Source: Candidatus Acetothermia bacterium (GTDB lineage Bacteria > Bipolaricaulota > Bipolaricaulia > M55B111). From it: 40,318 bases of DNA. Position 1 is the first letter of the stretch. Each line of letters begins with the position of its first letter. The notes under the pieces are model-generated. The model ran no database searches. It worked only from the letters and a program-made list of their open reading frames with translations, and was not told the origin of the DNA. The stretch is from NCBI GenBank assembly GCA_046543235.1, contig JBKGZT010000004.1, positions 1-40,318 on the forward strand, read 5' to 3'. The position numbers and the translations under genes are program-made. Below are positions 1 to 40,318 of this stretch, one piece after another.

Positions 1-222
1 CCGAAGGCATTATAGGCCAGATACAGGGGCCCGACCTGCTCCGTATTGATTAAAGAATAGAACCGTGCCCGTTTGACCTACGAGAGGACTTTGCTGAGAG
101 AATACCAAAGATTACTGAAAGTCTTCACCCCGGATCTTTCTCCTATACAGTAGTTTTAATCCTAGAATTCCCCAGTTTAAGACGAGACTTAGGGATTTAA
201 TTTAGAATCCGAGTTAGACCGG

Positions 223-807
223 TTAGCCCAGTTCCCAGCAATCCCGACAGCGGGCTTCGTAGTCCCCCTTGCCTCCGACCTTAATTACCTGATCGTCGGC
301 CGGGGCCGGCTCGCCGTCAATCAACCGCTGAGTCCTGGTAGCTTCGCCCCCACACTCAGTGCAGACCGCATGTAACTTGTCCAATCTATCGGATTCTGCC
401 ATCAGCTCGGGCATCGGGTAAAACGGATCGCCGGCGAAAGTGAGATCGAGTCCGGCCACTATGACCCGTTTTCCGCGATGGATCAGCTCGTCAACGAGGC
501 CAGCCAGTTCCTCGGTAAAGAAATTCCCCTCGTCGAAAGCAACGAGATCGACGTTCTCGAGCTCTTTCTCCCCAATGAGCTCTGCAAGGGAATTGATCGA
601 TTCCTCTCCTGTGTGCAGGAGGTTCGCTTCGAACTCCCTCCCGTAATGGGTGACTACTGCGCTCTTGCTGTACCTGTCATCAAGGTGGGGTTTAAACAGG
701 GAAGTGTCCTGCCCAGCGATGGCGGCACGATCGATTCGGCGTATTAGTTCCTCGCTTTTGCCGGAAAACATGCAACCAGTTATGACCTCTAGTCTACCTG
801 TACTCAT
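223..807 (-). CDS. tdk: Thymidine kinase (type II, TK1-like)
   Basis: GRLEVITGCMFSGKSEEL P-loop, FDEGNF, AGLDLTF, and CTEC...YEARCRDC zinc motifs. True start taken as ATG at 807 because the longer ORF (855) runs through tRNA-Pro. Confidence 0.95.
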   Translation of the reverse strand: MSTGRLEVITGCMFSGKSEELIRRIDRAAIAGQDTSLFKPHLDDRYSKSAVVTHYGREFEANLLHTGEESINSLAELIGEKELENVDLVAFDEGNFFTEELAGLVDELIHRGKRVIVAGLDLTFAGDPFYPMPELMAESDRLDKLHAVCTECGGEATRTQRLIDGEPAPADDQVIKVGGKGDYEARCRDCWELG

Positions 808-810
808 ATT

Positions 811-887
811 TGGTCGGGACGACTGGATTTGAACCAGCGACCTCGCGCGCCCCATGCGCGCGCGCTACCAAGCTGCGCCACGTCCCG
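811..887 (-). tRNA. tRNA-Pro(GGG)
   Basis: Reverse complement folds as a cloverleaf: CGGGACG acceptor stem, GCGC D-stem, CGCGC-AT-GGG-GC-GCGCG anticodon arm, GCTGG-TTCAAAT-CCAGT T arm, encoded ACCA end. Confidence 0.96.
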
Positions 888-903
888 ATTGCTCCAGCAA
901 TTT

Positions 904-932
904 AATATAGCGCCAAAAGGCGGTTTTTTCAA
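904..932 (-). promoter_or_regulatory. sigma70-type promoter for tRNA-Pro/tdk
   Basis: Minus strand TTGAAA-17 nt-TATATT ending 16 nt upstream of the tRNA. Confidence 0.7.
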
Positions 933-996
933 CGCCAAGTCTAATTCAGCGACTAAACATAAATATTCCGGTCCCCAGCAGGACCTTTGAATCGTT

Positions 997-1026
997 AAAA
1001 AGAGGGATCGGGCCTCAAACCCCTCC
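997..1026 (-). terminator. Rho-independent terminator after korB
   Basis: Minus strand GAGGGGTT...GATCCCTC stem (two GU pairs) followed by TTTTT just after the korB stop. Confidence 0.55.
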
Positions 1027-1033
1027 AGCAGTA

Positions 1034-1912
1034 TCAAATAAAACTTTCCTTGATTTCCTCCAGGTCTACCCCACTCCTCTCCTCAGGATCAAGGCTCCGT
1101 TTGACCAGCGGTCCGTCGGAAAGCGCCGGTACCTGTTCCTCGTAAGTGGGCCTGTCTTCACGGTAGATGACCCCGAGGGGTATCCTGTCACCCCACTCCT
1201 TCGCTTTTTCCTCGGCAGCTTCGCGGTCGGTGGGATCGTAATCCTCGTCCAGCTCGTACACCAGGTCATTGTAGAAATCATAAGATTTCCCGGGGTTGAA
1301 GGTGACACATGGCTGAAGTACGTCGACCAGCGAATAGCCTTCGTGATTCATAGCGGCCGCAAAGATCTCGTTCATCTTCTGAACGTGGCCGGAAAAAGCA
1401 CGTGCAATGAAGGTCGCACCGCTCGTCAGGGCAGTTGGCACTGGCCGTACCGGCGGTTCGATCGACCCCTCCGGACTCGTTTTAGTCACGAACCCCTTGT
1501 GGCTGGTCGGCGAATACTGACCCTTGGTCAGCCCGTAGACCCGGTTGTCCTCGACGATATGCGTGATTCCAATGTTCCTCCTACAAGCATGGAGGAAGTG
1601 GTTACCGCCAATTCCGTAGCTATCCCCGTCGCCGGCCGTCACCACGACGTTTAAATCCGGATTGGCCAGTTTGGCTCCCGTGGCCACCGGAACCGGACGA
1701 CCGTGGATGGAGTGATAACCGTTGACGTTCATGTAATGGGGCAACTTGCTGCCGCAGCCGATTCCTGATACCAGCAGGCTCTCGTGAGGCGCCAGACCAA
1801 GATCCACCAGCGATGCCTTGACACTACGCAGAATCGCAAAGTCCCCACAACCCGGACACCAGGTCGGCTCCGTCGGGTACTGATAGTCGTCGAGAGTTAC
1901 TTCATCAACCAT
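1034..1912 (-). CDS. korB: 2-oxoacid:ferredoxin oxidoreductase beta subunit
   Basis: PTWCPGCGDF, SGIGC, HGRP, TPP-binding GDGD...N motif, YGLTKGQ, and QPCVTFN. Confidence 0.93.
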   Translation of the reverse strand: MVDEVTLDDYQYPTEPTWCPGCGDFAILRSVKASLVDLGLAPHESLLVSGIGCGSKLPHYMNVNGYHSIHGRPVPVATGAKLANPDLNVVVTAGDGDSYGIGGNHFLHACRRNIGITHIVEDNRVYGLTKGQYSPTSHKGFVTKTSPEGSIEPPVRPVPTALTSGATFIARAFSGHVQKMNEIFAAAMNHEGYSLVDVLQPCVTFNPGKSYDFYNDLVYELDEDYDPTDREAAEEKAKEWGDRIPLGVIYREDRPTYEEQVPALSDGPLVKRSLDPEERSGVDLEEIKESFI

Positions 1913-1913
1913 A

Positions 1914-3668
1914 TTAATTGACCTCCTCGTATTCTTCTACTTCAGCCATGATATCGTCCGGAGTAAACGGTCGACCGTCGTACTTCAGTATCCTATCCGG
2001 AAGCTTTATTCCCGTTTCTTTCGTTATCAAATCCGCCAGCTGGCCGGAGTAATTGTTTTCCACCACGAGAACCCTCTCGGCTTCATGCAGAACTTCTTCG
2101 ACCTCTTCCCCGGGCAACGGGTGGAGGTCGTTCAGGTGGTAAAAGTTGGCTCGAACCCCCTTATCGTTTAACCGATCCACGACTTCTCTAACTGCCCCGT
2201 AAGTCGAGCCCCAGCCGAGGAAGGTAAGGTCGGATTCCCCCGGTCCGTAACGGACCGGCCCCCGGACGTCTTCCTCCAGCGCCGTGTCCAGCTTCCGCAT
2301 TCGCTTTTCCATCATCCTGGTCCTCGTCTCCGGGTCCTCCGTAACATCGCCTTTCTCGTCGTGTTCGTTACCGGTCGTCTTGTAAGTCGCGTACCTGTTC
2401 CCCGGAATCGCTCTCGGCGTAATGCCCGAATCGGTGAACTCGTGACGCAGGTAATCTCCGTCGAGGTTTTCCAGGTCCTCTTCAGTCAGAAATTCTCCCC
2501 TATCTATATCGACTTTCGCGTCGAAGCGCTCCGGGTCGATAGCCCTGATAGAGTCAGCAAGGTGCTGGTCACTCAATATAATCACAGGGGTCTGGTACTT
2601 CTCCGCCAGGTCAAACGCACGTTTTCCTGCCCGGAAAGCCTCTTCAATGGTCGCTGGCGCTATGACAATCCGCGGCGACTCTCCCTGAGAAGCAGCAATG
2701 ATAGAAAAAAGATCCCCCTGTTCAGTTCGTGTCGGCAGACCCGTACTTGGACCGGGACGTTGAACTTCAGCGATTACAAGCGGCGTCTCCGTCGTCCCTG
2801 CTAGCCCGATAGCCTCCGTCATCAGGGAAAAGCCGCCCCCAGAGGTTGTGACAAGCGGCCTTGCCCCGACATGGGCGGCCCCGATAGCTATGTTGATAGC
2901 AGCCAGCTCGCTTTCCGGCTGTTTTACAACGATTCCGGCCTCCTCGGAGTGTTTGGCCAGCCACTCAAGAATCGACGTGGAGGGCGTCATCGGATAGGCG
3001 GAGACGAAATTACAACCAGCCGTCAAGGCACCAAACGCAACGGCCTGGTTCCCGTCGATAACCATCCTGTCCGGTTCGTCCGGCCTGGCGGTAATCTCGT
3101 AATCTAACTCGTAGTTCTTTGATTCCACGTATTCCTTCCCCGCTACGGCCACTTTCAAGTTATTCTCCACTACGTTGCCGCCCTTGACTCCGAAATTTTC
3201 CTCAATTATTTCGTTTACATAAGTGATGTCAAATCCGGTTAATCCAACAATTGCCCCAATTGCCGCGGTATTTGCCATTACCTCCGCCCCGCCTTCCTCG
3301 GTGGCTATGGATTTGAGTGGAACCGGAAAGGGCTTAATCCCTTCCTCCACCAATTCCCCCTCGTCCAACCCGAAGTCATCATCGTAGATTACTCCGCTAC
3401 CGGGGACCATCTCGTCTAGGTGCTTTTCAATCGACTCCTCGGACAGGGCTACCAGCAGATCTACTCCACTGGAGTGAGTATAAATTTCCCGATCGGAAAC
3501 CCTGATCTCGAAAAAGTTATGCCCACCTCGTATCCTGGAGCGATAATCCTGTCTTCCGAACGGAAACAACCCTCCTCGAGCAAGGGCTTGAATGAAACCG
3601 AACCCTGTGGACTGAATTCCCTGGCCTGCATCTCCACCGACGAGTATATTCATATCATTTACTGCCAT
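1914..3668 (-). CDS. korA: 2-oxoacid:ferredoxin oxidoreductase alpha subunit (gamma-alpha fusion)
   Basis: GGDAGQGI, SRIRGGHN, AYPMTPST, TSGGGFSLMTE, and QRPGPSTGLPTRTEQGD motifs. Confidence 0.93.
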   Translation of the reverse strand: MAVNDMNILVGGDAGQGIQSTGFGFIQALARGGLFPFGRQDYRSRIRGGHNFFEIRVSDREIYTHSSGVDLLVALSEESIEKHLDEMVPGSGVIYDDDFGLDEGELVEEGIKPFPVPLKSIATEEGGAEVMANTAAIGAIVGLTGFDITYVNEIIEENFGVKGGNVVENNLKVAVAGKEYVESKNYELDYEITARPDEPDRMVIDGNQAVAFGALTAGCNFVSAYPMTPSTSILEWLAKHSEEAGIVVKQPESELAAINIAIGAAHVGARPLVTTSGGGFSLMTEAIGLAGTTETPLVIAEVQRPGPSTGLPTRTEQGDLFSIIAASQGESPRIVIAPATIEEAFRAGKRAFDLAEKYQTPVIILSDQHLADSIRAIDPERFDAKVDIDRGEFLTEEDLENLDGDYLRHEFTDSGITPRAIPGNRYATYKTTGNEHDEKGDVTEDPETRTRMMEKRMRKLDTALEEDVRGPVRYGPGESDLTFLGWGSTYGAVREVVDRLNDKGVRANFYHLNDLHPLPGEEVEEVLHEAERVLVVENNYSGQLADLITKETGIKLPDRILKYDGRPFTPDDIMAEVEEYEEVN

Positions 3669-3692
3669 AAAACCTCCCGAACCTTCGATAGG

Positions 3693-3710
3693 GTTAAGTT
3701 AGAACTTAAC
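3693..3710. promoter_or_regulatory. Perfect 8-2-8 palindrome, candidate operator upstream of korA
   Basis: GTTAAGTT-AG-AACTTAAC, about 25 nt upstream of the korA start. Confidence 0.55.
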
Positions 3711-3746
3711 GTTTACCAAAACTTGCCGAGAAAGCCCCGTAGTTTT

Positions 3747-4046
3747 CTAAGGGGTATTTGACTCCTCGACTACACCGACTCTGGGACTGTAGAAGGGCAA
3801 ACCACAAGATTCACACCTAGATGGCAACTCGCCGAAAGCACATCGGGACCCGACTGAATTCGTGAGTTTGAAATCCTCACAGCTGGGGATTCCGTTCACC
3901 ACCTTAACGTTCTCTCCGCTGACTGGACAGCTTATTTTATTTCCTTGGACGCTTTTGTCCTCGAGCCAGGAATTACAGCTGGGACATCTGACCAGCTTGA
4001 CGTCCCTGTAAAAAACCTCCCCGCAGTCCGGGCATTTATACTTCAT
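3747..4046 (-). CDS. Small Cys-rich (zinc-ribbon/rubredoxin-like) hypothetical protein
   Basis: 99 aa with 9 Cys (CPDC, CPSC, CESC and others); strong SD GAGGTGA before ATG at 4046. Confidence 0.65.
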   Translation of the reverse strand: MKYKCPDCGEVFYRDVKLVRCPSCNSWLEDKSVQGNKISCPVSGENVKVVNGIPSCEDFKLTNSVGSRCAFGELPSRCESCGLPFYSPRVGVVEESNTP

Positions 4047-4100
4047 GTCCCTCACCTCGCGGTTATTAGAAACCTCCGGAGCGATATCCGAAGCAATGGA

Positions 4101-4139
4101 TAAAACATGGCGACGTACCCTTTACAGGTACATCGCCAT
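4101..4139 (-). terminator. Terminator/stem-loop after superoxide reductase
   Basis: Minus strand ATGGCGATGTACC-7 nt-GGTACGTCGCCAT (13 bp including one GU) followed by GTTTTA. Confidence 0.7.
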
Positions 4140-4156
4140 CCTAAAACAAAAACCGG

Positions 4157-4540
4157 TCAAACAACTTCGATTTCCTTTTCGCCCTCCCAAAGACCATGCA
4201 GGTTACACTTGGCCCTACCTTTCAGCGGGTGAGCGTGGTCGAGCTTGACAGTGGTTTTCATTACGTAGTGAGAGTTTTCCGGCGTCAGCTCCAGCCGGGC
4301 TAGAAACGTGTCCCCTGAATAAAGTTCCATCCATTCGATAAAATGACCGACCTCGTTCGGATGCTCCTTGTATTCGCCGACTTTAAGTGTAACCTCGAAT
4401 TCCTCGCCTTCTTCTACCTTATCCGGGGCATCTATGATTACAGTATGTTTCTTTTCAAGTGCCGACATTTCGTCCGGATCGTCGGTATCAGCCTTGTTGA
4501 TACCACAAAACAGGTCTTCTTCGCATGATTGGTTCGCCAT
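4157..4540 (-). CDS. sor: Superoxide reductase (1Fe-SOR/neelaredoxin type)
   Basis: EKKH, HPNEVGHFIEW and CNLHGLWE iron-ligand motifs; SD AGGAGG. Confidence 0.9.
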   Translation of the reverse strand: MANQSCEEDLFCGINKADTDDPDEMSALEKKHTVIIDAPDKVEEGEEFEVTLKVGEYKEHPNEVGHFIEWMELYSGDTFLARLELTPENSHYVMKTTVKLDHAHPLKGRAKCNLHGLWEGEKEIEVV

Positions 4541-4589
4541 TTTTACCTCCTAGGGGTAATCAATAGATTCGATCCTTCCGAAACCCAAA

Positions 4590-4844
4590 CTACGGTGCTA
4601 TGGTTTCTCCGGATTCGGATTCGACCAGCTCAATCGCCATCATCGGACAGCCATTTGCGGCCTGCTTGGCTGCGGACTTGTCGTCTTCGCCGACTTCGAG
4701 TGTCGCCAGCCCGTCCTCTTCCTTTCCCTCGATTAACTCGGCCTTCCCGTCAGCCCCTTCTTTAAAATGACCCGGATCGACGGCAGTACAGACGAAATTA
4801 CTCTGACAGGCGTCCTTGTCGTACTTAAGTTTGTATTTTGCCAT
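4590..4844 (-). CDS. Single-cluster ferredoxin, probably [3Fe-4S]
   Basis: 84 aa; CQSNFVC...GCPMMAI motif; SD AGGAGG before ATG at 4844 (upstream ORF extension lies in the promoter region). Confidence 0.85.
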   Translation of the reverse strand: MAKYKLKYDKDACQSNFVCTAVDPGHFKEGADGKAELIEGKEEDGLATLEVGEDDKSAAKQAANGCPMMAIELVESESGETIAP

Positions 4845-4890
4845 TTTTACCTCCTGTGTTTGTAGAAAAAACGAATTCCACTTGGATATC

Positions 4891-4919
4891 ATTATAGAGC
4901 ATGGTGAATCCACTTTCAA
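4891..4919 (-). promoter_or_regulatory. sigma70-type promoter for ferredoxin-sor
   Basis: Minus strand TTGAAA-17 nt-TATAAT. Confidence 0.75.
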
Positions 4920-4960
4920 AATGGCATCCTCGGTTATCGAATTCAACGGGCATGGTGACG

Positions 4961-4996
4961 GGTGAAGTTGTAACTTCTCACCTGGCCAAATATACT
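4961..4996 (+). promoter_or_regulatory. sigma70-type promoter for fprA with a palindrome over the -35
   Basis: TTGTAA(4968-4973)-17 nt-TATACT(4991-4996); GAAGTT-GT-AACTTC palindrome at 4964-4977. Confidence 0.7.
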
Positions 4997-5054
4997 TCAT
5001 TGTGAACGTCCTGAACCGCAGAACCCACTACCGACAGAAAAAGAGGTGACTGAG

Positions 5055-6239
5055 ATGGAGATCAAGATCGAAGATTCGCTTTTCTGGGTTGGGGTAAACG
5101 ATAGAAAGAACGAGCTATTCGAAAGCTACTGGCCCATCCCGGACGGAATAAGCTACAATTCCTACTTAATCCAGGACGATAAAAACGCCTTAATCGACGG
5201 AGTCAAAGAAGGTTTCACCGAGGAATACCTAAGCAACGTAACGGGAAAGACGGATATCGACGACGTCGACTACATGGTTATCAACCACATGGAGCCGGAT
5301 CATACCGGGTCCTTCCCGGAGCTGAGAAGGCTCAACCCGGACCTTACTTTCGTCTGTACCGAAAAGGCAAAGGACCTGCTCGGCAATTTCTACGGAATTA
5401 CGAAAGGGATAAAGACCGTGGAGGACGGCGAAACCCTCGACCTTGGGGAAAGGACGCTCGAGTTCGTGGAAACCCCGTTCGTTCACTGGCCCGAGACGAT
5501 GATGACCTACCTTCAGGGGGAAAGTATTCTGTTTTCCGGCGACGGCTTCGGAACTTACGGAGCGCTGGATGGAGGAATATTCGACGGTGGTCTCGATCTC
5601 GCTGCCTACGAAGACAGGGCCTTGCGTTACCTATCGAACATAGTCGGAGCCTACAGCACGACGCTTCAGGCCGCAATAAACAAACTCGACTCCTACGATC
5701 TTGAGGTAATAGCCCCGACACACGGTCCGATCTGGAGGGAAAACCCCGAGGCAATAGTCAACTTCTACGATCGATTCAGTCGAGGAGAGGCGAGAAAGGG
5801 CGTCACGATTATCTACGGTTCCATGTACGGGTTTACGGAAAAGCTGACCGAACAAGTTGCACTCGGCGCCCGGAGGTCCGGTATTGAAAACCTGAAAGTT
5901 ATGGACGCCGCCCGGAAACACCCTAGTTACCTTCTACTGGAAGCATGGAAAAGAGAGGGACTGATAATCGGTTCACCCACGTACGAATCCAGGGCGTTCC
6001 CGCCGGTGAGCAACTTCCTGGAGCTGATGGAAAAGAAAAAGTTAAAAGAAAAAACCGCAGCTGCCTACGGTTCCTTCGGATGGGGCGGTGGCTCGGCCCG
6101 AGAAATAAAGGAAACAGGGGAATCCCTAAACTGGAACCTGGTACGCCCGCCTCTGGAGTTCGGCGGAGACCCGTCCGAAAGGGAACTGGAGGAGGGCTTT
6201 GAACTCGGGAAAGAGGTAGGGAATACGGTTCTGGAATAA
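5055..6239 (+). CDS. fprA: Flavodiiron protein (FprA family A-type flavoprotein, O2/NO reductase)
   Basis: GISYNSYLI, NHMEPDH, HWPETM, FSGDGFG, PTHG diiron motifs plus flavodoxin domain YGSMYGFT...GSFGWGG. ATG at 5055 follows SD GAGGTG (GTG at 5046 is an alternative start). Confidence 0.93.
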   Translation: MEIKIEDSLFWVGVNDRKNELFESYWPIPDGISYNSYLIQDDKNALIDGVKEGFTEEYLSNVTGKTDIDDVDYMVINHMEPDHTGSFPELRRLNPDLTFVCTEKAKDLLGNFYGITKGIKTVEDGETLDLGERTLEFVETPFVHWPETMMTYLQGESILFSGDGFGTYGALDGGIFDGGLDLAAYEDRALRYLSNIVGAYSTTLQAAINKLDSYDLEVIAPTHGPIWRENPEAIVNFYDRFSRGEARKGVTIIYGSMYGFTEKLTEQVALGARRSGIENLKVMDAARKHPSYLLLEAWKREGLIIGSPTYESRAFPPVSNFLELMEKKKLKEKTAAAYGSFGWGGGSAREIKETGESLNWNLVRPPLEFGGDPSERELEEGFELGKEVGNTVLE

Positions 6240-6242
6240 ATA

Positions 6243-6281
6243 CAAAAGACCCCGCCGCGGTCCTCGCGCCGGGGTCTTTGC
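6243..6281. terminator. Bidirectional terminator between convergent fprA and phhB
   Basis: AAAGACCCCG...CGGGGTCTTT inverted repeat with A/T-rich flanks on both sides. Confidence 0.75.
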
Positions 6282-6298
6282 AAATAAATCTGCTTCTT

Positions 6299-6634
6299 TC
6301 ACTCCGCGAGGTCGTCCACCTTTGCGGCAAGGATGAAGTCGTTCTCGTGCAAGCCGTCTATCGCGTGAGTATAAAGCTGCAGGGTCACGACGTTGTAGGA
6401 TATTTCTATATCCGGGTGATGACCCTCTTCCTCTGCCAGTTCCGCCACTTTATTGACGAATCCCATTGATTGATCGAAGTCCCCGAACTTGAATTTCTTC
6501 TCGATTTTCGGAGGATCCCCCTCCAGAAGTTTCCAGCCCTTTACTTCCGTCAATAATTCCTCTACTTCGTCGCTTTCCAGCGGAGGAACTCCACCTTCAC
6601 AGGGCACACATTTCTTGCTCGTTAAGTCTGCCAT
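6299..6634 (-). CDS. phhB: Pterin-4-alpha-carbinolamine dehydratase
   Basis: CVPCEGGVPPL, AEEEGHHPDI, THAIDGLHENDFILAAK. Confidence 0.92.
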   Translation of the reverse strand: MADLTSKKCVPCEGGVPPLESDEVEELLTEVKGWKLLEGDPPKIEKKFKFGDFDQSMGFVNKVAELAEEEGHHPDIEISYNVVTLQLYTHAIDGLHENDFILAAKVDDLAE

Positions 6635-6646
6635 AATTACCTCCAG

Positions 6647-7942
6647 TCATTGAGTTTCCGATAGAGCTTCTCTTAAATCATTCTTTATATCCGAGGGGTC
6701 TTCAATGCCTACACTCAGCCTCAGGGCATCGTCGGTAATTCCGGCAGATTTCTTCTCCTCCTCGTCCAGCTGCTGGTGGGTGGTGCTGGATGGATGAATA
6801 ATCAGGGACTTAGCGTCCCCGACGTTAGCCAGGAACGATATCATATCAACCGATTCCAATAAATGTTTTCCCGCCTCGTAACCTCCTGAGACGCCGAAAC
6901 CAATCATACCCCCAAACCCGTTCTCCAGGTACTTAGATGCGGGCTCGTGGCTTGAATGGGTGGACAATCCTGGGTAATTAACCCAGCTCACGCCGGGATG
7001 TTCCTGAAGGAACTCGGCTACTTCCATGGCGTTTTCGCAGTGTTTATCCATCCGCAGCGGCAGGGTCTCGAGGCCTTTGAGGTTGAGAAAAGTATCGAAA
7101 GGGCTCTGGGCAGAACCGAGGTCCCTCAGTCCGCGAGCCCTGAGGTTGGTGATAAAAGCCGCGTCACCGAACCGTTCCCGAAAATTCACACCGTGATAAC
7201 TGGGATCGGGCTCGGTCAGCTGGGCGAAATCGCCGTTCTCCCATTCGAAGTCTCCGGAATCGACGACGGCCCCTCCTATAGTAGTTCCTCCTCCATTCAG
7301 CCATTTAGTGGTCGAGTGCCAGACGATATCCGCTCCGTGTTCGAAAGGCCGACACAGGTATGGGGTTGCAAAAGTGTTATCCACCACCAGCGGTACGTTC
7401 GCTTCGTCAGCGACTTCACTTATTCCTTCAAAATCGGGAACGTCGAGGGAAGGGTTACCGATCGTTTCCACGTGGAGAAACCGGGTCTTATCGTCTATCT
7501 TTTCGGCAAACCTCTCCGGATCGTCTTCCTCGACCAGTTTAGCATCCATCCCGTATCTCGGCATGCTCTGGGTGAAAAAGGTATACGTTCCTCCATAGAG
7601 GCTGGAAGAAGAGACGACGTTATCCCCGCTCTCCATCAGAGTAAAGACAATTAAGTTCAGAGCGCTCATCCCCGAGCTGGTAACTACGGAGCCGACTCCT
7701 CCTTCGAGAGAGGCGAGCCTTTCTTCAAAGACGGCGTTCGTCGGATTGGATATCCTGGAATAGATATCCCCCTCTTTTTCAAGCGAGAAAAGTTTCTGGG
7801 CCTCTTCCACGTCCTTCAAATTGTAAGAAGCGGTCTGGTGAATAGGAGTGGCAGAGGACCTGGTATCCGAAGCACCGACTTCACCTCCGGCGTGGACGGC
7901 ACGAGTGCTGAAACCTTCGTTCTCTCTATCGTTCTCCGTCAA
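6647..7942 (-). CDS. metY: O-acetylhomoserine/O-acetylserine sulfhydrylase (PLP-dependent)
   Basis: [38 protein letters not shown] (PLP lysine), [22 protein letters not shown] start with SD GGAGG. Confidence 0.9.
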
Positions 7943-8054
7943 CCTTATCTCCTCCAGTATTCGATCAGATAAGAAATCATCGATCGGTTAAAAACCTCTA
8001 GTCAAAAACCAGGGGATGGAGACCCGGAATATTTTAAAAGGACTTGTCCGGCCT

Positions 8055-9653
8055 TCAATATACCGCCACCTGCCCATCCGTTCTCGGCTCCGTTGCCCCT
8101 ACGAGGACGCCGTTCTGGCGTAGGATTACCTGTCCTCGACCGAATGAACCGCTATCCGTAGCCACGCTGATTTCATGCCCCCTTCTTTCCAGCTTTCCGA
8201 TCAGGTATTCCGGAAAACCCTTCTCGACTTCTACTTTCCGGCCGCCGGTCCAGCGCCAGCGGGGAGCGTCCAGAGCGGCCTGAGGATTCAATCCGTCGTC
8301 AACCATTCCGGCAAGCACCTGAACGTGGCCCTGGGGCTGCATGTATCCTCCCATAACTCCAAACGGTCCCAGGGGAGCACCATCTTTGGTAAGAAATCCC
8401 GGGATTATGGTATGATAAGTCCGCTTTCCCCCTTCCAGGCTGTTGTAATCGCCGGGGTCCAGCGAAAAAGTGCTCCCGCGGTTCTGAAGGGCAACCCCGG
8501 TACCAGGAACCACGACACCGGAACCGAAGCCCGCATAGTTACTCTGAATAAAGGAAACCATGTTTCCTCGATCGTCCGCCGTAGCCAGGTAGACCGTACC
8601 TTCCTCGCCAGGTATTCCCGGACCGTACTCCCGGGCCTCGGTTTTGATCTCCTTCATCCGGTCCTCAACGTAGGAGTCGGCAAGCAAGTCCGACGGGCTC
8701 AGGTCCATGTAACCCGGGTCCGTTATGTACTCCTTCCCGTCCGCAAAAGCCAGCTTAACCGCTTCTATCCTTCTGTGAATGGCTTCGACTTCCCTTTTCG
8801 GTGCCGGGAATCGGTCAATTAAGTTAAGCGCCATGAGCGCGACCAGGCCCTGCCCATTTGGTGGAAGCTCCAGCACCTCGTACCCTCCGTACTCCAGCTT
8901 CAGCGGCTCCACCCAGGACGGGGAAAAAGCAGCCAGGTCCTTCCTTCTGATATATCCCCCCGTTTTCCGGGAGAACTCGTCTATCTTCTTTGCCAGATCC
9001 CCTCGGTAAAAAGAACTGGCATCCGTTTCAGCGATCTCCTTCAAGGTTTCCGCGTGATCCGGAGATTGCCAGATCTCCCCGGTTGCAGGGGGCTTACCGG
9101 CCGGGGCGAAAATCTCCCCCCAGCCTTCGAACTCCTCACCATCCAGTTCCGCATATACGCCGGCTGCTTTTCTCCAGTACTTTCCGAGAGTCGGTTGGAT
9201 CGGATAACCGCGGCTCGCGTAACGAATAGCCGGTTCGAGGGTTTCAGCTAGAGTAAGTTCTCCGAACCGATTCGACAGCTCGCTCCAGGCCGCCGGTGCG
9301 CCGGGCACCGTAACCGGTTCCCAGCCGTACCTGGGAACCTCCTCCATGCCTTCTCTCTTAAGCTCCTCCCGAGAGATCCCTTCAGGTGCCGGGCCGCTGG
9401 AATTCAACCCGTAAAGATCCCCCTCGTACCAGACCTGGGCAAACGCGTCCCCGCCAATTCCGTTCGAAGTGGGCTCAAGTACGGTCAGTCCGGCAGCGGT
9501 CGCGACGGCTGCGTCGATTGCGTTCCCTCCTTTCCGGAGGATCTCGATCCCCGCAGCCGAAGCCAGCGGTTGAGAAGTCGCCATCATTCCTCCCGCCGAG
9601 TAAACCAAGTTCCTGCGGGAACTATACGGATAACTCAGCGGGTCAAAATCCAC
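8055..9653 (-). CDS. ggt: Gamma-glutamyltransferase family protein (YwrD-like, cytoplasmic)
   Basis: SQPLA...GGNAIDAA, EPTSNGIGGD, PPNGQG, catalytic T in GTVYL, QSNY, HTIIPG, MGGYMQPQGH. Start uncertain (GTG 9653, TTG 9656 or GTG 9662). Confidence 0.9.
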   Translation of the reverse strand: MDFDPLSYPYSSRRNLVYSAGGMMATSQPLASAAGIEILRKGGNAIDAAVATAAGLTVLEPTSNGIGGDAFAQVWYEGDLYGLNSSGPAPEGISREELKREGMEEVPRYGWEPVTVPGAPAAWSELSNRFGELTLAETLEPAIRYASRGYPIQPTLGKYWRKAAGVYAELDGEEFEGWGEIFAPAGKPPATGEIWQSPDHAETLKEIAETDASSFYRGDLAKKIDEFSRKTGGYIRRKDLAAFSPSWVEPLKLEYGGYEVLELPPNGQGLVALMALNLIDRFPAPKREVEAIHRRIEAVKLAFADGKEYITDPGYMDLSPSDLLADSYVEDRMKEIKTEAREYGPGIPGEEGTVYLATADDRGNMVSFIQSNYAGFGSGVVVPGTGVALQNRGSTFSLDPGDYNSLEGGKRTYHTIIPGFLTKDGAPLGPFGVMGGYMQPQGHVQVLAGMVDDGLNPQAALDAPRWRWTGGRKVEVEKGFPEYLIGKLERRGHEISVATDSGSFGRGQVILRQNGVLVGATEPRTDGQVAVY

Positions 9654-9689
9654 CAAAACCACTCCCGGTTATTTGATAAATAAAGTCCA

Positions 9690-10241
9690 TCACCCGGAAT
9701 CAACCTCGGGCTCGTCCGTCTCCTCCTCGATAAACTCCGGTGGAACGTAATCGGCCACGTAGACCCTGTCACTCGCCTTCTGAAAAGTCACACCGGAATC
9801 GATTGCCTCGCTCGTGTTTATCCTGAGCACCACCGGGTTCGGCGTATGGCGATTTCCGACCTCTATCGCGTCCTCTTTCGTACTGGACAGGTGGACTTTG
9901 CGCCTCGCCTGGCTCTTTAACCCTTCTTCGGTAATCCTGCTGACGGCCTTCCGGGAAGTTCCGTGATAAAGAACATCCACTTCTACTTCCGGTAGGTCGG
10001 GATTCACGTCTATCGAATGGCCGTAGAGCGCTCTTATATTTTCTTCTGTTATTTCGTAGCGCCCCTTTGGATCTTCCTCGACGACTCTCCTGAGATCGGC
10101 CTCGCCGAGGTTCGTCCAGCGCTCACGAAGTTTCTCCAAAAGCTCGTCGATCCCGACGTAACCTTCCTTGTCGATCTCCAGCCCGGAAGGTTCATGTCTT
10201 AAAAGATAGGCCATCTGTTTGCTGACTTCTTTTCTGTTCAT
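9690..10241 (-). CDS. kptA: RNA 2'-phosphotransferase (Tpt1/KptA)
   Basis: SKQMAYLLRH, KGRY, IRALYGHS, LYHGT, RRKVHLS motifs. Confidence 0.92.
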   Translation of the reverse strand: MNRKEVSKQMAYLLRHEPSGLEIDKEGYVGIDELLEKLRERWTNLGEADLRRVVEEDPKGRYEITEENIRALYGHSIDVNPDLPEVEVDVLYHGTSRKAVSRITEEGLKSQARRKVHLSSTKEDAIEVGNRHTPNPVVLRINTSEAIDSGVTFQKASDRVYVADYVPPEFIEEETDEPEVDSG

Positions 10242-10278
10242 CTTCACCTCTTATCCATTACGGCCGACTGAGGGGGAT

Positions 10279-10752
10279 TTAACCTCGTCCAAGCCACTCC
10301 GCCAGCTCGCCCGCGAGTTTCCGGAGGAAGTCTTCGTCCTCTTCCGTAAAAACACCCGCTTCGTGGGAGTCTATATCGATCTCGCCCACGAAGGCCCCCT
10401 CCCTAAAAATCGGCACTACGATTTCGGACTTTACCTTCGGACTGCAGGATAGATAATTGCTCTCTTCTTCCACGTTCTGAACGGTAAAGACCTCCTCCTT
10501 TTCCGCTGCCTGACCGCAGACCCCTTCTCCGTAGTCGATTTCGGTATGCTCGGTCGGCTCTCCATCGAAGGGGCCCAGGGTTAGCCTTTTATCCCGTTCA
10601 TTTGCGAGATAGAAACCCACCCAGTCGTAATGATCTACCTCTCGGCGCAGGAACCTGGCAACTTCGGAGAGGACTTCGGAGCTGACCTCTCCTCCCCTGA
10701 TAGTATCGTTTATTTCTTCGGTCAGGTCTTCAAAGGGTGTCTCCGAACTCAT
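10279..10752 (-). CDS. GAF-domain protein, free methionine-(R)-sulfoxide reductase-like
   Basis: DWVGFY, LGPFDG, GEGVCGQAA, YLSCS, SEIVVPI, GEIDIDS...F...D (YebR/MsrC family pattern). Confidence 0.8.
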   Translation of the reverse strand: MSSETPFEDLTEEINDTIRGGEVSSEVLSEVARFLRREVDHYDWVGFYLANERDKRLTLGPFDGEPTEHTEIDYGEGVCGQAAEKEEVFTVQNVEEESNYLSCSPKVKSEIVVPIFREGAFVGEIDIDSHEAGVFTEEDEDFLRKLAGELAEWLGRG

Positions 10753-11795
10753 CCGGCCTCCTTTAATCGATCCTTGAAGCTCTCGATTAGTTTAACGGGC
10801 GACGGATCCACCCCGTTCAGAAGGGCCAGGTAGGTGGAGAAGTAGTCCCCAAAGTAAATCTGTCCGATGATCCTGGCGAACTTGTCCCCGCTCGGGGCGC
10901 GGACGATCGAATAATCTATCCCTTCGTCCTCGAACAGGTCCTCCATTATTTCCATCCTTAGTTCGTTCCTTTCAATTTCCAATCCGTTTTTGAGGGTAAT
11001 CGCCTTTCCGTTCTCCATGATCTCGCTGCCAAGCTCGTAACCGACCGTCTCGTTGTGATTCAGTTCCGGAAACACGTTCCAGTAGGCGGGCTGTTTTGCG
11101 TTCTCGTTGATCTGGGTCTTCCACCGGTAGGCCACGACCTCAGTGTTGCCCTTGGTGCCGTAGATAATCGGTACCTTTCCCTGGAATTCACGGGCGAGCT
11201 TCTTCGCCGGGTTGTCCTCGGCCCTCCGCTTGCTCTGCCATTTTTCCTTCAACCGGCTTACCTCGCTCAACAGATCCTCCAGGTCGAGCGTGCCCGCGAA
11301 ACCGGCTTCCGAGAAAAGGGTCAAAAGGGGGAACAACATATATCCCGTCGAGGCCCGGGGCTGGTGCCCCGTAGGTATCTTGATCAAAGGCACGGACCTC
11401 TCCCGGCAAAAACCCTCCATCTTCCCGCCCGTCGACAGGGCCACGGACTTCATTCCCCGACGCAGACCGTCCTGTAGCGCGGAAAGAGTTTCCTCCGTAT
11501 TTCCCGAATAACTCACCGCGATCAGGAGTTCGTCGGGGTTTGCCGAGTCCGACAGGTAGTAACCCCTGTTGGTAACGACGGGTAAATCTATCAACCGGGC
11601 AAGTATATCCCCCACGATTGCCGAACCTCCCATCCCGGTAACTACGACTTTTTCGAACTCCTTTAACCCGAAAGGAAGGCTCGTCTCCCTTCCGATCGCC
11701 ACGGCTTCCTCGCACTGTTCCGGGAAAGTATCGAGGTCCTCGACCATTCCCTGCGGATCCAGTTCACGAACCTCCTCTATCTCGTCCAGAATCAT
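10749..11795 (-). CDS. Bifunctional phosphoglucose/phosphomannose isomerase
   Basis: GMGGSA, SYSGNTEET, QPRA, RWKTQINENAK, PELNHNE, DPSPV. Confidence 0.92.
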   Translation of the reverse strand: MILDEIEEVRELDPQGMVEDLDTFPEQCEEAVAIGRETSLPFGLKEFEKVVVTGMGGSAIVGDILARLIDLPVVTNRGYYLSDSANPDELLIAVSYSGNTEETLSALQDGLRRGMKSVALSTGGKMEGFCRERSVPLIKIPTGHQPRASTGYMLFPLLTLFSEAGFAGTLDLEDLLSEVSRLKEKWQSKRRAEDNPAKKLAREFQGKVPIIYGTKGNTEVVAYRWKTQINENAKQPAYWNVFPELNHNETVGYELGSEIMENGKAITLKNGLEIERNELRMEIMEDLFEDEGIDYSIVRAPSGDKFARIIGQIYFGDYFSTYLALLNGVDPSPVKLIESFKDRLKEAG

Positions 11796-11929
11796 GGTAT
11801 CACCTCATAAAACGTCAAGCTGTAATCCATCCGCCCAATTTTTCAGGGCTGGGGTAACCCGCTACAATAATCCTATCGCTTCGTTCCCAAAAAATGAAGG
11901 GATCGAGGGTTTTCCAAAAACTTCGCCGG

Positions 11930-13003
11930 TCAATCCTCTTCAAATTCCCTGGCGACTTCCTTTACTTTCTGGGCTTCCCCTTTATCCATAACCAGCAAAG
12001 CTTCGGGAGTATTGACGACTACGGTGTCCGAGAGACCGATGGCAACAGTCGGTTTGCCTGTCTCTTCATAGACGAGGCTACCGCTCGAATCTCGAAAAAT
12101 CACTTCCCCTTCAGAAGCGTTGTCCTCAGGATCCCGTTCCAGCAGGGTCGCAAAACTTGGCCAGTCGCCGAGGTCGGACCACTCCACGGAAGCAGGCAAC
12201 ACGGCCCTGTTTTTGGCTTTCTCCATGAGGCCGTAATCTATCGAGGTACCCGAAAGCCTCTTGTATTCCTCACGCAGGACATCTCCTTCCTCTTCTCCCC
12301 CAACAGCGTCCTTTATATTCTTCAGCCCACCGAACAGTTCGGGCATGTATTCTTCGAGTCCCTCCAGCAGCTTATCGGTCCGCCAGACGAACGTGCCGCT
12401 GTTCCAGTAGTAATTCCCCGCCGCCAGGAACTTCTCCGCTCGACGGGAGTCGGGCTTTTCAGTAAAGCTAAGCACCCTCCTGGCCGGCTCGAAGCCCTGA
12501 AGTTCCTCCCCGGCCTCGATATAGCCGTATCCGGTCGCCGCTCTCGTAGGTTCGATTCCCAGGGTCACTAGTTCCCCCCCTGTTCCGGCCACCTCAGCCC
12601 CTTTCATCAGGATTTCACGGAAACGTTCTTCTCGACCCACCAGGTGATCCGCCGGCAGCACGACCATCACCGAGTTTTCCCGATCAAGCCCGAGGTATTC
12701 TTCAGAATAGATCGCCGACAATCCGATACAAGGAGCAGTATTTCTGCCCATGGGCTCCTCGATAACGTTTCTCTCGGGCAGCTCCGGCAGCTGTGAATTA
12801 ACCAGCTCACCTTTTCCCTTGTTGGTTACGACCAGTACGTTCTCTTTCTCGATGAGGGGCCTAATCCTCTCGTAGGTTCGGGCAAGCAGGGATTTCCCGT
12901 TCACCCCTATAAACTGTTTTGGCCTTTCCGGCGTACTCAGCGGCCACAGCCTTCTTCCCCTGCCTCCGGCCATTATTACGGCATAAGTCGTATAGTCTTC
13001 CAT
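11930..13003 (-). CDS. manC: Mannose-1-phosphate guanylyltransferase
   Basis: MAGGRGRRLWPLS...PKQF, EPMGRNTAP, PADH, TGYGYI, FTEKP, WNSG, SIDYGLMEK, WSDLGDW. Confidence 0.93.
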   Translation of the reverse strand: MEDYTTYAVIMAGGRGRRLWPLSTPERPKQFIGVNGKSLLARTYERIRPLIEKENVLVVTNKGKGELVNSQLPELPERNVIEEPMGRNTAPCIGLSAIYSEEYLGLDRENSVMVVLPADHLVGREERFREILMKGAEVAGTGGELVTLGIEPTRAATGYGYIEAGEELQGFEPARRVLSFTEKPDSRRAEKFLAAGNYYWNSGTFVWRTDKLLEGLEEYMPELFGGLKNIKDAVGGEEEGDVLREEYKRLSGTSIDYGLMEKAKNRAVLPASVEWSDLGDWPSFATLLERDPEDNASEGEVIFRDSSGSLVYEETGKPTVAIGLSDTVVVNTPEALLVMDKGEAQKVKEVAREFEED

Positions 13004-13024
13004 TTTTTCCTCCCTATCAGGAAA

Positions 13025-16000
13025 CTAGAATTCAACCATCAAACCCGCCGATCCGTAATAGCTGCTGTAGAGCTCACCCGAATCGTCGAACCCGACGTTG
13101 ACCCCGGACACGAAAGAGACTCCCCAGCGGTCCCGGAATGGGTAAGAGAACTCCGTCTCGGTATTGACGTCCACCTCTCCCGAACCGGGAAAGTAATCGA
13201 GTCCGAAATCCAATTCGGGAGAAAGTTTTGAATTTATCTTCCAGCTAAGCGAATCTTCCAGGTTATAGGACCATCCATCCTCGGCCTTGTAGCTAACCCC
13301 TGTCTTCAAACGGTTATTTAGGCCCGGAGCTAACTCCCATCTCGTACCCAGGCTCAGATTACCACTATATTTGGTTTTCCGGCCGAAGTCCGGATGGGTC
13401 AACAGATTCCGGCTCAGCCGAAAGCTTACGTCTGGAGTCATTTCCTCGAACTCGTAACTCACTCCGGCCTGTACTTTATCCTCATACTCCACCAGTCGGC
13501 TGCCAATCGGGTATCTGACGTTCCGACTCAGGCTGGTATTCGAACTAAAGTTCCCTAGAAGGACCTCCCCGTCAAGCTTTCCGGAAAGCTGGTTGGAAGA
13601 ACTATCACCCTCCCAGGAAAAGGAAACGGAAGGAGACAGGTCCAGGTCCTGAACGCTCAGCTCACCGGGAGTTAACTCAATTCCGACCTTGCTATCGGAA
13701 GAATTGAAGCCTTCGAGGGAGGGTTTATCGAGGTTGCCCTCGCCGTCCAGGCTGAAGTTCACAGCGTAGTCGGGATTGATAGGGAAATCCCGGGAGAAGT
13801 CGAAATTCCAGGTAAGCTTTTCGCTCTCCGCCTTTTCCAAAGAGCCGAAAGTCAAAGGATAAGTGTAGTCAAGGCCTATATTACCCGTTCCCCATGGGGA
13901 TACTGAAAGCCTCGAAGCCAAAGTTACCGAGTCCGTCGTCGAACCGGAGGAGCTCAGCCTCCTGTCCGCCGTAACGTTCAAAGCGGTAGTCAGGTTCTCG
14001 TTCCAGAAGGTCTTATCCAGCCCCAAAACCAGCCCGAGATCCGTCCGACCTTTTCCTCCTGTATCCCAGGTAAACTCGGCACTTCCGTCCACCAGAGCTT
14101 TCCAGTACCCGGATATTCGGTTGGTAACGGTCCAGTCCTCAAACCCGGTCGACAGAGAGGAAACGGAATACTCGGTCCCCAGCCCGAGAGAAAAGTTATC
14201 GGTTACCTCCGCCTCCACCCTTACCCCGGTCGACAGTTTATCCTTCCGCTCCCGCCGGCCGATGGCGGTGTAGGTCGGCTGGTAGTACTCGAAATCGGAT
14301 GAGAAAGAAACTTCTCTTGACCAAACATCCAGATCCTTTTTTGCCTCGCCGGCCAGGAATATTCCTCTGTCCGTATGGCTACCCGGATCTATGCTCCTGT
14401 AGCGGTTCTCGTCTATCCCCTCTATTCCGGTCTCTTCTACCCCGTAGCGGTTTAAACCTTCGGCCAGCTGATAGACGGTCAACTCAGTATCATCATCCAG
14501 GTTTCTTCCCCGGCTACCGGCCCAGATGCTCTCCCCGGTGACCAGGAGTGCAGTTACCCTCTCCTTCCCGTAACTGGCAGTTTCATCGACCTTTTTGAAG
14601 CCCCGGTCCGTCCCGAACCAGATCTCCCCGTTCCGCGTAGAAATGGACCGTACCGCCTCTCCTTCTACAAGTCTCTCCTCCTCGGCGTCCACCCCCACCC
14701 TGGTCATTCCTTCGGGCGTACCGACGAGAAGCTTCCCGTCGGACACCAGCGCGTCCTCCACCACGCTATCGATCACCGGCCCTTCACCAACCAGCTCCTC
14801 CTCTTCCAGGTCAAACAGGTACAAGCCATCCTTCGTACCGAGCCATAGGTGTTCTTCGACGAAGGAAACCGTCTCGATCGCCGCTTCGTCCAGCTCTCCC
14901 AGATCAATTTCGTTCCATGGGTCGTCTTCCCCCAGTTCGCCGGTTTCAAAACGGAACACCCCGGAACTCGTCCCCACCCAAATTCTCCCGTCGTCGCTCG
15001 CCAGCGATAGTAGCTCCGTTTCCGGTAGGCCGTCCGATTCGTAGTAGCTCTCCCAGTTATCGGACCTGCCAAACGGGGAAGTACCGGTCAAGTCGACGCT
15101 GGTGAGTCCGCCTACCGTCGCCAGGTATAACTTACCGTCGACGACCAGTCCTTCGTTTACCTTGTCAGCGGACAGCCCGTCGTTCGTACCGAAACTTTCC
15201 CAACTATCAGGTCTTCTGGCGGTAAAACCGTTATCATGAAGAAACAGAATTTCTTCGTAACCGGCGTCCTCGAGGGAGATAACGCCGTTGATCTGGTTCG
15301 GTAGATGAACCCTCTCGTTGTCGTCAAAAGGAAACCTGTTCAGATTACCGCCGAACCTTAATCCGAGGTTCCAGCCGTTTTTCTGATAGTTCGCCCCCAC
15401 CCCGACAACACTGTGTACGTTTGGCATGGTAGACACTTCGGGCGGTAATTCGGCCGGGGCGCTGTCCCTTGCCTGAAAAAGGTGGACATCCGCCGTCAGC
15501 CCGTAATCGGACTCCAGGCTCGTACTGAATCCGTAGAGAGTTCGACCAAACTGGGCGAAGCCTCCCAGTCCATCGCGCGCGCGCTCGAAGTCAACTTTCA
15601 GTTCGTCATCCGGCCCGAGCTCTCGAAAAAGGATCAGGGCTCCCGTCTCGTAGTCGATCGAATAATCGGTATCTTTCGTCAGTAGTTCCCCGTTTAGATA
15701 GACCTCTTCGCTATCCGGAGCTACGGAAAACCCAAGCATGTAAGTCTTTCCGGATATTTCGTACTGGAAGCTCGCCCTCATCCCTGCCCCTTCCAGGTCG
15801 GAGAAGAACTCATCCGGAAAATCGACCTCGAAGACACCTTTACCCGCGAAGAGATCGTAACCGTACCCGGTCAGGCCATCGACCGACGTCCAGTCCCCGT
15901 CCTGCCGGACTTGCAACTCAAAACCGTCCCTGTTAACACCGGTTTGACCGAGGAAGTAAAACCTCTCTTGTGAGTAGTCATCTATCTCCAGCTCGTCATC

Positions 16001-16966
16001 TCCGACGGTTAGGCGGATATAACTTTTTAAAGCCTCCAGGAATTCCTCTTCCAGATCCGTACCACGATTGAAGGGGTACTCCTCCTGCTCTTCCTCCGGA
16101 AGGTTCTGGTTATAGGCCGAAATATAGTCCTTGACCCAGGATCTAGACAAGGTATTTACTTCCTCTAAAAGCAGAAGGTAATCCTGTTCTTCGGATATTA
16201 CCGTAAACCGGTCTGAATCGAGTTCTTTTTCCGGTTCCTCGGTGATTACCTCTTCCAGGTAACCAAGTTCCCATCCCTGCAGGAATTCCACTAGCCCGGC
16301 GCCGGTCCTGAACTCGGCCTCCGGAGTGGTAAAGCCTTCTACGTATTCCACGTCAAGCTCGTAGTACTGCAAACCGCGAATACTTTCATCGTACCCGGTT
16401 TCTTCCAGCCCCGCATCAGTTCTGTAAAGCGAGTACTCCACTTCCGATTCCCCGGTGTCACCCCGAAATACTTTGGTCTCGGATATGCCCTGGAGCCTTC
16501 CCGCTATCGCTCTTACGCCGGCCCCATCGAGGGCTCCGTCGAGCTCGAGGCCCAGGAGTTTCTTGTTGTAGACGGTAAAGTTATCCCCATCCCCCGCAAC
16601 TATGTTCCCGGCTAGCCCGTCCCAGTTATCGGTGTCCATCCTGAGTTCGAATTCCTGAAGGTAACCCGGCTCCGTGTCGTCAAGGTTGGCGGAAAGCGAG
16701 AAAACCTCGCCGATCTCCCCGCTCAAGTCCACTTTAAGGGTCTGGCTGAGCGAGTACGAATCCTTGGGGTAGCCAACTTCCGACAGGCTGCCACCGTCTC
16801 CGATACCCCCCTCAACCGTCCATGTCTTCTCCCCTCCCAGGTCGATCCGAAAGGAACCCGTCTGCACGGTCAGCGCTTCCACCTCGCCGACCGAGATACT
16901 CAAAACCAGGAAAAAGACGAAAACAATAAAAAAACCGACCACAAGGTTCTTCTTATGGTTTTCCAT
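13025..16966 (-). CDS. Large predicted outer-membrane beta-barrel protein with SprA-like motifs and an internal beta-propeller
   Basis: N-terminal signal peptide; alternating amphipathic strands; C-terminal Phe (GLMVEF); VYLNGELLTKDTDYSIDYETG motif; repeated WxGTxxG/DGL propeller blades. Confidence 0.75.
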   Translation of the reverse strand: MENHKKNLVVGFFIVFVFFLVLSISVGEVEALTVQTGSFRIDLGGEKTWTVEGGIGDGGSLSEVGYPKDSYSLSQTLKVDLSGEIGEVFSLSANLDDTEPGYLQEFELRMDTDNWDGLAGNIVAGDGDNFTVYNKKLLGLELDGALDGAGVRAIAGRLQGISETKVFRGDTGESEVEYSLYRTDAGLEETGYDESIRGLQYYELDVEYVEGFTTPEAEFRTGAGLVEFLQGWELGYLEEVITEEPEKELDSDRFTVISEEQDYLLLLEEVNTLSRSWVKDYISAYNQNLPEEEQEEYPFNRGTDLEEEFLEALKSYIRLTVGDDELEIDDYSQERFYFLGQTGVNRDGFELQVRQDGDWTSVDGLTGYGYDLFAGKGVFEVDFPDEFFSDLEGAGMRASFQYEISGKTYMLGFSVAPDSEEVYLNGELLTKDTDYSIDYETGALILFRELGPDDELKVDFERARDGLGGFAQFGRTLYGFSTSLESDYGLTADVHLFQARDSAPAELPPEVSTMPNVHSVVGVGANYQKNGWNLGLRFGGNLNRFPFDDNERVHLPNQINGVISLEDAGYEEILFLHDNGFTARRPDSWESFGTNDGLSADKVNEGLVVDGKLYLATVGGLTSVDLTGTSPFGRSDNWESYYESDGLPETELLSLASDDGRIWVGTSSGVFRFETGELGEDDPWNEIDLGELDEAAIETVSFVEEHLWLGTKDGLYLFDLEEEELVGEGPVIDSVVEDALVSDGKLLVGTPEGMTRVGVDAEEERLVEGEAVRSISTRNGEIWFGTDRGFKKVDETASYGKERVTALLVTGESIWAGSRGRNLDDDTELTVYQLAEGLNRYGVEETGIEGIDENRYRSIDPGSHTDRGIFLAGEAKKDLDVWSREVSFSSDFEYYQPTYTAIGRRERKDKLSTGVRVEAEVTDNFSLGLGTEYSVSSLSTGFEDWTVTNRISGYWKALVDGSAEFTWDTGGKGRTDLGLVLGLDKTFWNENLTTALNVTADRRLSSSGSTTDSVTLASRLSVSPWGTGNIGLDYTYPLTFGSLEKAESEKLTWNFDFSRDFPINPDYAVNFSLDGEGNLDKPSLEGFNSSDSKVGIELTPGELSVQDLDLSPSVSFSWEGDSSSNQLSGKLDGEVLLGNFSSNTSLSRNVRYPIGSRLVEYEDKVQAGVSYEFEEMTPDVSFRLSRNLLTHPDFGRKTKYSGNLSLGTRWELAPGLNNRLKTGVSYKAEDGWSYNLEDSLSWKINSKLSPELDFGLDYFPGSGEVDVNTETEFSYPFRDRWGVSFVSGVNVGFDDSGELYSSYYGSAGLMVEF

Positions 16967-17054
16967 GAGAACACCATTTCGAATCCAAGATGGTTGATCA
17001 CCTCTACAGTATCCAATCCTAAACCACGAGATAACGACCGTGCAAACTAAAGCG

Positions 17055-19196
17055 TCACAAATAGGGGTTAAGCCTGATCCCCCTTCTTTCGGACCTCGGA
17101 ACTATAGCCGCCAGGGACTCCAGGGTACCCTCATGATCCTCAGTTTTGACCATCAGGTAGCTCCGGCGCCCGCTTCCCTCAAGGCGATCTTCTTCTTCCC
17201 GGGGACCGAGCACAGTTAGGACGGAGGACATCCTCCCTAATTCACGTTTCAGTCCGTCGATTAGACTCCCCTGCTGGCCCTCCCCTTCTCTTATCTCTAT
17301 CTCTAACAACCCCCTGTAGGGCGGGTAATCCATGGTTTCCCGGGATTCCAGCTCTCTCTCATACAGCTCCCGCCATCCTTTTGATTTAACCATCCCAAAC
17401 GGGGCCTGGCGGGGACGGGCCCCCTGGAGATAAATTCGTCCTCCGGGACGGACGAGATCGTAGCCGAGAAACAATCTCTTTAAAAACAGCTCCGTCGAAC
17501 GGTAGGTCGGCCTGTTGAGCAGGAGGTTCACGTCCATCAGGCCAACCAGGGGGACCCACCCCCGGAAGAAAAGGCTTCCGACGAGAGAAGTTCCCAGCAG
17601 GATATCTATTTCTCCCCGGCGTAGATCCCGAACCGCGGAGGACAGAAAGCTACGGTCGTCCTCGCGGGGATCGTAACTCCGGACGCGCGCAGCGGGTAAA
17701 TACGTACCGAGCTCTTCCTTGACTTCCTTTAGCCCTCCTCCGATAAACCTTACCTCGTCGCTCCCACAGCTCGGACACTCCATTATATCCTCCTTCTCTC
17801 CGCAGTAAGGACATACGCCGTAACTTCCCTGACTCCTGAAAGCCAAAGGTACTCCACAGCTCGGACAGCGTAGGACATCTCCACAATCCCTACAGATAGC
17901 CGCATTAGACGGTCCGGCCCTCTCACCTATGATCAAAGCCGGGTTACCATCCTCGTAATTCCGTTTTAGATCCCCGAGAAAGTTATCGGTCAGCGGACTG
18001 TCCGAAGGAAACGAATCCGACTCTTCGAGTCGGAGATCAACCTTATTTTCGGGGAAATAGGAAGCGCCAGGGCCGAGAGTTTTCAACCGTCCCTTTCTCA
18101 ACCGATAATATGAATTTATCGATGGGACCCGTCCACCCTGAATCACCGGAACCTCCTCCAACCTCCCCCGTTCCTGGGCGATCTCAACCAGGTTACCCTT
18201 TGGATCCTGTTCCTTCAACTCGTAATTTCGACTACCTTCGTCCTCTATAATTATCCCCCCTAAATCAGGTAAAGGGAGGTATACCGCACTTAGCACACCG
18301 ACGAATACGTCAACACGACCGGTCCTCGCCAGTTTCCAACGATAGGCCGTTTCCCCCTTTGTAAGCTCGCTATGATAGGTTACGGTCAGTAGGTCCAGCT
18401 CCCTGTCAACGAGGCCCGAAAATTCCTTTGCCCGTGAAACGTCCGGGGTGAGAACCAGAACTGAACCGTCACCGGCAAGGATACGGATCGATTCGAGATA
18501 ACTGGCCAGACGTTCTTTACCTGGGGAGTAAAGTGATCTTACTTCGTTAGATCCTCGAAGCCCTACTAAAGCCCTGGTCAAATCCGGATCGGGTTCTAGG
18601 GAGGCAGCTCCCTTCGGAACCGACACCTCCTCCCTTCCGACCTCGGGAACGGAGACCTCTTCAACGAACCCCTTCTCCTCCAGGCTTTTCAGCGGCGACC
18701 GTGAGCTACCCGCCTTATCGAGCAACTCCGTTTTTTCGATCGGCCCATCAGCAGTCAGCAAGCCCTCAAGGAGGGTGGCCTGTTTGGGTGCCAGGGAACC
18801 GCTGTTTTCCAAAAAGTCCCGGACTTCGTCAAACGAAGCGGTCAAACGGACGGACTTTTCGCTCCGCGGTTTTACGGAAAGATCCGATGGAACCATGCGC
18901 TTAAATACCTGGCCCAGCGGCGTAAAGGTGTTAGCCTCTAACACCCGAGCGAGCTCCAGGAGGTTTTTCTCAAGTGGTTTTTCCGAAAGAACCCCTTCGA
19001 GTCGTTTCTTCTCTCCGGGAAAAGAAGCTTCCTTTCTCAGCTCGGTTACTACGGCCCGTTCGGTTTCGCCCCGAAAGGGTACGGAACAGATCGATCCCGT
19101 AGTTATCTCTCCTTCCAAGACCTCGGGAACCAAATACTCGAACCTGTTGGGTATTGGACGGAAAACGGCTACCTCTGCGTAGACCTCCTCAGACAT
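17055..19196 (-). CDS. priA: Primosomal protein N' (PriA) with degenerate helicase motifs
   Basis: N-terminal 3'-binding domain (AEVAV...FEYLVP...VPFR), YHSELT, four CxxC pairs (CRDC, CPSC, CPYC, CPSC), RELESR...YPPY, and VLGP C-terminal domain. Confidence 0.85.
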   Translation of the reverse strand: MSEEVYAEVAVFRPIPNRFEYLVPEVLEGEITTGSICSVPFRGETERAVVTELRKEASFPGEKKRLEGVLSEKPLEKNLLELARVLEANTFTPLGQVFKRMVPSDLSVKPRSEKSVRLTASFDEVRDFLENSGSLAPKQATLLEGLLTADGPIEKTELLDKAGSSRSPLKSLEEKGFVEEVSVPEVGREEVSVPKGAASLEPDPDLTRALVGLRGSNEVRSLYSPGKERLASYLESIRILAGDGSVLVLTPDVSRAKEFSGLVDRELDLLTVTYHSELTKGETAYRWKLARTGRVDVFVGVLSAVYLPLPDLGGIIIEDEGSRNYELKEQDPKGNLVEIAQERGRLEEVPVIQGGRVPSINSYYRLRKGRLKTLGPGASYFPENKVDLRLEESDSFPSDSPLTDNFLGDLKRNYEDGNPALIIGERAGPSNAAICRDCGDVLRCPSCGVPLAFRSQGSYGVCPYCGEKEDIMECPSCGSDEVRFIGGGLKEVKEELGTYLPAARVRSYDPREDDRSFLSSAVRDLRRGEIDILLGTSLVGSLFFRGWVPLVGLMDVNLLLNRPTYRSTELFLKRLFLGYDLVRPGGRIYLQGARPRQAPFGMVKSKGWRELYERELESRETMDYPPYRGLLEIEIREGEGQQGSLIDGLKRELGRMSSVLTVLGPREEEDRLEGSGRRSYLMVKTEDHEGTLESLAAIVPRSERRGIRLNPYL

Positions 19197-20067
19197 CGTC
19201 CCGCCAGGCCAGGTAGCTCAGGACTCCCTCGACGTTCATTTCGAGCTCGCCGAAAGGGATCTCGCTAGCAAACCGGTCCTCACGGGATTCCGATATCCTT
19301 TCGGCTATCCCTGACGCACCGAGACCGTTCGAGTGCAGACTTTCCACCTTCCTCACCCAGCTTTCGAGGAGGTCCCGATATGTATCCAGTAGGTTCGTGG
19401 GGGCATCCGCCGGTCCGAAGTGGGAAAATAAAAGCTTGGAAGGACCAAGCCCTTCCATCTTCTCCAGGCTTTCCAGGCTTTCTTCGAGGTTAAAGCTCGG
19501 TGGAGGGGTTGCGGGAAACAAACTACCTTTCAGATAAAGTCCAGCGGCGTCTCCGGTGAACAACCCACCCGATTCCCCGTCGAAGTAAACCAGGTGGTGG
19601 GGTGCATGGCCTGGCGTGGGCAGCGCAATTATCTCCCGCCTTCCGACCTCGATCGCCTGCTTGCCGCGGATCGGGTAGAGGTTTTCCTCGGGAACCGGTT
19701 TGAGATCACCGTACTGATCGAACCTTTTCCCGGTCGCCTTTTTCACGCTTTCCAGCAGGTCCGCGGGTTCCGCCAGGTGAGGAGCACCTTTCTCGTGAAC
19801 ATAAACCTTCAAGTCGGGAACTTCCTCGACGAGTCGTCCAACGGCGCCGCAGTGATCCAGATGGATGTGGGTTAGCAGTACCGCCTCGATATCAGAAAGG
19901 GATCGATTTTCTTCCTTGAGCCGGTTTACCAGATCCGGCAGGGACTTCGAAGTGCCGGGGTCCACGAGTCCGACTCCGGCCAAAAGATAACTTGAACCGT
20001 AATCCTGCCGGCCAAAGACACCGTTCCTGAGCAGGGAAACCCCCGGCGGTAAGCCGTCAGTTCTCAT
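19189..20067 (-). CDS. MBL-fold metallo-hydrolase
   Basis: LTHIHLDH, TPGHAPHH, FTGDAAG, PATPPP, SHFG; SD GAGG before ATG at 20067. Confidence 0.88.
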   Translation of the reverse strand: MRTDGLPPGVSLLRNGVFGRQDYGSSYLLAGVGLVDPGTSKSLPDLVNRLKEENRSLSDIEAVLLTHIHLDHCGAVGRLVEEVPDLKVYVHEKGAPHLAEPADLLESVKKATGKRFDQYGDLKPVPEENLYPIRGKQAIEVGRREIIALPTPGHAPHHLVYFDGESGGLFTGDAAGLYLKGSLFPATPPPSFNLEESLESLEKMEGLGPSKLLFSHFGPADAPTNLLDTYRDLLESWVRKVESLHSNGLGASGIAERISESREDRFASEIPFGELEMNVEGVLSYLAWRDDV

Positions 20068-20524
20068 TTTCGTTGACCTCTCCAAGCCGGTTCTCGGCGC
20101 GCTCCAGTATTTCCCGATCGTTATCGTAGGTCACTCTCTCCAGTGCTTCTTGAAACGGGAGCCAGCTGAAATCAAGGTGTTCGGAGGAGAGTTTAACTTC
20201 ACTTTGAGGACTTACCAGGGCGAGGTAATACACCACGGTCTTATCTACTTCGATTCCGCCCCTGCTAAAGCCGTAATTGACTTGCTCACGGAAGTCGGGA
20301 ATAAACTTCTCAGGCCTGAGGCCCGTTTCTTCCGCCAGCTCCCGGACCGCGGCCTCTTTTGTCGTTTCGCCCTTCTCGAGATGGCCTTTTGGAAAGCTCC
20401 AGTGGCCCCCGTTGGAGTGCTGCAATAGAAGGTATCTTCTGCTACGGGGGGAGCGCCTCGCCGCTACTACTCCTCCCGACTTCTCCTGCTCTTTCGACGA
20501 ATGGTCAGGAGAGGTTGAGCTCAT
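20057..20524 (-). CDS. Nudix hydrolase, asymmetrical Ap4A hydrolase-like
   Basis: YLLLQH...HWSFPKGHLEKGETTKEAAVRELAEETGL Nudix box, KTVVYYLA, LSSEH. Confidence 0.85.
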   Translation of the reverse strand: MSSTSPDHSSKEQEKSGGVVAARRSPRSRRYLLLQHSNGGHWSFPKGHLEKGETTKEAAVRELAEETGLRPEKFIPDFREQVNYGFSRGGIEVDKTVVYYLALVSPQSEVKLSSEHLDFSWLPFQEALERVTYDNDREILERAENRLGEVNENEN

Positions 20525-23500
20525 TGCCCTCGGCATCCAGCGCTTTCGGGCTTAGTCCAAGGCTCCTCAGCTCTCTGACCAACACCTTAAAGGACTCCGG
20601 AATTCCCGGCTTGGGCATCGGCTCGTCCTTCAATATAGCTTTATAAAGCTTAGTCCTGCCCTGAATGTCGTCCGATTTCAGGGTCAGCATTTCCTGAAGT
20701 GTGCTCGCCGCACCGTAGGCTTCCAGGGCCCAGACTTCCATCTCGCCGAACCTCTGGCCGCCGAACTGAGCTTTACCGCCAAGAGGTTGCTGGGTGATCA
20801 GGGCATACGGCCCCGTCGACCTCGCGTGAAGTTTCTCGTCGGCAATGTGCTCGAGCTTCAGTAGATACATGTGGCCTACCGTAATGGGCCTATCGAACGG
20901 CTCTCCCGTTCTGCCATCCCGGAGTATTACCTTACCGTCCTCGTCGGCTCCTTCGTCCAGCCCCTGCTTTTCTTGTTCCTCCTGAAGGTCCTGAAGGATC
21001 TCTTCCTCACCGGCACCGTCAAATACGGGTGTACTGGAATGCTCGTCCTTGAGCGAAGAAAGCCAGCCCAGATGAGTTTCAAATACCTGTCCCAGGTTCA
21101 TCCTGGAAGGAACTCCAAGTGGGTTCAGCAGAACGTCAACCGGAGTACCGTCGGGCATAAATGGCATGTCCTCTTCCGGCATTATCTTGGCAATTACACC
21201 CTTGTTGCCGTGCCTGCCCGCGAGTTTGTCCCCGATAGAAATCTTCTTCCGGGTGGCCACGTATACCTTTACCAGTTCGTTTACGCCGGTATCCAGCTCG
21301 TGCCCCCTCTTACGGGAGAACTTCTTGACCCTGATTACCTTGCCCTTGCCGGCGGTCGGAGGAAGCTTCAGCGAAGAATCCTTGACGTTCCTAGCCTGTT
21401 CTCCAAATATGGAGCGGAATATTTTTTCCTCGGGACTCGGTTCCGACTCCCCCTTCGGAGTTATCTTGCCAACCAGGACGTCGCCGGTTTCCACTTCCGT
21501 ACCCTCTCTGATTATGCCTCTCGAATCCAGGTTCTTGAGGTCTTCCTTGCTTATGTTCGGTATGTCCGCGGTGATTTCTTCCGGTCCCAGCTTGGTCTCT
21601 TCCGCTTTAACCTCGAATTCCTCTATATGAATGGAGTCGAAAAGGTCTTCCTTTACCAGACGTTCGGAAACTACGATCGCGTCCTCGTAGTTGTAGCCCT
21701 CAAAAGGCATGAACGCGACGCGAAGGTTCCGGCCCAGGGCCAGTTCACCTTCTTCGCTCGAAGAACCGTCAGCAAGCACGTCACCCTTCTCTACTTCCTC
21801 CCCGGGCGACACGAGTGGCCTCTGATGTACGAGAGTATCCTGGTTGGAACGGGTGAAGGTTTTAAGCGAATAGGTCTCGGTACTGCCGGAGTCGTTCTCC
21901 ACCTCTATCTCTTCGGCATCGACGTAAGAAACCTCGCCGGATTTCTCCGCTACTACCAGCATACCGGAATCCTGAGCCGCCTTTTTCTCCATTCCCGTAC
22001 CGACCAGAGGCGCCTCGGGGTCGACGATTGGAACGGCCTGTCGCTGCATGTTCGCACCCATCAGGGCCCGGTTGGCGTCGTCGTGTTCCAGAAAAGGAAT
22101 CAGCGACGCGGAGGGTCCGACAATTGCTTTTGGAGAGACGCCGACGAAATCAACCTCTTCCGGTGGAACCCGCCGGATGTTCTCCTGACCGGTCCTGATT
22201 TCGACCCTTTCCTCGGTAAGATAACCTTCCTCGTCTATGTCAGTGGTCGAAGGTGCGATCTTATAATTCTCTTCCTCGCCGGCCATCAGGTACTCGATCT
22301 CTCCGGTTACCTTCCCTTCTTCCACTCTCATGTAAGGGGCTTCGAGAAAGCCGTATTCGTTGACCTTGGCGTAGTTCGCCAGGGAAGTGATCAGACCGAT
22401 GTTCTGCCCCTCCGGCGTCTCGATCGGGCAAATCCTCGAATAATGCGACGGGTGGACGTCCCGGACTTCCAGCTTCGCCCGCCTCTGACTCAAACCGCCC
22501 CCGAGGGCGTTCAGTCGTCTCTTGTGGGTAAGTTCTGCCAGGGCATTCGTCTCCTCAAGGAACTGTGAAAACCGTCCCGTGTAAAAGAACTGGTTCAGAG
22601 AAGACTGGATCGGTCGTGTCGGCATCAGGTCGCGGAGGGTATCGTCGTCGTCCAGGCTAAACTTGGACAGCTTGTCTTCGGTCGTCCTAACGACCCGGTT
22701 CAAACCCCTTTCGAACGCGGAACGTGCCGCTTTCCCGGGTAAATTTACCACCTTATTTGCCAGGTGGTCCTTTTCGTCGAGAATTTCTAGGTTATCCGGA
22801 ACTTTGAGCAACAGATCCAGGGCACTAAATATATCGTTTTTGGTCAGCGCCAGAGTCTCCTCGTCCAGCCCCAGCTTGCTGTTGGCCTTGAAGCGACCGA
22901 CCTCGGAAAGAAGGTAGTTCTCCTCGTCGAAGAAGAGGCCCTTTATGTAATTCTCCATCTTGGTAGTCGAAACCCTTCCGGTCGGTCGGAGTTTTCCGTA
23001 AATAAACCTTACTGCTTCTTCCTTGCTCCGGAAATCGTCCCGCTCCAGGGTATTGCCTACGTACTCGTTTAGCAGGCTTATGGATTCCTCGGTTGCCTCG
23101 TTCAGAACCACTTCTACGTCTTCCTTCCGCAGCGTTTCCCCGGCTTCGAATATTACCTCCGAATCACGGTGGACGTCCTCGCCAAAAGTGTGGCCCACGT
23201 AACGCCGGAGATTGCTTTCCGTAACGGGATCGACCTCGAAGCTGAAGTTCGAGTAGATATCCTCCTGGTCCATACCCAGAACCCGGAGAAAAACCGTCAT
23301 GGGTACCTTGGCTTCCCTGTCGAGGTTTGCGTACAGCCTCTTCCGGTTGTCGTCGAGAACGAGCTCCAGCCAAGCACCGTAATCGGGCAAGATGTGGGCC
23401 CGATACTGGTTATTTCTCTCCGCCGTGATGTAAACCCCAGGAGCACGGGCCAGTTCGTTTACCAGAACGTTCTCCGACCCGTTTATCAGGAAAGTACCCT

Positions 23501-23837
23501 TCGGGGTCATAACCGGTATATCCGCCACGTAAAGCTCGCTCTCCAGCACCTGGTTATCTTCCCCGTCGTAGAGAAGCGCGGTTATTCGCAAAGGTCTATC
23601 GTAGGTCAAGTCCTTATCGGCGCAGTCCTCGACGCTTCCCCGCAGTTCACCCAGGGTGGGTGCAGTAAATTCCAGCTTAAAATCCGTCCTGCTTCCGGCC
23701 TCTACGGGTGATACCTCGTCGAAAACCTCTTCCAGACCTTCTTCAAGAAACCGCTCGTAGGACTCTTTCTGATCCTCCAATAAATAAGGAGGCTCGATTG
23801 CTTCACCGTAAGTACTGTAGTCCTGTCTTTCCCTCAA
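20505..23837 (-). CDS. rpoB: DNA-directed RNA polymerase beta subunit
   Basis: RDVHPSHY, CPIETPEG, PFLEHDDANRALMGANMQRQAVP, GYNYEDAI, GDKLAGRHGNKG, GGQRFGEMEVWALEAYGA; directly downstream of rplL; TTG start with SD GGAGG. Confidence 0.97.
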   Translation of the reverse strand: MRERQDYSTYGEAIEPPYLLEDQKESYERFLEEGLEEVFDEVSPVEAGSRTDFKLEFTAPTLGELRGSVEDCADKDLTYDRPLRITALLYDGEDNQVLESELYVADIPVMTPKGTFLINGSENVLVNELARAPGVYITAERNNQYRAHILPDYGAWLELVLDDNRKRLYANLDREAKVPMTVFLRVLGMDQEDIYSNFSFEVDPVTESNLRRYVGHTFGEDVHRDSEVIFEAGETLRKEDVEVVLNEATEESISLLNEYVGNTLERDDFRSKEEAVRFIYGKLRPTGRVSTTKMENYIKGLFFDEENYLLSEVGRFKANSKLGLDEETLALTKNDIFSALDLLLKVPDNLEILDEKDHLANKVVNLPGKAARSAFERGLNRVVRTTEDKLSKFSLDDDDTLRDLMPTRPIQSSLNQFFYTGRFSQFLEETNALAELTHKRRLNALGGGLSQRRAKLEVRDVHPSHYSRICPIETPEGQNIGLITSLANYAKVNEYGFLEAPYMRVEEGKVTGEIEYLMAGEEENYKIAPSTTDIDEEGYLTEERVEIRTGQENIRRVPPEEVDFVGVSPKAIVGPSASLIPFLEHDDANRALMGANMQRQAVPIVDPEAPLVGTGMEKKAAQDSGMLVVAEKSGEVSYVDAEEIEVENDSGSTETYSLKTFTRSNQDTLVHQRPLVSPGEEVEKGDVLADGSSSEEGELALGRNLRVAFMPFEGYNYEDAIVVSERLVKEDLFDSIHIEEFEVKAEETKLGPEEITADIPNISKEDLKNLDSRGIIREGTEVETGDVLVGKITPKGESEPSPEEKIFRSIFGEQARNVKDSSLKLPPTAGKGKVIRVKKFSRKRGHELDTGVNELVKVYVATRKKISIGDKLAGRHGNKGVIAKIMPEEDMPFMPDGTPVDVLLNPLGVPSRMNLGQVFETHLGWLSSLKDEHSSTPVFDGAGEEEILQDLQEEQEKQGLDEGADEDGKVILRDGRTGEPFDRPITVGHMYLLKLEHIADEKLHARSTGPYALITQQPLGGKAQFGGQRFGEMEVWALEAYGAASTLQEMLTLKSDDIQGRTKLYKAILKDEPMPKPGIPESFKVLVRELRSLGLSPKALDAEGNELNLS

Positions 23838-23877
23838 ACCGTATCCCTCCTAGGGCAAGGTGTTCCTGGCTTGTTGC

Positions 23878-24258
23878 TTACCTGAGTTCTATTTCCGCTC
23901 CAAGCTCCTCCAGCTGCTGCTGAAGGTCCTTTGCTTCGTCTTCTTCGAGCCCTTCCTGAATGGTTGCGGGGAGATCGTCAACCAGGGACTTGCATTCCTT
24001 GAGCCCTTTGCCGGTAATGTCCTTTAACTCCTTTATTACCTTTATCTTCTTCTGACCCGGATTGGTGAGGACCAGATCTATCGTTTCGGCTTCTTCGCCC
24101 CCACCGCCACCGTCACCGGCTCCTCCCTGCGGAGCGGCCGCCACCGGGGCAGCTGCCTCGGCAGAAACGTCAAATTCTTCCTCGATTGCCTCTACCAGCT
24201 CGGTCAGCTCCTTGATCGTCATGTCTCCAACTGATTCAACGATTTCTTCAGTGTCCAT
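23878..24258 (-). CDS. rplL: 50S ribosomal protein L7/L12
   Basis: ELVEAIEEEFDVSA, Ala/Gly hinge, KIKVIKE, GLKECK. Confidence 0.95.
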   Translation of the reverse strand: MDTEEIVESVGDMTIKELTELVEAIEEEFDVSAEAAAPVAAAPQGGAGDGGGGGEEAETIDLVLTNPGQKKIKVIKELKDITGKGLKECKSLVDDLPATIQEGLEEDEAKDLQQQLEELGAEIELR

Positions 24259-24317
24259 AACAGACCTCCTGTGTAGCTTATAAATAATTGGAAATAAGTC
24301 TATTCCGCAAAAAAATA

Positions 24318-24836
24318 CTACTCTTCTTTTGCTTCACGAACCTGGTTTAGTACGACCGCCAGGTCGTTCATCTTTGCCTTTAATACGAAAGCCAGATTTC
24401 GAATCGGGGATTTAAGTCCCGTAACGAAGTTAGCCAGCAGTTCCTCTTTGGACGAAAGTTTGGAAATGGCCTGGATCTCTTCCGGTTCTACCAGATCCCC
24501 TTCTATCATTCCTCCCCGTGCCTCAAAAGCATCGTATTTTTCCTCCGTATCGGAGGAAATCTTAAAGGGCAACACCGGGTCATCGTAGCCGACGGCCATG
24601 GCAATCGGCCCCTCAAGAAACTTGGGCAGATCTTCCAGACCCGCTTCTTCGGCTGCGATGCCGGCCAGGGTATTCTTGACGACCCTGTAGTCGAGACCTT
24701 CTTTCGTAAAGGCCTCCCGGAGTTCGTTCAAGTCGTTTGCGTTAATTCCCCGATAGTCAGAAAATACCAGACCCTCGGCGCGGTCGAATTTGTCCTTCAG
24801 TTCTTCCACTTCTTCTTCTTTTGCTTCCGTGACCAT
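24318..24836 (-). CDS. rplJ: 50S ribosomal protein L10
   Basis: DYRG, LR, VVKNTL, LEGP, KLSSKEELL. Confidence 0.95.
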   Translation of the reverse strand: MVTEAKEEEVEELKDKFDRAEGLVFSDYRGINANDLNELREAFTKEGLDYRVVKNTLAGIAAEEAGLEDLPKFLEGPIAMAVGYDDPVLPFKISSDTEEKYDAFEARGGMIEGDLVEPEEIQAISKLSSKEELLANFVTGLKSPIRNLAFVLKAKMNDLAVVLNQVREAKEE

Positions 24837-24888
24837 TTTTCACTCCTTGACTGAAAACCAGTACTAATATCTTCTTTCCGACGCGTTG

Positions 24889-25593
24889 CTATAACCTGTT
24901 CTCGTAAACCCTATCCCTTAACTCGTTGACCGAGATTTTCACTCCGGGTCCCATCGTCGGGGATATAGTTGCCTTCTGGACGTACCTTTCCTGGACCCCC
25001 TCTTCCGGTCTCTGATCAAATACGGAGCTCGCAAGTTCGATCAGGTTTTCCCGTAGCTCGGGGACGGAAAATGAGGCCTTGCCTATCGGGACGTGGACTA
25101 CGCCGTATTTATCCGTCCGGAATTCCACCTGACCTTTTTTTAACCGGGAGACCGCTTCACCGATATCCTCCGACACGGTATTCGACTTCGGGGAAGGCAT
25201 CATCCCTCTCGGACCAAGGATTCTCCCCAGGCGCCCTATCGTACCCATCATGTCAGGCGTAGAGACGACCTCGTCAAAATCCAGCCAGCCGTCCTCAATT
25301 CTCTCCACGGTCTCGTCGTCCCCGAGGTAGTCCGCTCCAGCCTCCTCGGCTTCGCGACGGGCCTCTCCTTTAGCAAAAGCCAGCACTTTGACTTCCTTGC
25401 CGGTACCGTTTGGCAAAACCGTGCTACCTCTTACCATTGACTGGGACGGGTTTACCCCGAGGTTCATTGCCAGATCCACGGTCTCGTCGAACTCGGCCGT
25501 AGCCGCGTCCTTGACGAGCTCCAATGCGTCTTCCAGATCGTAAAGCTTTTCCGGATCTACCTTCTCGGCCACCGCCTCGTATCTCCTGTTCAC
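24889..25593 (-). CDS. rplA: 50S ribosomal protein L1
   Basis: FDETV, VRG...[30 protein letters not shown] start overlaps the rplK stop. Confidence 0.96.
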
Positions 25594-26021
25594 GATTCAA
25601 CCACCTCGACACCCATGCTTCTGGCCGTTCCTTCTATGATGTTTTTCGCCGAATCCAGCTTGTAAGTGTTCAGGTCGGGGAGTTTCTTCTTGGCCACCCT
25701 TTCCAGCTGTTCCTCGGTAATTTTCCCTACCTTTTCCATGTTAGGCATTGCCGAGCCGCCTTCGATGCCGGCGGCCTTCTTGATCAGTTCGGAAGCCGGT
25801 GGTTCTTTTACCTCGAAATCAAAGCTCTTGTCCGTATAAATCGTTATGTCGACGGGTATCAACACGCCCGGTTCCTTGTCGCTGGTTTCCGCGTTGAATT
25901 GATTGCAGAAATCCATGATGTTTACCTTATGCTCACCAAGAGCCGGCCCGACCGGTGGAGAAGGGTCGGCCTGACCTGCAGGTATCTGTAACTTCAAGGT
26001 AGTCTCTACACGTTTGGCCAT
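25590..26021 (-). CDS. rplK: 50S ribosomal protein L11
   Basis: [37 protein letters not shown]. Confidence 0.96.
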
Positions 26022-26037
26022 AATACTCACTTCCTCT

Positions 26038-27129
26038 TTAAATTTTCTCTATTCCTTCGAACCCTATATCTACTGGAGTCTCTCGACCGAATATCTTTAC
26101 GTTTACGGTTACCTCTTCTGCCTCCTTGTCTATGGCAGTGATCTCGCCGGTAAAGTCCGCGAAAGGACCCTCGACTATCTCTACTACTTCTCCGACGTCG
26201 AAGTCAACCTCTATCCTCGGGGTGCTCGGGGCGGTAGGAGATTCTATTAGCCCTGCAAGGCGCTTTACGACCTTCATCTCCTTTCCCCTTATCGGAATCG
26301 GGTGGTATCGGGAACCCACGAACCTCACGGCTCCCCTGATGTCGTCGACCAGGTCTATCATCTCTTCTTCCGGGAGATCCATTTTTACAAAAACGTAACC
26401 TGGGAAAAGCCTTCGTTTTTCGACGGGCTGAACGGTCACCACCCGCTTATCCTTATATTCTTTGACCTTGACCATTCCCGAAGAACGGGATTCTATTACG
26501 TCCTCTTCCTCTATCCGGTCCCCTTCCTCGAACTCGTCCCCTTCCTTTAACCTGACCAGATAACGGTCCGGTATAACCATTCTTTCTTCCGAACCATCGT
26601 TCAGGACGAAATCTATCCGCTTTACCTTGTCCCGTAATGCTATCTTCCCCTTGACGTTAACGACGAATTTCTCTTCCTTATCGGCCGTCAGGGGAACGCC
26701 GGACCTAATTTTTTCCCCTTTCCGGATATCCCTGCGAATCCGCTTATCCGTGGGTATGAGGTAAGTTTCCTCCGTTCTGTTCGTCATTTCGACGATTACT
26801 CTCTGCAAGGTCTCTACTTCGGAAACAAGACAGTCCCAGTCCAGGTGTTTTGGCGGCTTTCGCGCTATCGAGTCCCCCCGGCTTAACCTCTCGTTCGAAT
26901 CGACCAGGAGATCGTAGTCGTAAGGGATTCTGTATTCGTTGGATTTGCCGCGGCGGCTCCGAGAGGTAATTACTTCCTCGATCGGGACCACGCAATACTC
27001 ACGCTGTCCGTTTTCCTTAAAACTCTTCACCTTGTCTTCCAGGTCCCTGTTCTTGATCCTTCTCTCGAGCTCCTTTTTTACCTTGAGCTCGGAACCGGCG
27101 TACGTTTGGATAGCGTACCATTTTTTCAT
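26038..27129 (-). CDS. nusG: Transcription termination/antitermination factor NusG with a large insertion
   Basis: [18 protein letters not shown], and KOW domain [16 protein letters not shown]...IFGRETPV; lies between secE and rplK. Confidence 0.93.
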
Positions 27130-27201
27130 AGTCCACCACTTGCTCCTCGTTTAGCAGGTTTGATTTTGGTTAGTATCAGAATGAGAAAGTCCAAGCGGCT
27201 G

Positions 27202-27396
27202 TTACAAGGATAAGATCTGCTGGATGATCTGTCTGTACACCAGGTCGACACCGCCGATATAAGCCGATAACAAAATGACCATTCCGAGTATCAGAATAGT
27301 CATCGTTATAACTTCGGACTGGGAAGGCCAGCTTACCTTATTAATCTCCGCCCTAACGTTTCGTAAAAACGAACTAACCGAATTTAACCAATTCAA
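27202..27396 (-). CDS. secE: Preprotein translocase subunit SecE
   Basis: FLRNVRAEINKVSWPS plus one transmembrane helix; canonical position. Confidence 0.92.
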   Translation of the reverse strand: MNWLNSVSSFLRNVRAEINKVSWPSQSEVITMTILILGMVILLSAYIGGVDLVYRQIIQQILSL

Positions 27397-27420
27397 ATCA
27401 AAAACACCTCATAATATTTC

Positions 27421-27496
27421 TGGCAGGCCCGGGAGGAGTTGAACCCCCAACCTTCGGATTTGGAGTCCGGCGCTCTGCCAGTTGAGCTACGGGCCT
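27421..27496 (-). tRNA. tRNA-Trp(CCA)
   Basis: AGGCCCG acceptor stem, CCGGA-CT-CCA-AA-TCCGA anticodon arm, TTCAACT T loop, GCCA end; canonical position before secE. Confidence 0.96.
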
Positions 27497-27515
27497 GTAA
27501 AGAGCTAAGTGCTGT

Positions 27516-27665
27516 CTATTTCTCCTTGTGCTCTGTATGACCTTCGCACCATTTACAGTACTTTCTCAGCTCCAGCTTATCGCTATCGTTCCTCGGGTTT
27601 TTGACAGTATGGTAATTATGTCTTCCGCATTCGCTGCATACCAGGATAACCTGTTCCTTGTGCAT
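27516..27665 (-). CDS. rpmG: 50S ribosomal protein L33 (zinc-binding C+ form)
   Basis: Below the ORF-track cutoff. Translates as MHKEQVILVCSECGRHNYHTVKNPRNDSDKLELRKYCKWCEGHTEHKEK; lies between tuf and tRNA-Trp. Confidence 0.93.
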   Translation of the reverse strand: MHKEQVILVCSECGRHNYHTVKNPRNDSDKLELRKYCKWCEGHTEHKEK

Positions 27666-27682
27666 CAGTAAGAATCAGTCTC

Positions 27683-28882
27683 CTATTCGATTATCTCCGT
27701 CACTACACCTGCTCCTACTGTCTTTCCTCCTTCCCGGATGGCGAATCTGAGCCCTTCTTCCATGGCGATATGGTCAATCAGTTTGGCTTCGAGGGTAACG
27801 TTATCGCCGGGCATGACCATTTCGACGTCCTCTGGTAGTTCAATTGTACCGGTTACGTCCGTTGTTCTAAAGTAGAACTGTGGTTTATAGCCGTCGAAGA
27901 ACGGAGTGTGTCGGCCACCTTCGTCCTTGCTCAAGACGTAAACTTCGGCCTCGAACTCGGTGTGAGGAGTTATGCTTCCCGGCTCAGCCAGGACCTGGCC
28001 ACGTTCGATCTCTTCTTTGTCGATACCTCTCAGAAGGACCCCTACGTTGTCGCCGGCGATCGCTTCGTCCATGGTCTTGTTGAACATCTCCAGGCTGGTA
28101 GCCACGGTTTCCACGATCTCTCCGTGCAGACCGACGATCTCGATCTCGGACTGCGGGGTAACACGTCCTCTTTCGACCCTTCCAGTTGCGACGGTACCTC
28201 GTCCCTTGATCGAGAAAACGTCTTCGATGGGCATCAAGAAAGGCTGGTCTTCGTCCCTGTCCGGAAGCGGGATGTAATCGTCAAGGGCCTCGACCAATTC
28301 CATGATCGGCTGGTTTACCTCGGACTCTGGATCCCCATCGCTTTCCATTGCCTCTAGAGCTGACCCCCTAATAATCGGCACTTCGTCACCCGGGAAGTCG
28401 TATTCGTTCAGCAGTTCCCTGACCTCCATTTCCACGAGGTCTATCAGGTCCGGATCATCTACCATGTCGGTTTTATTGAGGAATACCGTCATGGCCGGAA
28501 CGCCGACCTGCCTTGCCAGCAAGACGTGCTCCCTGGTCTGAGGCATCGGCCCGTCCGCTGCGGAGACAACCAGAATCGCGCCGTCCATCTGGGCAGCCCC
28601 AGTAATCATGTTTTTGACGTAGTCCGCGTGTCCCGGAGCATCTATGTGGGCGTAATGCCTGTTGTCCGTCTCGTACTCGACGTGCCGGACCGCAATGGTG
28701 ATTCCCCTTTCCTGCTCTTCCGGAGCGTTGTCGATGTCGTTGAATTCCTTGCTTTCCGCCATTCCCTGATTTGCCAGCACCTTCGTCATTGCAGACGTAA
28801 GAGTCGTCTTCCCGTGATCAATATGTCCGATCGTCCCGATATTCAGGTGCGGTTTATCCCGCTCGAAATGTTCTTTTGCCAT
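27683..28882 (-). CDS. tuf: Elongation factor Tu
   Basis: [44 protein letters not shown]. Confidence 0.98.
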
Positions 28883-28967
28883 CGTGTACCTCCTAAATTT
28901 GAATTATGATAGTCCTTTGTTGCTGCCAGCCGTTATATTAACCAAAAAGCGGCAGAAAACACCTTGC

Positions 28968-29043
28968 TGGAGCCCGCGGCCGGAATCGAACCGGCGACCT
29001 TCCCATTACCAACGGGATGTTCTTCCGACTGAACTACACGGGC
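28968..29043 (-). tRNA. tRNA-Thr(GGT)
   Basis: GCCCGTG acceptor stem, TCCCG-TT-GGT-AA-TGGGA anticodon arm, TTCGATT T loop, TCCA end. Confidence 0.95.
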
Positions 29044-29128
29044 ACTACATGAGATTGTAAAATATTATGACAAAGCTCTGATCGTCTCAACTTACTGCTA
29101 ATTTTACCTAACAAAGATACTTGAGACG

Positions 29129-29214
29129 TGGTGGAGGGGGAGGGATTCGAACCCCCGAAGGCACCTGCCAACGGATTTACAGTCCGCTCCGTTTGGCCAC
29201 TTCGGTACCCCTCC
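29129..29214 (-). tRNA. tRNA-Tyr(GTA)
   Basis: GGAGGGG acceptor stem, GCGGA-CT-GTA-AA-TCCGT anticodon arm, long variable arm, TTCGAAT, ACCA end. Confidence 0.96.
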
Positions 29215-29242
29215 ATAAATCCATAAAAGTGCCTCTACCAGA

Positions 29243-29318
29243 TGGAGCCGGCGGCCAGACTTGAACTGGCAACCTGTCGATTACAAGTCGACTGCTCTGC
29301 CGATTGAGCTACACCGGC
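29243..29318 (-). tRNA. tRNA-Thr(TGT)
   Basis: GCCGGTG acceptor stem, GTCGA-CT-TGT-AA-TCGAC anticodon arm, TTCAAGT, TCCA end. Confidence 0.96.
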
Positions 29319-29330
29319 TTGAGCAGAGGA

Positions 29331-29359
29331 ATTTTACCGAAACCCTTTATAAATGTCAA
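29331..29359 (-). promoter_or_regulatory. Near-consensus sigma70 promoter of the tRNA-tuf operon
   Basis: Minus strand TTGACA-17 nt-TAAAAT, 12 nt upstream of tRNA-Thr(TGT). Confidence 0.85.
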
Positions 29360-29380
29360 TGGGGCAGGCTAGCCGCGGTT

Positions 29381-29767
29381 TCAACACGCCTTCACCCAGA
29401 CTTTTCTGGTCCTGGGCCCGTCGAATTCCGCAAAAAATATCCCCTGCCAGGTTCCCAGCTGGAGCTGGCCGTTTTCTATCAATACTCTCGAGGTATTCCC
29501 GATCAGGCTGGATTTAATATGAGAATCCGCGTTTCCTTCCCTATGTCGGTATCCTCCCTCGGGCACCAGTTCGGAAAGCTTCTCCTCGATATCCCGCGCC
29601 ACGTCGGGGTCGGCAGACTCGTTGATGGTTATTCCAGCGGTGGTATGCGGCACGTACAGGGTACAAACCCCGCTATCGACGTCGAATTCATCGACAGCTT
29701 CTTTTACTTCGGCGGTGATATCCTTTAATTCAACCCGCGAAGAAGTACTAACGGACAACCTCTTCAC
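29381..29767 (-). CDS. yjbQ: YjbQ family protein (secondary thiamine-phosphate synthase enzyme)
   Basis: [42 protein letters not shown]. Confidence 0.9.
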
Positions 29768-29769
29768 CG

Positions 29770-30339
29770 TTACAACACCTCCGCCAGGGCTTCCTTCAGC
29801 TCACCCGGTTCCTCTACTTCTCCGACCTTCATGATCAACTTCTCCCCTTCTTCCTCCCCGCCAGCGCTCAACAGGCTAAGCAATTTGACCCCGTGTCGAT
29901 CCAGCACTGAAAGAACCTTCTTCATTCCCTCCAGCCCTTCGGGCGTCAGAGTTACCCAGAATCCACCCCGTCCAAAGTTCAACAGCTCCGAGAACTCCTC
30001 GAAGAGCTTGCCAGGGGTAAGGACCCCGACCAGCTTTCTTTCGGAATCGACCACGGGTAGGACCATCAAGCTGTATTCCTTTATAATGCTGACCGCCCTG
30101 TCTATCGTATCCGTCTCCTCCGCGTGAAGGGTGGAGCGTGAAACGTAATTATCTATCGGCTCGTCCCCTGACTTCTCCTTTATCGAATCGTAAGTCAGGA
30201 AACCCACCAATCTGCCCTCGTCGTCCACCACAAAAATTATCCGGAAGTTGTTCTCCTCCATCAGCTCCTTCGTCTCCGAGACGGACTTTCCTTCCAGAGC
30301 CGAGGCGGGATCCTTCTGCAAAAACTCCTTTACTAGCAT
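29770..30339 (-). CDS. CBS-pair protein with C-terminal ACT-like domain (AcuB-like)
   Basis: Two CBS repeats ([28 protein letters not shown]) followed by an ACT-like beta-alpha-beta tail. Confidence 0.78.
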
Positions 30340-30344
30340 CTATC

Positions 30345-32279
30345 TCACCGATCCAGGATATCCGACGCAATGTTGCTCGGAACCTGTTTGTACTTCAGGA
30401 AATCCATCTGAAAGGTGGCCTTGGCCTGGGTCAGCGACTTTAGCCTGGTGGCGTAATTCATTACTTCCGCCTGAGGCACTTCGGCCTCGATTTCGGTATA
30501 GCCGCCGGAGGTATCCGATCCAAGTATCCTTCCCCGTCTCCCGTTCAGGTCGCTGATGATGTCTCCGGTATAATCCCCGGGGGTGGTAACTTTAACCTTC
30601 ATGATCGGTTCCAGCAGGATAGGCCCCGCCTGCTCCACTGCTTTATTACAGGCTTCGCGTCCGGCTATCTTGAAAGCCATCTCGGAGGAATCGACGGGGT
30701 GGTGGTCGCCGTCGTAGACCGTGGCCCGGACGTCAGTTATCGGGTACTCCTCGTCCAAGGCCTCCTTGATTCCCTTTTCCACGCCGGGAATGAACTGAGT
30801 CGGGATATTGCCACCTTTTATCTCGTTCACGAACTCGAAACCCGAACCACGGGCAAGGGGAGTTAACTTGAGATAAACCTCACCGTACTGGCCCCTGCCG
30901 CCGGACTGTTTCTTGTGTCGATACTTCGTATCTGCCTTCTTGGCGATACTTTTCTTGTAGGGGACTTTGGGTTCCTTGGTGTCGATTTCAACGTTAAACC
31001 CGTTCTTCAACCTTTCTTTAAATACGTTAAGGTGGTTGGATCCCATACCGGAAAGGATCATTTCCTCCGTCACTTCGTCCCTGTAGTAATTTATCGAGGC
31101 CTTGTTAGCAACCAGTTCCTTTAACGCCGTGCTCATTTTTGTCTCGTCTTCTTTACTCTTCGGGTTGACCGCCCTGTGGTAGACCGGACTGGGAAAATCG
31201 ACGAAACCTATTTCCTCGTCCCCGGTATCCGTAAGGGTATCCCCCAGCGCGATGTCCTCCAACTTCCCCAGCGCGACTACGTCCCCACGGCTTGCGGAGT
31301 GTACCTTTTCCTGGTCGCCGCCGTAATACCGGTAGATGTCGGTAATCTCAACTTCCTGGCCGTTCCGCAAGTTACGTAGCGTAGTTTCCTCCTTCAGCTC
31401 CTCGCCGTAGACCTTGACGAACGAAAGCTTGCCGAGATAAGGATCGGAAAGTTTGTTGAATACGAGTAGATCGGATCTCCCGCTGGAACTTCCTTGAAAT
31501 TCGGGCACCAGTTCGTTCAACTTCTCGAGCAGGTGCTCCAGCCCCAGGCCCTCTTCCACCGAAGAGACGAATACAGGAGAGAACTCGTCCTCCTCGAAGC
31601 CCGCTTCGAGAGCAGGGCCGGTATCCTCGTCGGTTATCTCCTCTTCCTCCAGGTATTTCATCATCAACTCGTCGTCCTGTTCGGCCAGAGCTTCCAGAAG
31701 GTTCTCCCTTTCCTGGCTCAACTCATCCTCCAGTTCGCCCGGAATTCCCTCGTCGCGGCCGTCGAAGTAGATCGCTTCCTCTTCGAGGACGTCAACGTAA
31801 CCGACGAAATCACCGTCTTCCAGTATAGGAATCTGAAGGACGACGAAGTTCTTCTCGAATTCCTCGCGCAATTCTGCAAGGACGCTATCGAAATTTGCTT
31901 CCCCCAGGTCCATCTTGTTGACGAGGACCGCGGTGGGCTTTTCGTACTTCTCAGCTATGTTCCAGACCTGCTCCGTATGCACCTGAATACCCTTTTCCGC
32001 ATCCAGGAGCAACATCGATGCCTCCGAGGCAAACGTTCCCTTGTATACTTCCTCTACGAACTCCTCGGCACCCGGGGTATCGAGGATGGTCCATTCCTGT
32101 CCCTTGTACTTGAAGGACCCCACCCCGAGGTCTATCGAGTAACCGTGCTCTTCTTCTTCCGGGGAGGGATCAAAATTCAAATCCCCGTCGATCCCGCTCA
32201 TTCCTAGAAAACTTTCTGCCAGACTGGATTTCCCAGTTCCCGAATGTCCAATCAAACTCAGTGACTTTGAATTTGCCAT
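30345..32279 (-). CDS. Elongation factor G paralogue (EF-G2-like)
   Basis: GHSGTGKSS, DTPG, NKMD, SGMGSNHL, HKKQSGGRGQYG, HPVDSSEMAF, LLEPIM, DLNGRRG. Confidence 0.88.
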   Translation of the reverse strand: MANSKSLSLIGHSGTGKSSLAESFLGMSGIDGDLNFDPSPEEEEHGYSIDLGVGSFKYKGQEWTILDTPGAEEFVEEVYKGTFASEASMLLLDAEKGIQVHTEQVWNIAEKYEKPTAVLVNKMDLGEANFDSVLAELREEFEKNFVVLQIPILEDGDFVGYVDVLEEEAIYFDGRDEGIPGELEDELSQERENLLEALAEQDDELMMKYLEEEEITDEDTGPALEAGFEEDEFSPVFVSSVEEGLGLEHLLEKLNELVPEFQGSSSGRSDLLVFNKLSDPYLGKLSFVKVYGEELKEETTLRNLRNGQEVEITDIYRYYGGDQEKVHSASRGDVVALGKLEDIALGDTLTDTGDEEIGFVDFPSPVYHRAVNPKSKEDETKMSTALKELVANKASINYYRDEVTEEMILSGMGSNHLNVFKERLKNGFNVEIDTKEPKVPYKKSIAKKADTKYRHKKQSGGRGQYGEVYLKLTPLARGSGFEFVNEIKGGNIPTQFIPGVEKGIKEALDEEYPITDVRATVYDGDHHPVDSSEMAFKIAGREACNKAVEQAGPILLEPIMKVKVTTPGDYTGDIISDLNGRRGRILGSDTSGGYTEIEAEVPQAEVMNYATRLKSLTQAKATFQMDFLKYKQVPSNIASDILDR

Positions 32280-32338
32280 GAACCAACCACCTCAGCTCAC
32301 CTGATGTTTTTTTAACGAATTTATAAAACTTTCCGTTT

Positions 32339-32384
32339 AATATAAAACAAATCCGAGATTCTAACAAGAACCCTAACAAGAACC
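32339..32384 (-). promoter_or_regulatory. Candidate promoter of the EF-G2 operon with a 12-bp tandem repeat over the -35
   Basis: Minus strand TTGTTA-17 nt-TATATT; CTAACAAGAACC repeated twice at 32361-32384. Confidence 0.55.
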
Positions 32385-32559
32385 AAATCATGGTCGACCC
32401 AGCTCACTAAAATGATCACCTAAACGATTCTACCTTTCAGCTATCGCAATTCACGGGGAAGCCGGAGATTAGGACCGTCACACGAACCTCGCCATTCCAC
32501 GGGGGGACCGGCTTGTGTGCAGGTAGTAAAAGGGGACTTCGCAGGTTCCTCCCCTGCTA

Positions 32560-33441
32560 TCAGACCCCGCCACCCTGCATTTTCGGGTCCATTATATCCC
32601 TGAAGGCATCGCCGATCAGGTTCCAGGAAAGGCAGAAGGTGGTAATGGCCGCACCGGGTATCACCACAGTGTACCAGAACTCGAGCGTATTCCCCTGGGT
32701 TCCGAGGATCCAGTTTCTGGCGAAGCTAATCATCTGACCCCAGTCCGCGTATCCCTCTTGAGCTCCGACCCCCAGGAAACTCAGAGTCGCCGCCGTAATA
32801 ACTATCGTTCCCATGTTCATCGAGGCCTGGACTACAACGGGGAATATCGAGTTGGGTAATATGTGCCTGAAGACGATCCGAAAGTCGGTCGCTCCGACCG
32901 CCCGGGCCGCGGAGACGTACTCTTCTTCCTTTACGGACAGTATATTACCACGGATAAGCCGGGCATAACCCATCCAGCCGAAAACGATCAGCGCAATCAG
33001 GGCGTTTGTCAGGCTTCGTCCGAGGATCGTCGTCAGCACCATGGCAGCCACCAGGTAGGGTATCGAATAAAACACGTCCACGATCCTCATCAGTACGTTG
33101 TCAACTGCTCCCCCGTAGAAGGCAGCCAACGTTCCGATGAATATCCCGATCATTGCCGAAATCCCTACCACCATAAGTGACACCCGAAAAGCAGTCCTCG
33201 TCCCCCAGATTACGCCGTAAAATATGTCGTACTGCCCCTGAGTAGTCCCAAATATGTGCCCTTCTCCAGGAGGCTGCGGTGTCGAACCCCAGCCCTCACG
33301 GGGGACTTTGTAGGGCTCCCTCGGGTTCTCCGGGGGAGCAATCCAGGGCGCCCCAACGGCCACGACCAGATAGAAAAGGATGATCAATAAACCCACTACC
33401 GACAGAGGATTCGTCAGTAACTTCTTTATCTTTTTCTTCAT
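32560..33441 (-). CDS. oppC: Peptide/nickel ABC transporter permease (OppC/DppC)
   Basis: HIFGT...DI...IWG, YVSAARAVGA...HILPN, LSFLG, GDAFRDIMDP. Confidence 0.9.
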   Translation of the reverse strand: MKKKIKKLLTNPLSVVGLLIILFYLVVAVGAPWIAPPENPREPYKVPREGWGSTPQPPGEGHIFGTTQGQYDIFYGVIWGTRTAFRVSLMVVGISAMIGIFIGTLAAFYGGAVDNVLMRIVDVFYSIPYLVAAMVLTTILGRSLTNALIALIVFGWMGYARLIRGNILSVKEEEYVSAARAVGATDFRIVFRHILPNSIFPVVVQASMNMGTIVITAATLSFLGVGAQEGYADWGQMISFARNWILGTQGNTLEFWYTVVIPGAAITTFCLSWNLIGDAFRDIMDPKMQGGGV

Positions 33442-33442
33442 C

Positions 33443-34477
33443 TTAATCGTAGGTAACCCTCGGGTCCAGGTACGCGTAAATTATGTCAACAACCAGGTTA
33501 GCTAAGACCAGCAACACCCCGTTAAACAGGACGAAAAGCATCAGCGAGGAAGTATCAAACTGCTGTGCTGAATTGACGGCCCACCTCCCCAGACCGTGCC
33601 AGTCGAAGATGGTCTCGGTAACGACCAAACCGTTAATCAGGAAGGCAACGTAAATACCCGCCACCGTGACCACGGGGATAAGGGCGTTCCGCCTCGCGTG
33701 TTTGTTGATGACGATGCTTTCCTTCTGACCCTTGGCCCTGGCTGTCTGGACGTAATCCTTACGCAGCGTCTCCAGAAGGCTAGATCTCATGATTCTCAAA
33801 AGCATCGCCCACCGTACGTAGGACATGACTATCGCGGGAAGGATGATGTGCCTGACCGCGTTGGCGAACACGAACCAGTTACCGTTCAGTATCGCGTCAA
33901 TCGTATTCATTCGAGTATATCTGACAAACTGGGCCGAATTGACTATCTGCTTTGCCTCGAAGCCCAGCCGGCCGGGTGGAAACCACGATACAACTCCTCC
34001 GTAAAAAACCATCAGCAACAGTAGACCGGCCACAAAAGAAGGCAAAGACCACCCTACAATTGCGAACAACCGGGCGATATGATCAATCACGTTGTTGTGG
34101 TTTACGGCCGCCAGCGTGCCCAGCCAGATCCCTCCGAGAATAATTGGCAAGGCGGACCAGAGGGCCAGCTCCAGCGATACAGGTAAGAAAGTACCAAAAG
34201 CCCGTTTTGTAGGCATCTTCGCGCTTTCGGACCAGCCAAAATTGAGCTGAACCACATCGCTCATCCAGCGTCCGAACCTTGTCCAGATTGGATCGTTGAG
34301 CCCGTATTCTTCCGCCAGAACCTCCATGTCAGTGTTCTTGAGTTCAGCCGGACTGGAAACGTAGGTGGAGAGCCTCTGGTTAACCGATAGGAACTGAATC
34401 ATCCCGAAGACGATCAACAAAACTCCGAATATTACAAAGGGTAAAACGAGCATCCGTCGGGTAATATACGATATCAT
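33443..34477 (-). CDS. oppB: Peptide/nickel ABC transporter permease (OppB/DppB)
   Basis: YITRR, DYVQTARAKG...KHARRNA, ETIF...GLG, NLVVDIIYAYLDPR. Confidence 0.9.
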   Translation of the reverse strand: MISYITRRMLVLPFVIFGVLLIVFGMIQFLSVNQRLSTYVSSPAELKNTDMEVLAEEYGLNDPIWTRFGRWMSDVVQLNFGWSESAKMPTKRAFGTFLPVSLELALWSALPIILGGIWLGTLAAVNHNNVIDHIARLFAIVGWSLPSFVAGLLLLMVFYGGVVSWFPPGRLGFEAKQIVNSAQFVRYTRMNTIDAILNGNWFVFANAVRHIILPAIVMSYVRWAMLLRIMRSSLLETLRKDYVQTARAKGQKESIVINKHARRNALIPVVTVAGIYVAFLINGLVVTETIFDWHGLGRWAVNSAQQFDTSSLMLFVLFNGVLLVLANLVVDIIYAYLDPRVTYD

Positions 34478-34504
34478 TTTTCTTTATCCCTCGACAGAAA
34501 AGAT

Positions 34505-34543
34505 AAAAATAAAGCCAGAGGCCGGAACGGACCGGCCTCTGGC
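34505..34543 (-). terminator. Intra-operon stem-loop/terminator after oppA
   Basis: Perfect 12-bp stem GCCAGAGGCCGG/CCGGCCTCTGGC (34514-34543) followed by TTTATTTTT on the minus strand. Confidence 0.8.
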
Positions 34544-34561
34544 GTGTTCAACTATTTGACG

Positions 34562-36469
34562 TTAATCCTCGTAACCTTTCGTGATCGGATAGACGTAGGA
34601 CCAGGGGTCAGAGTACATCGGGTTGAAGGGGACGTTCTGTACCCAGGATCTCATTACCCTGTACCCTTCAGCCTGAGGCAGCCAGACGTCTATCGCGTCT
34701 TCCTTTGCCAGCTTCTGCAGTTCGTAGTAGATTTCCTTACGTTCCTGCTCATCCACCGTCTGCATGGCTTCTTCAATCAGCGGATCGTATTTTTCTCGAG
34801 CAAGTTCCCTCACGCTTTCACCCTGATAGCCGGACCAGGTACCGTCCGAAGCCATGAAGGGCGTGACGAAGTTATGCGGGTCGGGGAAGTCAGCAACCCA
34901 GCCAACCAGGAACAGCGGTGTCTTCTCCTCTACCATCATGTCCAGGTAAGTTGACCAATCGACGCTCCTGACGTTTATATCGAATTTATCGTTGAGGCTT
35001 TCGATATTTGACTCGAAGATATCGGCAGCCGTCTTCCTCGACTCGTTCCCGGAGTTATAGAGAATGGTAAACTCGAAACCTTCCTCCCAGAGTTCGCCGT
35101 CGTGAGCTTCTTTCAGCAGCTCTTCCGCCCTGTCCAGGTCGTGACTGGCCAGTTCCAGTTCTTCGTTGTAGTAGGGCTGCATGTTCTTCGGTACCGGACC
35201 ATTGGTTTTGTAGCCGTAGCCCTTGAGTACCTGTTCTATGAATGCCTCGTACTCGAAGGCGTACTTGAAGGCCTTCCTGACTTTGATGTCGTTGAAGAAG
35301 TTCGACGGAATGCCGTCACCCCAGCTACCGGAGCCAACGTACTCGTTGTCCTCGGTCTGCACGTCCTGGGTAAAGAAGGCGGCAGGGTTCATCTGAATCG
35401 TCGGCAGTCCGGTTTGAACGGTAATTCCCTCGGCCCCTTCGACCTGCTCCATGTACTGGAGCGGCATGTAGACCATGTCCGCTTCGCCGTTGACCAGCTC
35501 AAGTCGCCTGGTTCCCCATTCCTCAGTCTTTTGCAGGACGAAACTGTCCAGCTGAGCGGGCTCCCTCCAGTAGTCCTCGAAACTTGAAAAGACGGCTTCC
35601 TGGCCGGGTTCCCAGCGATCCAGCTTGAAGGGACCAGTTCCGTTGGCCACGTCATAGAGAGGGGAATCCTCTGCGGCCGAGCCTCCGCCGGGATTGTGGT
35701 ATTCGGGCCACGTTTCGGCAGTGCCGGGCCAGCCATCCTGTTCTTCCACCCATTCCTTATCCACTATCGCCGACCAGTAAGAACTGTGAGCCAAAATATT
35801 TAAGATCGGCGGATAGGGATCGGGTAAGTTTAGAATTACACTCTGCCCTTTGACTTCTACGGCTGGATCAATATAGGACTTAAAAGCCGCAGCCCGATCG
35901 GCGGAAGTAGTTTCGCTATATTCGTCTACTCCTGCAACGTCAGTGACCAGGTCCTTGATGCTACCGTAGCCGGTAAACGGTTCCAGCAACATCCAGCTGG
36001 GACCGCCGGACCTGTCCTGAATCATCGTCCGTTCCAGGGAGTATTCGACGTCCTCCGGGGTCAGTTCGTTCCCGTTGTGAAAGGTAACCCCTTCCCTGAT
36101 CGGGAACTCGTAAATTATCCCGCCATCCGGCGTCTCCCTGATCAGACCGTTTTCCGTAGTCGGAACCTCGGATGCCAGCATCGGCTCGTATTCGCTTACG
36201 CTGTAGTCATCCGGTTTTTTCTCGTCACCGTCAACTATTCCGTACGGATAACGAATGAGGTTTTCGTATACGTTGTTAATGATATTCCCGCTCGCGGTGT
36301 CGTAAGCGTAAGCAGGATCAAGAGTGTTTGCAGTTCCCGTAGCAATTGCGGTAAGCGTATCCGGGTTTTCTACTTCCGGCTCCTCCTGAGCCAGACCACC
36401 CACAAACAAAGATAGCAATAAAGACAGGCTAAGAGTTAATACCAATCCGCTTTTCCAGCGATAATTCAT
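34562..36469 (-). CDS. oppA: ABC transporter substrate-binding protein, family 5 (OppA/DppA)
   Basis: Signal peptide; TLDPA, YENL, IREGVTFHNG...DVEYS, GTGPFKL, VRKAF, GWVADFPDP. Confidence 0.9.
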   Translation of the reverse strand: MNYRWKSGLVLTLSLSLLLSLFVGGLAQEEPEVENPDTLTAIATGTANTLDPAYAYDTASGNIINNVYENLIRYPYGIVDGDEKKPDDYSVSEYEPMLASEVPTTENGLIRETPDGGIIYEFPIREGVTFHNGNELTPEDVEYSLERTMIQDRSGGPSWMLLEPFTGYGSIKDLVTDVAGVDEYSETTSADRAAAFKSYIDPAVEVKGQSVILNLPDPYPPILNILAHSSYWSAIVDKEWVEEQDGWPGTAETWPEYHNPGGGSAAEDSPLYDVANGTGPFKLDRWEPGQEAVFSSFEDYWREPAQLDSFVLQKTEEWGTRRLELVNGEADMVYMPLQYMEQVEGAEGITVQTGLPTIQMNPAAFFTQDVQTEDNEYVGSGSWGDGIPSNFFNDIKVRKAFKYAFEYEAFIEQVLKGYGYKTNGPVPKNMQPYYNEELELASHDLDRAEELLKEAHDGELWEEGFEFTILYNSGNESRKTAADIFESNIESLNDKFDINVRSVDWSTYLDMMVEEKTPLFLVGWVADFPDPHNFVTPFMASDGTWSGYQGESVRELAREKYDPLIEEAMQTVDEQERKEIYYELQKLAKEDAIDVWLPQAEGYRVMRSWVQNVPFNPMYSDPWSYVYPITKGYED

Positions 36470-36601
36470 AACTTATACCTCCTTAATTATAAATGGAGAA
36501 TTAAGTCCGAACCCTTGTGCTAACGAGCCAAACTTAAGGGTTTAACCGACTATTCAGGTCACCCCCCCTTTTAGACTATTTGCTTAACCATTAGTGATCT
36601 A

Positions 36602-36630
36602 ATTTTATTGGGGAGCATAATAATTTGCAA
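36602..36630 (-). promoter_or_regulatory. sigma70-type promoter for oppABC
   Basis: Minus strand TTGCAA-17 nt-TAAAAT, about 130 nt upstream of oppA. Confidence 0.65.
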
Positions 36631-36771
36631 CAAATAGGGCCTCCCGGGTTCTTCTTTAATCATCCTCCCTTCGCCTTTCGGAAATCTCCAAGGGGCCTTG
36701 AATTCACGAACGAACTCTCCCGAAGAAGAGTTTGTTCGGATTGGACCCCCGGATTGGTAATAGGGGAGCGG

Positions 36772-36800
36772 TTGAAAACCAACCGGGGTACCTGTACCAT
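36772..36800 (+). promoter_or_regulatory. sigma70-type promoter of hrcA-grpE-dnaK
   Basis: TTGAAA-17 nt-TACCAT immediately abutting the CIRCE element. Confidence 0.72.
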
Positions 36801-36827
36801 TTAGCAGTCTCAGGGTGTGAGTGCTAA
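36801..36827. promoter_or_regulatory. CIRCE element (HrcA operator)
   Basis: TTAGCAGTC-N9-GAGTGCTAA, one mismatch to TTAGCACTC-N9-GAGTGCTAA, 3 nt before the hrcA ATG. Confidence 0.95.
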
Positions 36828-36830
36828 TTC

Positions 36831-37856
36831 ATGAAAAACAGAAAGGAACTAATACTAAAAGAAATAGTAGACGGATACATCGCAACCGGAGAACCCGTTT
36901 CCTCCAGGTTGATACTCGACGAGTACGATCTGGACTATTCGTCCGCAACGGTTCGGAACGACATGCACGAACTCGAGGAGGAAGGGTATCTAAAGAAGCC
37001 CTACACCTCTGGCGGCAGGGTTCCAACCATAGAAGGATATCGTTACTTCGTCAGCTGGTTGCTGGAACTCTCGGAGCTATCGGGAGAAGAGCAGCAAGCG
37101 ATAGTCGAGGCCTACGAGTTCGAACAGCAAAACACGGAAAGGTTGTTGCGCAATACCGCGACGTTGCTGGCTAACATAACCGGCTACACCGGGTTCGTCC
37201 TCGGACCGGACCTGGAGGAGAGGAAAGTAAGGTACTTTACCATGACCCGGCTGGACAGGACCCACCTGATGGCAATTCTAGTCACGGACATCGGGCTCGT
37301 AGAGAACCGTGTAATAGAGTCGGAGAGAGAAATCACGGAAGGAGAGCTGGAAAAGATAGTTCCGTTGCTTTCGGATAAGCTGGAGGGGATGAGGCTAAAA
37401 GAGTTAAAAGACTTGAGGGACCTGAACCTGGACGAGGAAGGATGGTACGACAAGCTAACCCGGGATTCGTTTATGCTAATCCGTAACTTTCTCAAGGAGA
37501 GAACCCAGCGCAGGCTTTTCCTGGAAGGAACCCTAAACATCATCGGTAATGACTCGGAGAAAAACCAGGATCCGGACAAGCTTAAAAGGGTATTCAATTA
37601 CCTCCAGGAGGAGGAGCTGGCGAAGATAACGGAAGCCTGTAAGAAGGAAGACAACCAGATAAACGCGCTGGTAGGAATCAAGGGCCGGTCTGACGTGCTC
37701 CCTTACAGCCTGATAGTTAAAAGGCTAGCCAACTGTTCCAGCTCCCTGGGTGTTCTTGGGCCGGTAAACATGGATTACAGCAAGTCCTTTTCCACGGTCC
37801 AGTACATGGGAAGCAGGCTCGACACCCTTTTGACCGCCGGGAAGGACAAACAATGA
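36831..37856 (+). CDS. hrcA: Heat-inducible transcription repressor HrcA
   Basis: IL..IV..YI.TGEPVSS, SSATVRNDM..LE..GY, TSGGRVPT..GYR, LGVLGP..MDY. Confidence 0.95.
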   Translation: MKNRKELILKEIVDGYIATGEPVSSRLILDEYDLDYSSATVRNDMHELEEEGYLKKPYTSGGRVPTIEGYRYFVSWLLELSELSGEEQQAIVEAYEFEQQNTERLLRNTATLLANITGYTGFVLGPDLEERKVRYFTMTRLDRTHLMAILVTDIGLVENRVIESEREITEGELEKIVPLLSDKLEGMRLKELKDLRDLNLDEEGWYDKLTRDSFMLIRNFLKERTQRRLFLEGTLNIIGNDSEKNQDPDKLKRVFNYLQEEELAKITEACKKEDNQINALVGIKGRSDVLPYSLIVKRLANCSSSLGVLGPVNMDYSKSFSTVQYMGSRLDTLLTAGKDKQ

Positions 37857-37875
37857 TAGTATAGAGGTGATATAA

Positions 37876-38478
37876 ATGGAGGAAGAAACAAAGGAAAAAG
37901 AATACCAGGACCTAGAGGAAGGGAAATCAGAGGGGAGGAATTCAAGGGACGAAGGAAACGAAGCGGAAGAGGAGGAATTAGCTGAATTGAAGGAAGCGTT
38001 GGAAGAAAAGGACGATAAAATCGACAACTTGAAGGATAGGATACGTCATCTTAAGGCCGACTTCGATAACTACAAGAAGAGACAGGGGGACAAGACGGAC
38101 GAAAGGGTTGAGAAGGAAAAAGGTAAGCTAATCATGGATCTGGTACCAATATACGACAACCTGGACAGGGCGTTTAAGAGCTTCGAGAAGAACGGTGACG
38201 AGGAATCCTTTATCGAAGGAATCGAAAGGATTTACGCCCAGTTTGACGAATTCCTGGACAGACATGAGGTTGAGTTAATTCAGGCCGAAGGTGAGAAGTT
38301 CAACCCGAACGAACACGAAGCTCTCATGCGGGTCGAGTCCAAAGAGTACGAAGACAACGAGATTACGGAAGAATTCGAGAGAGGTTACAGGTACAAAAAC
38401 AAGGTCCTGAAACCGAGCAAAGTCAAGGTGAACGTAAGGCCGACTTCCGACGAGGGGGAAGGCGAAGATAAATCCTAA
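37876..38478 (+). CDS. grpE: Nucleotide exchange factor GrpE
   Basis: [25 protein letters not shown]...VLKPSKVKV. Confidence 0.95.
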
Positions 38479-38504
38479 AAGGTAAAATCAGGGAGGTAGA
38501 AAAA

Positions 38505-40318
38505 ATGGCTAAAGAAAAAATTATCGGAATAGATCTGGGAACTACCAATTCATGCGTGGCAGTGCTGGAAGGTGGCGATCCGGAGGTCATAACGAACTCC
38601 GACGGCAACAGAACCACTCCGTCGGTTGTCGCTTTTTCCGACGAAGGCGAACGGCTCGTCGGGGAAACCGCCAAAAGGCAGGCGATAACCAACCCGGAGA
38701 GGACCGTAGCCTCGATAAAGAGGAAGATGGGCGAAGACTACGAGGTAAAGATCTCGACCGACGGGAAAGAAGAGACCTACAACCCGGAGCAGATATCCTC
38801 CATGATCCTGCGAAAGATCAAGGAGGATGCCGAAGAAAGGATCGGTCGCGACGTCAACAAGGCGGTTATCACCGTCCCGGCTTATTTTAACGACAGTCAG
38901 CGCCAGGCGACAAAGGACGCGGGTAAGCTGGCGGGTCTAGAGGTAGAAAGGATAATCAACGAACCTACGGCAGCTTCGCTCGCATACGGTTTAAAGGACG
39001 AATCGGATCAGACAATCCTGGTCTACGACCTCGGAGGCGGAACCTTCGACGTCTCTATCCTCGAACTCGGCGACGGGGTATTTGAGGTAGTAGCCACTGA
39101 CGGAGACACGAAACTGGGTGGAGACGACTTCGATCAGAAGGTAATCGACTGGCTTGTGGAAAAGTTCGAGAGCCAGGAAGGAATAGACCTCTCCGAAGAC
39201 CCAAGCGCTCTCCAGCGGTTAAAGACCTCCGCGGAGGAAGCCAAGAAGGAACTCTCAAACCGGAAGGAAACGACGATCAACCTGCCTTACATCACGGCAG
39301 ACCAGAACGGACCAAAGCACCTCGAGGAGAAACTGACGCGTGCCAGGTTCGAAAGCATGATCGACGAGGAGATCTCACGGACGATGGACATACTGGAATC
39401 GGTCCTTTCGGAAGCCGGCATGACCAAGACCGACATAGATCAGGTCGTGCTGGTCGGCGGTTCGACTCGGATACCCAAAGTTCAAGAATTAATTGAGGAA
39501 CACGTCCCGGGTAAGGTAAACAAAGAGATCAACCCCGACGAAGTGGTCGCCAGAGGCGCCGCCATTCAGGGTGGAGTCCTGGCTGGCGAGGTAGACGATC
39601 TCGTATTGCTGGACGTCACGCCGCTTACTCTGGGAATAGAGACGCTGGGCGGGGTCACGACGCCGCTAATCGAGAAGAACACTACCATTCCTACGGAGAA
39701 ATCAAAAACCTTCTCCACGGCCGAGGACAACCAGACTACGGTCGACATCCATGTAGTCCAGGGTGAACGGAAGATGGCCAAGGACAACAAGAGCATCGGT
39801 CGCTTCCAGCTGACCGGAATTCCACCGGCACCAAGAGGTACGCCCCAAATCGACGTCAACTTCGAGATAGACGCGGACGGCATCCTCCACGTATCGGCCG
39901 AGGATAAGGGAACGGGCAAATCCGAATCGATCACGATCGAGGAACCCTCTCGCTTATCCGAAGAAGAAATCGAAGAAATGAAGAAGGAAGCCGAAAAACA
40001 CGAGGAAGAAGACAAACGTAAGGCCGAAAAGGTCGAAACGAAGAACAAGGCCGATCAGCTGATCTACTCGACCAGACAGAGCCTGGAGGAGTTCGGCGAT
40101 CAGATCGACGAAAGCACCAGGTCGGGAATAGAGGAAAAGATAGAAAACCTGCAGGAACTGGTCGACGAGGACGCGTCCAAAGAGAAGATCGAAGAAGGAA
40201 TCGAAGAACTAAATGAAGCCGCCCAGGAAATTGGCGAGACAGCATACGACGGAGCAGGCGGAGCTCAGGGCCCGGGCGGCGCAGCCGGACCAGGTGCAGG
40301 TGGACCCGGAGGACCAGG
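38505..40318 (+). CDS. dnaK: Chaperone DnaK (runs off the window end)
   Basis: Absent from the ORF track (no stop within the window). [63 protein letters not shown], and a Gly/Pro-rich tail; SD GGAGG. Confidence 0.97.

Follow-up and report, generated by a model that had tools for sequence, protein, structure and literature searches.

A minus-strand gene at positions 13025..16966 of the window, the 40,318-nucleotide stretch of Candidatus Acetothermia DNA analysed here, encodes a true, distant homolog of SprA, the ~2400-aa translocon of Bacteroidota type IX secretion (T9SS). The first-pass annotation had placed this SprA-like protein, P0001, outside Bacteroidota, and its host indeed belongs to Candidatus Bipolaricaulota. 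By analogy with known systems, P0001 probably serves as the translocon in the outer membrane for a minimal type-IX-like system, in which a SprA-like pore works with PorV-like carriers and cargo bearing type-A-like C-terminal domains (CTDs). A 2026 review describes the T9SS as restricted to one phylum (PMC13721041), and Lauber et al. 2024 reported carrier release as an energy-requiring step (PMC10994853). A phylum-wide set of pore, carrier, and cargo in LPS-free, non-motile bacteria without a MotA/ExbB-type motor challenges both views, as the core of export seems to function beyond Bacteroidota and without machinery thought necessary. The energy need of a three-gene system is open to direct testing, and the first cultured member of Bipolaricaulota has been reported (bioRxiv 2025.11.21.689855). 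Such a system may also explain how proteases and surface proteins are placed outside the Bipolaricaulota sheath.

The reading frame contains no internal stop, and the following features were assigned:

13025..16966, minus strand: sprA-like gene (P0001), a giant outer-membrane beta-barrel of 1313 aa (profile search, AlphaFold models, Foldseek)
16874..16966, minus strand: predicted Sec signal peptide, aa 1-31 (read by eye from the sequence)
16463..16852, minus strand: barrel strands 1-7, aa 39-168, mostly matching SprA 149-297
15548..16462, minus strand: folded insertion after strand 7, ~aa 169-473, a probable extracellular cap
15335..15547, minus strand: barrel strands 8-11, aa 474-544, carrying an invariant MPN loop
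14450..15307, minus strand: Reg_prop-type beta-propeller, aa ~554-839, between strands 11 and 12, probably extracellular (loop 6)
13034..14374, minus strand: barrel strands 12-36, aa 865-1311, with short loops (AlphaFold models and strand count)
13028..13057, minus strand: C-terminal beta-signal with Phe as final residue (read from the sequence)
16967..17054, no strand: 88-bp gap between priA and the sprA-like gene, where kin carry a cassette

Both ends of the protein agree with the earlier reading. The hydrophobic N-terminal stretch, ending in VEA before L, is by eye a putative signal peptide, with hydrophobic residues likewise found at this position in relatives; the last residues are GLMVEF, and F is the last residue in 31 of 35 aligned family members. 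Housekeeping genes surround the sprA-like gene, and none of the 34 window ORFs scanned is a further T9SS gene, as previously stated. Promoter and terminator scans gave chance-level results only.

The relationship to SprA emerged from both profile and structure searches. A single-sequence phmmer search against the PDB returned antibody noise only, and a family profile was needed. This profile matched F. johnsoniae SprA collinearly (E 4.5e-10; next match, E 0.51), with profile positions 20-161 aligned to SprA 149-297 and 386-501 to SprA 695-806. The two blocks that had been likened to SprA from recall, aa 72-169 (nt ~16460-16753) and aa 409-446 (nt ~15629-15742), both lie in stretches matched by profile to solved SprA. 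TIGR04189 matched P0001 aa 399-483 (E 5.5e-5) at 20.5 bits, against an equivalog cut-off of 200 bits, and it was matched by 33 of 35 pore family members; that cut-off was reached in 0 of 41 genomes, where scores were 18-40 bits (best 40 vs 200). A Thermus thermophilus match to this model at E<=1 was dropped, being gone at E<=0.01. Two AlphaFold models of P0001 (pLDDT 87.0 and 85.9) both retrieved SprA at Foldseek ranks 1-3, one with E 1.4e-19 and TMq 0.43 and the other with E 1.3e-17 and TMq 0.35, although the model-to-SprA superposition was partial (rmsd 18-21 A). Propellers filled the VIA-align list, and SprA was absent among the 50 matches listed, which is uninformative on the barrel.

Compared with the solved translocon of the T9SS, named SprA in F. 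johnsoniae and Sov in Porphyromonas gingivalis (6H3I, 6H3J, 8GL6, 8GL8; TIGR04189), the collinear homology covers strands 1-7 and a cap module within the post-strand-7 insertion (aa ~399-465), which is the best-conserved part of the pore family. In both proteins, the outer side bears large folded insertions, and the C-terminal residue is Phe. However, P0001 has 1313 aa against 2403 for SprA and carries a built-in propeller, and the first-pass annotation took it for a roughly half-size pore. This part of the claim did not hold, because 36 amphipathic strands were counted (7+4+25, picked from DSSP of two overlapping models, neither of which includes both barrel ends), a number equal to the 36 strands of SprA (PMC10994853). 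The barrel itself was borne out, as were the ~450 aa of amphipathic strands beyond the propeller, in which 25 strands were counted. In/out alternation is clear in most strands; even strands are followed by turns of 2-8 aa, whereas both large insertions follow odd strands and lie on the long-loop side of the predicted barrel. In these models, P0001 is short through short loops and a missing N-terminal extension, not through a smaller pore. SprA has long loops in its C-terminal half, where those of P0001 are short, and an N-terminal extension that P0001 lacks ahead of strands 1-7. Mature P0001 begins ~7 residues ahead of strand 1, at aa 39, and homology starts only from SprA 149, so that the SkpA-binding extension is missing.

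Phyletic profiling showed that homologs are nearly phylum-wide and also occur in Bacillota. The sprA-like gene was found in 124 of 130 Bipolaricaulota genomes (70 of the 71 high-quality ones) and is near-universal and single-copy. Same-strand CTD and porV-like genes both lie <=6.5 kb upstream in 54 of 55 Bipolaricaulota-type loci, counting only loci with at least 1.5 kb upstream (12 of 67 were dropped as too short); the locus search pattern fails on the sequence of the source genome (G000) itself, and its cassette-less sublineage is therefore under-sampled in this count. The same arrangement was observed in 6 of 7 Bacillota loci, with one of eight dropped. At loci L043, L046, and L049, a porV-like gene and a gene for a CTD-tagged S8 protease form a cassette between priA and the sprA-like gene. 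The impression of an orphan pore consequently fell away: PorV-like and CTD genes are directly upstream in most relatives and present in all 23 high-quality genomes searched. No paper on the cassette was found in our literature search, although supplementary secretion-system tables could hold earlier mentions.

Across the 41 genomes, PorV-like carriers were detected in 35 and CTDs in 37, with 1-38 CTD matches per genome; in G001, G013, and G014, the pore gene is present, but CTDs and carriers gave no match. The carrier profile matched F. johnsoniae PorV over the length of PorV (E 5.8e-12), NF033709 was matched by 36 of 42 carriers, and TIGR04183 by 41 of 42 CTDs. The best PDB match of the CTDs was the PorU CTD (E 5.3e-8, vs 0.016 for FlgD); the flagellar FlgD domain was dismissed as an alternative because T9SS tails score better and MotA was not found. 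A modelled carrier-CTD pair from L043 scored 0.90, against 0.00 for the best of three controls, with at least 93% of contacts in common between runs and partner pLDDT of at least 85. Of 157 solved complexes, 116 attained the mark used in this complex prediction, compared with 2 of 215 mismatched pairs, and the L043 score may reflect memory, as like complexes have already been solved. The linked small barrels and tails match the families of PorV and type A CTD cargo (6H3I_F, 8GLJ; NF033709, TIGR04183), and the L043 pair passes the complex prediction. Nevertheless, the carriers here have ~270-320 aa, against 402 for PorV, and occur as several paralogues, often directly beside a cargo gene. Type B CTD cargo genes are likewise paired with their own carrier genes, for PorP/SprF shuttles (PMC12618676), and surface anchoring on the carrier is likely here too. 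Unlike type B, the tails have their best scores with type A, and the carriers match the PorV/PorQ family, with PorP/SprF absent among their matches. The products of the linked genes, exported proteases and Ig/PKD proteins, carry sorting tails. Of the secretion or uptake core initially proposed, the linked carriers and CTD cargo favor secretion, and uptake is disfavored.

Not all loci retain this arrangement. The cassette is gone from the priA-sprA gap in the source lineage (G000 and five kin), and L150-L154 and the window have none between these genes. Together with a near-universal, single-copy gene amid housekeeping genes, a sheath-like outer membrane and S-layer (bioRxiv 2025.11.21.689855), and the few other outer-membrane barrels picked in G000 by a crude filter, this would suit a general large pore or a toga-like structural part of the outer membrane, with the carrier/CTD link a relic lost in a sublineage. 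We regard this as improbable: three-gene linkage is tight over families and in Bacillota, conservation is highest in the cap module that SprA also has, and a porV-CTD pair persists at another site in G006, G007, and G010, kin without the cassette. In G000 itself, no porV-like reading was found in any frame, nor a porV-like match in five other incomplete genomes of its genus, and its one CTD protein is degenerate. A contig break falls exactly at the expected porV site, which disfavors true loss; the gene probably lies in the assembly gap, an explanation based on synteny and a single 30-base loose end. When metagenome contigs were scanned with an exact pattern for the junction at this break, 0 matches were obtained. 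The likely cargo in G000 is a 1164-aa acidic protein (G000:C13:26-3520).

The components that power and complete the T9SS in Bacteroidota were not detected. The genome search suggested in the first-pass annotation yielded PorV-like carriers, CTDs, and BamA (5 of 5 genomes), with no GldK/L/M/N (PorK-N) match at cut-off in 41 genomes. For GldK, nothing was found in 32 of 41 genomes, and the nine sub-cut-off matches resemble those of three controls. GldL, GldM, and GldN each passed the cut-off in 0 of 41 genomes, in searches without a true positive control; 15 of 41 genomes gave GldL matches, which were discarded as noise (<=23 bits vs 68, with 5 of 14 controls matching too). Searches for MotA/ExbB/TolQ gave matches in 0 of 41 genomes but in 9 of 14 controls, whereas the five Bacillota genomes tested with the same pore family have MotA/ExbB genes. 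TamB was found in 0 of 5 genomes (6 of 14 controls) and LpxC in 0 of 5, and PorU sortase matches in five genomes covered the CTD part only (model positions 962-1095). The host thus differs from those of SprA systems in lacking LpxC and detectable GldKLMN or PorU.

These blanks could also reflect a complete T9SS so divergent that its motor and hub evade Bacteroidota-trained profiles, or an unrelated energizer in their place. SprA itself scores 18-40 bits against its own family, so motor parts could go undetected; the GldM and GldN controls were silent; the searches for hub and motor parts covered GldK/L/M/N and MotA/ExbB/TolQ; and a weak OmpH/Skp match, below cut-off, adjoins bamA in G000 (E 1.2e-5). 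We nonetheless consider this reading unlikely. A broad search for the FGE-sulfatase fold, with controls matching, left 32 of 41 genomes blank, including the single-contig G026. The family alignments of pore, carriers, and CTDs contain no conserved cysteine column, in contrast to the disulfide links that join the gliding carrier SprF and PorG to GldK. The SkpA-binding extension is also absent.

By analogy with Flavobacterium SprA, BamA would insert the pore and carriers of the proposed minimal system, and Sec would take cargo over the inner membrane to fold in the periplasm. The cargo CTD would then enter the barrel lumen and bind a carrier docked at a lateral opening, and cargo and carrier would exit the barrel sideways. 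Because no PorU sortase or LPS was found, cargo most likely stays on the carrier as a surface anchor, similar to type B substrates. Release would proceed without a GldKLMN chain, probably by spontaneous dissociation. Carrier release in F. johnsoniae requires energy, SprE, and SkpA (PMC10994853), and motor-free release is therefore without precedent. More tentatively, pore, carrier, and CTD may form a self-sufficient export and display system without an energy chain, older and wider than Bacteroidota and shared by Bipolaricaulota, some diderm Bacillota, and other phyla. In that case, the motor and gliding track of the T9SS would be later additions to it, and the toga of Bipolaricaulota may owe its protein surface to this system.

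The inserted propeller described earlier was recovered at aa ~554-839 (nt ~14450-15307), with a match to Reg_prop at E 3.8e-6. Alignment of model residues 444-725 to the propeller of BT3049 covered 256 residues (Z 26.1, rmsd 2.4), and the nearest folds are the glycan-sensing domains of BT3049 and BT4663 (Z 26). As the propeller faces outward, P0001 might instead be an uptake pore whose propeller catches glycans or peptides, in line with the lectin, sensor, or trap idea of the first-pass annotation. This is very unlikely, considering that many unrelated WD40 propellers also reach Z 24-25, conserved propeller positions are mainly the repeat-forming G, W, L, and T, no TonB-type motor was found, and the linked genes encode proteins with sorting tails. 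The hybrid two-component sensors BT3049 and BT4663 have Reg_prop propellers of the same fold and repeat, as does PorZ, which 10 of 35 family members match weakly; P0001, unlike these, has a single propeller in a barrel loop without signalling or Ig domains. Such likeness shows no function, and no evidence was found for the sensor or lectin role once suggested. Within the translocon proposed here, the propeller would most likely act as a lid or docking surface replacing the long C-terminal loops of SprA. In the homolog P0108, which has no propeller, strands 8-11 pass directly into strands 12-36.

The pore gene lies in a housekeeping region, with priA and a mannose-1-phosphate guanylyltransferase gene as its neighbors.

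13025..16966, minus strand: intact sprA-like ORF, encoding P0001 (1313 aa)

P0001 is acidic (D+E 18.8%), carries a hydrophobic leader at its N-terminus (read by eye) and has Phe as its final residue. The two SprA-like motif blocks, propeller and strand region of the first-pass annotation were recovered at the positions it gave. As a single sequence, P0001 matched TIGR04189 weakly (E 5.5e-5), and a PDB search returned nothing relevant. A family profile built from aa 33-560 of 25 members matched the solved SprA of F. johnsoniae collinearly over two stretches of the latter, 149-297 and 695-806 (E 4.5e-10; next match, E 0.51), which bears out the proposed SprA relationship. TIGR04189 matches occurred in 33/35 family members, and none of 41 genomes came near its cut-off. 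Judged by these profiles, P0001 is a SprA homologue and not an equivalog. Its named full-length relatives are from Ca. Bipolaricaulota, confirming a host outside Bacteroidota.

The pore gene was found in 40/41 related genomes and in 124/130 Bipolaricaulota genomes (70/71 of high quality), with a single match in 119 of the 124. Close relatives are also encoded by BamA-positive Bacillota, in 10/12 genomes of one class. At E<=0.001 the profile matched 2151 cluster representatives, the best-scoring of which were covered by a true-barrel check. Several Phe-ending proteins of 1300-1800 aa (P0124, P0135-P0140, P0142, P0145, P0154 and others) have five to seven profile matches each, centered on a small cap module common to SprA; this module weakly matches a phage tail tube family in 5/35 pore family members. 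A full-text search of articles without supplements, largely from outside subscription journals and mostly judged on title and the start of the abstract, found no paper on SprA or T9SS in Bipolaricaulota. In the accessible parts of the literature, T9SS is called Bacteroidota-restricted (PMC10515386; PMC13721041), derived from gliding (PMC12635249) or extended to the FCB group (PMC12398890), and that of PMC7323717 covers Bacteroidetes alone.

Two overlapping AlphaFold models, of aa 114-1313 (pLDDT 87.0) and aa 33-1232 (pLDDT 85.9), both had SprA entries as Foldseek ranks 1-3 (E 1.4e-19, TMq 0.43 and E 1.3e-17, TMq 0.35, respectively), with partial superposition (rmsd 18-21 A). Strands picked by hand from the models' DSSP strings number 7 + 4 + 25 = 36, most with clear alternation (less so in strands 5, 7 and 36). 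The SprA barrel is likewise described as having 36 strands (PMC10994853). The predicted pore would so be full-size, not half-size as annotated earlier, and its chain shorter because the loops and N-terminal extension of SprA are missing. Even strands lead into turns of 2-8 aa. Both large insertions come after odd strands (strand 7, ~315 aa; strand 11, ~320 aa) and would be extracellular if both termini are periplasmic. The second insertion, between strands 11 and 12, folds as a propeller of Reg_prop type that spans aa ~554-839 (Z 26.1, rmsd 2.4, 256 aligned), in agreement with the annotated insertion of a propeller into the barrel. In the propeller-less homologue P0108 (1027 aa), strands 8-11 join 12-36 directly; the propeller is therefore modular. 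An unrooted tree, built from 156 columns of the strand 1-7 region in 61 proteins other than Bacteroidota SprA, is split by one branch (100/99). On one side are 21 proteins without a propeller, among them those of Elusimicrobiota, Spirochaetota, Zixibacteria and Aerophobetes; on the other are 39 that bear the propeller, together with P0108 on a long branch. A role of the protein in uptake, with the propeller acting as a lectin, seems very improbable.

The first-pass annotation found no other T9SS genes in the window. The pore is nevertheless not an orphan: genes for carriers (PorV-like small outer-membrane barrels) and for cargo with type-A-like C-terminal sorting domains (CTDs) are present in 23/23 high-quality genomes and adjoin the pore gene in most kin. 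T9SS CTD and PorV family searches matched such adjoining genes in Bipolaricaulota genomes. We sampled 80 pore loci for the joint presence, on the pore gene's strand and no more than 6.5 kb upstream of it, of a CTD gene and a porV-like gene, counting loci with >=1.5 kb upstream (which dropped 12/67 Bipolaricaulota-type and 1/8 Bacillota loci) and placing records titled 'uncultured Thermotogae' and alike with the Bipolaricaulota type by similarity. The pair was found at 54/55 Bipolaricaulota-type, 6/7 Bacillota and 0/5 distant loci. The carrier and CTD profiles drew their sequences from such loci. In independent libraries, carriers matched the PorV structure (E 5.8e-12) and NF033709 (36/42), and CTDs matched TIGR04183 (41/42) and the PorU CTD (E 5.3e-8). 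Overall, carriers occur in 35/41 genomes and CTDs in 37/41, with up to 38 matches; scanned cargo comprises S8 and M6 proteases and PKD/Ig proteins. The genome G037 has 38 CTD matches versus 3 carrier matches, so some of its carriers must serve many cargoes. The cargo-carrier gene pairs recall the type B shuttles described in PMC12618676. For the cognate pair of one kin locus, L043, the complex model scored 0.90 (best control, 0.00), above a mark reached by 116/157 solved complexes and 2/215 mismatched pairs; runs shared >=93% of contacts, partner pLDDT was >=85, and an almost invariant Arg close to the end of the tail sits in the modeled interface. As like complexes are already solved, this score may come from memorization by the predictor.

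BamA was present in 5/5 genomes. MotA/ExbB/TolQ was found in 0/41 (controls, 9/14 positive), and TamB and LpxC in 0/5 each; the absence of MotA/ExbB/TolQ from 41 genomes and of TamB from 5 makes for a very spare envelope toolkit in a diderm phylum. The accessible text of PMC6092417 describes these bacteria as having no LPS genes. Although LpxC was not found, an Lpt-like operon is present at G000:C61:1226-6274 (G000 being the window's genome), whose genes encode a weakly LptC-like protein, an ABC ATPase, LptF/G and a Phe-ending protein of 772 aa that has no Pfam match. The bamA locus (L160:8028-11153, minus strand) encodes BamA (708 aa), then a coiled-coil protein of 325 aa that matches OmpH/Skp weakly. 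Five genomes yielded no PorU beyond its tail part. GldK had no match in 32/41 genomes and sub-cut-off matches in the other 9; GldL, GldM and GldN had none at cut-off in 41 genomes, with controls lacking a true-positive genome. Neither the pore nor the carriers or tails have a conserved cysteine column. In its proposed working the pore resembles a T9SS translocon core, but it departs from the T9SS in several defining traits and is therefore classed as a variant rather than a member.

Taking over the steps of F. johnsoniae, we consider it probable that cargo would be exported by Sec and fold in the periplasm, that its CTD would enter the barrel and be captured by a docked carrier, and that both would exit laterally, the cargo being retained on the carrier, with the known energy chain playing no part. 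The weakest step of this proposal is release without a motor; in F. johnsoniae, loading is described as energy-free and release as energy-requiring (PMC10994853). Five Bacillota genomes with the P0001-type pore family do have MotA/ExbB genes. Export driven by an undetected or unrelated energizer is unlikely in our estimate. A sheath and S-layer are described in bioRxiv 2025.11.21.689855; a role for P0001 as a general pore or a structural part of the sheath is less likely still than energized export.

In the kin loci L043, L046 and L049, the gene order is priA, CTD protease, porV-like, sprA-like, manC. In the window, as in G014, G007, G005, G010 and G016, the pore gene directly follows priA. 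In the window, it was kept after the cassette of cargo and porV-like genes left its side, a situation particular to the window. G000 has one CTD, degenerate, on a 1164-aa acidic protein (C13:26-3520), and no porV-like reading was found in this genome. Its porV most likely lies, on indirect evidence, in an assembly gap: a porV-like gene directly precedes the 1164-aa protein's orthologue in G007, G010 and G006; contig C13 starts with a stop codon and a 17-base spacer near-identical to that after porV in G007, whose flanking genes map to the end of C61; and, in runs from a single hypersaline study (possibly the source), read depth at C13:1-55 is several times that beyond, while one loose end preceding the junction encodes GAFGESAE-stop, a match to the C-terminus seen in the G007/G010/G006 carriers. 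Contigs of four runs branch within C13:1-114, with different sequences after positions 58 and 114, as if strains shared the start and differed in the body of this surface protein. The adjoining gene (C13:3744-6203, plus strand), kept in G006, G007 and G010, encodes an 819-aa secreted protein without a Pfam match; over its first ~630 aa it is similar (26-29% identity) to the CTD-tagged cargo found in other families, but in place of a CTD it has a short beta-barrel-like tail, which may mark a changed route of export or anchoring.

Elsewhere in the window, the genes after rpoB (20505..23837) are not rpoC but those for a NUDIX protein, an MBL-fold protein and PriA, an order also seen in kin, and the 363-aa NusG encoded at 26038..27129 has a NusG_add domain as well as two stretches of NusG type.
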